A stretch of 55,440 bases of DNA from an uncultured virus (IMG/VR IMGVR_UViG_3300042295_000410) (Duplodnaviria; Heunggongvirae; Uroviricota; Caudoviricetes): the IMG/VR virus record IMGVR_UViG_3300042295_000410. The stretch is one strand, 5' to 3'. How positions within the stretch are numbered: position 1 is the first letter of the stretch; the number at the start of each line of letters is the position of its first letter. Shown in pieces: positions 1-55,440 of this stretch. Below the pieces are notes generated by a model. That model saw nothing but the letters and a program-made list of their open reading frames with translations, had not been told where the DNA came from and searched no databases. The position numbers were made by a program, and so were the translations under genes.

Positions 1-110
1 GATTTGCAACTGCTCTAAAACAATTATCTGCACAAAAGCCAGGTCAGCCAATGGGACAAAAGCCTGCTACCCTGCCAGGCCAAACAACTCCTGCACAGGG
101 AACAATGTAA
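1..110 (+). CDS. 3' end of a Gln/Pro-rich protein (partial)
   Basis: Open frame from nt 3 (FATALKQLSAQKPGQPMGQKPATLPGQTTPAQGTM) ending TAA at 108-110, adjacent to the next ATG. Confidence 0.6.
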   Translation, partial: FATALKQLSAQKPGQPMGQKPATLPGQTTPAQGTM

Positions 111-111
111 T

Positions 112-321
112 ATGAAAATTGCACAACTTTTAGACGGTGTTTCAATTGCACTTACAAATGAAGAACAAAAATTTGTAAAGCGTTTCCCTGAAGCCACTAT
201 CAACGCACTAGACGAGCGAGATAAATGGATTGCTCAGAACCTTGTACGCAAGGGCATCTATGAACTAAGTAATGACAGCCGATCAATTATAAAGAAATTA
301 GATGAAAATAACTTCAGATGA
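112..321 (+). CDS. hypothetical phage protein
   Basis: 69-aa ORF tightly packed between neighbours. Confidence 0.7.
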   Translation: MKIAQLLDGVSIALTNEEQKFVKRFPEATINALDERDKWIAQNLVRKGIYELSNDSRSIIKKLDENNFR

Positions 322-772
322 AATTTATTTAAAGATTCAACAAATCAGCACTGATGTTAAGGAAACACTTAAACGTCAGGGCATTGTTGTTCCTGTAAAG
401 AAACGTGATGGATCTATTCAAATAGGTTCGTACAGCATCAAAAAAGAAGGGTCTGGATTTTACTCCATACTGGATTTTAAAAATGAAGTTATACTTAATC
501 GTATAAACTTACCGCAAACCGCAGCAATACAGGCCAACAGGTTAGCACTGGGCAAGTATATAGATGACAATATAATGCAGGCAGATACAAAATATGGCCA
601 TGCACATTTCGATGAAGAATTGCATACTCATTTAGCTGAGCGCAGCCTAGGTAAAAAAGACCTAGACAAAGCCGAAATGATGTACACAAAGTCAATTATT
701 GCAAGACACAAAAAGAATCAGCACATGTTTGAAGTTAAGAAAGTCTTCGAGAAACTAATGCGGTTTAGATAA
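302..772 (+). CDS. hypothetical phage protein
   Basis: 156-aa ORF overlapping the upstream stop, phage-like packing. Confidence 0.75.
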   Translation: MKITSDEIYLKIQQISTDVKETLKRQGIVVPVKKRDGSIQIGSYSIKKEGSGFYSILDFKNEVILNRINLPQTAAIQANRLALGKYIDDNIMQADTKYGHAHFDEELHTHLAERSLGKKDLDKAEMMYTKSIIARHKKNQHMFEVKKVFEKLMRFR

Positions 773-802
773 ATAAATTTAACCAATTCTTTCGGAACCA
801 CT

Positions 803-2116
803 ATGAAGACAACAGATTTTTCAGCTACAATTACTAGTTTTAAACTAAAGGAAAACATGAATAAAATGTTTGGCCTTAACGTTCATCTTGACAAATATGA
901 CAGAGAGCAGCTAGAAGATATGCGTAACAAACTACGCACAAGGGTGTTCCAACAAGAAGGACGTGCAGGTATTAACGATCTGCTAACTAACGAAACATAC
1001 CAAAAAGACAAGGCCATGTTGGACTTGCTCAACACAAGGATTAAAGAAATGCTAGGTGAAGACATCAAAAAACTACGTGACAAAATGACAGAGCTAAGTG
1101 AAGCTAAAAAGGGCGTCAAAGCACCTAAGTACAAGATTCACTCACAGGGTACCTCTGCTAAAGACTACGACGGCGATGGCAAGAAAGAAAGCCCTAAGGA
1201 CGAAGTCTGGGGTAGTCGTGCTAAAGCTGCTGCCAAGTCAGGCAAGCCATTTGAAGAAGGTAAAGGATCTAAGCCAGACTTCCTCGACATGGACAAAGAC
1301 GGTAATAAAAAAGAACCGATGAAGAAAGCCGTTAAAGACAAAAAAGTCAAAGAAGGTTTCCCAACTGTTGACGATGCTAAGAAAGCAGCCGCTGGTACAG
1401 CCAGTATGAAAGCAGGCGAGAAGAAGAAGTCAAGCACAGGTGGCGAGATTACTAAAACTGCTACAGGTCTAAAGCACACAGCAGGCAAGAACTACGGTGG
1501 TAAGGATGCTCCTAAAGCACCAGACAGCGATAAGAAAGCTAAGAAGGCTATGAAAGAAAGCCAATTTAACCACAACGTTCACTTTGTAAATGAGAGCCTA
1601 CAGTTCTTATTGCAAGAAGACGAAGAAGGCAAGGCCAAGGCTATCACAGCCGCAGGCGACATGGTCAATGACTTTACAAGTTGGATGCAACGTGTTGGTC
1701 AATATCAGACAAAGACAATGATTGAATTGGCTGATGCTATCAAGGCAGACTTTGGAGCACAAGAAGCAGAAGCATTCAAGGCATCCGTAGGCCCGGCACT
1801 GAGCGCAACACTAGAAGTATTGACACAACAGCGTGAAGCAGTAAGCGGCGCAGTTGCAGTGTTGGCAGGCGAAGCTACTCCAGACATGGGCAATATGGGA
1901 ATGGAGCCAGGCATGGACGCAGGTATGCCAACAGATGATCCAAGCATGGATATTGCGGCACCAGACGATATGAATGCACCTGCACCGGCCGGTGACGAGT
2001 TTGGTGCTAGTGATGCAGCAGCAGGCATGGGCACAACAGGTCGAGAAATGCGTGAAAGCCGTTTTGCCCGCAAGTTGGCCGAGTCTCACAGCATTATGTC
2101 TAAATTGGCAAAATGA
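803..2116 (+). CDS. putative head/prohead-associated protein (Lys-rich middle, acidic tail)
   Basis: 437 aa; TAAATA upstream; repeated [LVM]xE motifs (LSE, VKE, MKE, MRE, LAE) resembling T4-like prohead protease sites. Confidence 0.55.
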   Translation: MKTTDFSATITSFKLKENMNKMFGLNVHLDKYDREQLEDMRNKLRTRVFQQEGRAGINDLLTNETYQKDKAMLDLLNTRIKEMLGEDIKKLRDKMTELSEAKKGVKAPKYKIHSQGTSAKDYDGDGKKESPKDEVWGSRAKAAAKSGKPFEEGKGSKPDFLDMDKDGNKKEPMKKAVKDKKVKEGFPTVDDAKKAAAGTASMKAGEKKKSSTGGEITKTATGLKHTAGKNYGGKDAPKAPDSDKKAKKAMKESQFNHNVHFVNESLQFLLQEDEEGKAKAITAAGDMVNDFTSWMQRVGQYQTKTMIELADAIKADFGAQEAEAFKASVGPALSATLEVLTQQREAVSGAVAVLAGEATPDMGNMGMEPGMDAGMPTDDPSMDIAAPDDMNAPAPAGDEFGASDAAAGMGTTGREMRESRFARKLAESHSIMSKLAK

Positions 2117-2451
2117 GATTATTTGAAGTAGACTTAGGAAGTGCTAGGGATGTCTTAGCAGTTCTTCAAGGACAGGCAAATAGAGCAGGGCAAAGTTCAA
2201 CTTTGCCTTTTGCTGTTGTCATAAAACTAATTAGACCATTTGGTTTGGGAATTAGTACTCCAGACGGGTTAATTGCTCTTAAAAATGAAGTAGATCCAGC
2301 AGGAGATGTTATTCAAGACATTGATGATCAAGGAAATGTTATCCTTAATACAGGCGAAGCAAATCCAAATCAACCACAAGAACCCACAGGTTCCCCGGCA
2401 GTAGATGCAATGGCATCTAGCAACGCCAAACAATTATCGCCAAATATTTGA
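2113..2451 (+). CDS. hypothetical virion-associated protein
   Basis: 112 aa, ATGA overlap, N-terminus MRLFE. Confidence 0.6.
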   Translation: MRLFEVDLGSARDVLAVLQGQANRAGQSSTLPFAVVIKLIRPFGLGISTPDGLIALKNEVDPAGDVIQDIDDQGNVILNTGEANPNQPQEPTGSPAVDAMASSNAKQLSPNI

Positions 2452-2476
2452 CCTTATAAACTTGCGATGCTATAAT
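2448..2476 (+). promoter_or_regulatory. sigma70-type promoter (probably leaderless transcript)
   Basis: TTGACC-17 nt-TATAAT, ATG 7 nt downstream, no SD. Confidence 0.75.
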
Positions 2477-2483
2477 TATAGTA

Positions 2484-3209
2484 ATGCAAGTTTATACTCC
2501 TCCCCCGTTCATTGAACGATTCCAATACAAAAATTGTCAGCAGATAAATGATCCCGTAACACGGAAACGAGTTTATCAAACACCTGACGGTGAAAAGCTA
2601 CCCAGCGTAACTACTATCCTCAGTGCCACCAAAGATCAGACGCACTTGATTGAATGGCGTAAACGAGTAGGTGCTGAGAAAGCGCAACAGATCACCACAG
2701 AGGCAGCAGGCGTAGGTACAGCCATGCACGCCAATTTAGAACGATTCCTAATTGGTGAACAGCGACAGCCCGGTAATAACCCAGTGCATGTGCAGGCTAA
2801 TAAAATGGCTGATATCATCATTGAAAACGGACTGAGTAAAATGAACGAAGTATGGGCCATGGAACAGAGCCTGTATTTCCCGGGACTATACAGTGGTACT
2901 ACTGACCTAGTTGGAGTATTCGAGGATGAGCCAGCAGTATGCGATCATAAGCAGACTAACAAGCCTAAAAAAGCAGAGTGGGTCGAGGACTATTATGTAC
3001 AGTTAGTTGCCTATATATTAGCACATAATGAAGTCTACGGAACTAACATTCGTAGGGGTGTTATTTTTATGTGCAGCCGCGATTTACAGTATCAGCAGTT
3101 TGATCTAAACAAAGACAACTTTAACAAGTACGAAGACATGTGGTTAGGAAAAGTAGAAGAATACTACACTAAAGGCATGCAGGGCTTAAAGCAAATGCTC
3201 ACTCAGTAA
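2484..3209 (+). CDS. PD-(D/E)XK exonuclease (MGME1/Cas4-like phage exonuclease)
   Basis: LPSVTTIL, WRKRVG, GTAMH, E...YSGTTDLV...DHKQ motifs. Confidence 0.85.
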   Translation: MQVYTPPPFIERFQYKNCQQINDPVTRKRVYQTPDGEKLPSVTTILSATKDQTHLIEWRKRVGAEKAQQITTEAAGVGTAMHANLERFLIGEQRQPGNNPVHVQANKMADIIIENGLSKMNEVWAMEQSLYFPGLYSGTTDLVGVFEDEPAVCDHKQTNKPKKAEWVEDYYVQLVAYILAHNEVYGTNIRRGVIFMCSRDLQYQQFDLNKDNFNKYEDMWLGKVEEYYTKGMQGLKQMLTQ

Positions 3210-3239
3210 GATAAATATCCCATAACGGGGATATTTTTT

Positions 3240-5171
3240 ATGGCTGTCATCGAGATTGCAAAAATCCAGGTCCGAAGAGGACAAGAAAATCAAACAGGAA
3301 TACCTGCACTTGCAGGTGGCGAATTTGCTTGGGCTGCTGATACAGAACGTCTGTTCGTCGGCTTAAGAAGAGATGACGGTGGGTCACGTGACGCAAATGT
3401 AGAAATTCTAACAGAAAATCATCTGAAGAACTTCTTCCAAGTTAGTTTCACAACATCAACTTATATCTATAGAGAAGGTTCGGCTTCTGCTGTGGCAGGA
3501 ATTGACGGTATTACTGAGTATGGTGGTGCCGAATGGGATCGAACTATACAAGATAAATTAGATGATATTGTTAGTGTAAGAGATTTTGGAGTTTACGGCA
3601 ATGGTAATGATTGGGATCTAGATAGGTTACAATTTACTATTGATAGGCTGTTTTTAAATAATGCAAAGTACAATATTGATCCGGCTAAAAAGTTGTATTT
3701 TCCAGCCGGTACATATTACATAACAGGAACTGTTTATATTCCTGCTTATACTAATATTATAGGTGATGGTATTGGAAAGACTGTATTTGTTTTGACAACG
3801 AATACATCTGCTATGATTAAAACAATGGATAGTCGGTCCGTCAGTGGCCTTAACCCACTTACATTCGACTCAGGTGGTTTTGTAACTACAGGTACTGCAA
3901 GATTCATTCAAATGAGTGATCTTACATTACAGTATAATACAGCTACAACTGTTACATCAGCAATGAGTTTGTTAAGTCTTGACTGTGCCGACAACTCGTT
4001 AATTAGGAATGTAGAGTTTAAAGGCAATCACACAACGGGAACTGGAGTATTAACTACATCAGGTTACGTAGGATTAAACCTACGAGGTAAGACAGAAAAC
4101 GGAACACATGCTAATTCTATTATTGACAATTGTTCCTTTGATGGTCTTTATTCTGGAGTTATATCTAATCATGATATTAAAACAATTACGATTCAAAACT
4201 CAGAATTTAATACATTGGTAAGAGGCGTAACATTTAATGATCCTAAAGACGGAACAGCCTTAGTTGGACCTACCTTTGTAAAAATTGCCAACAACAGATT
4301 TGATGTTATAGAACGAGAAGCTATTTACGTAGGTAGTAATGGTTCTAACACAGGTAGTTATGTAATAAGTCAGAACAACTTTTTTGAAAGAGTTGGCATA
4401 CGACACGATGACGAATACGGTGACATAGGATCAACCGCCAGCGCGGTTATTAGTTTCTTATCTGATCAAAACTCCAGCATCAATGATCATTTTAGACGAG
4501 CACTTGTTCATAAGCAATATATCAACACTCCTTTAACTACATATTATAGACCTCTAGTTGACGGAAGAACTACACTAGACGAAGTATTTGTTACCACTGC
4601 AACTATCTATCCTGGCAACACTGCAACTACCTTCTTAAGATTACCTATTACAGGCAACAGTCAACATTTAGGTATTAAGTACAGTGCATTTAGACAAAAT
4701 GCAGGAGCAAGTACTGCTACTGTTATTATTGGCACAATAAACGGAACCACTGCTACTATAAATGATACTACTTCAGTGTTAGAGTTTTCTACCGTTGAAA
4801 TTCTTGTAGCTTCTACAGTAACTTCAGTTATTCCACCTAATACAGTAATTGATGCGGTTGATTATGATACAAATACGATCACATTTTCAAATACTGTTAC
4901 ATTGGCGGCAACTGACATTTTAGCTTTTGCTTCACAGTTAGATAGAATGGGTAACCTAGGTGTTTACCTACAAGATAGTGCAAACCCTAATGTATTGGTC
5001 ACTGACGATTACAACTTTATTAATTCAGACGGTGGCCTAGCGTTCTTTGTCAGCGTAAATAATACAGGAAGCTATTACGAAATTAGTGCAAGTTTAAATA
5101 CAGACACAAATTTTGGTCCTGTTATAACAGTTCCCGTAGTTCTTGAATTCCAAAATAAATTAATGCTGTAA
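3240..5171 (+). CDS. tail fibre/tailspike-like protein with pectate-lyase-like beta-helix
   Basis: N-terminal IQVRRG..L..GE tail-fibre motif; VSVRDFG..GNG..D and LYFPAGTY beta-helix entry motifs. Confidence 0.75.
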   Translation: MAVIEIAKIQVRRGQENQTGIPALAGGEFAWAADTERLFVGLRRDDGGSRDANVEILTENHLKNFFQVSFTTSTYIYREGSASAVAGIDGITEYGGAEWDRTIQDKLDDIVSVRDFGVYGNGNDWDLDRLQFTIDRLFLNNAKYNIDPAKKLYFPAGTYYITGTVYIPAYTNIIGDGIGKTVFVLTTNTSAMIKTMDSRSVSGLNPLTFDSGGFVTTGTARFIQMSDLTLQYNTATTVTSAMSLLSLDCADNSLIRNVEFKGNHTTGTGVLTTSGYVGLNLRGKTENGTHANSIIDNCSFDGLYSGVISNHDIKTITIQNSEFNTLVRGVTFNDPKDGTALVGPTFVKIANNRFDVIEREAIYVGSNGSNTGSYVISQNNFFERVGIRHDDEYGDIGSTASAVISFLSDQNSSINDHFRRALVHKQYINTPLTTYYRPLVDGRTTLDEVFVTTATIYPGNTATTFLRLPITGNSQHLGIKYSAFRQNAGASTATVIIGTINGTTATINDTTSVLEFSTVEILVASTVTSVIPPNTVIDAVDYDTNTITFSNTVTLAATDILAFASQLDRMGNLGVYLQDSANPNVLVTDDYNFINSDGGLAFFVSVNNTGSYYEISASLNTDTNFGPVITVPVVLEFQNKLML

Positions 5172-5178
5172 GGAAAAT

Positions 5179-5613
5179 ATGTTTAACCAACCTGTAGATG
5201 ACAGATTAACAGAGTGGACAAATCATAGAAGGAAATTAGACGAGGTTGAGAATCCCTTACAGGTAGTTTGGGATTTTTGGCACCATGCCCCCTTCATACC
5301 ATATAATAGATCAATTGATCCTTACTATCAACAAAGCTGGCCCAGTCCTTGGGAAATTATTGTAGAAAACGTCTACGACGATTTTACCAAAGCACTAATG
5401 ATTAGCTGGACGCTTAAATTGACAAAAAAATTTAAGGATAGTAACATTGAAGTCCGCACTTTAGTAGACAACAACCAAACGAGAGAGTATAATTTAGTTT
5501 ATATTGATGATAAGTGGGTTGTCAATTATGACGACAACGGACCTGTACCAGTTGATAAAGTCAACGGGTCATTTAAGATAGAAAATCTAGTTGAAGTTAC
5601 TGCCCCCAGGTAA
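5179..5613 (+). CDS. hypothetical phage protein
   Basis: 144 aa, AAGGA SD. Confidence 0.75.
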   Translation: MFNQPVDDRLTEWTNHRRKLDEVENPLQVVWDFWHHAPFIPYNRSIDPYYQQSWPSPWEIIVENVYDDFTKALMISWTLKLTKKFKDSNIEVRTLVDNNQTREYNLVYIDDKWVVNYDDNGPVPVDKVNGSFKIENLVEVTAPR

Positions 5614-5648
5614 ATACCAGCTTAGAAGAAAAATAAAGGAAGTACCTC

Positions 5649-7979
5649 ATGATTACAGTGGTTAAACGTAATGGGAATCGTGTCCCCTTAGACATAGCAA
5701 AGATACAAAGACAGGTAGCATATTCGTGTAGAGGTATAGATGGAGTAAGTCCATCCATGATTGAGATCAAGGCACAGATTGAACTACACGACGGAATGAC
5801 CACTAAAACCATCGACGAACTACTGTTAAAAGCAATGGTCGACTTGATCGACGAAACAGAAAATCCAGAAATTAATAATGTAAACTATCAACAGGTAGCT
5901 GGCAGGCAAAAAGTCAGTATGTTACGTAAAGAAGTATACGGAGAGTATGATCCTCCTAAACTATACAGCATTGTTAAAAAGAATGTAGAGCTAGGTATGT
6001 ATACTAGTGATCTGCTAGAATGGTATACACAAGAAGAATGGGATATTATTGACCTATTCATTGATCATAGCAAAGATGAAAACTATACCTATGCAGCCGT
6101 GGCACAATTGGCTGAAAAGTATCTAGTACAAAATCGTGCTACAGGTATAATCTATGAAACTCCTCAGGTTCGTTATGCTATTGCCGCCGCAACAGCTTTT
6201 CACAATGAATCTAAGGATAAAAGACTAAAATTAGTAAAGGAATATTATGAGTGTGCAAGTGATGGCCACTTTACTTTAGCTACCCCTGTCCTTGCTGGCC
6301 TTGGCACCACAACTAAACAATTCAGTAGTTGCGTACTTATTAGTAGTGATGATACTCTTGATTCGATCTTTGCCGCAGGCGAAATGATGGCCAAATATGC
6401 TTCAAAACGAGCCGGAATTGGTCTCGAAATTGGCAGAATCCGCCCCTTAGGGGCCCCTATTCGCAACGGTGAGATCAAGCATACGGGTATGATACCATTC
6501 TTAAAGAAATGGTTTGCAGACCTTCGCAGTTGCAGTCAAGGCGGTATTCGTAATGCTAGCTGTACAGTAACTTTTCCCATCTGGCATTATCAGTTTGAGG
6601 ACCTTATTGTTCTAAAGAACAACCAAGGTACCGAGGAAGTGCGGGTACGCCAAATGGACTATAGTGTTGTTGTTAATGCTATGTTCTGGAATCGGTATAA
6701 GCGTGGCGAAACAATGAGTTTGTTTGATCCAGCAGAAGTTCCGGATCTATACGAAGCCTACTACAGAGACTCAGCAGAATTTGAAAAGTTGTATCTACAA
6801 TATGAACAAGATAAGACAAAGAAAAAGAAAGTTGTATCAGCGGATGAGATATTCAAAAATGGAATCCTTAAAGAGCGAACTGATACGGGGCGTATATATC
6901 TTGTCAATATCGACAACGTTATTAACCAGGGTCCATTTGATACAACCTTGGATCCAATATATCAATCAAACTTATGCCAGGAGATACTTTTACCCACCCG
7001 CCCTTTCCAGAGAATTGAAGATCCAGAGGGACGAATTGCTCTTTGCACTCTTGGCAGCATCAACTGGGGAGCGTTCCGTAACCCACAAGAGATGAGAAAA
7101 GCCTGTCGTGTGCTGGTCCGAAGTTTAAGTAATTTACTACAATATCAAGATTTTTTAAGTGTACAAAGTAAACTCGCTAATCAAGACTTCGAACCACTTG
7201 GAGTTGGCATTACTAATCTTGCTTACTGGCATGCACGTAAAAGTTTCAAATACGGGACCGATGAAGCATTAGCTGAAGTTAAGCGTTGGACGGAACACCA
7301 AGCATACTACCTAACCGAAATGAGTGTCGAGCTTGCCCAAGAACGTGGCCCATGCGGACGTAGTCAGTACACTTACTATGGTAAGGGAGTGTTTCCCTGG
7401 GAGCGTCGTAAACCTGGAGTTAACGAATTAACTGACTTTACTCCTAGTATGGATTGGGAACCATTACGTGAAAGAATGATCAAGTACGGTATTCGTAATG
7501 CTACCTTAATGGCCGTGGCACCAGTAGAGTCCAGTTCAGTTGTGTTAAACTCTACCAACGGAATTGAAATGCCGATGGAATTGATTTCTGTAAAGGAATC
7601 GAAAGCTGGATCGTTTGTACAAGTCGTGCCAGAGTACAAACGTCTAAAGAATCGTTATCAGTTGATGTGGGATCAGAAGGACTGTGTTGACTATTTGAAG
7701 ACCAGTGCTGTGCTTGCTGCCTACATTGATCAAAGCCTGAGCACTAATACATTCTACAACCCGGCACATTTTGCTGGAGGAAAAGTGCCGGGTACATTAA
7801 TTGCTAAAAATTTAATGTTAGCCTACAAATGGGGCATTAAGACAATCTATTACAGTTTAATTAATAAAATGGGTGCAAAGGCAGATGTAACAAACACTAA
7901 CATATCTATCCCCATTGCAATCAATGCCGCAGATAATGTAGTATTGTACGATGATGATTGCGAAGCCTGTAAATTATAA
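5649..7979 (+). CDS. nrdA: ribonucleotide reductase class Ia alpha subunit
   Basis: ATP-cone VVKRNG, QFSSC, SNLCQEI catalytic motif, C-terminal CEACKL. Confidence 0.97.
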   Translation: MITVVKRNGNRVPLDIAKIQRQVAYSCRGIDGVSPSMIEIKAQIELHDGMTTKTIDELLLKAMVDLIDETENPEINNVNYQQVAGRQKVSMLRKEVYGEYDPPKLYSIVKKNVELGMYTSDLLEWYTQEEWDIIDLFIDHSKDENYTYAAVAQLAEKYLVQNRATGIIYETPQVRYAIAAATAFHNESKDKRLKLVKEYYECASDGHFTLATPVLAGLGTTTKQFSSCVLISSDDTLDSIFAAGEMMAKYASKRAGIGLEIGRIRPLGAPIRNGEIKHTGMIPFLKKWFADLRSCSQGGIRNASCTVTFPIWHYQFEDLIVLKNNQGTEEVRVRQMDYSVVVNAMFWNRYKRGETMSLFDPAEVPDLYEAYYRDSAEFEKLYLQYEQDKTKKKKVVSADEIFKNGILKERTDTGRIYLVNIDNVINQGPFDTTLDPIYQSNLCQEILLPTRPFQRIEDPEGRIALCTLGSINWGAFRNPQEMRKACRVLVRSLSNLLQYQDFLSVQSKLANQDFEPLGVGITNLAYWHARKSFKYGTDEALAEVKRWTEHQAYYLTEMSVELAQERGPCGRSQYTYYGKGVFPWERRKPGVNELTDFTPSMDWEPLRERMIKYGIRNATLMAVAPVESSSVVLNSTNGIEMPMELISVKESKAGSFVQVVPEYKRLKNRYQLMWDQKDCVDYLKTSAVLAAYIDQSLSTNTFYNPAHFAGGKVPGTLIAKNLMLAYKWGIKTIYYSLINKMGAKADVTNTNISIPIAINAADNVVLYDDDCEACKL

Positions 7980-7991
7980 AGAGAACCACAC

Positions 7992-9092
7992 ATGAGCAAA
8001 GAACAATACAATCTATCAAAACAAACAAACTATCTAAAACGTACAATGTTTCTGGATCCAGCTGGTCCAGTTACTGTGCAACGCTTTGAAGAAGTCAAGT
8101 ACCCTAAGATTACCAAGTACGAAGAACTTGCTCGTGGATTCTTTTGGGTCCCAGAAGAGATCAGTCTTACTAAAGACAAGATGGATCACAAGGATGCAAG
8201 TGATGCAGTTAAGCATATTTTTACTAGTAACTTACTGCGTCAGACAGCATTAGATAGTATTCAAGGTCGCGCACCTAATCAAGTATTTCAACCTGTTATC
8301 AGTATTCCTGAACTAGAAGCATTAGTAAGCAATTGGAGTTTCTTTGAAACAAATATTCACTCAAAATCTTACAGTCACATTATTCGTAATGTCTATGGCG
8401 TACCTAAAGAAGAATTTAACAAGATTCACGACACGGCTGAAATTGTTGGCATGGCTGCTAACATTGGTCGCTACTATGAGGATCTTCATCAGCTCAACTG
8501 TCGTAAAGAGTTGGGCGAGGAAATTGAACTCCATACTCATAAGCGAGCCATATGGTTGGCCTTACACGCATCATATGCATTGGAGGCTCTACGCTTCATG
8601 GTAAGTTTTGCCACAAGTCTAGCAATGGTAGAGAATAAGATCTATATTGGCAACGGTAACATCATCAGTTTGATTCTACAAGATGAGTTGTTACATACAG
8701 AATGGACTGCCTGGCTGATCAACAACGTGACTAAAGATGATACAGACTTTGTAAAACTTGAAGAAGAATGTGCAGAAGAAGTCTATACCCTCTATATGGA
8801 TGTCATCCGAGAAGAAAAAGAGTGGGCAGATTATTTGTTCAAGCTAGGACCAGTTATTGGCCTTAATGCTACTATCCTGTCTGACTTTGTTGACTACACT
8901 GCGTTTGTGCGTTTAAAGGAAATTGGTATTAAGTATCAAGGAGAGCATCCTAAGTTTAGTCCTATCCCTTGGTTCAACAAACACGTTAATATCAATAAGA
9001 AACAGACCGCCTTGCAAGAAAACGAAAGTACTAACTATGTCATCGGTGTTATGAGTGATGCAGTTAGTTACGACGAATTACCGGATTTATAA
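7992..9092 (+). CDS. nrdB: ribonucleotide reductase class Ia beta subunit
   Basis: FFWVPEE, ETNIHSKSY, DELLH di-iron ligands, ALQENE tail. Confidence 0.97.
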   Translation: MSKEQYNLSKQTNYLKRTMFLDPAGPVTVQRFEEVKYPKITKYEELARGFFWVPEEISLTKDKMDHKDASDAVKHIFTSNLLRQTALDSIQGRAPNQVFQPVISIPELEALVSNWSFFETNIHSKSYSHIIRNVYGVPKEEFNKIHDTAEIVGMAANIGRYYEDLHQLNCRKELGEEIELHTHKRAIWLALHASYALEALRFMVSFATSLAMVENKIYIGNGNIISLILQDELLHTEWTAWLINNVTKDDTDFVKLEEECAEEVYTLYMDVIREEKEWADYLFKLGPVIGLNATILSDFVDYTAFVRLKEIGIKYQGEHPKFSPIPWFNKHVNINKKQTALQENESTNYVIGVMSDAVSYDELPDL

Positions 9093-9096
9093 AACT

Positions 9097-9471
9097 ATGG
9101 CATACTCAAATAAAGTAATTGACCATTACGAAAACCCTCGTAATGTAGGTAAGTTTGAAATAGACGACACTGTAGGTACAGGCATGGTCGGTGCACCTGC
9201 TTGCGGTGACGTAATGAAATTACAGATAAAGGTAGATGAAAATGGTATTATTAGAGATGCTCGTTTCAAGACATATGGATGTGGTTCAGCAATCGCCAGC
9301 TCCAGTCTTGTCACTGAGATGGTTAAAGGAATGCATGTGGATGATGCTAGTAACATTCGTAATAGCCAGATTGCTGAAGAATTAGCACTACCGCCCGTTA
9401 AGATACATTGCAGTATATTGGCTGAAGATGCTATTAAAGCTGCTGTTGAAGATTATCGTAAAAAACATTAA
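9097..9471 (+). CDS. iscU: Fe-S cluster scaffold IscU
   Basis: MAYSNKVIDHYENPRNVG, GAPACGD, GCGSAIASSS, LPPVKIHCS. Confidence 0.96.
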   Translation: MAYSNKVIDHYENPRNVGKFEIDDTVGTGMVGAPACGDVMKLQIKVDENGIIRDARFKTYGCGSAIASSSLVTEMVKGMHVDDASNIRNSQIAEELALPPVKIHCSILAEDAIKAAVEDYRKKH

Positions 9472-9798
9472 ATGATAACATTAATGGAACAAGCTGCCGC
9501 TAAAGTTAAGAAACATCTAGAACGAAGAGGCAAAGGGCTAGGGATACGTATCGGTGTAAAAACCACAGGGTGTTCTGGCTTGGCTTATACGTTAGAATTT
9601 GTAGATCATGTTCCAGTAACTCGCGATCAATTTGTCTACGAAAGCAACGGTGTTAAAGTTTGGGTAGATGGAAAATCTTATCCGTATGTTAATGGATTGG
9701 AAGTACACTGGGTACGCAACGGACTTAATGAAGGATTTGAATTTAAGAATCCTAACGAACGTGACCGATGTGGATGCGGTGAAAGTTTTAGAGTATGA
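9472..9798 (+). CDS. iscA: Fe-S cluster assembly protein IscA
   Basis: GCSGLAY and CGCGESF motifs. Confidence 0.95.
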
Positions 9799-9823
9799 AT
9801 TATCAGTTTAAAGGAAATATAAA

Positions 9824-10048
9824 ATGAAAGCGATTGTGTGGTCTAAGTACCATTGCCCCTACTGCGATCAAGCAAAGGCATTACTAAAACAGAAAGGCAT
9901 TGCCTTTGAAGAAAAGAAAATAGGTGATGGTTATACCAAAGAAGAATTATTAGAAGCTGTACCAACAGCTAGAGCAGTTCCCCAAATCTTTTTAGATGGG
10001 GAGCTAGTTGGCGGCTTCACCGAACTAAAGGCAAAACTAAATGGCTAA
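9824..10048 (+). CDS. grx: glutaredoxin
   Basis: CPYC, VPQIF, VGGF. Confidence 0.93.
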   Translation: MKAIVWSKYHCPYCDQAKALLKQKGIAFEEKKIGDGYTKEELLEAVPTARAVPQIFLDGELVGGFTELKAKLNG

Positions 10049-10487
10049 TAGTGATGATGAACTATCCATCTCTTTAGATGATCCACTCGACAATACCATG
10101 TCAATAGACATTAGCAATACGATGAACTACTCTTTTTCATCAACTGGTGCAACAGGAGCTTCGGGATCTTATTATGTATCTACTGGAGCAGGGGGTAACG
10201 GAACATGGGCAACTAACCCTTATGTTTTTACAACTGCTAATTCCAGCGTAGCAAGCATGTCACACGCAGGGCTACACGTTACTAGCGATGCTAAGTTTGA
10301 TGGCGACATTAAATGGAAGGGCCGAAGCCTTGGAGAACTGTTAACTACTATTGAAAAGAGACTGGCTATCCTAACTCCGGATCCGGCCAAGTTAGAGCAC
10401 TTTGAGGCACTCCAGAAAGCATACCAGCATTATAAAACTCTAGAAGCACTGTGCGAGATACCTGAGAAGAAAGATGACGGATCCTAA
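10041..10487 (+). CDS. hypothetical phage protein
   Basis: 148 aa, overlaps grx stop. Confidence 0.7.
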   Translation: MANSDDELSISLDDPLDNTMSIDISNTMNYSFSSTGATGASGSYYVSTGAGGNGTWATNPYVFTTANSSVASMSHAGLHVTSDAKFDGDIKWKGRSLGELLTTIEKRLAILTPDPAKLEHFEALQKAYQHYKTLEALCEIPEKKDDGS

Positions 10488-10632
10488 AGATCAAAAGATA
10501 GCTGCACTTGAGCAGCAACTTGCTAGGCTAACTCAGCAGGTTAAAGAATTAAATCAGCGTGTCTCTTTTATAGAAAGAGAAAACGCCCGACGTAAACAAG
10601 ACATAAACATTTTAGCACAACGAAAAGGATAA
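10474..10632 (+). CDS. small coiled-coil protein (not in ORF track)
   Basis: 52 aa MTDPKDQKIAALEQQLARLTQQVKELNQRVSFIERENARRKQDINILAQRKG fills the gap exactly. Confidence 0.65.
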   Translation: MTDPKDQKIAALEQQLARLTQQVKELNQRVSFIERENARRKQDINILAQRKG

Positions 10633-10635
10633 AAC

Positions 10636-10923
10636 ATGTTATTAGAAAAACAAATCGCTACAGGAGATGTAGTAAGTCTTAAATTATTAAACGGTGACGA
10701 AATTATCGCACGTTTTGAAGGCGAAACAGCCACTGAGATTAAATTAGACAGACCAAAAGCATTGACTATGAATGCACAAGGATTAGGAATGATTCCTTGG
10801 TTGTTCTTGGGTGCAAAAAATATAATCACATTACAAAAAGCACACGTATTTTGTATGGTACCTAGTCAAAAGGAAGCCGCAGATCAATATATGCAAGGTA
10901 CTACTGGTATAGCAATGGCTTAA
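10636..10923 (+). CDS. conserved phage protein, Sm/LSm-like fold likely
   Basis: VVSLKLLNGDEIIAR beta-rich pattern, AAGGA SD. Confidence 0.6.
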   Translation: MLLEKQIATGDVVSLKLLNGDEIIARFEGETATEIKLDRPKALTMNAQGLGMIPWLFLGAKNIITLQKAHVFCMVPSQKEAADQYMQGTTGIAMA

Positions 10924-10944
10924 ATACTAGTTTAAGAGATCAAT

Positions 10945-11412
10945 ATGGCGATATATTCTATTACCCCGGACATTATAGAAGTCGATGAAGGCGGCAGTGT
11001 TGTTTTTACGGTTGATGTAACTGACGGTTCTACTAGTACATACGGTGTTACTATTAAATCAGGAACCAGTACATTTGCTAATGCAACAGACTTTTCTGAT
11101 GTTTTTGGGCTTTGGGGAGACATTACATTACCGGATAGTTTATTATCCGGTGTAGTTACCTTTACCAAAACAATGTCGACAAACACTACTACACCACCTG
11201 AAGGTCCAGAATTTTTCATCGTCCAATTAAGAGAAAATAACACTTCGGGCGCAGTATTAGCCGTAACTCAAAACATTGTCATTGTAGATACCCCTATTAG
11301 CATTGATCCAGATAACGGTATGATAGGTGCTGTATCCAATGATAATAGTAAGCCTGCATTTTATTTTAACGGTAACTGGTATAAGATAACCGGTACCGCT
11401 ATTCCATTGTAA
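10945..11412 (+). CDS. Ig/Calx-beta-like virion protein
   Basis: VDEGGSVVFTV and EGPEFFIVQL patterns; TAAATA upstream. Confidence 0.5.
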   Translation: MAIYSITPDIIEVDEGGSVVFTVDVTDGSTSTYGVTIKSGTSTFANATDFSDVFGLWGDITLPDSLLSGVVTFTKTMSTNTTTPPEGPEFFIVQLRENNTSGAVLAVTQNIVIVDTPISIDPDNGMIGAVSNDNSKPAFYFNGNWYKITGTAIPL

Positions 11413-11421
11413 ACTAAACTT

Positions 11422-12249
11422 ATGCCTTATATTCCTGGTGGTGGTAGAATTAGCGATGTATATCGCAGCGGAAATGTGTATGTAAACAATGTTCCTGTCG
11501 CCTTGTGGCTTGCACCCGGGGGCAGTTCTGCCTTTGCAGGTGTAAGTGCATCTAGTGCAATAACAATTCCGCCTGATGTAGAAGTTGCTATTGCAACTCA
11601 GACAAACGATCTTGTTGCGGCGCAGATAGCAAACCCTTCCGGACAAAATCAATATTATACTCCAGAGGCAGCAGTTGACGGAGTAAAAGGAAATTACGCA
11701 CCTATTGAAGACCAAACATTCAATACAGGTACAGTTAGCACATCGACTTCAGCATCCGATATCGTTCCGTTCTTGCAACGCACTATGGAAGAAGCAGGTC
11801 GAGGTATGTGGAGAGAAACTGGTCAGGCCGGAGGCGTTAGTAATAAAAATATTACAGGTATATGGTCCAATCTAGGATACCCTAATTCAGGACCGTGGGT
11901 CAGTGATCAAACTGCATGGTGCATGGGTTTCATAAACTTTGGATTAAAGTGTTCAGGATACAAATATGTCCAGACTGCAAGTGCAGCCGCAATAACAACC
12001 ACACCCGAACGTTGGGGTGCAGTGCAGGTACCTAAAGATCAAGCACAGCCAGGTGATATTGCATTTTGGAGTTATAGGCACGTAAACTTTGTCTACACGG
12101 CTAACAATGGAAAGTTTACTTTTGTTGGCGGGAATCAAAGTCCAAAAGCAAGTAATAATCCAAATGATGGCGATGTTACAATTTCATACCCGGGTGGTAC
12201 AGCGGCAAGTAATCCAAGTTGGGTAAGTTGCTGGAGAATTACCAAATAA
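11422..12249 (+). CDS. putative baseplate peptidoglycan hydrolase (C-terminal CHAP/NlpC-like, TIGR02594-type)
   Basis: TAWCMGF (Cys), PGDIAF, HVNFV (His), GGNQ motifs. Confidence 0.7.
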   Translation: MPYIPGGGRISDVYRSGNVYVNNVPVALWLAPGGSSAFAGVSASSAITIPPDVEVAIATQTNDLVAAQIANPSGQNQYYTPEAAVDGVKGNYAPIEDQTFNTGTVSTSTSASDIVPFLQRTMEEAGRGMWRETGQAGGVSNKNITGIWSNLGYPNSGPWVSDQTAWCMGFINFGLKCSGYKYVQTASAAAITTTPERWGAVQVPKDQAQPGDIAFWSYRHVNFVYTANNGKFTFVGGNQSPKASNNPNDGDVTISYPGGTAASNPSWVSCWRITK

Positions 12250-12253
12250 TCGG

Positions 12254-12282
12254 TTGACAAACTGGTAAAATCACAGTATAAT
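12254..12282 (+). promoter_or_regulatory. sigma70 promoter
   Basis: TTGACA-17-TATAAT. Confidence 0.85.
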
Positions 12283-12302
12283 ATAAACAAGTAGGAAGCA
12301 GT

Positions 12303-12512
12303 ATGCAGGGAAAAGTTAAATGGTTTAATAATTCAAAAGGTTTTGGATTTATCGTTCCAGATGGTACAACTGATGATGTGTTTGCACACTTTAGTCAAAT
12401 CCAAATGGAAGGATATAAGACACTGGCAGTTGGACAAGAAGTAGAATTTGATCTAACTGAAGGTGACAAAGGTAAGCAAGCTCAAAATATTCGATCAACT
12501 AAGAAAGTTTAA
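12303..12512 (+). CDS. csp: cold-shock domain protein
   Basis: [22 protein letters not shown]. Confidence 0.95.
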
Positions 12513-12513
12513 A

Positions 12514-12660
12514 ATGTACACATACGAAGTTTGGATCCGACTTAACGCATATCAAACCGCACACGTTCGCGTAAATGCTAACGATGACCTGCAGGCCAAG
12601 ATGCTTGCAGAAGCACAGTACGGTTCAGGTAACGTGTTAAACTGGACCCGAATTGGCTGA
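12514..12660 (+). CDS. small hypothetical protein
   Basis: 48 aa from MYTYEVW, starting 1 nt after the csp stop. Confidence 0.6.
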   Translation: MYTYEVWIRLNAYQTAHVRVNANDDLQAKMLAEAQYGSGNVLNWTRIG

Positions 12661-13144
12661 TGAACGTTCAAATCTTGCCAAAGGAAGAACCAGTTATGAT
12701 TCTACATCTACTGGTTCGTTAATTCCGTTCTTCAATAGAAACGTCAGTGAATATCCCACAGAAGCAGGCGGTATCAAATTTGACCTAGTTCCCGTAACTA
12801 AGCAAAAAGATATCATGATCAACCATGCTAGGATATATGCCCAGCAAGAATATGATCGGATTATGCAGTTAGTATCTGTACTTGAAACACAAGCCCAGCA
12901 GATCAAACGACGGTTAGAAATAACTGACGCAGTACATGCCGCTGAATATCAATTCAGCCCTGTGCTAGGACAATCATACTGGTTAACTTGGGACAAGAGG
13001 AAATCAAAAACATTGTTAGTGTTTCAGGGACCGGATGGATGGTCAAGTAGTGCTCCTGAAGATTATGAATATATTGCTCACGTAAAATATATGGGTGATC
13101 ATACTTGGATGGAACTTGACAGTCAAGGCAATCCTGTTGTATAA
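12653..13144 (+). CDS. DUF2452-like protein
   Basis: VHAAEYQFSPVLGQSYWL and GDHTW motifs. Confidence 0.55.
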   Translation: MADERSNLAKGRTSYDSTSTGSLIPFFNRNVSEYPTEAGGIKFDLVPVTKQKDIMINHARIYAQQEYDRIMQLVSVLETQAQQIKRRLEITDAVHAAEYQFSPVLGQSYWLTWDKRKSKTLLVFQGPDGWSSSAPEDYEYIAHVKYMGDHTWMELDSQGNPVV

Positions 13145-13150
13145 TAAATA

Positions 13151-13245
13151 ATAGACTTTCGCAGGGGCAAGTTTGCGTAGCAGATATGCAGTAGGTGAGA
13201 TTCCTGCAGGCTTAGCAGAGGCCAAACACACCCTGGGAAGTCTGT
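13151..13245 (+). ncRNA. unidentified structured RNA upstream of tmRNA
   Basis: 10-bp closing stem ATAGACTTTC/GGAAGTCTGT, inner CAGGG/CCCTG, GTTTG/CAAAC and GTAGG-TGAGATT-CCTGC hairpin; TAAATA just upstream. Confidence 0.5.
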
Positions 13246-13254
13246 TAAAAGTTA

Positions 13255-13569
13255 AGACTGTATGAAGTAGACAGAAAAGGATTCAAGACGCGGGGGCAGT
13301 GCCCGCCAGGTCCACCATAAAACATATTTCCGACAGTAGGCGGAGGTGACAATGTCCATTCGGGTGAGTATGTTTTATAATGGGCCTGACACAGGATCGA
13401 TTGGGTCAAGAGTATTGAAATGGACAGTCCGGCAATGTAGAAGCCGTTAGGATTGGGGTGACCCGGTCGCAGAAGCAAAAAACCTAAATGCAAACGATGC
13501 ATACTTTGGAGAAGACCGCCTAGCAGCGTGATCTCCACGAGGTAGTTATACCTTGTCACCCAAAATAGC
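13255..13569 (+). ncRNA. ssrA: circularly permuted (two-piece) tmRNA; tag ANDAYFGEDRLAA
   Basis: 3' acceptor piece GCGGG-GGCAGTG-CCCGC-CAGGTCC-A-CCA (13290-13317) precedes 5' end GGGCCTG (13382) giving G3:U70; tag frame 13490-13531; outer ends approximate. Confidence 0.9.
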
Positions 13570-13596
13570 AGAACCCGCTTCGGCGGGTTTCTTTTT
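13570..13596 (+). terminator. intrinsic terminator
   Basis: AACCCGC-TTCG-GCGGGTT plus U tract. Confidence 0.9.
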
Positions 13597-13614
13597 GGCA
13601 AAAATTTCTTAAAA

Positions 13615-13632
13615 TTGTAATCATATTGTAAT
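13615..13632 (+). promoter_or_regulatory. Pho-box-like direct repeat
   Basis: TTGTAAT-CATA-TTGTAAT, 11-bp period, upstream of pstS. Confidence 0.6.
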
Positions 13633-13678
13633 CGTTTTGTGTTTAAATATTAATATCACAAACACAAGGAGACTTACA

Positions 13679-14683
13679 GTGAAAAAATTATTTGCTATTC
13701 TATTTGCAGCCGTAGCAGTGTCAGCACAAGCCGCAGACATTACAGGTGCCGGAGCTACCTTCCCATTCCCAATCTATGCCAAGTGGGCTGAAGGCTACAA
13801 AAAAGCCACAGGTACAGGCATGAACTATCAAAGCATCGGAAGTTCGGGTGGCATTCGTCAAATCAATGCAAAGACCGTTGACTTTGGTGCAACAGATGCT
13901 CCGGTAAGCGGTGAGAACTTGGACAAGAACGGACAGGTTCAATTTCCTGCTATCATTGGCGGCACAGTTCCTGTGGTAAACTTAGACGGATTCAAACCCG
14001 GAGAACTACGCATCACTGGTCCAGTTATGGCTGAAGTGTTTATGGGCAACATCACCAAGTGGAATGACCCTAAACTGGCTGCATTAAATCCAGGCAAGAA
14101 CCTACCTAACGAGAACATCACCATTGTTCATCGTGCTGATGGTTCAGGTACAACATTCAACTGGACCGATTACTTGGCCACAGTAAGCCCTGAGTGGCTA
14201 CAACGTGTGGGTCGTGGCGCCGCAGTCAAGTGGCCAGCAGCCACTTCAGTAGGTGGCAAGGGCAATGAAGGTGTTGCTGCCAATGTGAACAGAATCAAAG
14301 GTTCAATTGGTTATGTAGAGTATGCTTATGTTAAGAAAAACAACATGACATTCCTGCAACTACAAAACAAGAGTGGCAAGTATGTAAGCCCGGACGACTT
14401 GACATTTGCTGCCGCAGCAGATGGTGCTGATTGGTTCAGTGTTCCAGGTATGGGACTTAGCATCGTGGATCAAAAGAATCCCAATGCATGGCCAGTGAGT
14501 TCAGCAAGTTTTATCATCATGTACAAAACTCCTGCTAACAAAGCTACTAGTGACGAAGTATTAAAGTTCTTTGATTGGGCATTCAAGAATGGTAAGAAAG
14601 ATGCTGCCGACCTAGACTATGTGGCATTGCCTGACAGCTTGACAAAGCAGATCCGTGAACGTGTTTGGACACAGATCAAATAA
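13679..14683 (+). CDS. pstS: phosphate ABC transporter substrate-binding protein
   Basis: GTG start after AGGAG; signal peptide; GAGATFP, YQSIGSSGG, RADGSGTT. Confidence 0.96.
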   Translation: MKKLFAILFAAVAVSAQAADITGAGATFPFPIYAKWAEGYKKATGTGMNYQSIGSSGGIRQINAKTVDFGATDAPVSGENLDKNGQVQFPAIIGGTVPVVNLDGFKPGELRITGPVMAEVFMGNITKWNDPKLAALNPGKNLPNENITIVHRADGSGTTFNWTDYLATVSPEWLQRVGRGAAVKWPAATSVGGKGNEGVAANVNRIKGSIGYVEYAYVKKNNMTFLQLQNKSGKYVSPDDLTFAAAADGADWFSVPGMGLSIVDQKNPNAWPVSSASFIIMYKTPANKATSDEVLKFFDWAFKNGKKDAADLDYVALPDSLTKQIRERVWTQIK

Positions 14684-14730
14684 GATACTCGCCGGCTGAC
14701 GGCGTATAATGTGATAAGTAGTCAGCACTG

Positions 14731-14753
14731 GCACCTTCGGGTGCTTTTCTTTT
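14731..14753 (+). terminator. intrinsic terminator
   Basis: GCACC-TTCG-GGTGC plus U tract. Confidence 0.85.
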
Positions 14754-14796
14754 GGTAAAATTTTCGGTTGCAATAAAACCAGTTTTGTTGTATAGT
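14751..14796 (+). promoter_or_regulatory. sigma70 promoter with upstream TTTGG box
   Basis: TTTGGTAAAA, 7 nt, TTGCAA-17-TATAGT. Confidence 0.65.
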
Positions 14797-14826
14797 AGTG
14801 CATAGACATACACATTAGGAGGTTCT

Positions 14827-15159
14827 ATGAATAATGCTGAACATACACTTACACAATTGAAACTTTGGTGCATTGCCCAATCTAAAGATGAACAGATTTG
14901 GTTTAATAAAGATACTACATATCAATGGAACAGAGGCAAGGATACCGCAACTGGATTGATTAACGGTGTAGTACGAAAGTTAGCAGGTATTGACCCAGCT
15001 GGCAAACAAATTTGGGTAGTAGCCGGTTCGCTTAAAATTAATCCCAATGGTACTGTAGCACGATTTACAGGTATCCCTAGCAAGGTTCAAAAGACATTTG
15101 AGTCACATGCATCAAATACTGCCAATCCTATCAACTTCCCTCAAACTGAGCTTGCATAA
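14827..15159 (+). CDS. hypothetical protein
   Basis: 110 aa, AGGAGG SD. Confidence 0.8.
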   Translation: MNNAEHTLTQLKLWCIAQSKDEQIWFNKDTTYQWNRGKDTATGLINGVVRKLAGIDPAGKQIWVVAGSLKINPNGTVARFTGIPSKVQKTFESHASNTANPINFPQTELA

Positions 15160-15551
15160 TGTCAATGCATCTGCATCACCCTAGCCTTAGTCTTAACGGC
15201 AAGAAGAAGGGCAAAGTCAAATTCCGTAATGCTGAAGAAGCACGTAAGGCACGTGAGCTCGATGAGCAATGGAACACCCTCCAAAAGAAATGGGGAGTAG
15301 AGGCAGAGGACAAAAAGCGTAAACGAGCAATGAGTGCAGAGACATTGTCATATTCATTACCGACACCTGTTGGTAGGACAAATACTCATCACATCAAAAG
15401 TTTAAATTCCGGAGCAGGCGTTGCCGCACTGGCACCAGCTAAGGTCTATACAGGCACTAAAATTAAAGGTATCGGTACTATGCATAAGAGCAATGCTGTG
15501 CCTATTTTTAGCGATGAGGAAGCTGTGGCCATTGCCAACATGCGTCGATAA
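15159..15551 (+). CDS. conserved basic phage protein
   Basis: KVYTG..IKGIGTMHKSNAVP motif typical of T4-like phage hypothetical proteins. Confidence 0.75.
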   Translation: MSMHLHHPSLSLNGKKKGKVKFRNAEEARKARELDEQWNTLQKKWGVEAEDKKRKRAMSAETLSYSLPTPVGRTNTHHIKSLNSGAGVAALAPAKVYTGTKIKGIGTMHKSNAVPIFSDEEAVAIANMRR

Positions 15552-15560
15552 ATATCATCT

Positions 15561-16835
15561 ATGCCTGTAACATTAAATGAAAAACTAATAGCCTATCTTG
15601 CACTGTTTAGCGGTCTCGCTATCAGCCTAGTCGCCGAATTCTACAGTATCATCGGCTTTACTGCAATCTTTGCCGCCGCCCAAATTCCCGTAATCATTAT
15701 GGGCATTGTATTGGGCATTGGTAAGATTGCTGCTACTCTTTGGCTCAAACAAAATTGGAAAATTGCACACTGGTTAGTTAGAACATACCTGCTGACTGCC
15801 ATTGCTGTTCTCATGGGCGTTACTTCGATGGGAATTTTTGGATTCCTCAGCCAGGCTCACAGTGACCAAAGTTTAGTGTCGGGTGACGTGCAGAGTAAGA
15901 TTGCAGTCTACGATGAAAAGATAAAAACCGCAAAGGAAAATATAGATGCAAACCGTAAGGCGCTTAAACAGATGGATGAGGCTGTGGACCAAGTCATGGC
16001 AAGAAGCAGTTCGGAAACGGGTGCCGACAAGGCAGTTGCTATACGCCGCGCACAACAAAAAGAGCGTGCCCGCCTTCAATCTGAGATCCAAGCCGAACAG
16101 AAAACTATTACCTCTATTAGCGAAGAACGTGCGCCAATTGCAGCCGAAGTACGCAAGGTTGAAGCAGAAGTTGGTCCGATAAAATATATTGCACAGTTTG
16201 TCTACGGTGAAACAGATCCTACAATTTTGGAAAAAGCAGTTACATGGGTAATTATTGTTCTTATTGTGGTATTTGATCCGTTGGCAGTTATCTTATTGTT
16301 AGCTAGTCAGATCAGTTTCCAGAATTTCCGTGACCGTAAAAAGGAATTAGTGGAGGGTAACAGCCCCGGAGGGACCACCGAGGTCGTAGACCCAGAGCCG
16401 CCTACTGTTACAGAACAACAAGAGACTACGGAGGGTGACAGCCCAACAGGTCCGATTGATGACGTAGTCTCCACGGCAACCACTGTCACATCTATTTTAG
16501 CACACCATCCTTATCTGTTAGAGCCGTTTGTACATTTCAAAGATCTAGCACCTATGGTGTATAAGCCCGAACTAGAAAGAATGAATGATCGCTCAGCAGT
16601 TGCGCCCGAAACAGAATTACAGGTTCTAGAAGAACCGCTATTTGTTCAAAACGAAGAACAGTCAAATAGTGGCCTATGGACTAAAACAGCTAAAGCTATT
16701 AGTCAGGAAGAATATACAGAAATTAGCAGACAGGAAGCAACACTTAACGAGTGGTTGACAAAACTTAGAAACAAAGAAATTACAATGGCAGATATTCCAG
16801 AACATCTTTTATTAGATATCAGAGCGAGAAGATAA
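15561..16835 (+). CDS. membrane protein with coiled-coil
   Basis: Three N-terminal hydrophobic helices, coiled-coil, FDPLAV helix. Confidence 0.75.
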   Translation: MPVTLNEKLIAYLALFSGLAISLVAEFYSIIGFTAIFAAAQIPVIIMGIVLGIGKIAATLWLKQNWKIAHWLVRTYLLTAIAVLMGVTSMGIFGFLSQAHSDQSLVSGDVQSKIAVYDEKIKTAKENIDANRKALKQMDEAVDQVMARSSSETGADKAVAIRRAQQKERARLQSEIQAEQKTITSISEERAPIAAEVRKVEAEVGPIKYIAQFVYGETDPTILEKAVTWVIIVLIVVFDPLAVILLLASQISFQNFRDRKKELVEGNSPGGTTEVVDPEPPTVTEQQETTEGDSPTGPIDDVVSTATTVTSILAHHPYLLEPFVHFKDLAPMVYKPELERMNDRSAVAPETELQVLEEPLFVQNEEQSNSGLWTKTAKAISQEEYTEISRQEATLNEWLTKLRNKEITMADIPEHLLLDIRARR

Positions 16836-17236
16836 TGAACGGAAAAATTACACTCATCACCCCTCCCGACATTTTTGAAAATGATTCGTATAGTGTACTG
16901 TTTATGCATCTAAGCGATTCCGATCAACAATTAGTTAGTAAATGGTTAGCTGAATCAGACATCGAAGAACATATTAATGTATACTTCTACGATCACGAAA
17001 TAGATTTACCTTGGCTCTTTCATGCGTTGGCTAGATGCGATTACAAATACATCGATCTCAACGAAGTTAATGATGTCACTCGATCACTCAGTGGATACAT
17101 TGTAGGGAAAAAGAATACATTCTATAAAGTTGATGATGAAAGCCTGTCCGCAGTTTATCACTACATAAACCAAGATCGGATAACTAATATTGAAACATTT
17201 TTAGAAAAGGCATTCAATGAACAAAACAGAAAGTGA
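16835..17236 (+). CDS. hypothetical protein
   Basis: 133 aa, translationally coupled. Confidence 0.7.
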   Translation: MNGKITLITPPDIFENDSYSVLFMHLSDSDQQLVSKWLAESDIEEHINVYFYDHEIDLPWLFHALARCDYKYIDLNEVNDVTRSLSGYIVGKKNTFYKVDDESLSAVYHYINQDRITNIETFLEKAFNEQNRK

Positions 17237-18446
17237 TCACTCTTGTGACTTCTGCGGAAAGAGCAAAGAAGATGTCGAGAAACTGATCGTAGGTGAACAT
17301 GCGGCTATTTGTAACGAGTGCGTAGACCTTTGTGTCGATATACTAAAAGACAAAAAAGAAAAAGTTGCTGAACCTTCTAAACTTCTAAATCCTGTTGCTA
17401 TCAAAGACTATCTTGACGAGTACGTTATAGGACAGGATGATGCTAAAATTAGCCTTAGTGTTGCAGTTAGTCAGCATTACAAACGCATCAATAATCCTAG
17501 TAAAGATATTGAGCTCGAGAAAACCAACGTGTTATTGTTAGGACCCACGGGCTGCGGTAAGACCATGATGGCACGTAAAATTGCACAATATTTAGAATTA
17601 CCTTTTGCCATATGTGATGCCACAGGTATTACAGAAGCAGGTTATGTCGGTGATGATGTTGAGAGCATTTTAACAAGATTAATCAACGAAGCAGATGGTG
17701 ATCTTGATAAAGCGGCTCGTGGCATTGTCTACATTGACGAAATTGATAAAATTTCCAAGAAGGGCGAAAATGTTAGTATTAGCCGAGATGTTAGTGGAGA
17801 AGGTGTACAACAGGCCTTGTTGAAAATGATCGAGGGATCGATTATGCGAGTGCCATCGACTGGTAAACGAAAACATCCCGGAAGTGATATGCAGGAAATT
17901 GACACTAGGGGTATATTGTTTATATGCGGTGGAGCATTTGTAGGCTTGGACAAAATCATTAAACAGCGTAAGGGTGCAAAGTCAGTCGGATTCCATGCAA
18001 ATGTAGACAACATCGACGAAGACGCAAGTGTTCTACAAGACATCAGTACAAAAGATCTTATCAAATACGGTCTTATTCCCGAGTTTGTAGGACGATTTGG
18101 GCTTATTACTAATGTAGACGAATTGTCAGAGGATCAACTAGTCAATATCCTTACTGAAACTAAAAATAGCCCAGTTAAACAATATCAGTATATGTTTGAG
18201 TTAGATGGTATTAAATTAGAATTTGAAATTCAAGCTCTAAAAGAAATTGCCCGTAAAGCCAAAGATCTCAAAACTAATGCTAGGGGACTTAAAAACATCA
18301 TCGAAAAAACATTGCTGCCATATCAATTTGATGCAGTTGACTTAGTTGCTCGAGGTTTAACAGCTATTCGCATAAGTAAAGATACGATTGATGGCAAACC
18401 TGCCATAATGATTTTTGATAAAAAGAAAAATGAGCAAACAAAATAA
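17217..18446 (+). CDS. clpX: ATP-dependent Clp protease ATPase subunit ClpX
   Basis: C4 zinc finger, GPTGCGKT, TEAGYVG, DEIDKI, RDVSGEGVQQALLK, RKHP. Confidence 0.96.
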   Translation: MNKTESDHSCDFCGKSKEDVEKLIVGEHAAICNECVDLCVDILKDKKEKVAEPSKLLNPVAIKDYLDEYVIGQDDAKISLSVAVSQHYKRINNPSKDIELEKTNVLLLGPTGCGKTMMARKIAQYLELPFAICDATGITEAGYVGDDVESILTRLINEADGDLDKAARGIVYIDEIDKISKKGENVSISRDVSGEGVQQALLKMIEGSIMRVPSTGKRKHPGSDMQEIDTRGILFICGGAFVGLDKIIKQRKGAKSVGFHANVDNIDEDASVLQDISTKDLIKYGLIPEFVGRFGLITNVDELSEDQLVNILTETKNSPVKQYQYMFELDGIKLEFEIQALKEIARKAKDLKTNARGLKNIIEKTLLPYQFDAVDLVARGLTAIRISKDTIDGKPAIMIFDKKKNEQTK

Positions 18447-18663
18447 AGCAGTCGGTAATAAAGTTATCGTTGGCGACTTGCCATTAAATGTGGCATTAAG
18501 AAAATTCAAACAAAAGGTAGAAGATAGTGGAGTACTAGAAACACTCCGATCTAAAATGTTTTACGAAAAACCAACTACCGAAAGAAAGCGAAAAAAAGGC
18601 GCAGCTAAATCTCGTTGGCAAAAGAAACTACGCGATAACGAACTACCTAAAAAAATGTATTGA
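18430..18663 (+). CDS. rpsU: ribosomal protein bS21
   Basis: ALRKFKQKV...FYEKPTTERKRKK. Confidence 0.9.
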   Translation: MSKQNKAVGNKVIVGDLPLNVALRKFKQKVEDSGVLETLRSKMFYEKPTTERKRKKGAAKSRWQKKLRDNELPKKMY

Positions 18664-18688
18664 CAAAGATCATTAAGTGTGTTATACT
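18660..18688 (+). promoter_or_regulatory. sigma70 promoter (leaderless)
   Basis: TTGACA-17-TATACT, ATG 6 nt downstream. Confidence 0.8.
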
Positions 18689-18694
18689 TACAGT

Positions 18695-19225
18695 ATGGCA
18701 AAACACTTAATGATTGATATGGAGACTATGGCTGTCTCCCCAAACGCAGTTGTCCTTAGTTTAGGCGCTGTACACTTTAATCCCTGGGGCAACGGATATG
18801 GAGAGAAGATTTATTTCCGTGTTGACCTCGACGACCAAGATAAATTGGGTAGAGAAATTGACCCAAACACACTAGATTGGTGGAGTAAACAAGATCCGGT
18901 TATTATGGAAGAAGCCTTTAGTCCAGACAATCGAATTCCACTTGCGGATGCAATGGACCAGTTTCACAAGTTTGCTTGGGGATGTGATGCATTTTGGTCA
19001 CACGGTGCTACCTTTGACTTAGTAATTATCGAAAACATCTATCGCCAACTTGGTAAGCCGTTGCCGTGGAATTATTGGCAGTTACGCGACACTCGCACTC
19101 TGTTTGATCTAGGATTTGATCCGGACATGCCCAAAGGTGGGAAACACGATGCTCTGCAAGATGCTATCCGACAAGCAGTAGGTGTCCAAAATATCTACAG
19201 TAAAATGAAGATCCGTCCTAGATAA
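18695..19225 (+). CDS. DEDDh 3'-5' exonuclease (Rv2179c/ExoVIII-like)
   Basis: LMIDMET, WSHGATFD, RDTRT, HDALQDA. Confidence 0.85.
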   Translation: MAKHLMIDMETMAVSPNAVVLSLGAVHFNPWGNGYGEKIYFRVDLDDQDKLGREIDPNTLDWWSKQDPVIMEEAFSPDNRIPLADAMDQFHKFAWGCDAFWSHGATFDLVIIENIYRQLGKPLPWNYWQLRDTRTLFDLGFDPDMPKGGKHDALQDAIRQAVGVQNIYSKMKIRPR

Positions 19226-19271
19226 TTTGGATAAACCAGTTCTTGACAGGACTGGTTTTTTCTTGTATAAT
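19226..19271 (+). promoter_or_regulatory. sigma70 promoter with TTTGG box, -35 in loop of upstream terminator
   Basis: TTTGGATAAA; TTGACA(19243)-17-TATAAT; hairpin AAACCAGTTC/GGACTGGTTT + U tract. Confidence 0.85.
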
Positions 19272-19298
19272 AAAGACTTACACACAAAAGGATTTGAT

Positions 19299-20519
19299 AT
19301 GGCTTTTAATCAACATGCTGACCCTAAAGATAATTTTGGGCAAGACTTAATTCAAATTTTTGGACCACGCACTGCTCGAAAACATATTTCTAAACTCACT
19401 CCTGCTGAGAAAGAGGCTATTTTAGATAAAGTACCGGAATATGTAGAAACAGACGACCTTGGCCCACGTCCTAGCTTTTATCAGGTTGCAAACAAGATTC
19501 TGTTAATACTAAAGAATACCAAGGCACTAAATGGTATTGACCTTAACTGGTGTATGTCCTTGTCAAATGGGGGAATTTTCCGCGACCCTTCTCATTATAT
19601 TCACACTGCCAAGGCATATAAAAACAATTCTGTTCAGCGCGGCATTCAGTTACGCCATCTATTGCAGGACATCCTCTTTGAATTTGAGCCTAGTCATGTA
19701 TTAATGGGACTGGCTCGGCAGCTCAGTGACGGTACTTACAATCTTAATAATGGTCAACATCGAACACTTGCATGTATTATTATTGGGGTACGTGAAGTTC
19801 CGGTAGAATGGAAAGTTAGTGATTTTGAAAGTGTAGACGTTGACCTGTATGCAACAGACAATCTGCATACATTGTCTGCTAGCCCTTTTGACGAGTTTCG
19901 AATTAAGGTTCGACGAAATCAAGTACGTAAGGCAGAAGGTCGAACTGATTTAATTGCCGAAGATATCAAATGTGAACATGTGTTTGACATTCATGCTCGA
20001 TACGGAAGTCGATTTGTAGAAAAAGGTAAAGGCACGGATAATGTGTTACCAAAAGAATGTACAGGCGTGGGTAACATGCTAAAATACTACGATGTTTACG
20101 GAGCCGACATCTACGAACGTGCGGTGGGAATAGTATGTTCTATATTTGCCAAAGCACCGTTCTCTACTGCAAATGCGTGGGGAATTATGGAATACTTGCG
20201 TGAACAAGAAAACAACGGACCCATCTCTGATTCAATGGAGTTGGATTGGAACATTCAGGAAGCAATTACTTACAAGTACACAGATCCAGTTCGTAGTGGC
20301 ATGCACTTAGATATTAAAAAAGTATTTCGTGAGTTTTTGGAAAATAATGCTAAAGCCGGTAAGTTTCTAGACTGCTCCGAGCCAAGATATCTTGCGGCCG
20401 GTATTGGTAAATTGTGCAAAATTGTACATCCTACAATTAATTGGGCACCAATTAATTACAATGGACAAGATGTTGAAGTTGCACTTGCAGGATTTAAAGC
20501 AATTCCTAAGAAGCCATGA
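19299..20519 (+). CDS. ParB/Srx-like DGQHR-domain protein
   Basis: YNLNNGQHRTLA motif; AAGGA SD before ATG 19299. Confidence 0.6.
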   Translation: MAFNQHADPKDNFGQDLIQIFGPRTARKHISKLTPAEKEAILDKVPEYVETDDLGPRPSFYQVANKILLILKNTKALNGIDLNWCMSLSNGGIFRDPSHYIHTAKAYKNNSVQRGIQLRHLLQDILFEFEPSHVLMGLARQLSDGTYNLNNGQHRTLACIIIGVREVPVEWKVSDFESVDVDLYATDNLHTLSASPFDEFRIKVRRNQVRKAEGRTDLIAEDIKCEHVFDIHARYGSRFVEKGKGTDNVLPKECTGVGNMLKYYDVYGADIYERAVGIVCSIFAKAPFSTANAWGIMEYLREQENNGPISDSMELDWNIQEAITYKYTDPVRSGMHLDIKKVFREFLENNAKAGKFLDCSEPRYLAAGIGKLCKIVHPTINWAPINYNGQDVEVALAGFKAIPKKP

Positions 20520-21055
20520 ACCACATTGATATCAACAAGGCTATAACTAATAGGTCCCTCTTTACTGGGCGTGAAGAAGGTACCTATTTTACAGGCGAGC
20601 TTTATGACTATGTATGTGATAACCATGACGACCCGTTTATTCTTTTTAAACTAGCAGTCTACGGTTATTACGCAAAAGAATATAAATGGACTAGAGAGCA
20701 AGCAGATCAATTTATTGAAGATCATAAAGAGAATTCAATAAAATGGACTGACGGAGTAAATGAATATTATTACGATTGGGGCAAGGGCAAAAATTTGATT
20801 ACCTCAGATTATCTGCATGTTCCTAATCTAGACCATATTGTTCCAAAAAGTCTCGGCGGCAAGGATGTTCCAGGAAATCTACGTATCCGATGCAGGCGTC
20901 TGAATGAAAATAGAGGAAATACTAATTCGGATAAAGAACGCAGAGCCACTATCATTGATCTTTATCAAGATATGTCGTCAGATGAGCAACAAAAGTTAAT
21001 CATCTACCTAGAAAGTTTGGGTAAATTAAACATTGACAACTTGAACAATAAATAA
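20516..21055 (+). CDS. HNH endonuclease-domain protein
   Basis: LDHIVPKSLGG...NLRIRCRRLNENRGN. Confidence 0.75.
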   Translation: MNHIDINKAITNRSLFTGREEGTYFTGELYDYVCDNHDDPFILFKLAVYGYYAKEYKWTREQADQFIEDHKENSIKWTDGVNEYYYDWGKGKNLITSDYLHVPNLDHIVPKSLGGKDVPGNLRIRCRRLNENRGNTNSDKERRATIIDLYQDMSSDEQQKLIIYLESLGKLNIDNLNNK

Positions 21056-21061
21056 TACACT
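21016..21061 (+). promoter_or_regulatory. sigma70 promoter with TTTGG box
   Basis: TTTGGGTAAA; TTGACA(21033)-17-TACACT. Confidence 0.7.
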
Positions 21062-21079
21062 AAACACAAGGAGATAATC

Positions 21080-21154
21080 ATGGCACGTAGATCAGATAGG
21101 GCAACAAGTCCAATTAAAGTTGCAGTTCGCCGCCAACTTAGAAAGAAAAAATGA
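21080..21154 (+). CDS. basic micropeptide 1 (24 aa)
   Basis: MARRSDRATSPIKVAVRRQLRKKK, AGGAG SD. Confidence 0.65.
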   Translation: MARRSDRATSPIKVAVRRQLRKKK

Positions 21155-21228
21155 TGGCTAAATTTAGAGCACATCATCCTCGATCAGTACGTGCTACTGC
21201 ACGTCGAATTGTCAAAAAAAGGAAATAA
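21151..21228 (+). CDS. basic micropeptide 2 (25 aa)
   Basis: MMAKFRAHHPRSVRATARRIVKKRK, ATGA coupling. Confidence 0.6.
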   Translation: MMAKFRAHHPRSVRATARRIVKKRK

Positions 21229-21231
21229 CTT

Positions 21232-21333
21232 ATGCCAAGCCCACGCAAAGTCAGTCAAATCTTAAAAGGCAAAAAGCCCCCAAAGCCAAAGACTGTAAAC
21301 GAAATGGCTCGTCGAGCCGCAAAAAAGCGTTAA
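21232..21333 (+). CDS. basic micropeptide 3 (33 aa)
   Basis: MPSPRKVSQILKGKKPPKPKTVNEMARRAAKKR, AAGGA SD. Confidence 0.6.
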   Translation: MPSPRKVSQILKGKKPPKPKTVNEMARRAAKKR

Positions 21334-21378
21334 TAAATTTTATGCTGTGAGAAACGGCATTTTACAAGGAGAAATTGT

Positions 21379-21660
21379 ATGAAAGAACATAATGTATTAA
21401 TTCGTCACTACCGAGACGGCTCAATCGGTATTCACGCCCGCAAAAACGTGGGCGAAAACAAAGTAGAAATTCACGAGTCTTGGGCACAAGCATCTCTAGA
21501 TGTTATGAGCAAGACTTACCAAAAGATTCGAGCAGGAGAATTGGTAAGAGTTGAAACAGTTATCCAAAATCTAAGCAAATCTGATGCACAGGCCGCTAAA
21601 CGATTTCTAATCATGTATTTCCAAAATCAGGGTATTTCTGTAGTTAATCCAGAATCTTAA
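21379..21660 (+). CDS. hypothetical protein
   Basis: 93 aa, AGGAG SD. Confidence 0.75.
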   Translation: MKEHNVLIRHYRDGSIGIHARKNVGENKVEIHESWAQASLDVMSKTYQKIRAGELVRVETVIQNLSKSDAQAAKRFLIMYFQNQGISVVNPES

Positions 21661-21729
21661 TTTGGATAAATTTGGCAACGCCTGGGTCTGACATTCCTGC
21701 CGCTGACCAAGATAATCTAGGACGTTAAT

Positions 21730-22050
21730 ATGTTTGACTGGTTTAAAAATTTTAAAAACTCTAGAGACGAGAACCAAAATCACGGGTATACAAATATGGA
21801 AAATAAAATTAATCCAATCCCTCCTATTCCTAATATTCCAAAAAATCAATTTCGTGATCACTATAGAGTAGGTTACGACAATGAAACAGGATCAACTACT
21901 TTAACTCTACATACTGATGTAACCAGTATGACTTTAAGTCTAGGACCCCCTGATGTTCTTAGGCTCATTCGGATGCTAGGTGCAACACTAGACGATGAAG
22001 ATATTATCGGACATATGCATGACGGAGATCTCGATGAGGATGACGAATGA
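21730..22050 (+). CDS. hypothetical protein
   Basis: 106 aa downstream of CTGACA-17-GATAAT promoter. Confidence 0.65.
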   Translation: MFDWFKNFKNSRDENQNHGYTNMENKINPIPPIPNIPKNQFRDHYRVGYDNETGSTTLTLHTDVTSMTLSLGPPDVLRLIRMLGATLDDEDIIGHMHDGDLDEDDE

Positions 22051-22340
22051 TAGCGATTACCTTTGCCATACAGAATCCTCGATTTAAAGGTTGGAAGAGT
22101 TTTAAGAACATCCGACATTGGCATGGTGCTACTCCTTTTAAAAATAAGCATTGGGAGTTCGAGCTGCTTAAAAATGGTTGCATTGTAGAATTTGATTTTA
22201 CAGTAAGAACACGATGCGACCATTCTGGTGCAACATTAGGTCTGGGTCTGTTTGGCTACAGCATTAACGCAACTCTTTATGACAATCGTCATTGGGACGT
22301 TGAAAATAACTGTTGGAAAGTATATGGGCAATCAAACTGA
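22047..22340 (+). CDS. hypothetical protein
   Basis: 97 aa, ATGA overlap. Confidence 0.7.
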   Translation: MIAITFAIQNPRFKGWKSFKNIRHWHGATPFKNKHWEFELLKNGCIVEFDFTVRTRCDHSGATLGLGLFGYSINATLYDNRHWDVENNCWKVYGQSN

Positions 22341-22572
22341 TTATTTTAACAAGATTGGATACAAGCATACCTATAACATAGGTGATCGTGTATTTGGTCA
22401 CTATAATAAAATCCCATTTGTTGGTACAGTAGGTAATGACCGCAAAATTAACGACATCGACGGGCCGGAAGTAACTATACACTTAGATTTGCCTATACGA
22501 GTTAATGATAAAATAACTTTGTTTATCATAGTCAAACATAAAGACATCAAATTTAAATTAAAAGAAACATAA
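22324..22572 (+). CDS. hypothetical protein
   Basis: 82 aa from MGNQTDY. Confidence 0.65.
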   Translation: MGNQTDYFNKIGYKHTYNIGDRVFGHYNKIPFVGTVGNDRKINDIDGPEVTIHLDLPIRVNDKITLFIIVKHKDIKFKLKET

Positions 22573-22573
22573 T

Positions 22574-22792
22574 ATGAAATCAATTATAATTATTACAGCA
22601 CTGCTCTTAACGGGATGTGCAACAAATCCAGATGTAGAGAAAAGTGTCAGTCGTGATAAAACTATGAACGACATGGCAAAGACAGCACTGATTAACGAGA
22701 TGCTTAACAGTCGAGATCCTGCTGTGAGATTAGAAGGTGCTAGAATTGCCAAAGACTTCGTCGCACCGAAACGAAGATTATTTGATTTTTGA
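22574..22792 (+). CDS. small lipoprotein
   Basis: Signal peptide with lipobox LLTGC. Confidence 0.75.
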   Translation: MKSIIIITALLLTGCATNPDVEKSVSRDKTMNDMAKTALINEMLNSRDPAVRLEGARIAKDFVAPKRRLFDF

Positions 22793-22797
22793 ATAAC

Positions 22798-22823
22798 CTA
22801 TTATTGACATAGGAAAAATCAAT
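22798..22823 (+). promoter_or_regulatory. OxyR-like binding site upstream of ahpC
   Basis: CTAT-N7-ATAG-N7-CAAT (three of four OxyR tetramers in register). Confidence 0.5.
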
Positions 22824-22927
22824 GGAAAACCATGAGTTTTTAGTTGATTGCTATTGTAAATAACTGTACAATAAACACACGCAGAATAATTCTGCAAATT
22901 TTTCATTTCACACACAAAGGAGATATT

Positions 22928-23467
22928 ATGAAAACAGTTGGCGACAAATTAGCCCCATTCGCAGTCACTGGTGTTAAGCCAGGACAACCAGAAGACGCTT
23001 TCTTTACAATTACAGATGAGAGCTGGCCAGGCAAGTGGAAAGTAATCGTATACTACCCAAAAGACTTTACATTTGTATGCCCTACAGAAATTGTGGCATA
23101 CGACAAACTAACAGATGACTTTTTTGATCGTGATGCCGTTCTATTGACCGGTTCAACCGATAACGAATTCTGTAAGACAGCTTGGCAAACGGCTCACCCA
23201 GATTTAAAGAAGATCACACACACTCAATTTGCTGATACACAGCGTGGTGAGTTGAGCTTGATTGAGCAATTAGGCGTATTCTACGCTCCAGCAGGTGCTG
23301 CACTTCGTGCTACATTCATTGTTGATCCAAACAACGAAATCCAACACGTCACAGTCAACAACTTGAACGTTGGTCGTAGTCCAGAAGAAACCCTGCGTGT
23401 GCTTGATGCCCTGCAGACTGGCGAACTGTGTGCATGTAACCGCACAGTTGGCGGCGAGACTCTGTAA
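22928..23467 (+). CDS. ahpC: peroxiredoxin AhpC
   Basis: YPKDFTFVCPTEI, ALRATFIVDP, GELC; AGGAG SD. Confidence 0.95.
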   Translation: MKTVGDKLAPFAVTGVKPGQPEDAFFTITDESWPGKWKVIVYYPKDFTFVCPTEIVAYDKLTDDFFDRDAVLLTGSTDNEFCKTAWQTAHPDLKKITHTQFADTQRGELSLIEQLGVFYAPAGAALRATFIVDPNNEIQHVTVNNLNVGRSPEETLRVLDALQTGELCACNRTVGGETL

Positions 23468-24117
23468 TGTTAGAGACTATATGCGATACTTTGGTTGAAG
23501 CATATAGACGCAACTGGATTACCAGTCGTGATGGCAATGTTTCGATTCGCCATCACGACCGTGATCACTTTTATATCACACCCAGTGGCGTCCGTAAGCA
23601 AACCATGCAGCCAGACCAGTTTAAGAAGATTGGTATTGAACAAGGCTACTATGACCAACCTCCTAGGCCATACTATTCTTGGAAAGAATTGGCATATACT
23701 GACATCAGTGAGAAGCTAAAACCTAGTGGAGAATTACCTCTGCATTTTGGCTTACAAAAGAATATGGGTCAGCATAGTAATGATGTTAGAGTAGTAGTTC
23801 ACTTACACCCTACCTATTGTATTGCGGCCATGCATGCCGGCATTGATTTAAGTACTATCAGTTCAGCATTTCCAGAATTAAATCGTTACACTAAGGTAGC
23901 ACCTAATGTGGGTGATGTTGCTCCAATTAGTCAAGAGCTTGCTGACCGTTGCCATGAGAATCTTAAGTTAGACAGTGCGGGTAACATTAAGTATGATATT
24001 GTGGGCATCAAGGGCCACGGCGTGGTAGCAATTGATACAAGTCCGTGGCGTGCATTTGAACACATTGAACGATTGGAACACATTTGCCAAATCGTATTAG
24101 CATCAGGAAAATATTAA
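23467..24117 (+). CDS. class II aldolase/adducin family protein
   Basis: DGNVS, ITPSG, PSGELPLH, VHLHP, GHGV. Confidence 0.88.
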   Translation: MLETICDTLVEAYRRNWITSRDGNVSIRHHDRDHFYITPSGVRKQTMQPDQFKKIGIEQGYYDQPPRPYYSWKELAYTDISEKLKPSGELPLHFGLQKNMGQHSNDVRVVVHLHPTYCIAAMHAGIDLSTISSAFPELNRYTKVAPNVGDVAPISQELADRCHENLKLDSAGNIKYDIVGIKGHGVVAIDTSPWRAFEHIERLEHICQIVLASGKY

Positions 24118-24118
24118 A

Positions 24119-24625
24119 ATGAGCTTTATTGAATCAGTAAAAGGTGCGTTGCCAGACTATGCCAAAGACACTAAGTTAAATCTTGACGCTGTGCTACTTC
24201 GTAGCACATTGGATGCAGATGTGGCCATAGGTTGTGCTGTGGCTGCATTGGCTGCAACTGGTAACGGTAAGGTATTGGGCATCTTGTTAGCGGATGCTCC
24301 TGTCCACGCAGAGTCAGCTATGTGTGCCGCTTCAATTATGAGCCAAAACAACACGTGGTACCCCTTTGTTGAAATGGCTGATGATCCTGGTCTAAAAGGA
24401 TTGCCGGCACAGTTGCGAATGAACGCCATTGCCAATCATGGCGGAACTACCAAGAGCAACTTTGAAGCATTCAGTTTAGCCGCAAGCATTGTCGGTAAGT
24501 GTCACTTCTGTGTGAAAGCACATTACGAGACATTGAAGACAGAAGGCTACACAGTGGAACAACTTCGTGATATTGGACGTATTGCCAGTGTCATGAATAG
24601 TGTTGCTAAAGTATTAAACAGTTAA
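24119..24625 (+). CDS. ahpD: alkylhydroperoxidase AhpD
   Basis: LPDYAKD.KLNL, MSQNN.WY, CHFCVKAH. Confidence 0.92.
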   Translation: MSFIESVKGALPDYAKDTKLNLDAVLLRSTLDADVAIGCAVAALAATGNGKVLGILLADAPVHAESAMCAASIMSQNNTWYPFVEMADDPGLKGLPAQLRMNAIANHGGTTKSNFEAFSLAASIVGKCHFCVKAHYETLKTEGYTVEQLRDIGRIASVMNSVAKVLNS

Positions 24626-24671
24626 TTTGGCAAAATAACCGGTTTACAGGGTCCGTAAAACCCTGTATAAT
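24626..24671 (+). promoter_or_regulatory. sigma70 promoter with TTTGG box
   Basis: TTTGGCAAAA; TTTACA(24643)-17-TATAAT. Confidence 0.75.
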
Positions 24672-24727
24672 AAATACATACAGCAAAGAGATAGACTCCG
24701 AGCGTACATTATACAAAGGATTTTTGT

Positions 24728-25084
24728 ATGTCAAAAGCAACTACATTCACCATCAAAAAAACCTATGCGTTGTCAGCAATTGACAAGGCAGGCAAGCGTG
24801 TCTATTACGACACTGATTCACACTCAGGCGGTTATCCGTATTGGAGCCCTTACTTCTCCCAAGACAAAACTTGGGAATCGCTGGACAAGATTCCAATATT
24901 CTCCAGCACAGACTACATGCGTCGAGACGTTGTCAGTATCGAAGTTCTGGAAGTCGAGATCCAAGCTAAAGTGATTCTAACTACTGAAATCATGTCAGAA
25001 GCCCGAGCAAAAGCCAAAGCAGAGATTACCCAAATTCGCAAAGAATTGGCCCGCAAACTTGCCATGTTGGAAGGCACAAAATGA
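24728..25084 (+). CDS. hypothetical protein
   Basis: 118 aa, AAGGA SD. Confidence 0.75.
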   Translation: MSKATTFTIKKTYALSAIDKAGKRVYYDTDSHSGGYPYWSPYFSQDKTWESLDKIPIFSSTDYMRRDVVSIEVLEVEIQAKVILTTEIMSEARAKAKAEITQIRKELARKLAMLEGTK

Positions 25085-26100
25085 CTAAAAAATATCACAC
25101 CCTAGTGCTCATTGGGCGCTTTCAACCATTTCACAGTGCTCACCTTGAGATTGTAAAACGTGCCACTGCCCTATGCGAACAGTTAGTAATTATCACTGGT
25201 TCTGCCGCACAACCCCGTACTTACAAGAATCCGTTCACAAGTGCAGAACGTGCGGGCATGATCAAATCGGCTACCCGTGGATTGAATATGCAAATCTACA
25301 TTGAACCCAATGTAGACACTATCTATAACGATCAAGCCTGGGCAGTGCGTATCCAAGGCATTGTCAGCAAGTATGCAGTCCTTGGTACCAAGACTGGTAT
25401 TATTGGACACAAGAAAGACGACAGTAGCTTCTATCTGGACATGTTCCCACAATGGGGATATGAAAACGTGGAACTGATTGAGTTCCTTAGTGCTGTTGAC
25501 ATTCGTGATCTTTACTTCAAGCGTGATGTCAACATGAAGTTCATTAAAGGTGTTGTGCCAGAAACTGTGTTTGAGTTCTTGGATGAATTCCGCCACCATG
25601 CCGAATATGAACAAATTATCCGTGAGCGAGAGTTTGTTGCAAACTATAAGAAACAGTATGCGTCATTGCCATATCCTCCAATCTTCAGCACTGCTGATAG
25701 TGTTGTGATCTGTTCAGGTCATGTGCTGATGATCAAACGCCGTGCAGAGCCCGGCAAGGGCTTGTGGGCACTGCCAGGCGGCTACGTCAACGCCAATACC
25801 GACAAGTCAGTTGAAGATGCGGCTATCCGTGAACTGCGTGAAGAAACTATGATTAAAGTGCCTGCTCCGGTGTTGCGTGGATCGATTGTTCGCAGTAAGG
25901 TATTTGATGCGGTTGACAGAAGTCCTAGAGGACGTATAATTACACATGCGTTTCACATCCAACTGCCAGACGGTGAGTTGCCAAAAGTAAAAGGCAGTGA
26001 CGATGCTGAGAAAGCACGTTGGGTACCTATTGCAGAGGTTCGAAGCGAAGAATGCTTTGAAGACCATTTTGAAATCATCTCACATTTTGTAGGAGCATAA
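25081..26100 (+). CDS. nadM: bifunctional NMN adenylyltransferase / Nudix ADP-ribose hydrolase (NadM-Nudix, NatV-like)
   Basis: IGRFQPFHSAH, KNPFT; Nudix box GG....K.VEDAAIRELREET; GSDDA. Confidence 0.93.
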   Translation: MTKKYHTLVLIGRFQPFHSAHLEIVKRATALCEQLVIITGSAAQPRTYKNPFTSAERAGMIKSATRGLNMQIYIEPNVDTIYNDQAWAVRIQGIVSKYAVLGTKTGIIGHKKDDSSFYLDMFPQWGYENVELIEFLSAVDIRDLYFKRDVNMKFIKGVVPETVFEFLDEFRHHAEYEQIIREREFVANYKKQYASLPYPPIFSTADSVVICSGHVLMIKRRAEPGKGLWALPGGYVNANTDKSVEDAAIRELREETMIKVPAPVLRGSIVRSKVFDAVDRSPRGRIITHAFHIQLPDGELPKVKGSDDAEKARWVPIAEVRSEECFEDHFEIISHFVGA

Positions 26101-26101
26101 T

Positions 26102-26344
26102 ATGAACGAACGAATTCGAGAACTTGCTGAACAGGCTACTTCCCACATGCCCGGACATCCTCCATACGACGGCTTGACATTTGACGTGTTCGATAAAGAA
26201 AAGTTCGCCGAGTTGATTGTGAGAGAATGTGTGGAACTTGTATCTGCCAACAGAGACCTGGCTATTGAAGATGGATGGAATGTGGATGAAGCAATGTCCA
26301 CAGCAATCAATGATATTGAAGAACATTTCGGAGTTGAAGAATGA
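26102..26344 (+). CDS. hypothetical phage protein (paralog of next ORF)
   Basis: EKFAELIVREC...EHFGVE. Confidence 0.75.
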   Translation: MNERIRELAEQATSHMPGHPPYDGLTFDVFDKEKFAELIVRECVELVSANRDLAIEDGWNVDEAMSTAINDIEEHFGVEE

Positions 26345-26592
26345 ACAAACAACTGATTAGAGATTTAGCCATCACAGGCGGCATTTATGATTGTATTTGT
26401 GATCCATACGACAAACTAGAGAACGGTGATTACTACAGTAGTGTAATGGTTGATTTGGAGCGTTTCGCTGAGAAGATTGTGAGGCAATGTGCTGAGATTG
26501 CTGATACGGAGAGACCCAATTCAGTTGGTTGTGGATATATTACCAAAACAAACGGTATGAGAATCAAAGAACATTTCGGAGTAGAACTATGA
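26341..26592 (+). CDS. hypothetical phage protein (paralog of previous ORF)
   Basis: ERFAEKIVRQC...EHFGVE. Confidence 0.75.
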   Translation: MNKQLIRDLAITGGIYDCICDPYDKLENGDYYSSVMVDLERFAEKIVRQCAEIADTERPNSVGCGYITKTNGMRIKEHFGVEL

Positions 26593-27062
26593 CATTAAAA
26601 CATACTAAAGGCAATCTGCTCGACCTGGCAGAAGCGGGAGACTTTGACATTGTTGTCCAAGGCTGTAACTGCTTCAACACCATGGGTGGCGGCATTGCTC
26701 GTGAGATTCGTGAGCGTTATCCAATGGCTGCATTAGTTGATAATGAGACCGTAAAAGGCGACTACCGCAAGTTGGGCAATTTTACCACAGCCTTTACCGG
26801 CAAGTTTTTGATTGTTAATGCTTACACTCAATACAATATGAGTCGCGGCACTGATGTATTTGAGTACACTGCCTTTCAATTGATTTTGGAAAAGCTGGCC
26901 TTTGTCTTTCCTGGCAAACGGATTGGCTTGCCCTATATTGGGTGTGGACTTGCCGGTGGCGAACAGGAAACTATTGTTGACATGATCGACGTATTTGCCG
27001 GACGAATTGCCCTTGAAGGCGGCACAGTCACACTAGTAGAATTTGGCCAAAGAATTAGTTGA
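26589..27062 (+). CDS. macro domain (ADP-ribose binding/hydrolase) protein
   Basis: KGNLL, QGCNC..TMGGGIA, PYIGCGLAGG. Confidence 0.9.
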   Translation: MTLKHTKGNLLDLAEAGDFDIVVQGCNCFNTMGGGIAREIRERYPMAALVDNETVKGDYRKLGNFTTAFTGKFLIVNAYTQYNMSRGTDVFEYTAFQLILEKLAFVFPGKRIGLPYIGCGLAGGEQETIVDMIDVFAGRIALEGGTVTLVEFGQRIS

Positions 27063-27141
27063 CGCAGACATAGGGTCTGTGTTATACTATAAACAAGTCC
27101 AAGCGATAGACGCCTGGCAATTTTGATAAAGGAACTTTATT

Positions 27142-28536
27142 ATGAAACTCGCAAAAAATCTTATTTTGAACACTGACAGCTACAAAGTCAGCATGTTCAA
27201 ACAATACCCAGCAGGTACTACAGGTGTATATTCATATATCGAGTCTAGAGGCGGGCGGTACGATAGAACAGTATTCTTCGGATTACAGGCTTTTATCAAA
27301 GAGTACCTTCTCGAACCCATCACCCAAGCAGACATTGACATCGCTGAAGAAATCCTTACCCTACACGGTGAGCCTTTCAACCGAGCAGGATGGCAATACA
27401 TACTGGACAAGCACCGTGGATACCTCCCAGTTGTCATTCGGGCCGTGCCAGAAGGAACTGTGGTCCCCGTCAAAAATGTACTTGCGACAATTGAAAACAC
27501 AGATCCAGAATGCTTCTGGTTGACCACTTGGTTGGAAACTGCCCTGCTTCGTGCAGTGTGGTATGGTACTACTGTGGCAACACAATCATACACAATTAAA
27601 CAAGTCATTCTTGACTTCTTGGAGAGAACTGGTGATCCTACTACTATCGATTTTAAGTTGCACGACTTTGGTGCTCGTGGCGTATCTAGCCTTGAAAGTG
27701 CTGGCATTGGCAGTGCCGCGCACTTGGTCAACTTTATGGGAACTGACACTATTACTGGTGTTCTGTTTGCTCGTGAATATTACAATGCTGGTATTGCTGG
27801 TTTCTCAATCCCAGCCGCAGAGCATAGTACAATCACCAGTTGGGGTCGTGACGGGGAAGTAGATGCTTACAGAAATATGCTTACCCAGTTCGCTCGTCCC
27901 GGTACTATCCTCGCTGTTGTCAGTGATAGTTATGATATCTACAACGCAGCCTCTAAGCTCTGGGGCGAAGAACTTCGCCAACAGGTTATCGATAGTGGTG
28001 CTACTGTTGTCATTAGGCCTGATAGTGGCGATCCTGTCGAAGTCAACCGTCGTCTAGTTGAAATCCTGGGCGAGAAGTTTGGCTACACAGTTAACGCTAA
28101 AGGATTCAAGGTACTGAACAATGTGCGTCTGATCCAAGGTGACGGCATCAACGAACTCACTGTTCGCAGTATCCTTGGTGCGTTCATGGCCATGGGTTGG
28201 AGTGCCGATAACATTGCTTTTGGTATGGGCGGTGCCCTGTTGCAGATTGTAGATCGTGACACGCAGAAGTTTGCCCTAAAAGCAAGTGCAGCCTGTATCA
28301 ACGGAACCTGGGTAGATGTCCAGAAAGATCCTGTCACTGATCCAGGTAAGAAAAGCAAGAAAGGCCGAGTCGAACTGTGGGAGTCCGGCGGAGAATATCA
28401 ATCCTCCGTAGAACAACCAAAAGGTTGGACTGATCGAGGACTCGAGTGGAAGTCTTCTCTACAGAAGGTATTCGAGAACGGCAAACTTTACAACGAGATT
28501 TCGTTCGAAGAAGTTCGAGCTAACGCTCGCAAATAA
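27142..28536 (+). CDS. nadV: nicotinamide phosphoribosyltransferase (NAMPT)
   Basis: TDSYK, LHDFGARG, PAAEHS, VSDSYD, IRPDSGDP, QGDG. Confidence 0.95.
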   Translation: MKLAKNLILNTDSYKVSMFKQYPAGTTGVYSYIESRGGRYDRTVFFGLQAFIKEYLLEPITQADIDIAEEILTLHGEPFNRAGWQYILDKHRGYLPVVIRAVPEGTVVPVKNVLATIENTDPECFWLTTWLETALLRAVWYGTTVATQSYTIKQVILDFLERTGDPTTIDFKLHDFGARGVSSLESAGIGSAAHLVNFMGTDTITGVLFAREYYNAGIAGFSIPAAEHSTITSWGRDGEVDAYRNMLTQFARPGTILAVVSDSYDIYNAASKLWGEELRQQVIDSGATVVIRPDSGDPVEVNRRLVEILGEKFGYTVNAKGFKVLNNVRLIQGDGINELTVRSILGAFMAMGWSADNIAFGMGGALLQIVDRDTQKFALKASAACINGTWVDVQKDPVTDPGKKSKKGRVELWESGGEYQSSVEQPKGWTDRGLEWKSSLQKVFENGKLYNEISFEEVRANARK

Positions 28537-28540
28537 AACT

Positions 28541-28579
28541 AACAAGGGGCTATACAACCCCTTGTTTTTATTGTATAAT
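28541..28579 (+). terminator. terminator hairpin overlapping a sigma70 promoter
   Basis: AACAAGGGG/CCCCTTGTT + U tract; TATACA in loop -17- TATAAT. Confidence 0.65.
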
Positions 28580-28613
28580 TTACACATAGCAACAAAACAC
28601 ACTGAAAGACAGT

Positions 28614-29720
28614 ATGACATATTTTTTGAAATCTGGTACACGATTTAATGTTTCCACTAAGGAAGCAATGGATCTACATGAGCAACTGCCTGTTGGCAAC
28701 TACACTGTTAAATTTGACAAGATGGCTGGCTGTTTCTATCTTGAAGCGATCGAAAGCTTCGAGATCCGCGGCAAGGTATACGGAGATACTCGCAAGCAGA
28801 GCCAACGTATTCTCAATACTTTCAATGACCGTACTGCATCCACTGGTGTAATGCTTACTGGTGAAAAAGGTTCGGGCAAGACACTGTTAGCCAAACTGTT
28901 GGCAGTCACTGCCGCAGAAGCGGCGGTGCCAACAATTGTTATCAACGAGCCATGGTGCGGTGAAGGCTTTAACAGCTTCATGCAGATGATTGAGCAACCC
29001 ACAGTGATCCTATTTGACGAGTTTGAAAAGGTCTACGACAAGGATGACCAGGAAAAGATGCTGACACTATTGGACGGTGTATATCCCTCCAAGAAGCTGT
29101 TCATTCTAACCTGTAACGACAAGTGGCGCATTGACAGCCACATGCGAAACCGTCCTGGTCGTATCTTCTACTCACTGGACTTCAAAGGTCTGGAACAAGA
29201 CTTCATTATGGAGTACTGTGCAGACAATCTGGACAATGTTGATCATATCGCCAGTGTATGCCGAGTTGCGGCAATGTTTGATCAGTTCAACTTTGACATG
29301 CTGAAGGCATTGGTTGAAGAAATGAATCGATACAAAGAAACTGCCAGCGAAGCTATGCGTATGCTCAACGCCAAGCCAGAGTTCGGTGGTGACAGCAAGT
29401 ACAAGGTTGCCCTGCAGATCAAAGGCCTAGACATTAATCCGGAGTTGATTGAGCAAGAAGTCTGGACAGGCAATCCACTGACCAATCGTGTCAGCATTGA
29501 CTACAAGGTCTTTGAAGATGCAAAGAGTGCTGAGCCAGCACTCGACGGTCTGGCTTCTATTGAAACAGACTGGAATTGGGAAGATGCTCGATTTGGTCAA
29601 GAAGATCTCAAGCAGATTGATGCAACTGCTGGTAAGTTTGTTTTCATTAACGAGGACGGTGACCGTGTGACACTGAACCGCATTAAAGAAAAGTACTACA
29701 ACTACATGGATGCATTTTAA
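28614..29720 (+). CDS. AAA+ ATPase
   Basis: GEKGSGKT, LFDEFEK, RPGR. Confidence 0.9.
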   Translation: MTYFLKSGTRFNVSTKEAMDLHEQLPVGNYTVKFDKMAGCFYLEAIESFEIRGKVYGDTRKQSQRILNTFNDRTASTGVMLTGEKGSGKTLLAKLLAVTAAEAAVPTIVINEPWCGEGFNSFMQMIEQPTVILFDEFEKVYDKDDQEKMLTLLDGVYPSKKLFILTCNDKWRIDSHMRNRPGRIFYSLDFKGLEQDFIMEYCADNLDNVDHIASVCRVAAMFDQFNFDMLKALVEEMNRYKETASEAMRMLNAKPEFGGDSKYKVALQIKGLDINPELIEQEVWTGNPLTNRVSIDYKVFEDAKSAEPALDGLASIETDWNWEDARFGQEDLKQIDATAGKFVFINEDGDRVTLNRIKEKYYNYMDAF

Positions 29721-29758
29721 AATCATCTAGATTTTGGCTATTATAGTGCATATTTTTG

Positions 29759-29787
29759 TTGACAAGATAATTATATGACACTATAAT
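29759..29787 (+). promoter_or_regulatory. sigma70 promoter of the ncRNA-DUF2828 operon
   Basis: TTGACA-17-TATAAT. Confidence 0.88.
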
Positions 29788-29822
29788 AGATATATAGCAA
29801 GGAAACTTGTTAAAAGAAGTTT

Positions 29823-29987
29823 TAGGTTAGGTGCAGCAATTTTCATTTAATATGGACTGCTAGACCCTATGGTGTTGAATTGGAGCACAGAGTCTTGACC
29901 GAGTGCGTTGAAGAGTCAACATTGAAATAGACTAGCGAGCTCAGAGTGGTGGCCTGAGTTGAATAAAAGCAGCCGACAACTAACCTG
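29823..29987 (+). ncRNA. CAGCAA-box RNA copy 1 (165 nt, multi-branched insert)
   Basis: AGGTTAG/CTAACCT stem, GTG, CAGCAA; internal helices. Confidence 0.7.
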
Positions 29988-30048
29988 TTTTATTTTATAG
30001 CACTACAACTGAATTGAACCTCAGACGAACGTGTGCTATAATTGATCC

Positions 30049-30287
30049 TAGGATGGATTCAGCAATTAAAACAATACTAAAGTTAAATGCCATAGAAAGT
30101 GGTTGTAGGACACAGTGGAGATACTGTTCTAGGAAACTAGACACTCAAGGAATGGATGACACAAGGGAAAGACTTTGTATGTTTCTAACGCAGACACAAG
30201 TTTAGATAGTCAACATGAATTGTCGATAGGGTCTGGGTGCTATAATTGGCCAGACCAGAAAATAAACAAATTGGCACACCCATCCTG
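30049..30287 (+). ncRNA. CAGCAA-box RNA copy 2 (239 nt, multi-branched insert)
   Basis: AGGATGG/CCATCCT stem, ATT, CAGCAA; internal hairpins. Confidence 0.7.
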
Positions 30288-30293
30288 CTTGTA

Positions 30294-30335
30294 TAGGTTA
30301 TATACAGCAAAATTTTTTAATTTAAAAGTAACCTG
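30294..30335 (+). ncRNA. CAGCAA-box RNA copy 3 (minimal, abuts SD of DUF2828 gene)
   Basis: AGGTTAT/GTAACCT stem, ATA, CAGCAA; AAGGA SD follows immediately. Confidence 0.7.
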
Positions 30336-30347
30336 AAGGAAAATAAA

Positions 30348-31745
30348 ATGAACGCATTTGTAGAAGCGGTTAAGTCCGTTCCAGTTGAATCTCGTACCGC
30401 AAACGGTATGAAGACTTTTGAATCTAGCAAGAGTGATCTTGTAGATTTGTTCTTTGCCATTGGTGCAAGCCGTGGTAAGGATTTGAGCACTCAGTTTGCT
30501 CGCGCACTAGCACAAGACGAAACTCTTGCTCTACGTCTTTTGATGTGGGCTCGTGACGTCCGTGGTGGTGCAGGCGAACGTGAAGTTGTTCGTAAGATTC
30601 TTTTGAATCTTGAAAAGACCAACCCTAAGGCGCTTGCCCGTATTTTGCCACACCTGGCTGAATTCGGTCGTTGGGACGACCTGTTGATCTTTACTTCTAA
30701 GGAAGTGAAGGCACAAGCATTTACCCTAATCGGTGATGCGCTACGTGCAAGCAACGGGCTGGCCGCAAAGTGGATGCCACGTCAAGGTGCGTTGGCTGCT
30801 GAAATCCGCACCTTCTTCGGAATGAGCCCAAAGTTCTACCGTAAGAGTTTGGTTAACTTGAGCAAGACAGTTGAACAGAACATGTGTGCAAACACTTGGG
30901 ATGACATCAACTATAGCCACGTACCATCGTTGGCGGCTGCTCGATACCAAAAGGCTTTTAAGAAGCACGACCCTGTAGGCTATGATGCTTACAAGGCAAA
31001 GTTGGTTACTGGTGACGCAAAGGTTAACGCTTCGGCTGTTTACCCATATGACGTTATCAAGAGCCACAAGTTTGGTGGTGACGCCACTGTTGTGCAAGCA
31101 CAATGGGATGCATTGCCAAACTACATCGGTGATGAACTGGTGTTGCCAATGTGTGACGTGTCTGGCTCTATGAGCTCTCCAGTTGGCGGAAACGCTAACT
31201 TGACCTGTATGGATGTTTGCGTTAGTTTGGGCTTGTACCTTGCTGACAAGAACACTGGTCCATTCAAGGACATGTTTTTGACCTTCTCTACCAAGAGCAA
31301 GATCGAAATCTTGAAGGGTAACCTGTTGAGCAAGTTGGCTCAACTACAACGTGCAGAATGGGACATGAGTACTAATCTACACGCCGCATTTAACACTGTG
31401 CTTGACTTCGCAGTCAAGGGCAATGTTGATGCAAAGGATATGCCAAAGTATATCCTTATCATGAGTGATATGGAATTCAATTACTGTGCTCGTCACGACG
31501 ACTCGGCAATGGAAATGATCGCTCGTAAGTATGAAGCGGCAGGATACACTGTTCCCAACATTGTATTCTGGAACTTGAATGCTCGTGCTGGCAACGTTCC
31601 AGTTAAGCATGACAAGAAGGGTGTTGCCCTTGTTAGCGGATTCAGCCCTGCTATCATGAAGAGCATCCTAAGCGCCGAATCGTTGGATCCAGTCAATGTA
31701 ATGTTGGCTACAATCAACGCTCCACGTTACGCTGTAATAGCGTAA
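30348..31745 (+). CDS. DUF2828 family protein (TROVE/Ro60-like helical domain + vWA)
   Basis: RDVRGGAGER, GRWDDL, AAKWMPR, MIDAS DVSGSM, SDMEF, IVFWNL, VSGFSP. Confidence 0.85.
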   Translation: MNAFVEAVKSVPVESRTANGMKTFESSKSDLVDLFFAIGASRGKDLSTQFARALAQDETLALRLLMWARDVRGGAGEREVVRKILLNLEKTNPKALARILPHLAEFGRWDDLLIFTSKEVKAQAFTLIGDALRASNGLAAKWMPRQGALAAEIRTFFGMSPKFYRKSLVNLSKTVEQNMCANTWDDINYSHVPSLAAARYQKAFKKHDPVGYDAYKAKLVTGDAKVNASAVYPYDVIKSHKFGGDATVVQAQWDALPNYIGDELVLPMCDVSGSMSSPVGGNANLTCMDVCVSLGLYLADKNTGPFKDMFLTFSTKSKIEILKGNLLSKLAQLQRAEWDMSTNLHAAFNTVLDFAVKGNVDAKDMPKYILIMSDMEFNYCARHDDSAMEMIARKYEAAGYTVPNIVFWNLNARAGNVPVKHDKKGVALVSGFSPAIMKSILSAESLDPVNVMLATINAPRYAVIA

Positions 31746-31752
31746 GTGTTTT

Positions 31753-31780
31753 AAAAGGACTCTTAGGAGTCCTTTTTTTT
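31753..31780. terminator. bidirectional intrinsic terminator
   Basis: AAAAGGACTC-TTAG-GAGTCCTTTTTTTT between convergent genes. Confidence 0.9.
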
Positions 31781-31782
31781 GG

Positions 31783-32208
31783 TTACTTAAACCAACCGAT
31801 CTTTTCGCCAGCAGCCTTTCTACGGTCGCTTTCTTCTTTGCTACCTGGATAACGACTGGCCCACAATAGTACCAATGCAAAGAATACGCCCATACCTGCT
31901 ACAGCTTTCCAGTTCTGTGTAGCAAACCACATAATAACTAAACTAGCATCCATGCAGATAAACATGATCCATTTTACCTTAGTTGGGTAAACTTTCCCGT
32001 CACGCCAGTTAGTAATGAACGGACCAAACAATTTGTGATTGAGCATATAGTTATGAAATCTTTCGCTACTTCGAGCAAAACAATAGGCAGCAATTAAACT
32101 AGGTGTGCTCCACGGGATTCCCGGCACTATGACTCCAATGTATGCGATTCCTAGAAATAGGATACCGGCTGTAAACCATAAATACTTTTTAATTTTTGTA
32201 AACATCAA
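31783..32208 (-). CDS. YbaN/DUF454 family membrane protein
   Basis: GVIVPGIPWSTP..IAAYCFARSSERFHNYMLNHKLFGPFI.NW. Confidence 0.85.
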   Translation of the reverse strand: MMFTKIKKYLWFTAGILFLGIAYIGVIVPGIPWSTPSLIAAYCFARSSERFHNYMLNHKLFGPFITNWRDGKVYPTKVKWIMFICMDASLVIMWFATQNWKAVAGMGVFFALVLLWASRYPGSKEESDRRKAAGEKIGWFK

Positions 32209-33403
32209 ATGCCTCCTTTAGGCTTTTAGCCAGATAATATATATCTGATTCTGTATGATTTGGCGTTGGCGTAAAACGTAAACGCTCTGTGCTCCACGGA
32301 ACTGTGGGATAATTTATAGGCTGCACATAAATGGCCTTTTCGTTCAACAACCAGTCACTGATTGCCTTACATTTCTTAACATCACGTATCATAACAGGGA
32401 CTATATGTCCACCTTCTGAGCTGAGATGTACTTCTAGTCCTGCATTTTTAAGATGTTCTCTTGTTGCCCCTGCAACTTCAAAAATTTTAGAACGCAAATC
32501 AGGATGGTCCTGAACCCATTTAACTGAAGCGAGTGCTCCTGCACATAATACAGGACTCATAGACGTTGAAAAAATAAATCCGTTAGCATAGCTACGAACC
32601 ATATCTATAAGATCTCTGCTACCTGCAACGTATCCTCCTTGTACACCAAATGCCTTGGCTAAAGTGCCTTGAATAACGTCTACTCCATCGACGCACCGCT
32701 GTTCTTCAGCGATGCCAGCACCTCTGTGACCATAGAGTCCCACAGCATGTACTTCGTCAACATATACCATTGCTCCATATAGTCGAGCAATATCGCATAC
32801 ATCGCTAACAAGTCCTCGATCTCCGTCCATACTATACACACCTTCCATGGCAATGATAGGTTGAATATCATCGGACAATGTGGATAAAATTTCTTTTAGA
32901 TGTGTAAGATCATTATGACGCCAAACAGTAATAGGTGCTTGACTAGATTTCATTCCTACAATCATGCTGTTGTGATTTTCACTGTCGCTGATATAATGAA
33001 CGTTTGGCAGCATCTTACCTAGTACTCCTAGGGTACTTTGATTGGCAACATAGCCACTGGTAAATGTCAATGCTGTAGTCTTGTCATGCAACTTGGCTAG
33101 TTCGTGTTCTAGTGCAACATGATAGTGACTAGTTCCGCTGATATTTCTTGTTCCACCGGACCCTGCTCCGGTAGTGTCTAATGCTGTATGCATGGCATCG
33201 ATTACCACTTTATGCTGACCCATTCCTAGATAATCGTTACTGCACCAGTTGGTTATATGTTTGATGTTATAACGTCCGTAATACATGGCTTTAGGAAAAC
33301 TTCCACGTTCACGTAGAATATCAGTAAATGTACGATAATTACCCTCTGTTTTAAGTTTTTCTAAACTTTGGGCAATAACATCTTGAGTTTTTGGCTTAAT
33401 CAT
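32189..33403 (-). CDS. hemA: 5-aminolevulinate synthase (Shemin/C4 pathway)
   Basis: WCSNDYLGM, GAGSGGTRNISG, FTSGYVAN, DEVHAVGLYG, GTLAKAFG, QPINYPTV. Confidence 0.93.
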   Translation of the reverse strand: MIKPKTQDVIAQSLEKLKTEGNYRTFTDILRERGSFPKAMYYGRYNIKHITNWCSNDYLGMGQHKVVIDAMHTALDTTGAGSGGTRNISGTSHYHVALEHELAKLHDKTTALTFTSGYVANQSTLGVLGKMLPNVHYISDSENHNSMIVGMKSSQAPITVWRHNDLTHLKEILSTLSDDIQPIIAMEGVYSMDGDRGLVSDVCDIARLYGAMVYVDEVHAVGLYGHRGAGIAEEQRCVDGVDVIQGTLAKAFGVQGGYVAGSRDLIDMVRSYANGFIFSTSMSPVLCAGALASVKWVQDHPDLRSKIFEVAGATREHLKNAGLEVHLSSEGGHIVPVMIRDVKKCKAISDWLLNEKAIYVQPINYPTVPWSTERLRFTPTPNHTESDIYYLAKSLKEAFDVYKN

Positions 33404-33417
33404 AATGTATGTATTTA

Positions 33418-33446
33418 TTGACAAAAAATTTAATTGAGTGTATAAT
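33418..33446 (+). promoter_or_regulatory. sigma70 promoter (leaderless), divergent from hemA
   Basis: TTGACA-17-TATAAT, ATG at 33454. Confidence 0.85.
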
Positions 33447-33453
33447 TACTATT

Positions 33454-34308
33454 ATGAAAATCAAAATTGTATCAGATCTACATTTGGAATTTAGTGATAT
33501 CACAATTCCAAATGATGAAGGCGCAGATGTGCTAATTCTTTCGGGTGATATTATGATCTCTCAGGATTTGCACGACCATCACGCCGCAGATTTTAGCCCC
33601 TACAGTAATGGAGCATTAGCTGATCTCGGTCGCAAGTTGCAACGAGTTGCTCGATTTCGTGATTTCCTGAAGCGGTGTGCCTTCCAGTTTCCGCATGTCT
33701 TCTACGTAGCTGGCAACCATGAGTTCTACAACGGTGGGTTCTACAAAGGTATTCAGTACCTGCGTGACGAATGCGCCAAACACTCTAACGTCTATTTCTT
33801 GGAAAAGGACACGAAGATCATCGATGATGTTGTGTTTGTAGGAGGTACTTTGTGGACTGATATGAACAAGGGTGACCCTATAACTCTTCACGCTGTTCGT
33901 GATATGATGAACGACTTCCGTATTATTAAAAACGATGAAAAAGGTTACACACCTTTGAAGCCTGCTGATACTGCTATTCGTCATCGTGAGACACTGCAAT
34001 ACATCAAACACATTGTCAGTGAGCACAAGGACAAAAAGTGTGTCGTTATTGGACATCATGCACCTAGCAAGATGAGCACACATGAGCAGTACAAATCTCA
34101 ATATCTCATGAACGGTGCTTATAGTAGTGATCTAAGTGAATTCATTATGGACCATCCGCAGATCAAATTGTGGACACACGGACATACGCATCACCCATTT
34201 GACTATGTCATTGGAGAGACTCGTATTGTTTGTAACCCTCGCGGATATGAAAGCGACGGATACTGTGAAGACAGCGGTTGGGACATTACAAAAATAGTGG
34301 AAGTATGA
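33454..34308 (+). CDS. calcineurin-like metallophosphoesterase
   Basis: SDLHLE, GD, GNHE, HH.P, GHTH, NPRGY. Confidence 0.92.
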   Translation: MKIKIVSDLHLEFSDITIPNDEGADVLILSGDIMISQDLHDHHAADFSPYSNGALADLGRKLQRVARFRDFLKRCAFQFPHVFYVAGNHEFYNGGFYKGIQYLRDECAKHSNVYFLEKDTKIIDDVVFVGGTLWTDMNKGDPITLHAVRDMMNDFRIIKNDEKGYTPLKPADTAIRHRETLQYIKHIVSEHKDKKCVVIGHHAPSKMSTHEQYKSQYLMNGAYSSDLSEFIMDHPQIKLWTHGHTHHPFDYVIGETRIVCNPRGYESDGYCEDSGWDITKIVEV

Positions 34309-34556
34309 GTAGTACTGTACGTATATCGTGGGTTCGTAAATATGATAACTCATTCTATTGGAATGAAGTATGTACATGGGCAATTGAATATTTTGGCCTG
34401 CCTGGGGGCAGATTCGAAACCCATGCCAATGTAAACTACATGGACTTTATTTTTAAAAGTAATAAGGATGCATTATTGATGGCGTTACACTGGAATGCCG
34501 AGATAGTGCCAAATGAACAAAAAACTGTGGAAACTTTTTCAAATTTCTCGCAGTAA
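34305..34556 (+). CDS. hypothetical protein
   Basis: 83 aa, ATGA overlap. Confidence 0.65.
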   Translation: MSSTVRISWVRKYDNSFYWNEVCTWAIEYFGLPGGRFETHANVNYMDFIFKSNKDALLMALHWNAEIVPNEQKTVETFSNFSQ

Positions 34557-34582
34557 TTTGATATTTCGTGTATAAATAATAT

Positions 34583-34659
34583 TGTAAGACGCCGTAAGGG
34601 TTTTACATTGAGGTATGGTACCTCAAAATGATTCTTGCTTATTAAGGAGAAAAACTATG
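34583..34659 (+). promoter_or_regulatory. ROSE-like RNA thermometer
   Basis: Two 5' hairpins, then TTCTT-G-CTT/AAGGAGAA helix with bulged G masking the SD of a sHSP gene. Confidence 0.7.
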
Positions 34660-35088
34660 AATCAACTCGCACGTTTCGACACCACCGCTCTAAATCAACT
34701 AAACAGAGCACTTATTGGATTTGATAGCCTTTTCAACGATGTTGAAAGACGATTTTCAAACTCCGTTCCTAACTATCCTCCATACAACGTTCTAAAGCAC
34801 GACGACAATTCTTTTGAAATTGAAGTTGCTGTTGCAGGATTTGATCGAGAGGATATCAGCATTGAGGTAGATCAAAGTCTACTTATTATTAAAGGCCAAC
34901 GCCAGAAAGAAGACGACACATCTAAGTATGTATATCGTGGACTAGCAGCTCGAGACTTCGAACGCACGTTTACTCTTGCAGAGCACATTATTGTGGGCAA
35001 TGCAGAATTGACAAACGGTATTTTAAGTGTTAAACTAACACGAGAAGTACCTGAAGCACTCAAGCCTCGCGTGATTGCAATCAAGTAA
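34657..35088 (+). CDS. small heat shock protein (Hsp20/IbpA-like)
   Basis: NYPPYN, EVAVAGF, YRGLAARDFERTFTL, NGIL. Confidence 0.93.
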   Translation: MNQLARFDTTALNQLNRALIGFDSLFNDVERRFSNSVPNYPPYNVLKHDDNSFEIEVAVAGFDREDISIEVDQSLLIIKGQRQKEDDTSKYVYRGLAARDFERTFTLAEHIIVGNAELTNGILSVKLTREVPEALKPRVIAIK

Positions 35089-35130
35089 TATAACCCAGGG
35101 GGAGGCAACTCCCCGTCCAATAGGAATAAT

Positions 35131-35448
35131 ATGGCATCTGATACAATTATCGAAAAAGACACAAAAACTATTTCTAAAAATAAGGAAAAAAGTCAAGAAC
35201 CTACTAGGTACAAAGTCATTGTTTGCAACGACGATGTTACTCCTGTTGAATTTGTAATATCCATGCTAGTTGCTGTGTTTAGACATAGTGAAAAAAGTTC
35301 TCTTGAATTGACTTTAAAGATACATAACAACGGACACGCTGTTGTAGGAATCTATAGTTATGAAGTTGCAGACCAAAAAGGAATCGATGCTACCAATCTT
35401 GCTCGTACTAATGGATTCCCTTTGATAATTAAAGTAGAACCAGAATGA
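35131..35448 (+). CDS. clpS: Clp protease adaptor ClpS
   Basis: YKVIVCNDDVTPVEFV, IHNNG, GFPL. Confidence 0.9.
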   Translation: MASDTIIEKDTKTISKNKEKSQEPTRYKVIVCNDDVTPVEFVISMLVAVFRHSEKSSLELTLKIHNNGHAVVGIYSYEVADQKGIDATNLARTNGFPLIIKVEPE

Positions 35449-35456
35449 GGATTTAA

Positions 35457-35993
35457 ATGAGCTTAAAAGATTTAACCAGTGCTAAACATGCAGAGGCTGA
35501 ATCTACTCCGTTTATGAAGGCAGTGTTTGCACAAACCCTGCCTTTTGATTTGTGGGTAGATTGGACATATCAAAAGTGGCTATTCTATGGAGCCATTGAA
35601 GGTGCCGCAGGGGCCAATCGATTGTTAGGAGACTTGCCAGACTTACGCCGTGCATTTTATCTAGCAATGGATTATCAAGAAATGAACGGGGACAATCCCC
35701 GCCATGAGTTCCGTCATATCGTTGTTGACTATTACAATTACATTCTAAGCATTAGTAAAGATCCTAACAAGATTATGGCACACTTGTATACATGGCACAT
35801 GGGTGACATGTTCGGTGGCCAAATGATTAAGAAGATTGTTCCGGGCGCACATCGTAACTTAGAGTTCGAAGATCCCCGAACACTGATGACCAATATTCGT
35901 GCCAAGCTGGACGACAGCATGGGCGATGAAGCCAATGTGGCCTTTGATTGGGCAATACGAATGATGAGGGACTATGACAGTAGTTTGGGATAA
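35457..35993 (+). CDS. hemO: heme oxygenase (HemO-like)
   Basis: LKDLT..KH.EAE, AHLYTWHMGDMFGGQ, EANVAF. Confidence 0.88.
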   Translation: MSLKDLTSAKHAEAESTPFMKAVFAQTLPFDLWVDWTYQKWLFYGAIEGAAGANRLLGDLPDLRRAFYLAMDYQEMNGDNPRHEFRHIVVDYYNYILSISKDPNKIMAHLYTWHMGDMFGGQMIKKIVPGAHRNLEFEDPRTLMTNIRAKLDDSMGDEANVAFDWAIRMMRDYDSSLG

Positions 35994-36645
35994 GGTTAGT
36001 AAACTAGCCGCTGATATTACAGAAAGATTTAATGTTGTCGGGGAACAGATTAATTCCCCGTCTGCACATCAATATGGTTGGCATAATACTCTATGGTCCA
36101 GTAACCAATTCCGCAGAGCACATGTTGAAATTGTAGATTTCCGTGAGACCTACAATATCTACATATTACATGTCACAGTATTTCCGCACTTCAACGATCC
36201 TAGCCCTATCTATGGGTTTGATGCTGTATGCGGCCCAAACAAAATAACAGGTGCGTTTCACGACTTCAGTCACGCTGGTGATCCTAATAGTTTTATGTAT
36301 TTGTGGTTTAAAGCTCAGGTGCATGGACTAGAATGGAACAAGCCTAGACAATTACCCGAGTGGGCACAACAGATCTTCAGTCCTGCTATGGTAGCTGCTG
36401 GTAATCTACAAGACGAAGCTGAAATAGACCAACTATGCAATACAGCATTAACCACATTAGATTTCTATCTAAAGAATGTAGGAATAGAACAACAAAGTGG
36501 TGCTGATTATCACATGGCACAAAATCGTTATTGCCATTATCAGAAACAGAATCCCCATGTGATCAAAAGTATGATTAGTATGGGCATATCTGAACCTACT
36601 ATGAAGAAATTCGTACAGGAAATCTTATTCCCGGAATTTCACTAA
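35974..36645 (+). CDS. pcyX: ferredoxin-dependent bilin reductase (PcyX/PcyA-like)
   Basis: FRRAHVE, ILHVTVFP, PIYGFD, HDFS, LPEWA..IFS, QNRYC..QKQNPH; follows heme oxygenase. Confidence 0.8.
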   Translation: MTVVWDKVSKLAADITERFNVVGEQINSPSAHQYGWHNTLWSSNQFRRAHVEIVDFRETYNIYILHVTVFPHFNDPSPIYGFDAVCGPNKITGAFHDFSHAGDPNSFMYLWFKAQVHGLEWNKPRQLPEWAQQIFSPAMVAAGNLQDEAEIDQLCNTALTTLDFYLKNVGIEQQSGADYHMAQNRYCHYQKQNPHVIKSMISMGISEPTMKKFVQEILFPEFH

Positions 36646-36655
36646 ATACTCTATT

Positions 36656-38038
36656 ATGCGATCACGTGAATTTTTAACCCTATTAGAATCCGAGCAAACT
36701 CTTAATCCTAACAAACTGACAAAAGATATGGTACGGTTTGATAGGCTCATTGCTAATATTACTGCCGGCAACCCTTTATACTTAAAAGACGGTACTCCTG
36801 TTGTTATTAAAAACACAGAAGCAAAGCGATTACAAGATCTTTTTGATCAAGGAAAATTTGCTGGTACTATAACTCTACTAGGTGCAGATCAAAAACCCTA
36901 TCCACTGGGATCATTCTTAAAAACAAAAGAATACGGTGGTCAAAGTGTTCCTCCTAATCAACAAGACACAGATGCAGTTCCTGTTGCTGGCCTTAGACCA
37001 GGACAGGTCTTCCAACACGGTGACCCAAATAAAGATCAAAATCTAACACCCGAACTTGCCTTGGAGTTGGGGGCATTTCTTGCGGGACAATTGGGGCAAA
37101 AGATACAATCAAATAAACATCTTGATAGTCAGGGTGCAGCTGGTGCGGCTGTTAAAGAAATTTCCCGTGCAATTGATGCAGAACAAATTCCGACGGTTCC
37201 AGATCTCAGCAAATCAGAAATTGGCAACATACAAAACTATGGATTTGAATATCTAGGAGTACAAGCCCTAATCAAAGGTGTTGCAAATTTTCCAAATTCT
37301 GAAGCATTTTACGAACACGTGGGCGGCAATCTAGAGGAATTAGTATTATATTTTCCGGCTAGTTCTAGTAATCCTGTAGCAGATAGTTACGCTCTTGTTA
37401 ACAGAAAAACTGAAAATACTATTTTTATCAGCAGTAAGGGCGCTGGAGGTGGCATGCCAAGCAGTGTAACCGCATTAAAGATTCCCAATAACATGAGAAA
37501 AATGATTGGCAAAGATCCTGCAATTACATTTATTGACATGTTGCAACAAAATGCCAAACCTGCATGGATACAACCGTTCTATGCCGCAAATTGGTTAGAA
37601 GAAAACTATCCAGGTTCAATGGGAGAATTAAGTAAATTTTTACCCTTTACTGACGAATTGTTTATATATTTGTCCACTATTCTAAAATCTCGTAACGAAG
37701 GTGTGCCAGAAACACTAGATCAAATTCCAGCAGAATTTCAAGAACTATATAAGTTAGTGGAAACTTCTATAACTGCTAAACACCCTTTATGGTACTACTT
37801 GAGATACTATGTCAAGGATGTAATTCATAGTGCTGTTAAGAAAGGCGTCATTCCTAATTTTTCTAAACGTATGATTGAATTGTTAGGACAGAATTTTGTT
37901 CTATTAAAAACCACTATTAAAGGCAAGCAATTTATAACAGATGTAAAATGGCCTTCAAAAGTAGGTGGTACTATTACATTTGAGCACAAAGATCCTGCTC
38001 CAAAATGGGATAGTGCAATGACCTGGAAACTTAATTAA
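36656..38038 (+). CDS. hypothetical protein, possibly virion-packaged
   Basis: 460 aa; TAAATA late motif; N-terminus MRSREFLTLLE; D..L...ISSKG may be a PD-(D/E)XK-like site. Confidence 0.7.
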   Translation: MRSREFLTLLESEQTLNPNKLTKDMVRFDRLIANITAGNPLYLKDGTPVVIKNTEAKRLQDLFDQGKFAGTITLLGADQKPYPLGSFLKTKEYGGQSVPPNQQDTDAVPVAGLRPGQVFQHGDPNKDQNLTPELALELGAFLAGQLGQKIQSNKHLDSQGAAGAAVKEISRAIDAEQIPTVPDLSKSEIGNIQNYGFEYLGVQALIKGVANFPNSEAFYEHVGGNLEELVLYFPASSSNPVADSYALVNRKTENTIFISSKGAGGGMPSSVTALKIPNNMRKMIGKDPAITFIDMLQQNAKPAWIQPFYAANWLEENYPGSMGELSKFLPFTDELFIYLSTILKSRNEGVPETLDQIPAEFQELYKLVETSITAKHPLWYYLRYYVKDVIHSAVKKGVIPNFSKRMIELLGQNFVLLKTTIKGKQFITDVKWPSKVGGTITFEHKDPAPKWDSAMTWKLN

Positions 38039-38075
38039 TTATTCCTGTCGTTAAGTATATACTAAATACTTAACG

Positions 38076-38444
38076 ATGGAACTGCTCTCAATACTCCTTC
38101 TTTTGCAGATCAAGCATTGTTATGCTGATTTTGTCCTGCAGACTTATCAACAGACCGTTAAAAAAGGTGTGTGGATGGACCCCACGGGAATTAGTCATAC
38201 AACAGATCATATGTATTGTACTTTAATAGCAATGCTTATTTTCAGTTTCTTTGTTCCTGTTGGTGCGTTTGCTATAATATTTGTTACTCTAATTGAAGGT
38301 ATTGTTCACTATCTTGTGGATTACAGCAAGGTAAAGTATGGTAGCAAAGACAACACTAAACCTATCTTCTGGACACAGTTCGGTCTAGACCAGCTAGCAC
38401 ATCAAGTCACATACATATGGATGATATGGTTTTTGTTAGTTTGA
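38076..38444 (+). CDS. DUF3307-like membrane protein
   Basis: KHCYADFVLQ, HYLVDYSK, GLDQLAH. Confidence 0.8.
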   Translation: MELLSILLLLQIKHCYADFVLQTYQQTVKKGVWMDPTGISHTTDHMYCTLIAMLIFSFFVPVGAFAIIFVTLIEGIVHYLVDYSKVKYGSKDNTKPIFWTQFGLDQLAHQVTYIWMIWFLLV

Positions 38445-38523
38445 ATTGTTAAACCCAACAAAACTGCGTATATAATCGCTCTCCAAATGCCCTTAAATAT
38501 ATGTAAGGACATCGGAGCGAGCA

Positions 38524-39012
38524 ATGAAGAAAATTAAAATAGCGTTAGGAGTATGTCTTACACTAGGACTTGCTACTGCAAATGCAGAATTGGTACACCA
38601 ATTCAACAATCCTACCTTTAGCGGTCAAGGGTGGGCCAGCCAAGTGCTGACTATGGAGCAAATGCGACAGAGCGCACAGGCCAGTAAAGCGTCAAGAGAG
38701 GCTGGAGAAAGAGCCGCAGCAGAAGCGGCCGCAGCAAATACACCGTTGGCTAGATTTATGAATCTGTTTACAGGACAAGTATACAGTCAATTGGCTACAC
38801 AGTTAACTAACAATCTGTTTAAAGAATGTACTGGATCAAATTGTTCTAAAGGTGAGTTTATGGTAACTGAAACACAAAAAATTGTCTGGACTAAATTAGA
38901 GAATAATGTTACGCTGAATGTTTTTGATGGAAAAATCGTTGACAAGAAATTTGTTCCAAATGCAAGTCCGACACAGACTATCACTGTGCCAGTATCTAGT
39001 TTTAATTTTTAA
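38524..39012 (+). CDS. csgF: curli assembly protein CsgF-like
   Basis: Signal peptide then ELVHQFNNPTFSG, matching the CsgF N-terminal F.NP.F.G motif. Confidence 0.7.
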   Translation: MKKIKIALGVCLTLGLATANAELVHQFNNPTFSGQGWASQVLTMEQMRQSAQASKASREAGERAAAEAAAANTPLARFMNLFTGQVYSQLATQLTNNLFKECTGSNCSKGEFMVTETQKIVWTKLENNVTLNVFDGKIVDKKFVPNASPTQTITVPVSSFNF

Positions 39013-39022
39013 GGAGCGATGG

Positions 39023-39988
39023 ATGAGAATATTTAAATTATCAACTATTGTTCTTGCAACAGCAGTATTGATGGGGTGTGCATCCGTAGTTAGACCTTTT
39101 GGCAAAGTAGGTATTGGAGACATACCAAAAGTAACAGAGACTATACAAAAAGAAATTGATACACTACCTGCGCCAGACGGTCCTAAGATTGCAGTGGCAG
39201 TTTACGGATTTAAAGACATGACTGGACAGAGAAAAAACAGCACCACGCTGAGTTTATTCTCAACCGCAGTAACACAAGGTGCCGAAAGTTATCTAATCAA
39301 GAGTTTACAAGAAGCAGGTAATCGTCAATGGTTTACTGTAGTAGAACGTGTTAATCTTGACAACCTATTAAAAGAACGTCAGATGATTAAACAGACTCGT
39401 GAGATATACGACGGAGCTAATGCTAAAATGCTACCACCTTTGGCATTAGCTGGAGTTATTCTAGAAGGTGGTATCATTGACTACAACAGTAATGTACTAA
39501 CAGGCGGAACTGGATTTGCAGTTTTAGGAATTGGCCCATACACACAGTATATGCAAGATCAAGTGGTAATCAGTATGAGATTAGTCAGTGTACAAACCGG
39601 AGAAATATTAACCAGTGTTACTATTGAGAAAAATCTTTTGAGTACCAAAGACGGTACAACTGCTGTTAAATTTTACAATCAAGGAACGCGATCATTTGAG
39701 TTTGACAGTAGTCAAACTTTTAATGAACCAGGCAACTATGCTCTAAGGTCGGCAATTGAGCAAGGGATTATTGAGCTAGTTAAAAGTGGAAAAAATCTAG
39801 GTCTATGGAAATTCAAGGAGAAACCTAATGAGTTGGTTCAAAAGGAAGCCCCACGTGAAGGAGCCGCCCAAACACCTTCCGCATCGTCAGTACAGCCCAG
39901 CAACGGAAAAAATGCTAGAGGAAGTAAAGAAGAAGGTAGTTGGAATGCTACCGACGGATCAGGCAACAGGATCCAAACAACAAAATAA
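39023..39988 (+). CDS. csgG: curli secretion channel CsgG-like lipoprotein
   Basis: Lipobox VLMGC; AVY.FKD.TGQRK, FSTAVTQG, WF.VVER..LDNLLKERQ, EGGIIDY. Confidence 0.9.
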   Translation: MRIFKLSTIVLATAVLMGCASVVRPFGKVGIGDIPKVTETIQKEIDTLPAPDGPKIAVAVYGFKDMTGQRKNSTTLSLFSTAVTQGAESYLIKSLQEAGNRQWFTVVERVNLDNLLKERQMIKQTREIYDGANAKMLPPLALAGVILEGGIIDYNSNVLTGGTGFAVLGIGPYTQYMQDQVVISMRLVSVQTGEILTSVTIEKNLLSTKDGTTAVKFYNQGTRSFEFDSSQTFNEPGNYALRSAIEQGIIELVKSGKNLGLWKFKEKPNELVQKEAPREGAAQTPSASSVQPSNGKNARGSKEEGSWNATDGSGNRIQTTK

Positions 39989-40023
39989 AGCGAGACCGGT
40001 CAACAAAACCAGGAGCAAATAAA

Positions 40024-40830
40024 ATGAAAAAAACACTATTAGCAATTATATTAGCCGCAACACTGCCGGCTTTTGCACAAACAGCACCTACTGCACCAAC
40101 GCAGGCCAGTGCGCCCACGATTACTACAGCCAGTACCACACGCTTTGCAGCAGGCGTTACGGCTGCATTAGGTGCAAGTACAACTAACATTATCTATCTA
40201 GAGCAGACTGGATCTGCACCTACAGTCAGTATCAATCAAGACGGTAACAGTAACCGTGCTGGTGCTACTGCCGCAGGTGCTATTAACAGTATGATATTAG
40301 ATGGTAATAATCAAGTTGTTACTATTGACCAAACAGGTAACAATAACATTATCAACACCATGAAAATCACCGGAAGTGATGCTAATGTTTACTTGCTACA
40401 GTCAGGTAACAGCAACACAGCCAATGTAAGTTGTGGATTGACAACAACCTGTGCAGGACAAGCTGGCCTTGATGAAAATGCATTGCTTGATTTAAGATTC
40501 ACTGGTAACAGCAACACTGCAAATTATACCGGCAATGGTACAGCACTTCAAGCAGCAGCGTATGTTACAGGCAACGGTAATACACTTAACTTAGAACAAT
40601 CTAGCTCTACCGGTGCTGGTCAACAAATGTTGATTAACTTGTCAAGTAGTGACAACAACACTGTTAACGTTCTGCAATCTAGTGCAAGCATGAGCAGTTT
40701 AGTATTGGCACAAAACGGTGCAGGTGGAACAACTTTTAACATCAGTCAAACTGGGACCCATGCTAACGTTGCTAATATTTCAGCCACAGCAGCAGGTGGC
40801 ACTTTTAACATCATTCAGAAGAGCCGTTAA
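40024..40830 (+). CDS. secreted curlin-repeat protein (CsgA/CsgB-like)
   Basis: Signal peptide; repeated I.Q.G..N units. Confidence 0.7.
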   Translation: MKKTLLAIILAATLPAFAQTAPTAPTQASAPTITTASTTRFAAGVTAALGASTTNIIYLEQTGSAPTVSINQDGNSNRAGATAAGAINSMILDGNNQVVTIDQTGNNNIINTMKITGSDANVYLLQSGNSNTANVSCGLTTTCAGQAGLDENALLDLRFTGNSNTANYTGNGTALQAAAYVTGNGNTLNLEQSSSTGAGQQMLINLSSSDNNTVNVLQSSASMSSLVLAQNGAGGTTFNISQTGTHANVANISATAAGGTFNIIQKSR

Positions 40831-40842
40831 TCGGAGGATGCT

Positions 40843-41979
40843 GTGAAGTTATGGGCCATTGCACTATGGTTGGTTTGCACCACTGCGATTGCTGATATAG
40901 GATCAGTCGTTGATCTTTCAGGCACCGCAGTTATTAAACGTGGCAAAACAATCGTCTCCGTAGCTAAAGGCACTGTAGTTGAAACCAATGATAAAGTTGA
41001 AACTAAAAACGGTGTTGTCAACATCAAGTTTAAAGACAACACCACTGTTAAAATAACTGAAAACAGTGCATTAGTAATAGATGATTTTGTATACGATCCT
41101 AAAAATGCTGCGGGCGGCAAACTTAGCCTTAAGGCTGCTGCTGGTACTGTACGTTATGTATCTGGTAATATCGCACACAACAACCCCAACAGTGTAAAAA
41201 TTAATACACCCACTGCGTCTATTGCTGTTCGCGGCACTGATTTTGTAATGTCAGTAGATGAAACAGGTAAAAGTCTTGTTATGTTAATGCCTGCCTGTGA
41301 AGTAAATCAAAGCATTAACTTAAAAGGAATGGTTTGCGGTAGTGGTCGAATAGATGTTGACAGCGGATCAAAAATAATTACATTAGACAAACCTTATCAA
41401 GCAACTATTGTTGAAACAGCGGCAACCCCTCCTACTATTCCTGTAGTAGTTAATCTAGCTAATACTGCAATTGGAAATAATTTATTGATTCGTTTGCCTA
41501 ATACTATGTCAGGTGTTGGTATACAACAAGCTGCTCGTGCTGCTGCTGAAAAAACTGGCGATGCCAAACGTGACGATGACAAGAAAGACAACAAAGATCC
41601 TAGTTCGGCAGAAGCCAAAGCGACTAACGATCAGCAGAAAAATAATCAAGAACGAACTTCTAGGGAGCGAGATGCAGAAGACCGTGCCTTATCCTTATTA
41701 ACAGAACTAAAAGATAAAGGTGTTGCAGTAACAGACAAAGCATTTGAAAACGAGCATGTGGTTCGATACTACAAGAACGATAATCCAAACTTAAATCAGT
41801 TAGGTATAGGCTATATGAGTTTGAGTGCTAACGGAAATAACTTTACTGCTATAAGTCTAACTAATGACAACAAGGTGTTGGTAGTAGTTACACAAGATAG
41901 AATTACCGATGCGTTCAATTTTGCTGGATCACTCAACAAGCCGCAGGGCAGTATCATTATTAATCAGAGCTACAGATGA
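40843..41979 (+). CDS. FecR-domain periplasmic protein
   Basis: Signal peptide; ENSALVIDDFVYDP, GTVRYVSG, TPTASIAVRGTDF. Confidence 0.82.
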   Translation: MKLWAIALWLVCTTAIADIGSVVDLSGTAVIKRGKTIVSVAKGTVVETNDKVETKNGVVNIKFKDNTTVKITENSALVIDDFVYDPKNAAGGKLSLKAAAGTVRYVSGNIAHNNPNSVKINTPTASIAVRGTDFVMSVDETGKSLVMLMPACEVNQSINLKGMVCGSGRIDVDSGSKIITLDKPYQATIVETAATPPTIPVVVNLANTAIGNNLLIRLPNTMSGVGIQQAARAAAEKTGDAKRDDDKKDNKDPSSAEAKATNDQQKNNQERTSRERDAEDRALSLLTELKDKGVAVTDKAFENEHVVRYYKNDNPNLNQLGIGYMSLSANGNNFTAISLTNDNKVLVVVTQDRITDAFNFAGSLNKPQGSIIINQSYR

Positions 41980-43961
41980 TAAGACAAATATTTTTAATGA
42001 TGTTGCTAGTCTGCACAAATGCCTTTGGTGCTATCACCGACGGCAAGTTTGGCATCAATCAAATATTTGACGTACAATACAGCTGGAGTGGTACCACATT
42101 ATATGCCAGCAACTTTATTGCACCTTACAACAAGAACTTTCAAACAGTGACGGTTAGCGCAGGACAATACTTTCAGTTCTTTAATAGCACAACTAATCCA
42201 GGGAAGCACGGATTGAAATTGATGAACAGCAACGGCACACAACACAGTATTGTCCATGATCACGGCGATATTACTGCTCTAGGTAATGGTGCTATCTTCT
42301 ATATTGGATCTGGGTTCTTTGGTAATGTGATTACAACGGCACAAGGTTATAACTACGGTGCTAGTGCTACATTTACTAATATGGATACTAGTGTTACCAG
42401 CAGTGACCTAAATAACTATACATTTGCTAGCACAACACCGTTATCAGCAGGACAAACAGCACAGCCGGCACCTGCAACACCGAACTGGCAAATGATTAGA
42501 ACCAACAGCACGCCAGTTGTAATCAGCAACATCTATCCTACCAGCTATAATAGTCCCAGCAACGAAGGTGCTGCTAATGCCTTTGACGGCAACGTTGGCA
42601 CTAAGTACTTGAACTTTGATAAACAGAACGCAGGTGTCACTGTTAAACTAAGTCAAGGTCGTGTAGTTCAAAAGTTTACCATTACTACTGCTAATGATTC
42701 AGTTGAACGAGATCCAGCAAGTTATAAACTATACGGATCTAATGATGGTGTTAACTGGACTCTGATTAAAGAAGGTCCGTTGACTTTATCTGATTCTAGA
42801 TTTAGTGTCAGTGGTGAAATAACAGTGGACAACACTACCGCCTATGTCTATTACTTTATAAAGTTTCCAAGTATTAAAAATAACAGCGGTAATAGTGTGC
42901 AGATTGCTGAAGTTACCTACTACTACGATTTAAATGATGGAGTAACCAGCAGTGATACAGGTTCAGGTGGCACACCTAGCAATCCAGGTACAGCAGGTGC
43001 AGCAGTATCCAACGAAGGACCAACGGTAGTTGGTACATCAACTAGCAACAGTATTAGCACAAGTTCATCTAGTTCAAGCACTGGATCTATAACAATTACT
43101 CGCCCAACTACCACAGGAAACTTTACTGACGGGTTCGTAGGAACAACTACAGTGACTACAACAACTACAACACCGGTGACTACTACTACATGGAGTGACG
43201 GATCAACTACAACTAGCAACGGTACACCAAGTAGCACTACTAACACTACCTATACCATCACACCCACTTACGGAACTGCTCCTACATATTCTCGAACCGC
43301 TCCTAACATTAGTGGCAACAGCATTTATATCAAACAGGTTGTGGCTGGCACAAACAATTCCGTTACATTAGAGCAAGATGGAAATAACAATGCCATTACA
43401 GGAACCGACAGCGGGTGGGCAACGTTAAATGGCAACGGCAACATACTGAGTATAAAACAGTTCGGACAAGGTAATATTGCAGGTGTTAAAATGAATGCCT
43501 GGGGCAACAATATTGACATTAAGCAACAGACTGCTAACGGTGGTGATGTCAACAACAATATATTCAATTTTGAAAGTGCTGGTAATGGTAATGCAGTCAC
43601 TGCTCAACAACAGAGCAATAACAATACCGCTAGTGTAAAAACTACATGGGATATTAATACTGTAAACATTACACAAAAGACTGGAACAGGTAATGCAAGT
43701 TATGCTACATTAACAGGCAATTGGAACACTGTTAACAACACACAAGCCGGCAGCAACAATCTAAGCATTGTAAATGTCAGCGGAGACAACAACTCAGCAA
43801 CAGTTAATCAAACTGGCACAGGACACAGTACTTTATTAAACTTAATTGGTAATAAAAACACTGTTAGCGTCACACAAACAGGTGTAGGAGATGCCTACAC
43901 ACTACAACAGACCTGTACAAATCCAGCAGGCTGCTCGGTATCAGTTATTAGAAACAAGTAA
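41976..43961 (+). CDS. secreted protein with discoidin (F5/8 type C)-like domain, Thr/Ser linker and C-terminal curlin repeats
   Basis: NAFDG...TKY, RDP..YKLYGSNDG.NWT; Q.G..N repeats. Confidence 0.72.
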   Translation: MIRQIFLMMLLVCTNAFGAITDGKFGINQIFDVQYSWSGTTLYASNFIAPYNKNFQTVTVSAGQYFQFFNSTTNPGKHGLKLMNSNGTQHSIVHDHGDITALGNGAIFYIGSGFFGNVITTAQGYNYGASATFTNMDTSVTSSDLNNYTFASTTPLSAGQTAQPAPATPNWQMIRTNSTPVVISNIYPTSYNSPSNEGAANAFDGNVGTKYLNFDKQNAGVTVKLSQGRVVQKFTITTANDSVERDPASYKLYGSNDGVNWTLIKEGPLTLSDSRFSVSGEITVDNTTAYVYYFIKFPSIKNNSGNSVQIAEVTYYYDLNDGVTSSDTGSGGTPSNPGTAGAAVSNEGPTVVGTSTSNSISTSSSSSSTGSITITRPTTTGNFTDGFVGTTTVTTTTTTPVTTTTWSDGSTTTSNGTPSSTTNTTYTITPTYGTAPTYSRTAPNISGNSIYIKQVVAGTNNSVTLEQDGNNNAITGTDSGWATLNGNGNILSIKQFGQGNIAGVKMNAWGNNIDIKQQTANGGDVNNNIFNFESAGNGNAVTAQQQSNNNTASVKTTWDINTVNITQKTGTGNASYATLTGNWNTVNNTQAGSNNLSIVNVSGDNNSATVNQTGTGHSTLLNLIGNKNTVSVTQTGVGDAYTLQQTCTNPAGCSVSVIRNK

Positions 43962-43980
43962 ATTTTGCTATAAATAACTG

Positions 43981-44313
43981 ATGCGATTCGACGACCTTAT
44001 TAAAAAACCTGCCAAACCGCAGAAGCCATTGACCTATACAGAAAGTTTACAGGCTAAACTTGATGCAGAAATGGCGGATAAACCTGCTCCAAAATTTACA
44101 GCATTAGAATATGCTATGATGGAAGGTGGTCACAGTTTAGAAGAAAACTTTGCAGATGGTAAGAACCCGCAAGACAAAGGCGACAGCAAGCGTCACGGTG
44201 TTCCTACTAAATCGTCAGTAAGTACACTGCGTAAGGTTGCCAAGCAAGGTGGTCGAAAAGGTCAGTTAGCACATTGGATGGCCAATATGAAAGCAGGGAA
44301 GGCTAAGAAATGA
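43981..44313 (+). CDS. small basic phage protein
   Basis: TATAAATA 5 nt upstream; LEE then basic C-terminus. Confidence 0.7.
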   Translation: MRFDDLIKKPAKPQKPLTYTESLQAKLDAEMADKPAPKFTALEYAMMEGGHSLEENFADGKNPQDKGDSKRHGVPTKSSVSTLRKVAKQGGRKGQLAHWMANMKAGKAKK

Positions 44314-44597
44314 AGATTCAAGAACTTTTAGAAGACTGGAACAAAGTCAACAAACAAGACAAGACAGATGGCCTTAGTCAAAAGGCTGTTAATGCTTATC
44401 GTAGAGAGAATCCAGGCAGCAAACTTAAGACTGCTGTAACTACTAAGCCTAGTAAATTAAAAGCAGGCAGCAAGGATGCTAAACGCCGCAAGAGTTTTTG
44501 TGCTCGCATGTCGGGTAACAAAGGCCCTATGAAGGACGAGAAAGGTCGTCCAACTCCTAAAGCCAAAGCACTGTCTCGCTGGAACTGCGAGGAATAA
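44310..44597 (+). CDS. small basic phage protein (DUF6321-like)
   Basis: YRRENPGSKLKTAVT, RRKSFCARM motifs common in T4-like phages. Confidence 0.7.
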   Translation: MKIQELLEDWNKVNKQDKTDGLSQKAVNAYRRENPGSKLKTAVTTKPSKLKAGSKDAKRRKSFCARMSGNKGPMKDEKGRPTPKAKALSRWNCEE

Positions 44598-44600
44598 AAT

Positions 44601-46664
44601 ATGAAAAAAATATTACTAAGCCCGTGGTTGGCATTAATTACATTGGTATTGATAGCAGGTGTCAGATTTGCAGATCCTGCATTTGTTGAATCAGTTAGAC
44701 TGCGATACTTCGATCAACTTATCATTAGCCAACCTAAACAAGACATTCCTGTACATACTGTTAATATAGATGAAGCTGCATTAGACAAGTATGGACAATT
44801 CCCTTTTCCTCGAGGACTATATGCTGACATTATTAAAGACCTATATGATAGAAACGCTGGACTTGTTGTGCTCAATATCCTCATGCCTGAATCAGATCGA
44901 TTCAATCAAGATACTCAACTGGCCAAAGCCTTAGAAAAATATTCAGTGGTGCTGCCGCAGGTTGCCAGCACCACAGGCAAGAATAAGACGTTCGGAAGTG
45001 CTGTACAAATTGTAGGCGTTGACCCAGAAGGTAGTCTAGTAGAATATCCAGGTATTATCGCCAACGTTCCTATGCTAGAAGAACGTGCGGCTGGTGTAGG
45101 TGTTGTAAATACTTTTCCTGAAATAGACGGTGTTGTTCGTCGTATGCCGTTGCTAATACTAAGCGGAGAAACTGTGCATCCTGCAATCGGTTTAGAAACA
45201 CTTAGGACTGCGGCAGGAGATACAAAAATACAAGTTAAGATTACAGACATGGGGGTTGAAGCAGTGCGTATTCCTAAACTGAATCGCATCAACGTAGATC
45301 CATTGAGTCGTGTATGGATTGATTGGAGCCAGCAACCCAAGCAACACAGTCTTGCCAAATTGCCCAAAGACTTCAACGGTGAAATCGTTATAGTGGGATT
45401 AAGTGCGGCAGGATTAGTTCAACCAGTAGCTACTGCTCGCGGCGAAATTTGGCCACAGGATATGCAGGCAAGTTTATTAGGTACAATGCTTAACGGCAAA
45501 ACTATTCAGCGTCCAGGCTACGCAGATGACTTAGAAACAGTAGCTATTCTAATTGCAGGTATATTGCTATTATTTTTAACGAGGTGGACCTATGCGGGAT
45601 TGGCAGCGACAGTTGTTATTATTGGCGGTGGCATTGCTGGCAGCATCTATGCTTACAGCAGTCTTTTATTCTTATTCGATGCTACTGCCTTTGCAGTTGG
45701 CACAACTTTGGTCGCTCTGCATGCCTATGGCATCAAGTTTGTAAGCGAGTTCCTACAGAAGAGTCAGATTAAGAAACAGTTTGGCAGTTACGTAAATCCT
45801 GTTATTGTTGAACGCTTACAAAAAGATCCTAGCTTTATCAAACTGGGTGGTGAGAAGAAAGATTTAACTGTTATCATGAGCGACATGCGTAACTTTACGG
45901 GACTAGGTGAGACATACGGTGATGACGTTGTGGCATTTACACAGACTATGAACCGTTACATGACTGCCATTGCGGAGCCTATACTGCGTAACAATGGGTG
46001 TTTGATCAAGTTCATAGGTGATGCGTCATTACACGTACACGGTGCTCCTATTCAAGAAGAACAAGATCCGGATCATGTGTTAGCAGGAGTGCGTACAGGT
46101 CTTGAAATGTTGCACGCTGTTGAGCTGTTTAATATTGAACTTACCAAAGAAGGTAAGCCCTTAGTAGGTTGCGGATTGGGTATCAACACTGGCCCTACAC
46201 TAATTGGTAACATTGGTAGTAAGGATCGATTTGGTTATGACGTACTAGGCGACTCAGTAAGTTTAACTGCTCGACTAGAAGGACAGACCAAGAACTATGG
46301 TGTGTTGATCATCATTAGCGAGTTTACACAGGCTCGAGTAGGCGACAATTACTTTACAATTCCATTAGACTGTATTGCTGTTAAAGGTAAGACTATTGGC
46401 GTTAACATATTCACAGTGTTTTACAATCCAGATGCCACTGTGGCAGCAGATTGGATCATGGCTCGAGAGCATCATGAACTAATGTTAGAATATTATCGTC
46501 AACAACAGTGGGACAAGGCCATTACACTGTGCCAAGAACTTACAGGTGAGTTTGACGGCAAGATGGATCACTATTACGAATTATGGATTGAGCGTATTGC
46601 TGAGATGCGTACAAGAGATCTAGCCGCAGATTGGGACGGTACCTACAGAGCTACATCAAAGTGA
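44601..46664 (+). CDS. CHASE2-domain adenylate/guanylate cyclase
   Basis: IDEAALDKYGQFPFPR, DGVVRR, TM helices, SDMRNFT, KFIGDA, GINTG, GD.V..ARLEG, VKGK. Confidence 0.92.
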   Translation: MKKILLSPWLALITLVLIAGVRFADPAFVESVRLRYFDQLIISQPKQDIPVHTVNIDEAALDKYGQFPFPRGLYADIIKDLYDRNAGLVVLNILMPESDRFNQDTQLAKALEKYSVVLPQVASTTGKNKTFGSAVQIVGVDPEGSLVEYPGIIANVPMLEERAAGVGVVNTFPEIDGVVRRMPLLILSGETVHPAIGLETLRTAAGDTKIQVKITDMGVEAVRIPKLNRINVDPLSRVWIDWSQQPKQHSLAKLPKDFNGEIVIVGLSAAGLVQPVATARGEIWPQDMQASLLGTMLNGKTIQRPGYADDLETVAILIAGILLLFLTRWTYAGLAATVVIIGGGIAGSIYAYSSLLFLFDATAFAVGTTLVALHAYGIKFVSEFLQKSQIKKQFGSYVNPVIVERLQKDPSFIKLGGEKKDLTVIMSDMRNFTGLGETYGDDVVAFTQTMNRYMTAIAEPILRNNGCLIKFIGDASLHVHGAPIQEEQDPDHVLAGVRTGLEMLHAVELFNIELTKEGKPLVGCGLGINTGPTLIGNIGSKDRFGYDVLGDSVSLTARLEGQTKNYGVLIIISEFTQARVGDNYFTIPLDCIAVKGKTIGVNIFTVFYNPDATVAADWIMAREHHELMLEYYRQQQWDKAITLCQELTGEFDGKMDHYYELWIERIAEMRTRDLAADWDGTYRATSK

Positions 46665-46757
46665 TAGAAGATGTTCTAGATGAATATGCCAGGCTTTGGA
46701 TCCTGGCATATTATTGGCCTTATTTTGTTTTAGGAAACTCTGACAACATTAAAGAAA

Positions 46758-47120
46758 TTAATCGTCTGCTGCTGCGTCGTTAATTTCTTGAGGTGTAAAT
46801 TTTCTCTGAGGTATTGGAGATAGTTTTTCTTTAACAGGTTCAGGTTCTTTGTTAATAGATGCATCAGCAGCAATACGTTCTTTCTCAATTGTCTTGCCAC
46901 GCAATTCCATAACTGTTTCAACTTTTTGATTTAATCTTATAAGGTCATTGTCCAGCATACGAATACGATCAATAAGAGCAATAAGAGTTCCATTGGCTTG
47001 TCCTATAACTGGTTTGATTTCTGTGGTTACCCAGGTCCACACGTAATAGATAAAGTATCCCATGCCGCCCGCAGCAACAATAGGAAAACCATATTTGTTG
47101 ATCATTTCTGCTATATCCAT
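46758..47120 (-). CDS. small membrane protein (paralog of 47447-47725)
   Basis: GFPIVAAGGMGYF helix + coiled-coil. Confidence 0.75.
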   Translation of the reverse strand: MDIAEMINKYGFPIVAAGGMGYFIYYVWTWVTTEIKPVIGQANGTLIALIDRIRMLDNDLIRLNQKVETVMELRGKTIEKERIAADASINKEPEPVKEKLSPIPQRKFTPQEINDAAADD

Positions 47121-47121
47121 A

Positions 47122-47301
47122 TTACTTATACCCTTTGGTAAATTTTAGTACGGGGTCTACTTTGACTAATTGACTTTGCCCGTCTATATTTTTAAGCTCA
47201 AAGTGATCTCCAGCACGCCACTCTAACTTGTCTATGTTAATTTCTCTGTCTAGAATAATTCGATCTTTTCGAAGATCCCAGTCGTAGTCTAAGTATTTCA
47301 T
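47122..47301 (-). CDS. small hypothetical protein (not in ORF track)
   Basis: 59 aa MKYLDYDWDLRKDRIILDRE..., coupled to neighbours. Confidence 0.6.
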   Translation of the reverse strand: MKYLDYDWDLRKDRIILDREINIDKLEWRAGDHFELKNIDGQSQLVKVDPVLKFTKGYK

Positions 47302-47447
47302 AAGGTGCTTTCTACTGTGCCGAGAATAAGATATACTTGCTGATAAGTTTCTTCAATCATTTCTAACTGTTCTTCAGTTAACTCGCTCTGTTCAAAATTT
47401 ACTAAATCTTTTGCTAGTTCAGTTTGCAGTTGCTTAATCTTATTCAT
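47298..47447 (-). CDS. small hypothetical protein (not in ORF track)
   Basis: 49 aa MNKIKQLQTELAKDL..., overlapping start/stop with both neighbours. Confidence 0.55.
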   Translation of the reverse strand: MNKIKQLQTELAKDLVNFEQSELTEEQLEMIEETYQQVYLILGTVESTL

Positions 47448-47725
47448 TAGTCTTTCCTTTGATCAACTTGATCAGCACGAGCAATCCGATCATAATCGGG
47501 CTGTAGTCCCAATGCATGACTTACTTTAACATCAATACGTTGTAATTGGTTGGTCATAGTATCTACTCGACTGTCTAGACCTTTAATAATACCACCCATT
47601 CCGTTGACGCTAGATGTTACACCAGCTAAAATAAACTTCAATGTTAGGAAAACAAAGTAGCCAGCCGCTATTGCACCAGCTATTGGAAACCCTAACTCTG
47701 CTACTAATTTAAAGAAATCGCCCAT
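47447..47725 (-). CDS. small membrane protein (paralog of 46758-47120)
   Basis: GFPIAGAIAAGYF helix + coiled-coil; GGAG SD. Confidence 0.75.
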   Translation of the reverse strand: MGDFFKLVAELGFPIAGAIAAGYFVFLTLKFILAGVTSSVNGMGGIIKGLDSRVDTMTNQLQRIDVKVSHALGLQPDYDRIARADQVDQRKD

Positions 47726-47833
47726 ATCCTACTCCAGTTTATTATATTTACAGTTAATGGTAAAATCAATATAGTAGTAGATAATTTTATTCTGTGCGTA
47801 TATAATGTACTAAATATCTCAAAGGAACAGATC

Positions 47834-48445
47834 ATGTTTGACAAGAATAGACCAGTAGGCATAGAAAGTATTAAAAGTTATGCTCAGAAAATTGAAAGTG
47901 GATTTTTAGAAAAGTACCTAAGCGGTAAGAACATTTTAGAAATTGGATACCAAGGATACAATGCAGGACGAGAAGTTGTTCCTATTGTAGAAAATGCAAT
48001 TGGTATTGATCAGGGTTATCCGGGCTACGACGGGTTGCACCTGCCGTTTGAGGATGCTAGCCAAGATGCAGTATATAGCAGTCATGTACTTGAGCACATT
48101 CCGTATTGGGAACAAGTGTTACAGGAGTGGTTCCGAGTACTTAAAGTGGGAGGTTACATGGTAATTGTTGTACCACATTGGTTGTTATACGAAAAGAAGA
48201 AAGATCTGCCCAGTCGCTTTGCAGGTGCGGGGCATTTTCGTTATTACTTACCTAGCACTCTGCTTGCAGAAGTCCAAGAGGCACTCCCACTAGGTGAATG
48301 GCGCTTACGTCATATGTGCGATAATGATGCAGGCTTTGACTACAGTTTGCCAGATACAACACACAGCGAAGGCTGCTACGAAATTGAGTGTGTGATTGAA
48401 AAGATTGCAGACCCAGCATACATTACACAGATGATGAACAGATGA
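47834..48445 (+). CDS. class I SAM-dependent methyltransferase
   Basis: ILEIG, LPFED, SSHVLEH, RVLKVGG. Confidence 0.88.
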   Translation: MFDKNRPVGIESIKSYAQKIESGFLEKYLSGKNILEIGYQGYNAGREVVPIVENAIGIDQGYPGYDGLHLPFEDASQDAVYSSHVLEHIPYWEQVLQEWFRVLKVGGYMVIVVPHWLLYEKKKDLPSRFAGAGHFRYYLPSTLLAEVQEALPLGEWRLRHMCDNDAGFDYSLPDTTHSEGCYEIECVIEKIADPAYITQMMNR

Positions 48446-49872
48446 AAAGAAACTTACTAATTGTATTAAGAACTTGTACCCGTGTTAACATGCTCAACGG
48501 TGAAAACATGGGCGGCCGCTATCACAAAGTACCTAAGCATGAGCTTGTAAATGTTTGCCTTAGCAGTATTGTAGATAGTATTAATCACTGTGAAGGGCAC
48601 GATGTTAAGCTAGTAGTCTTAGATGACAACAGCACACCCGAAGCAGTTGCTGATTTTAAAATCATCCTTGCACAATGCAAATCGTCTACAGAGTTTGTAG
48701 CAGTAACAGGCGGAACTGGTGCTAGCTACACTTGCAAGAAAGTCTATGAAATTGTAGATCAACAGTGTACAGACTTGTGGTATCATGCAGAAGATGACTA
48801 TCCGCATTTTCAAACAGCAATACAAGACATGCTAGATACTGTAACACAGTTTGAGCAGCAAACAGGCAAGATGATTGCAGTCAATCCGCATGACGATGTG
48901 TACCGTTACACAGCACAAGTTTACCCTAGCATTTTGTTGTTTGGTCCCCACAGGCATTATCGTACAGTTAAGCACAGTACCTATACCTGCTTAGCCAGTC
49001 GTGCTGTATTTGACAAGTATCGCAAACACTTTGATGATGCAGCAGAATGGATATTGCGTAAAGATGAAAATGAAACTATCAATCAGGTATGGAACAAAGA
49101 CGATGTTATGTTGTTCAGTCCTATTCCTAGCCTAAGCCTGCATATCACACTAGAGTCCTTAAAAGATCCTTACATTGATTTTGAGGGATTGTGGTACAGT
49201 ATTCCGCAACTTTGGAAGCGTGGTGATCCTAGCAAGTACGCTATTGTTAGTATGTTCAATGAGCCACATTTTGAACTTGCCAAACACACTTGGTTCAATA
49301 ACAAAGACAAGTATGCAACACATCGCGGATACAAAGCCTTTTCTAAAATGGACGACTTTAGTTCAGAAGCAGTTCACTTTGATAAGTTTGTGCATATTTT
49401 GCAAGTAATGAACGATAATCCTAATCTATCTTGGGTGTGGTGGTTAGACAACGATGCTATGATTACCAACTTCAATTGCAAGATAGAAGATGTAATTGAT
49501 GACAGCTATGACATCATCATGGCCACTGACATTGCCAGTCTTAACACAGGCAGCTTCTTTGTCAAGAACAGTGAGAACAGTCGGGTGTGGTTAGAGGATA
49601 TGATCGGTAAGCGCAAGGACTACCTCAACGATAAGAAATGGTTTGATCAGCAGTGTGTTATCGACACTTATGTTACCTACAAGGATATTATTAAACTTGT
49701 ACCACAACGTACTATGAACAGCTACGATTACAAGATGTATGGAGTCGACGGAATTGACATGTTAGGCAACGACGGACAGTGGCAGCAGGGTGATTGGGTA
49801 GTACACTGGCCAGGCTTGAACAATCAATTAAGAATACAATTGGCACAAAACTTTGCAAATGCTGTAGTATGA
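48442..49872 (+). CDS. two-domain glycosyltransferase (GT-A + GT34/MNN10-like)
   Basis: LDDNS, HAEDDY; WVWWLDNDAMITN, LNTGSF, DQQ, GDWVVHWPG. Confidence 0.8.
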   Translation: MKRNLLIVLRTCTRVNMLNGENMGGRYHKVPKHELVNVCLSSIVDSINHCEGHDVKLVVLDDNSTPEAVADFKIILAQCKSSTEFVAVTGGTGASYTCKKVYEIVDQQCTDLWYHAEDDYPHFQTAIQDMLDTVTQFEQQTGKMIAVNPHDDVYRYTAQVYPSILLFGPHRHYRTVKHSTYTCLASRAVFDKYRKHFDDAAEWILRKDENETINQVWNKDDVMLFSPIPSLSLHITLESLKDPYIDFEGLWYSIPQLWKRGDPSKYAIVSMFNEPHFELAKHTWFNNKDKYATHRGYKAFSKMDDFSSEAVHFDKFVHILQVMNDNPNLSWVWWLDNDAMITNFNCKIEDVIDDSYDIIMATDIASLNTGSFFVKNSENSRVWLEDMIGKRKDYLNDKKWFDQQCVIDTYVTYKDIIKLVPQRTMNSYDYKMYGVDGIDMLGNDGQWQQGDWVVHWPGLNNQLRIQLAQNFANAVV

Positions 49873-50876
49873 AATGTGCCTGGTTAGAAAATATGATGAG
49901 CATCGAAACAGACGGATGGACGCGACCGTGCTGTGCAGAACCGTCTAAGGATGCAAGGATAGCACATATTAATAACGGAATACAGGCAGCATGGAATAAT
50001 TCTAAATTACTAGAATTAAGAGAGGAGTTAAAGAACGGTTATTCTAAAAAGACTCGACCATTTTGTAACAGATGCGAAATTTTAGAATCTGCAGATCAAC
50101 CTAGTATGCGTACCAGTACACCGTTTGCCACACAAGATAGGACATTAAAAACAATTCAATTTAAAATGAGTAACAAGTGCCAACTAACTTGTGCTCATTG
50201 TGGTCCTGAGTTATCTACAGGATGGAAAAAGTTTTTAAAGATAACTCCGATAGCTTCCGATAGTTTTGAATTAACTGACGAATTTTTAAAAGAGTTAGGA
50301 GAATTACTACCGCAGATAACTTGTCTAAAATTTACCGGCGGCGAGCCTTTTCTCGACCCTAACCATTGGAAGATATTAGAATACTTACAGCAGTTTGATA
50401 GAAGTCATTGTACATTAGAATATATAACAAACGGCATTAGTCCCTTTAGAGATGAACTATGGAAGGGTTGGCAATCTGTTAAATGCAGTGTCAGTGCAGA
50501 TGGTTATGGAGAAACATACGAATGGTTTCGCAGAGGATCTTCCTGGGAAGAATTAATAAGTGGTGTCCGTGATCTAAAAGAAGTCAGCGATGTTAGTATA
50601 AATTTTGCAATGACTCCTTATACTATACAAGATTATCATACTGCTAAAAACTATTGGGGACGTATAGATACACATCTTATCGTGCATCCTAAGCATGCCA
50701 GTCTTTTATATTTTCCTATGAACGTGTTAGAAAAACTTGATGATTATCAAACAATACCCTATGTAGACGGTGCAAGAGGATCTAATTTATATTTTTATAA
50801 AAGTTGGGCAGAAGATTGGGATATGAAATGGAATACAAAAGGCTGGTCTAACAGGCTATTTTGGTGGATGACTTGA
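49869..50876 (+). CDS. radical SAM protein with N-terminal SPASM/twitch-like domain
   Basis: DG.TRPCC, C..C; CQLTCAHC, TGGEPF, TNG. Confidence 0.88.
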   Translation: MKCAWLENMMSIETDGWTRPCCAEPSKDARIAHINNGIQAAWNNSKLLELREELKNGYSKKTRPFCNRCEILESADQPSMRTSTPFATQDRTLKTIQFKMSNKCQLTCAHCGPELSTGWKKFLKITPIASDSFELTDEFLKELGELLPQITCLKFTGGEPFLDPNHWKILEYLQQFDRSHCTLEYITNGISPFRDELWKGWQSVKCSVSADGYGETYEWFRRGSSWEELISGVRDLKEVSDVSINFAMTPYTIQDYHTAKNYWGRIDTHLIVHPKHASLLYFPMNVLEKLDDYQTIPYVDGARGSNLYFYKSWAEDWDMKWNTKGWSNRLFWWMT

Positions 50877-50880
50877 TATT

Positions 50881-51528
50881 ATGAGCAAAATTATTTCTTG
50901 GTCAAAAGACACAGTTCCTTTAGATCTAGTAGCAAAGATGCTAGACTTTTATAAAAAACAACAATCCTATGATACCAACTTTAAAGGAAAAGATCTTAGA
51001 GGAACACCTCCTACTCGAACAGATATACCTGAATTATACACATTTATTGAGTCTTTAGGTTATGTTATTTTAGATGACGAACCTAGTGGGAACTATCTCG
51101 AAACTGCAAGTCAGTATCCCATTCACGTTGATACTGGTAAAGACAATACTCACAGTTTAGATTATACAGTTTTTTTGTTTCCTTTATATATTCCTGAAGA
51201 TAGTGTTTCGTATTTGCTATTGTTAAATCAAAAATGGCTAGGTGAAGCAACTACCTTTGTCAAACAGCCTTGGACTAAGGGATGGAACAATATGGTTACA
51301 AGTTATGAAGATATTCAAGGACTTGAGTATAACAAGTGGGATTCTCGATTAAACGAGTTAGGTATAATTTTCACAGATTCAACATTAGACGGAATGAGCA
51401 TTGACACTATAATTAGTTGGAAAATAGGAAGTTTAGTTAGTTTCCCATGCAACCAGTTACACTTCTCAGTTACTACTAACCGTGTTCCTAAAATTGGATT
51501 AAGTCTGAGATTAAAGTGTAAACTATGA
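50881..51528 (+). CDS. possible 2OG-Fe(II) oxygenase-like protein
   Basis: IHVD...QLH...K facial-triad-like pattern. Confidence 0.45.
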   Translation: MSKIISWSKDTVPLDLVAKMLDFYKKQQSYDTNFKGKDLRGTPPTRTDIPELYTFIESLGYVILDDEPSGNYLETASQYPIHVDTGKDNTHSLDYTVFLFPLYIPEDSVSYLLLLNQKWLGEATTFVKQPWTKGWNNMVTSYEDIQGLEYNKWDSRLNELGIIFTDSTLDGMSIDTIISWKIGSLVSFPCNQLHFSVTTNRVPKIGLSLRLKCKL

Positions 51529-52028
51529 AAATTGCAATAACAGGTCATACACAAGGATTAGGGAAAGCGTTCTTTGATCATTTTCAGTCGCACGATGTTC
51601 TTGGATTTTCAAGAAGCAACGGTTACAACATATTCAGTCCGGTATCCAGAATTAAAATTTTAGAAGAAATTAAAGATGCTGATATGTTTATCAACAATGC
51701 ATACAATAATTTTGATGATTCTCAGTTACAATTATTAAAAGAAGTTTACACGCTATGGGAAGGAACAAACAAAGTTATTGTTAATATATCATCCCGATAC
51801 ACTACTGGTCCTGAAAAATATTGCAAAGATAAAGAACTACAGGATATATTTTGCAAGTCTAAAGAGTTTACCTTACCATATATAATTAATTTAAAGCCGG
51901 GATTAATCGATACTAACAGAGTTAAACATATTCTAGGTAATAGATTATCAGTTAATGAAGTAGTAGATGTGTTAGATTTTGCATTAAATAGTAGTTACAA
52001 AGTGCATACCATAACATTTGGAAAATAG
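51525..52028 (+). CDS. short-chain dehydrogenase/reductase-like protein
   Basis: ITGHTQGLG, FINNA, NISS, Y...K, PGLIDT. Confidence 0.8.
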   Translation: MKIAITGHTQGLGKAFFDHFQSHDVLGFSRSNGYNIFSPVSRIKILEEIKDADMFINNAYNNFDDSQLQLLKEVYTLWEGTNKVIVNISSRYTTGPEKYCKDKELQDIFCKSKEFTLPYIINLKPGLIDTNRVKHILGNRLSVNEVVDVLDFALNSSYKVHTITFGK

Positions 52029-52076
52029 TGGTTGACAACGAATTACTGAAGACCAAGCCGCGGATATAATTTTAGC

Positions 52077-52562
52077 ATGATAAAAGTTTTAGGAAAAATT
52101 GACGAACAAGAAATATTAGATGCCTTTAATCTAATTGAAGAAAACATCCAATGGACATCCTACGGACACAAAGGGCGACAAGCCGGAGTTCAGTTTAAAG
52201 ATAATGAAGATCCTTGGACTAGTGCAGTAGGAAGAAGTACTGGACAGGAATTAACATATACTAATTTAAATCCATTTTTTAAAAATACTATATTTGAAAA
52301 TATAATAGCTCAATATAAATTAACTAGAACTAGATTAATGTGGGTAGACCCTTATGCATGTTATAGTATCCATCGAGACGAAACTCCAAGAATACACATA
52401 CCTTTAATAACTAATCCTAGTTGCTATTTTGTTTTTCAATCTGGTAGAATAATACACTTGAATAAAAAATTAGTTTGGTGGGTTGATACTCGAAAGCCCC
52501 ACACTTTTATGAATTGCTCTGATGACCCTAGGCTACACCTTGTCGGTGTAGTAGAAAAGTAA
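52077..52562 (+). CDS. Asp/Asn beta-hydroxylase-like 2OG-Fe(II) oxygenase
   Basis: HRD..RIHIPLITN, HTFMN, RLHLV. Confidence 0.75.
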   Translation: MIKVLGKIDEQEILDAFNLIEENIQWTSYGHKGRQAGVQFKDNEDPWTSAVGRSTGQELTYTNLNPFFKNTIFENIIAQYKLTRTRLMWVDPYACYSIHRDETPRIHIPLITNPSCYFVFQSGRIIHLNKKLVWWVDTRKPHTFMNCSDDPRLHLVGVVEK

Positions 52563-52608
52563 TAAAATAAAAATTCGCCAAAATTGTGGCATTTTAACCA
52601 CATACTTA

Positions 52609-52637
52609 TTGACAGACATAAATAGAAGCAGTACAAT
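52609..52637 (+). promoter_or_regulatory. sigma70 promoter P1 of tRNA region
   Basis: TTGACA-17-TACAAT. Confidence 0.75.
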
Positions 52638-52696
52638 AGAGACTAGTTAGGAAGAGAAGTTGTTAAAAACTTTTTGTTCAAAAGAACAAATAAGGG

Positions 52697-52725
52697 TTGA
52701 CAACAATGCTAAATAACTGTATAAT
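52697..52725 (+). promoter_or_regulatory. sigma70 promoter P2 of tRNA region
   Basis: TTGACA-17-TATAAT. Confidence 0.88.
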
Positions 52726-52784
52726 TAGAACATACACTGCAATAAGGTAGTGTATGTAACAAAAGGTTTTAAAGAGAAAACAAA

Positions 52785-52931
52785 ATGCAATCGTCCAATA
52801 GACATCAACAATTTAATACGATGCCCAAACAGGTAGGTGTAATAGCCTGCGGTTGGTTATCGATTAATGCGGGAAGTCTATCATATGATCGTACACCAGA
52901 GATTTCTAGGGTCCGGAGGACTGTCGTGTAA
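52785..52931 (+). CDS. putative attenuator leader peptide (48 aa, all 20 amino acids)
   Basis: MQSSNRHQQFNTMPKQVGVIACGWLSINAGSLSYDRTPEISRVRRTVV; last codons complementary to the terminator 5' arm. Confidence 0.6.
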   Translation: MQSSNRHQQFNTMPKQVGVIACGWLSINAGSLSYDRTPEISRVRRTVV

Positions 52932-52956
52932 CACACAAGTTAACACAACAAACTTC

Positions 52957-52995
52957 AAGGACCCTAGGATTAAAAACCCTGGGGTTTTTTGTTTT
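52957..52995 (+). terminator. intrinsic terminator with competing antiterminator
   Basis: ACCCTAGG/CCTGGGGT + TTTTTTGTTTT; alternative pairing 52905-52918 with 52953-52969. Confidence 0.8.
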
Positions 52996-53007
52996 CCGCA
53001 AGGAAGA

Positions 53008-53157
53008 ATGACAGATTTGAAGAGACAAGCTGAGTTTACAAAAGCGCATACTTTAACTAAACAAGATCTTCGCAAGATGATTTTGGAAAAGTTACAACGT
53101 GCAACTGCGTATTACGAAGCAAGTAGGAAGCGAGAGATTGCTCAAGGGCGGTCGTAG
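53008..53157 (+). CDS. small hypothetical protein
   Basis: 49 aa MTDLKRQAEF..., AAGGA SD. Confidence 0.6.
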   Translation: MTDLKRQAEFTKAHTLTKQDLRKMILEKLQRATAYYEASRKREIAQGRS

Positions 53158-53270
53158 ATCGCAAAGTGTAATATAGTACGGGAACGAGGCCCGGGGAACG
53201 CACTTAAAACATGTTCTAAACGGGCGGACTAGTGGATGGCTTATCCTTATGTGGATAAAAAAATACTAGT

Positions 53271-53341
53271 TATTAAAGCAAATTGGTACCTGCTGACTCT
53301 GAATCAGAACAGGACGCATAGCGTAACAGTTTGTTTTAATA
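53271..53341 (+). ncRNA. three-way-junction RNA with Gln(CUG)-like anticodon loop
   Basis: 15-bp stem 53271-85/53327-41; CTGA-CTCTGAA-TCAG hairpin. Confidence 0.5.
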
Positions 53342-53371
53342 AGCACTTTCGAAAGAGAGTGTTAACAATTT

Positions 53372-53460
53372 GGAGCTTGTCCCCCATTGCCAGCTGTAAC
53401 CTGGTAGCCATTATTAAGTGGGGTGGCTGGCAAGAGGTTCAATTCCTTCAGGCTCCACCA
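53372..53460 (+). tRNA. tRNA-Tyr(GTA)-like, D-arm absent, 8/4 fold
   Basis: GGAGCTTG/CAGGCTCC-A-CCA; GCCAG-CT GTA AC-CTGGT; long variable arm; TTCAATT T-loop. Confidence 0.7.
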
Positions 53461-53467
53461 ATTTTAT

Positions 53468-53543
53468 CTCGCATTCGGTTAGCGGCTATGCCACCTGGTT
53501 TGGGGCCAGGATTTCGAAGGTTCGAGTCCTTCATGCGAGACCA
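53468..53543 (+). tRNA. tRNA-Pro(TGG)
   Basis: Cloverleaf, CCTGG-TT TGG GG-CCAGG, CCA. Confidence 0.9.
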
Positions 53544-53552
53544 AGTTTAAAT

Positions 53553-53644
53553 GGAAAGTAATGCAGCGGGGTTGGTCCTGCGACCAGCCTTGAAAACTGG
53601 GTTCTCAGAAATGGGATGGGGTTCGACTCCTCTGCTTTCCGCCA
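53553..53644 (+). tRNA. tRNA-Ser(TGA), 8/4 fold
   Basis: 8-bp acceptor GGAAAGTA/TGCTTTCC, 4-bp T stem, CT TGA AA, G73, CCA. Confidence 0.85.
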
Positions 53645-53650
53645 AGACAA

Positions 53651-53679
53651 TTGACAAATTCTACATAAGATTGTATAAT
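53651..53679 (+). promoter_or_regulatory. internal sigma70 promoter in tRNA array
   Basis: TTGACA-17-TATAAT. Confidence 0.88.
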
Positions 53680-53687
53680 TACATTAT

Positions 53688-53803
53688 GCGACCGTAAGTG
53701 GAATATGGCAGACCTCCCGTTATGCTCATAGCATAGGTCAGGGGAAGGGGCACATAACATAGTTACCGTGCTCTTGTAGGTTCGAGACCTACCGGTCGTA
53801 CCA
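53688..53803 (+). tRNA. oversized Leu-scaffold tRNA-like RNA (116 nt), anticodon uncertain (CAT loop on extended arm)
   Basis: GCGACCG/CGGTCGT-A-CCA; Leu-type D arm and long variable arm; normal T arm. Confidence 0.6.
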
Positions 53804-53807
53804 GTTT

Positions 53808-53869
53808 TAGGATCAGTTCAGCAAACTTAAAAACTTTTTTATTATTCAAAAAAACCAAAGTTGATCCTG
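53808..53869 (+). ncRNA. CAGCAA-box RNA copy 4
   Basis: AGGATCA/TGATCCT, GTT, CAGCAA. Confidence 0.7.
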
Positions 53870-53878
53870 TTTTATTAT

Positions 53879-53953
53879 GTATCCCTAGTGTCAGCGGCAG
53901 CACGCCGGTCTCCAAAACCGTTAGGCTTGGTTCAAATCCAAGGGGGTATGCCA
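53879..53953 (+). tRNA. tRNA-Trp(CCA)
   Basis: Cloverleaf, CT CCA AA, G73, CCA. Confidence 0.9.
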
Positions 53954-53957
53954 GTTT

Positions 53958-54014
53958 TAGGATGCGTCCAGCAAATCAAAAAATTCAACTTTTAATTGAA
54001 AAATAAGCATCCTG
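53958..54014 (+). ncRNA. CAGCAA-box RNA copy 5 (carries Lys(UUU)-like anticodon loop)
   Basis: AGGATGC/GCATCCT, GTC, CAGCAA; TTCAA-CTTTTAA-TTGAA. Confidence 0.72.
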
Positions 54015-54022
54015 TTTTTTGT

Positions 54023-54096
54023 TCCCGGATTGTGTAATGGTAGCACAACAGACTTTGACTCTGTTAGCCTAGGTTCGATCCCTAGTCCGGGTGCCA
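54023..54096 (+). tRNA. tRNA-Gln(TTG)
   Basis: Cloverleaf, ACAGA-CT TTG AC-TCTGT, CCA. Confidence 0.93.
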
Positions 54097-54119
54097 ATAT
54101 TTTGTTAGACTTCTTAGGT

Positions 54120-54190
54120 GTGGCTATAGTGTAATGGTAGCACTACATGTTGTGACCTTGTCAGTACGGGTTCAAATCCCGTTAGTCACC
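54120..54190 (+). tRNA. tRNA-His(GTG), no encoded G-1 or CCA
   Basis: GTGGCTA/TAGTCAC, TT GTG AC, C73 followed by CCT. Confidence 0.8.
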
Positions 54191-54205
54191 CCTAAGCAGT
54201 TTATT

Positions 54206-54247
54206 CCTCTTGTAGTTAAATGGTATAACAATCGCTTTCCTGGCGAG
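54206..54247 (+). pseudogene. truncated tRNA (5' acceptor strand, D arm, anticodon arm; no T arm)
   Basis: CCTCTTG-TA-GTTA-AATGGTA-TAAC-A-ATCGC-TTTCCTG-GCGAG then late promoter of the endonuclease. Confidence 0.6.
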
Positions 54248-54274
54248 CGTTATAAATACTTGTAGGAGAACACT

Positions 54275-54676
54275 ATGAGTATATCAAACGAAAAAGGTGA
54301 AATAGGAGAAGCAGCATTTGTGCTCGTTTCTGCCAAAAGAGGATATTGGACTGGCAAAATGCCACAAGGTTGTCCTTATGATTATGTGTTAGATAGACAC
54401 GACGGTAAACTTTTACGAATTCAAGTTAAGTTTAGATCGTTAGAAAGTAACGGAATAGTTACAATTAAACTATCTCAAAACACATTTACAAATAGAGTTT
54501 CTTACAATGAAAGTAACATCGATTATATTGCAGTCTATGTAAATGAATTAGATAAAGTATATCTCGTTCCTATTGCAGAAATATGCGATGTAAAAGAAGT
54601 TAAACTGCGATGTGTAGAATCAACAAAAAGAAAAGATAAAAACTCTCGTATAATAACAGAATACGCAGAGTGGTAA
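54275..54676 (+). mobile_element. free-standing PD-(D/E)XK homing endonuclease (I-Ssp6803I-like) in tRNA array
   Basis: KGEIGE, PYDYVLD, RIQVK, Y....IDYIAVY; TATAAATA and AGGAG upstream. Confidence 0.8.
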
Positions 54677-54681
54677 TTTAT

Positions 54682-54756
54682 GGCCACGTAACTCAGAGGC
54701 AGAGTACCGTCTTGATAAGGCGGGAGTCGACATTTCGAAATTGTCCGTGGCTACCA
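54682..54756 (+). tRNA. tRNA-Ile(GAT)
   Basis: Cloverleaf, TT GAT AA, CCA; T stem lacks the G53-C61 pair. Confidence 0.88.
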
Positions 54757-54763
54757 ATTTTAT

Positions 54764-54842
54764 CTGTGTGTAATGTCAGTCAGGTCAGACGGCCGGCCTT
54801 GGAAGTCGGAGGTCGCAGGTTCGAATCCTGCCACACAGACCA
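54764..54842 (+). tRNA. tRNA-Pro(TGG), second copy with A37
   Basis: CTGTGTG/CACACAG-A-CCA; CCGGC-CT TGG AA-GTCGG. Confidence 0.85.
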
Positions 54843-54848
54843 GTTTAT

Positions 54849-54925
54849 GCATCGGTGACAGAGCGGCCAATGTAGCGGATTGCAAATCCGTCCAGTCGTG
54901 GGTTCGAGTCCCACCCGATGTTCCA
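54849..54925 (+). tRNA. tRNA-Cys(GCA)
   Basis: Cloverleaf, TT GCA AA, U73, CCA. Confidence 0.92.
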
Positions 54926-54932
54926 GTTTATT

Positions 54933-55008
54933 GCCCTTGAAGCCTTTAATGGATGAGGTCCTGTCTTGTAAGCAGGGGAAGTCGGTTCGATTCCGGACTG
55001 GGGCACCA
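54933..55008 (+). tRNA. tRNA-Thr(TGT), imperfect stems
   Basis: CCTGT-CT TGT AA-GCAGG, TTCGATT loop, CCA. Confidence 0.78.
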
Positions 55009-55015
55009 ATACAAT

Positions 55016-55091
55016 GCAACTTTAGCTGATGTGGTCATAGCGGTGGTCTGAAGAGCCATTGAAGTAGGTTCGATCCCTACAGGTTGCACCA
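55016..55091 (+). tRNA. tRNA-Phe(GAA)
   Basis: Cloverleaf, CT GAA GA, CCA. Confidence 0.92.
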
Positions 55092-55098
55092 ATTTTAT

Positions 55099-55174
55099 CC
55101 TTGAGTTAAGCGGGGCCGTATACACCCTTGCCAATAGTTAGTAATGTGTACTGCGACATACACCTCGAGGGCCA
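55099..55174 (+). ncRNA. 76-nt tRNA-like RNA without canonical D, anticodon or T loops
   Basis: CCTTGAG/CTCGAGG-G-CCA acceptor stem; GTGTA-CTGCGACA-TACAC in T-arm position. Confidence 0.6.
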
Positions 55175-55181
55175 AGTTTAT

Positions 55182-55255
55182 GCGTGGTTCGTTTAATGGT
55201 AAGATCACTGGCTTCCACCCAGTAGTTAAGGGTTCGATTCCCTTACCCCGCACCA
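55182..55255 (+). tRNA. tRNA-Gly(TCC)
   Basis: Cloverleaf, CT TCC AC, CCA; discriminator A rather than the bacterial U. Confidence 0.88.
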
Positions 55256-55258
55256 GTT

Positions 55259-55321
55259 TAGGATACTTACAGCAAACCAAAATATTTCACTTTTTGGCTG
55301 TGAAAAGCAAACAGTATCCTG
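55259..55321 (+). ncRNA. CAGCAA-box RNA copy 6
   Basis: AGGATAC/GTATCCT, TTA, CAGCAA; TTTCAC/GTGAAA hairpin. Confidence 0.7.
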
Positions 55322-55366
55322 TTTAATAGTGTTGTTAAAATACAACAAAAATAGTTGCAAAGACTA

Positions 55367-55395
55367 TTGACAAGGAGGTAAAACCTTGCTATAAT
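55367..55395 (+). promoter_or_regulatory. sigma70 promoter
   Basis: TTGACA-17-TATAAT. Confidence 0.85.
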
Positions 55396-55440
55396 TAACA
55401 CATACACTAAGCAATTAGATGTAAATGTTCTTTAAAAATT

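Follow-up and report, generated by a model that had tools for sequence, protein, structure and literature searches.

An 89-nt gene in the tRNA cluster of an uncultured freshwater virus encodes a tRNA-Tyr(GUA) that has no D hairpin and is instead folded through a pseudoknot shared with a large family of phage and bacterial genes. Comparison of the sequences of this family establishes four nested helices, a crossing helix, and the order of their strands. The simplest reading of this arrangement is that the 5' D strand and the D loop have been relocated into the variable loop, which we regard as likely, and the knotted RNA likely works like a tRNA-Tyr. The fold is real, conserved and apparently undescribed in print; an unnamed entry in one of the large phage-RNA catalogues is possible. 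A full-text literature search, judged by titles and abstract openings and with subscription papers and preprint supplements outside its scope, returned no paper describing it.

Results

The tRNA-Tyr element and its recognition

The window analyzed here, a stretch of 55,440 nt, is the final 55 kb of a 117-kb virus record with an estimated completeness of 33%, and its end falls within the tRNA cluster. An earlier note, made from the letters of this DNA, had described the element as a D-armless tRNA-Tyr. Re-reading of the window bore out the coordinates and sequence of the element, its 8-bp acceptor stem, its 4-bp T stem with an outer G.U pair, its GTA anticodon and encoded A73-CCA, and the mere 9 nt (53380-88) that occupy the place of a D arm (Table 1). 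Contigs of 4/4 other DNA assemblies, none of them flagged as a possible source, cover the element with 0 differences, on which ground an assembly error was rejected. Among IMG/VR contigs, two are identical over the element (L002, L003) and a third carries a single difference, in the T loop.

Standard annotation overlooks the gene. Neither default ARAGORN nor Rfam RF00005 called it, its score lying below the RF00005 threshold; at a lowered threshold ARAGORN calls it tRNA-Tyr. When presented with bare genes, ARAGORN called 1 of the 179 detector matches described below. The tmRNA score of the element is 9.2 bits against a threshold of 47. The single-sequence fold is weak (z -1.85) and its lowest-energy structure is a different hairpin, and for these reasons the case for the fold is made by comparison. 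The lower predicted energy of this rival hairpin counts against the fold; all 8 of its pairs are possible in 10/111 Tyr members and 0/25 Arg members, and it was therefore rejected as a family feature.

Table 1. Features of the knotted tRNA-Tyr gene and of its upstream region (window positions).
Feature	Position	Strand	Details
Putative sigma-70-type promoter	52697..52725	+	12/12 consensus match only
Leader ORF, 48 codons	52785..52931	+	all 20 amino acids, 37 distinct codons
Predicted antiterminator versus terminator-like hairpin	52904..52996	+	52904-14 with 52959-69; hairpin 52957-89 and T run
Pseudoknotted, D-hairpin-less tRNA-Tyr(GUA), whole gene	53372..53460	+	89 nt, CCA encoded
Acceptor stem, 5' strand	53372..53379	+	8 bp with 53449-53456; G1:C72
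Linker, 2 nt	53380..53381	+	UC here; UU in 92/111 Tyr members
Long-range helix, 5' strand	53382..53387	+	pairs with 53418-53423; directly continues into anticodon stem; probable counterpart of the 3' D strand of a normal tRNA
Anticodon arm	53388..53406	+	6-bp stem including pair 26:44; 7-nt loop CUGUAAC; anticodon GUA 53396-53398
Variable stem, 5' strand GCC	53407..53409	+	3 bp with 53429-53431; crosses long-range helix
A/U-rich connector	53410..53417	+	7-8 nt in 98/111 Tyr members; 93% A+U
Long-range helix, 3' strand GTGGGG	53418..53423	+	pairs with CCCCAT 53382-87; probable equivalent of the 5' D strand, positions 10-13
D-loop-like segment UGGCU	53424..53428	+	GG at 53425-26, probably G18 G19; C53427 probably position 20
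Variable stem, 3' strand GGC	53429..53431	+	pairs with GCC 53407-09
T arm	53434..53448	+	4-bp stem (53434-37 with 53445-48), outer pair weak in family; loop UUCAAUU
Acceptor 3' strand, discriminator A73, CCA	53449..53460	+	A73 in 109/109 Tyr members

Conservation and covariation of the pseudoknot

An unbiased test of the knot comes from a scan that fixed the anticodon loop, the T loop and CCA alone, and no base of the knot core. It yielded 117 distinct matches, comprising 71 without tRNA stems, 1 with room for a D arm and 45 that are D-armless. Among these 45 (one of which, L675, is a misparsed ordinary tRNA that was retained in the alignment), 43 form 6/6 pairs of the long-range helix and 2 form 5/6, compared with 2.3 expected to form 6/6 after shuffling, and in 43/45 a 7-bp acceptor strand is followed by 10 nt. 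When the sequences were aligned with MAFFT without guidance, 97.9% of cells paired under the model, as against 37-57% with slid partners, and two-sided changes occur in 21/25 model pairs. RNAalifold, also unguided, recovers the long-range helix as a continuation of the anticodon stem. The acceptor stem has 98.6% of its cells paired in the alignment, with two-sided changes in 7/8 pairs, and the anticodon stem 97.5%, with two-sided changes in 6/6. The GCC/GGC variable stem is 99.3% paired, its middle pair being changed on both sides in 16/46 rows. This 3-bp stem is crossed by the long-range helix, which makes the RNA a pseudoknot.

On a tree of 111 sequences, pre-selected for at least 5 of the 6 long-range pairs and built without the helix columns, five of these pairs have 5, 8, 28, 25 and 4 coupled changes, and the sixth does not change anywhere; slid controls on the same tree have 0, 8, 14 and 2. 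The variable stem has 16 coupled changes on the tree. The 8th acceptor pair is formed in 111/111 Tyr members and the 4th T pair in 71/111, the remaining 40 having U.U. The inner two T-arm pairs and the T loop were prerequisites of the search patterns. Like a cloverleaf tRNA, the RNA has U33 and a purine at 37 within a 7-nt anticodon loop, and a T loop of the form UUCRANY. A GG follows the long-range strand in 108/111 Tyr and 25/25 Arg members, part of this set having been found by patterns that require GG.

These results refine the pairing that the earlier note had proposed between CCCCATT and AGTGGGG. Six base pairs of it (CCCCAT 53382-87 with GTGGGG 53418-23) stand and the seventh falls: T53388 pairs with A53406, extending the anticodon stem, in 42/46 rows, compared with 29/46 for the proposed seventh loop pair, and the 7-bp version of the knot is not conserved. 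A 5-bp AGCCA/TGGCT hairpin, the most evident form that the long variable arm named there could take in this sequence, is likewise not conserved (67% of cells paired). The note had named covariation of the pseudoknot in homologues as a check, and the pseudoknot does covary, with many compensatory changes. It had also named, as a refutation, relatives that carry a normal D arm without compensatory changes; the relatives form a family lacking the D hairpin in which the helix covaries, and this condition therefore does not refute the reading. Its view that the gene is neither decayed nor the product of a recent deletion is thus sustained by the covarying pseudoknot and by helices kept across the family.

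Size, anticodons and hosts of the family

Viral, genome and metagenome collections were pattern-scanned, annotated phages were searched with BLAST, and the matches were read with a structure-based detector. The family consists of at least 176 distinct sequences in phages and bacterial tRNA arrays, namely 109 Tyr-GUA, 66 Arg and 1-2 Ile-UAU members. The strict detector itself gave at least 179 distinct matches (109 GUA, 63 UCU, 2 CCU, 1 UCG, 2 UAU and 2 other); the 2 matches with other anticodons lack GG and are probably due to chance, and single matches with further anticodons are weak. Two UAU genes (2) satisfy the strict detector, and up to 6 UAU candidates were seen under looser criteria. 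Applied to 1.03 Mb of reversed loci, the strict detector produced 0 matches. A D hairpin was found in none of the at least 176 distinct members. Within each of the two large groups, Tyr and Arg, core identity falls as low as 42%, with all helices retained by compensatory change.

In cultured phages, the Tyr members occur in phages of Pseudomonas and the Arg members in phages of Acinetobacter, Aeromonas, Vibrio, Nitrincola, Salicola and Escherichia; further members are found in uncultured phages, and in bacterial tRNA arrays of Pyrinomonadaceae, Planctomycetota and Hydrogenophaga bins. Members lie within tRNA clusters and arrays. Those in Pyrinomonadaceae and related bins are on L478, L482, L501, L512, L515 and L582, and those in Planctomycetota bins on L488, L555, L566 and L574, the last a 3.09-Mb contig; two Planctomycetota members do not encode CCA. 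At least 80% of one Arg member is matched by 328 phage records, many of them near-identical Vibrio phages, and one Arg query had no match in plasmids. In none of 8 GenBank records examined is the knotted gene annotated as a tRNA. The 'pseudo' tRNAs of KVP40 were considered as members and rejected, as their structure differs. Paired knotted Arg genes (CCU and UCU, or UCU and UCG), adjacent or close to each other, are present in Aeromonas phage AhSzw-1 (L595:1398-1576), L823 and L855, which suggests duplication and anticodon change inside the Arg family.

Probable relocation of the D strand, and the identity bases

The 3' D strand of a normal tRNA leads directly into the anticodon stem, and the loop that carries G18 G19 comes after the 5' D strand. 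Here it is the strand following the acceptor stem that enters the anticodon stem, and its partner, located in the variable loop, is succeeded by U/C/A-G-G. If the variable loop indeed contains the 5' D strand and D loop, position 20 is predicted to be the base after GG. Published passages on tRNA identity give A20 as the main determinant for E. coli ArgRS, and G1:C72, A73, G34 and U35 as the bacterial Tyr set (Giege and Eriani 2023, PMC9976931). Among the matches listed, the base after GG is A in 64/66 Arg members versus 4/106 GG-bearing Tyr members, a count that does not represent 66 independent events because the Arg members may share one origin. The bases flanking the GG-A motif are variable in the Arg set, the two Arg exceptions share one contig and have an A one or two bases later, and the scans that yielded Arg members demanded GG.

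Tyr members have G1:C72 in 108/109 cases and A73 in every case, while the remainder of the acceptor stem varies freely, and the 89-nt gene itself carries the full Tyr set. Arg members vary at both 1:72 and 73, with U or C at 73 in 28/66, outside the A/G73 rule. Shared ancestry inflates all of these identity-base counts. The conserved GG and the A20 pattern would fit a contact between G18 G19 and the T loop, and an L shape is likely kept. The term 'D-armless' used in the earlier note thus holds for the secondary structure and is likely wrong in three dimensions, where an equivalent of the D stem and a D-loop-like GG would be present in a new order.

A likely control region upstream

The promoter match at 52697 likely drives the unit that holds the tRNA gene. 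In distinct full-length leaders, all 20 amino acids are represented in 8/10 and 19 in the other 2, compared with 1/516 control windows, and the leader is likely the sensor of a ribosome-mediated attenuator. The competition between antiterminator and terminator was derived from folding, and a 7-nt complement is present in 9/9 relatives examined. We propose that 52697-52996 is likely an attenuator that senses when any tRNA runs short. Behind this predicted starvation-sensing element the knotted gene is the first tRNA gene, a position that fits a back-up role but also a decoy. In the four RNA runs examined, of six listed, contigs of relatives were recovered mostly over the leader, their best-covered part; these runs have little or no depth over the tRNA element, with no spanning piece among those listed. 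A multi-stem element with a strong predicted fold (z -3.6) lies just upstream of the gene at 53266-53343, and a similar sequence precedes the knotted tRNA of relatives.

Coexistence with canonical tRNAs

The Arg and Tyr members differ in the company they keep. In 5/5 cultured phages, the knotted gene is the sole tRNA-like UCU/CCU match; a canonical-looking UCU gene occurs in 2/22 further records and in 0/8 of those at least 90% complete, counts taken from member-bearing records only and including one searched record whose membership is unconfirmed. An ARAGORN-confirmed canonical tRNA-Tyr is present in 14/49 member-bearing records, most of which are fragments, with one more candidate, and in 2/8 near-complete ones. 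Strict exclusion of canonical tRNA-Tyr in phages is therefore rejected. In the nearest relative for which a longer record exists, 34 tRNAs are called within 10 kb, among them a normal tRNA-Tyr about 2.5 kb downstream of the knotted gene and after other promoter matches. Because the nearest relatives also have a canonical tRNA-Tyr, the reading of Tyr codons in them does not depend on the knotted gene alone. In bacterial bins with a member, a canonical-looking copy was also found in 7/10, and the idea that the knotted tRNA is the cell's only copy was rejected. A TyrRS gene was found in none of 5 related records, 3 of them near-complete, and thus the host enzyme would be used.

Other elements of the window

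Several other unusual elements accompany the gene. An (8/4) tRNA-Ser(UGA)-like gene of the type described by Mukai, at 53553-53644, is missed by default ARAGORN and has a weak tRNA-Sec score (33.9 bits). It is followed at 53687-53803 by a tRNA-like RNA of ~117 nt with an acceptor stem, a T arm, CCA and an enlarged middle, which has its own 12/12 promoter match at 53651 and a related piece in an RNA-run contig. Three elements between tRNA genes (53809-53869, 53959-54014 and 55259-55321) are each closed by a stem and share a CAGCAA motif and a middle part rich in A and U; their Rfam matches are weak and likely chance. A 76-nt element at 55099-55175 has a tRNA-like acceptor stem and CCA, with no recognizable T loop or anticodon arm. 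The segment 54203-54241 resembles a tRNA 5' half and is followed by a PD-(D/E)XK endonuclease gene (54275-54676, PF11645); the related contig L001 lacks this insert, which may represent a homing element that broke up a tRNA. Farther away, a permuted tmRNA gene (13239-13531; RF04321, 101.9 bits) hints at a proteobacterial host, and the interval 35457-46664 contains genes for heme oxygenase, ferredoxin-dependent bilin reductase, CsgF, CsgG, curlin repeats and a CHASE2 cyclase.

Discussion

Proposed role and alternative explanations

We think it fairly probable that the gene specifies a tRNA-Tyr of rewired core that is charged and takes part in translation, serving as a back-up behind a likely starvation-sensing attenuator. 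The 6-bp long-range helix and trailing GG likely recreate a D stem with its loop; the helix would stack on the anticodon stem, and the GG would pair with the T loop, giving the elbow, so that the L shape would be retained. To judge from position and sequence, the stalling of ribosomes in the all-amino-acid leader would prevent terminator formation and permit transcription from 52697, the RNA would likely be charged by host TyrRS, and the back-up tRNA would likely read UAU and UAC codons upon stalled translation. Retention of the 12-bp acceptor branch, the T loop and CCA supports a role in translation. Bacterial tRNA-Tyr has a longer variable arm, and the variable stem of just 3 bp counts against a working tRNA-Tyr. 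Mukai (PMC5389517) reports that 8/4 tRNAs translate in E. coli, and also that conserved irregular tRNAs exist that are charged yet non-translating.

The latter RNAs lend some weight to a different explanation, that the product is a folded mimic, synthetase-bound or even charged but non-decoding, which sequesters a defence nuclease that cuts tRNA, or some other host protein that binds tRNA. The coexistence of a canonical tRNA-Tyr in the nearest relatives and in 14/49 records, and the other odd tRNA-like RNAs of the same cluster, would also suit such a decoy. A decoy, however, has no need for A20 in Arg members only, nor for G1:C72 and A73 in Tyr members only; Arg members mostly replace the canonical UCU gene, and the gene is kept by small phages with 1-2 other tRNA matches. 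We consider the mimic unlikely overall, and a pure decoy less likely than a working tRNA because the synthetase identity bases follow the anticodon. Charging with a different amino acid, such as serine in the manner of the 8/4 allo-tRNAs, or delivery outside the ribosome, appears less probable again. The 8/4 branch is that of the allo-tRNAs, many of which carry serine regardless of their anticodon (PMC5389517), and 100 nt beyond the knotted gene there is an (8/4) tRNA-Ser-like gene; yet Tyr members invariably have A73 rather than G73, the variable stem has only 3 bp, and the family has few anticodons, as against 35 in the allo-tRNAs, with identity bases that match them.

Permuted tRNA genes occur in algae and archaea, and the segments of the knotted gene can be read as those of a Sec-like D arm in changed order, as expected of a precursor from which cutting and re-ligation would yield an ordinary cloverleaf. 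This is very improbable: both ends are normal and CCA is encoded, the swap of two inner segments needs three cuts, and the covarying 3-bp variable stem exists solely in the genomic order. Least credible is a decayed tRNA-Tyr or an assembly error, to which the missing ARAGORN and Rfam calls and the poor single-sequence z-score might have pointed; it is refuted by covariation, and the identical sequence in the four other assemblies, the helices kept by compensatory change down to 42% identity and the lack of detector calls on the reversed loci all speak against it.

Nuclease resistance may be the reason that the fold is kept. The earlier note had linked tRNA-Tyr to retron Ec78, which we take to be retron-Eco7. 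In the passages of Azam 2024 (PMC11555353), T5-like phages escape retron-Eco7 via strong expression of functional tRNA-Tyr, and the anticodon loop of the knotted Tyr members is the ordinary CUGUAA(A/C). Arg and Ile members also belong to the family.

Implications

Taking these observations together, we lean modestly toward a new wiring class of tRNA. In such RNAs the D arm would be divided, with its loop and 5' strand passing through the variable loop as a pseudoknot; they would be accepted by ordinary host synthetases, by EF-Tu and by the ribosome, ArgRS would read the 'A20' downstream of the anticodon, hundreds of phages, many of them cultured, would carry working but missed Tyr, Arg and Ile tRNAs, and the core would escape D-arm-recognizing enzymes. 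The known departures from the cloverleaf that we have read about alter arm lengths or drop arms, whereas here the order of the strands changes and the shape is likely kept. The family provides a natural test of what synthetases, EF-Tu, RNase P and the ribosome recognize, shape or connectivity, the relocated A20 being a sharp prediction. Phages have more tRNA genes than are currently counted, a normal and a knotted tRNA-Tyr from one phage form matched pairs for tests against tRNA-cutting defences, and the knotted fold is a new scaffold for tRNA engineering.

Comparison with known systems

The knotted RNA is not an RF00005 tRNA, an allo-tRNA or a mitochondrial D-armless tRNA, because a defining feature of each fails in it. 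With the canonical class II tRNA-Tyr(GUA) of RF00005 it shares the 12-bp acceptor and T branch, the T loop, the 7-nt anticodon loop, G1:C72, A73, CCA and a GCC-type start of the variable stem; it differs in having no D hairpin, in the long-range helix that crosses the variable stem, and in an 8/4 rather than a 7/5 branch. The (8/4) allo-tRNAs and the phage (8/4) tRNA-Ser/His (PMC5389517) likewise have the 8/4 branch, a longer anticodon stem and a long D-type helix followed by a short YGG, and occur in phage clusters and irregular tRNA arrays. Unlike the knotted RNA, the allo-tRNAs have a true D stem-loop, a long variable arm, mostly G73 or U73, and serine identity. Set against the definition of an allo-tRNA, the knotted RNA has the 8-bp acceptor and 4-bp T stems but lacks the long D stem with a tetraloop, the long variable arm and G73/U73. 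The terms 'pseudoknot' and 'Tyr' are absent from the text of the Mukai supplement, its figures aside.

A resemblance to tRNA-Sec is seen in the 6-bp D-type helix with adjacent GG, the 6-bp anticodon stem and the 8-bp acceptor stem, whereas tRNA-Sec has a nested D hairpin, a 13-bp bacterial branch, a UCA anticodon and a long variable arm; the passages of Krahn 2020 (PMC7609411) from which this description is taken use neither 'pseudoknot' nor 'phage'. The phage tRNA-Tyr that counters retron-Eco7 PtuAB shares the phage-borne Tyr anticodon, a strong promoter and a tRNA-rich region, and the available passages ascribe its rescue to strong functional expression and describe no altered topology (PMC11555353). 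The tRNA-like domains of tmRNA and Y RNA, elbow mimics that lack a conserved anticodon loop, form another class, from which the knotted RNA is set apart by its conserved anticodon arm with a covarying stem. Finally, the D-armless mitochondrial tRNA-Ser(GCU), described by Kuhle 2022 (PMC9427863), also lacks a D hairpin between the acceptor and anticodon stems, has lost the tertiary core and the L fold, and requires a specialized synthetase. In contrast, the knotted gene lies in a virus record, with no phage TyrRS found in 5 related records, and keeps a replacement helix, the GG and the canonical identity bases.

Follow-up and report, generated by a model that had tools for sequence, protein, structure and literature searches.

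Cleavage of tRNA is a common bacterial defence, and the published phage answers to it that we found are resistant tRNAs and repair ligases. The tRNAs with which phages counter such defences are complete, decoding, and cleavage-resistant (PMC12409363, PMC12445682, PMC10264068). The nuclease AriB targets tRNAs with the anticodons UUU, UGU, GUU, and CGU, whose common core is U36AAU39; it requires contacts outside the anticodon arm, the D-loop included, and a tRNA given only the AriB site by grafting was still not cleaved (PMC12409363). T5 tRNA-Lys counters PARIS/AriB, and the substrate of PrrC is a Lys(UUU) loop with a t6A-type modification at A37 (PMC12409363).

The Y RNAs YrlA and Yrn1, which accompany Ro60/Rsr, have a handle near their paired 5' and 3' ends and a tRNA-mimicking module (PMC4201824, PMC12135203). 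In phage Bas63, gp130 was called Ro60-like and located upstream of a tRNA cluster in which the authors guessed at Y RNAs without identifying them (PMC11482910). Gp130 counters the Ppl defence, the sole phenotype known for such a partner (PMC11482910). Since Ppl is described as an ssDNA exonuclease (PMC12904381), this phenotype gives no pointer to tRNA. In a Listeria phage, very abundant non-coding transcripts lie within 2 kb of a Ro-like gene (PMC12282133). The Class I RNAs of Dictyostelia (Rfam RF01414) are approximately 60 nt long with 32-41% GC and have a short closing stem, an invariant 5' G, a CUGU end, many copies, a variable interior, and a CAGCAA-ending box beside the 5' strand; they bind the RRM protein Rnp1A, and these RNAs are reported to be unique to Dictyostelia (PMC7919456).

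In this study, we analysed a CAGCAA-boxed unit in the tRNA array of an uncultured tailed phage. The window is the whole stretch of DNA analysed (55,440 nt). A first-pass annotation of its sequence had proposed that the fifth unit copy presents a free-standing tRNA-Lys(UUU) anticodon stem-loop, possibly as a decoy or inhibitor of anticodon nucleases.

Scans and controls

Viral contigs were scanned with a pattern fixing only the outer frame of the unit, CAGCAA itself being imposed by the scans. At least 138 loci were obtained, and 139 distinct units are listed. The main statistics were taken from this strict frame scan only; looser scans catch chance matches in coding DNA. The null model consisted of 300 dinucleotide shuffles of the inserts. 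The unit finder misses variants, and the units of phages 6ec and Fnu1 came from RF01414 instead. Loci with short flanks (8 of 80 viral and 5 of 27 genome-contig loci) were dropped from the gene-neighbourhood counts. The coordinates of copies 1-3 were taken from locus L130, whose DUF2828 protein is identical. AriB site positions were taken from PMC12409363; the AriB data come from E. coli, which need not be the host of this phage.

The unit, its array, and the DUF2828 gene

A 98.6-kb virus record, with an estimated completeness of 28%, contains the window, and the source is therefore a jumbo phage, large and of freshwater type. Copy 5 lies within a long tRNA array, between tRNA-Trp and tRNA-Gln (Table 1), with T-runs on both sides as around the neighbouring tRNA genes. 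The unit pattern was found at three places in the window, where 0.07 would be expected. Over 3058 nt of this array, a second record (G001) has the identical sequence, and it continues further. Shortly beyond the window lies copy 7, with an Asn(GUU) loop, and G001 contains two further copies with a T arm, in one of which a 4-bp stem also closes a Tyr(GUA) loop.

Table 1. Positions of the units and neighbouring features in the window.
Feature	Position	Strand	Remarks
CAGCAA unit copy 1	29824..29987	+	164-nt structured insert in the same frame; precedes the DUF2828 gene
CAGCAA unit copy 2	30050..30287	+	same frame, 238 nt; long structured insert
CAGCAA unit copy 3	30295..30335	+	minimal 41-nt frame, with its end at the DUF2828 ribosome-binding site
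DUF2828 + DUF7788 protein, 465 aa	30348..31745	+	Pfam; PHROG 850; Ro60-like ring (HEAT + vWA); putative binding partner of the frame
Sigma-70-type promoter consensus	53651..53679	+	putative, by a perfect match to the consensus; lies 5' of copies 4 and 5
CAGCAA unit copy 4	53809..53869	+	same frame; 6-bp A/U stem, non-canonical 7-nt loop AT-TAT-TC (53841-47); RF01414 24.3 bits
tRNA-Trp(CCA)	53879..53953	+	directly 5' of copy 5; ARAGORN
CAGCAA unit copy 5, 56 nt	53959..54014	+	7-bp closing stem 53959-65/54007-13, CAGCAA 53969-74, CUG end; RF01414 29.4 bits (cut-off 41.5)
Anticodon stem-loop mimic of copy 5	53984..54000	+	5-bp stem TTCAA (53984-88)/TTGAA (53996-54000), 7-nt loop CT-TTT-AA (53989-95), Lys(UUU) anticodon at 53991-53993; top pair A31-U39; U40-G41
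tRNA-Gln(UUG)	54023..54096	+	directly 3' of copy 5; ARAGORN
CAGCAA unit copy 6	55260..55321	+	same frame; 6-bp stem, 9-nt loop containing GG; RF01414 29.4 bits

From 5' to 3', copy 5 consists of a closing strand, 3 nt, CAGCAA, an A-rich linker, the hairpin, a second A-rich linker, the other closing strand, and a G. The stem and loop letters are those read in the first-pass annotation, and the hairpin has the features of a tRNA-type anticodon arm (5-bp stem; 7-nt loop Y32 U33 N N N R37). The annotation was also right that no other tRNA arms accompany it: the D arm, T arm, and CCA are all absent, the 3' end being CUG plus a T-run, and neither ARAGORN nor Rfam RF00005 called a tRNA at copy 5. No Rfam family matched the unit at its gathering score. 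The phage has its own tRNA-Lys(UUU), which carries U39 and whose GC-rich stem differs from that of copy 5; a recent tRNA duplication was rejected on that ground. An armless tRNA was likewise rejected, given the missing CCA and the long asymmetric linkers.

Several other elements were seen in and around the array. At the head of the tRNA operon, a 48-codon leader ORF is followed by a strong hairpin and a T-run (52785-52995) in an attenuator-like arrangement, and relatives' contigs cover this region in all four metatranscriptomes compared. Three tRNA-like genes with an acceptor stem and CCA end were missed by ARAGORN at its default score (53373-53460, 53687-53803, and 55097-55175); in the second, an extended arm ends in a CAT loop. 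Also within the array, a PD-(D/E)XK endonuclease ORF comes after a truncated tRNA-like start (54202-54676), possibly as a homing insertion. Past the window end (approximately 56563-56764 in extended coordinates), a stem and CAGCAA unit with a 200-nt insert and a T-loop-like hairpin lacks the G..CUG frame. A permuted two-piece tmRNA (13256-13531; RF04321, 101.9 bits) gives a hint to the host group. As to expression, no sequencing run searched contained half of the query words; the four metatranscriptomes yielded contigs from relatives, one of which covers 53877-54011 with 20 differences and gives neither ends, strand, nor level.

The DUF2828 product models as a Ro60 fold. Its AlphaFold2 model has a pLDDT of 81, and all 13 Foldseek matches at E <= 0.001 were Ro60/TROVE proteins, with a best TM of 0.57-0.58 and 11-18% identity to the solved Ro60s. 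The fold search alone gave Ro60: a PDB sequence search with the protein returned nothing, and the Pfam search gave no TROVE match. In 70 of 72 viral loci and 11 of 22 genome-contig loci, the 700 nt preceding DUF2828 include a same-strand unit; none was found on the reverse strand or within the gene in those loci. In most viral loci a short copy, like copy 3 here, ends at the DUF2828 ribosome-binding site; copy 3 is a possible autoregulatory site for the gene. The loops of these UTR copies are non-canonical. Copies 1-3 adjoin the gene, from which 22 kb separate copy 5. The inserts of copies 1 and 2 (29824-30287) have counterparts of similar length in the corresponding position in numerous relatives. 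Directly before copies 1-3 are genes for an Nmnat-NUDIX protein, a macro-like phosphatase, Nampt, and an AAA ATPase (25081-29720); NAD salvage is linked to counter-defence, and together with DUF2828 this region looks like a counter-defence island.

Matches to the DUF2828 protein occur in 710 cultured-phage records. Units stand beside DUF2828 or in an adjacent tRNA cluster in wV8, Bas63, RSP15, LP-125, Chaser, 6ec, and Fnu1; in Chewbecca the finder gave none in the region examined. T4 and T5 are without a DUF2828 gene, and the finder gave no unit in the tRNA regions of these two phages. Bas63 gp130 is 43.6% identical to the DUF2828 protein of the window, and the Bas63 tRNA cluster contains four CAGCAA units. 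Sister copies with T arms occur in G001, Bas63, wV8, RSP15, and Chaser.

Conservation of the anticodon arm

Taken singly, the hairpin of copy 5 is unremarkable. The isolated 17-mer is not above chance (MFE 0 kcal/mol, z 0.38); when the whole 56-mer is folded, the MFE structure moves the inner stem to an 8-nt loop, and in the centroid structure this stem is unpaired. The two strands of the 98.6-kb record together contain 15 CT-NNN-AA loops on 5 bp, namely eight in tRNA genes, two in CAGCAA units (copies 5 and 7), and five elsewhere. The hairpin stands above chance because its homologues conserve it and not because of its own folding.

A YU-NNN-RN loop on at least 4 bp was found in 75 of the 139 listed units (shuffle mean 7.4, max 14), and CU-NNN-AA on at least 5 bp in 52 (shuffles 0.4, max 3). 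After clustering at 85%, the counts were 24 of 52 listed (shuffles 2.5, max 9) and 12 of 52 listed (shuffles 0.2), respectively. The best hairpin had a 7-nt loop in 69 of the 139 listed units, compared with 10.9 in shuffles. When sites were selected by loop alone, 62 of 79 CT-N3-AA sites in the listed units had a closing stem of 4 bp or more (shuffles 1.3, max 6), and N1, N2, N4, and N5 loops gave 1, 3, 4, and 1 paired sites. Among the matches listed, 51 distinct loop-selected 17-mers had 81.6% of cells paired versus 52.1%, with two-sided changes at all five pairs (80 versus 27; 0/500 shuffles) and at most 53% pairing in slid-register controls. Pairs 6 and 7 of the closing stem, which the scan leaves free, were paired in 138 and 137 of the 139 listed units, in four pair types. 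What changes across the listed homologues is the anticodon and the letters of the stem; the pairing, the length of the loop, U33, and R37 stay conserved. One phage clade dominates the sample; hence, these counts are not independent events and P-values overstate.

The arm also recurs outside the main stem type. In units from all loci with other stem types (not AGGAT), filtered to AT >60% and still containing chance matches, a canonical loop was present in 27 of 157 (shuffles 6.6, max 15) and CU-NNN-AA in 18 of 157 (shuffles 0.9, max 4); the Ser(GCU) arm of mycobacteriophage Chaser likewise stands on a different stem. A separate lineage (L519, L524, L538, L575, L581, and L608) closes a Lys(UUU) loop with an A-C mismatch at 31-39, which falls outside the pairing rule used. 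Pattern matches, some with a full closing stem, were also seen in giant-virus contigs (GVMAG; L013, L046, L535, L536, and L541), a possible bridge to amoebae.

A canonical loop is lacking in 64 of the 139 listed units, copy 4 included, and in all four Bas63 units under the YU-NNN-RN rule; 28 of those 64 still have a 7-nt loop on at least 5 bp (shuffles 11.6, max 21). The first-pass reading of copy 6 as Gln(UUG)-like fares poorly: its loop is 9 nt, and the G36-G37 class accounts for 7 of the 64 listed non-canonical homologues at 4 bp or more (shuffles 0.9, max 4) and 2 of 64 at 5 bp or more.

The 75 listed mimics display UUU (20), UGU (12), UCU (6), GUA (5), GGA (5), GCU (4), and rarer others, all being real tRNA anticodons that mostly end in U or A. 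Orthologues replace Lys by Thr, Asn, Arg, Ser, Tyr, or Cys, and the arm is thus not Lys-specific; Lys(UUU) is nevertheless approximately 10-fold over-represented in the mimics relative to real tRNA genes. Ser anticodons make up 17 of 127. Position 34 of the listed mimics is U in 47, G in 23, C in 4, and A in 1, though the inserts are 46% A and chance hairpins have A34 in 185 of 623. Position 36 is U in 52, A in 21, G in 2, and C in 0; U or A thus occupies it in 73 of 75, compared with 454 of 800 real tRNAs from the same loci. U39 accompanies NNU anticodons (76 of 85) more than NNA ones (17 of 34). Stem GC is 0.23 in mimics and 0.62 in tRNA arms, and none of 47 distinct listed mimic arms is within 1 nt of a tRNA arm from the same loci, which argues that the mimics are not fresh tRNA fragments.

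The AriB core was compared in the same way. Mimics with the four AriB-target anticodons have U36AAU39 in 56 of 60 cases versus 86 of 176 phage tRNAs; for Lys alone, the counts are 34 of 35 and 15 of 39. The copy-5 stem class displays UUU (14), UGU (9), GUU (2), CGU (1), and no other anticodon, exactly the four reported AriB targets; this match is post hoc, and the four are single-step neighbours of one another. Copy 5 has the core U36-A-A-U39, with U40-G41 in place of the AriB cut site C40|A41 and no D-loop. The full cut site is present in 8 of 59 Lys/Thr/Asn mimics. Resistant T5 tRNA-Lys has A39 and C41. By its sequence, copy 5 offers the Lys(UUU) loop context of PrrC; its stem has no paired CNG, the P2-OLD criterion (PMC12445682).

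At the level of sequence, these comparisons establish copy 5 as a small non-coding RNA gene of two-part design, with a conserved handle and a swappable cargo. The handle, comprising the closing stem, CAGCAA, and the CUG end, is found in company with the DUF2828 gene; roughly half of the short tRNA-array copies bear as cargo an anticodon arm under apparent selection, Lys(UUU) in copy 5. The hairpin is thus very probably a selected mimic of a tRNA anticodon arm; the first-pass annotation had already called it a mimic. That annotation had also allowed for a chance match in AT-rich DNA, which stands for the lone hairpin and falls once the homologues are counted; the enrichment of YU-NNN-RN loops that it had suggested counting is present, and the loops do not vary freely.

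Readings of the unit and comparison with known systems

Our main reading is that a Y-RNA-like handle presents an anticodon-arm decoy against tRNA-targeting defences, to which we give a probability of roughly 0.45. The unit would be co-transcribed with the tRNA operon and cut out like a tRNA spacer unit; the DUF2828 ring would bind and protect it through the handle, leaving the weak A/U hairpin exposed. The arm could then act as bait or competitive inhibitor of host nucleases that read Lys, Thr, Asn, and related anticodon arms. This would complement the tRNAs of the phage itself, in which that recognition motif tends to be avoided. The reading is favoured by the agreement of the copy-5 stem class with the AriB target set and by the retention of U36AAU39; the NAD-salvage neighbours of DUF2828 and its anti-defence homologue in Bas63 also fit it. 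It is weakened by the Ppl phenotype of that homologue, the missing C40|A41 and D-loop of copy 5, a hairpin that barely folds unaided, the many listed units without a canonical loop (those of Bas63 included), and the phage's own tRNA-Lys(UUU) with U39.

The bias to U or A at position 36 fits A37-modifying enzymes equally well. U36-A-A is the t6A context and A36-A-A the i6A context. The mimics could accordingly serve a Ro60-like RNP that recruits or titrates tRNA-acting enzymes (the t6A/i6A modifiers, ligases, or exonucleases) for phage tRNA maturation or repair, a role also suggested by the T arms or long inserts of sister copies, by the RtcB and RNA ligase genes that follow DUF2828 in Listeria phage LP-125, and by the PNPase-binding phiRo60-Yrl phage RNP, Y RNAs being PNPase tethers (PMC12135203). 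If positions 36-38 alone were read, neither the strong surplus of Lys(UUU) and Thr(UGU) nor the near-absence of A34 would be expected, and an unsystematic look at the 28%-complete record recognised no RNA ligase; we consider such an adaptor unlikely. The arm might instead be a tripwire, whose cleavage by a host nuclease frees or alters the DUF2828 protein to set off a counter-response while the 5'-UTR copy autoregulates. The mimic does retain host-like sensitive features, its labile stem would suit a substrate, and copy 3, like the short copy of most viral loci, ends at the ribosome-binding site; however, no output of the DUF2828 protein is known, the UTR copies have non-canonical loops, and a passive decoy fits the same data, so that a sensor is less likely still.

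Real anticodons, a 7-nt loop, and U33 are what the ribosome or LysRS, ThrRS, and AsnRS read, and the arm might bind ribosomes or anticodon-reading synthetases and bias decoding during infection. Against this stand the common Ser anticodons, as SerRS does not read the anticodon, and the real tRNAs with the same anticodons that the phage itself supplies and with which such an RNA would compete; we regard a translational role as improbable. Lowest in our estimate is a functional handle around a neutral loop, which would be either a hairpin formed by chance in AT-rich sequence or the remains of a decayed tRNA passed down within one clade. The modest folding of the single hairpin, the five such hairpins outside tRNAs and units, and the dominance of one clade agree with neutrality, but on sequence grounds it is largely refuted by the specific loop size, the avoidance of A34, the covariation seen at each of the five pairs, and the reappearance of the arm in a mycobacteriophage and on other types of stem.

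No published description of the RNA was found in the literature, the main text of the Minerva preprint, or most supplements of PMC8040213; subscription journals and bioRxiv supplements lay outside the scope of the search. The link to a DUF2828 gene of Ro60 fold and the likeness to Class I RNAs go beyond the first-pass annotation.

In design the unit is Y-RNA-like. As with YrlA and Yrn1, a handle near the paired ends is joined to a tRNA-mimicking module; several RNAs occur per locus, and copies 1-3 lie beside the gene of a Ro60-fold protein, copy 5 being farther off. By inspection, however, copy 5 lacks the YrlA motif GNCGAAN(0-1)G/CGAA, its box being CAGCAA, and lacks the tRNA-like D/T-arm domain, T arms being confined to some sister copies (PMC4201824 for the YrlA features); Rfam scans gave no YrlA match. 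Unlike Ro60, the DUF2828/DUF7788 protein, the putative partner of the unit, has no TROVE Pfam match.

The units also share with Class I RNAs the short closing stem, invariant 5' G, CUGU end, many copies, and variable interior, and the CAGCAA-ending box stands at the same spacing from the 5' strand (PMC7919456). Sizes and compositions are close: copy 5 has 56 nt and 32% GC, and the listed units have medians of 58 nt and 34%. Of the 11-nt Class I box positions T3, C6, C9, A10, and A11 (PMC7919456), copy 5 has all but the first, which is G3; T at position 3 occurs in only 55 of the 139 listed units. Phage units overall score 20-29 bits against RF01414, and copies 4-6 score 24-29 bits, below the cut-off of 41.5 (copy 5, E 7e-5 within the record). 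RF01414 picked the DUF2828-linked units in all three phages tested (Fnu1, 6ec, and Bas63); weak matches also came from 3 of 14 control genomes and, in T4, from one site. Dictyostelid hosts, a DUSE promoter, and Rnp1A binding characterise Class I RNAs, whereas the units are phage-borne and the record has sigma-70-type promoters. Homology between the two is possible by sequence. When DUF2828 was sought in dictyostelids, the ESM Atlas listed only virus-dominated clusters. Table S4 of PMC7919456 includes a rejected Arabidopsis outgroup match, with 40 bits on the Class I model of its authors, that has the stem, ACAGCAA, and CUG layout. Plant papers mention DUF2828 genes, and plant members are possible.

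It would be a bolder and doubtful step to regard DUF2828 and the CAGCAA RNAs as a second, widespread Ro60/Y-RNA system of reprogrammable anticodon-arm sponges against tRNA-cutting immunity, and the source or relative of Class I RNAs. A decoy on a protein-protected handle would be a further counter-defence strategy and would give DUF2828, the family found in those 710 cultured-phage records, a ligand and a role. For the Class I RNAs, a class whose mechanism is not known, the likeness offers a candidate protein partner and a candidate origin. The known defence-countering phage tRNAs decode and resist cleavage, and they avoid the host-like motif; the copy 5 RNA cannot decode and keeps that motif. 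The unit resembles Y RNAs in design but falls outside YrlA by motif and domain and below the Class I cut-off by score.
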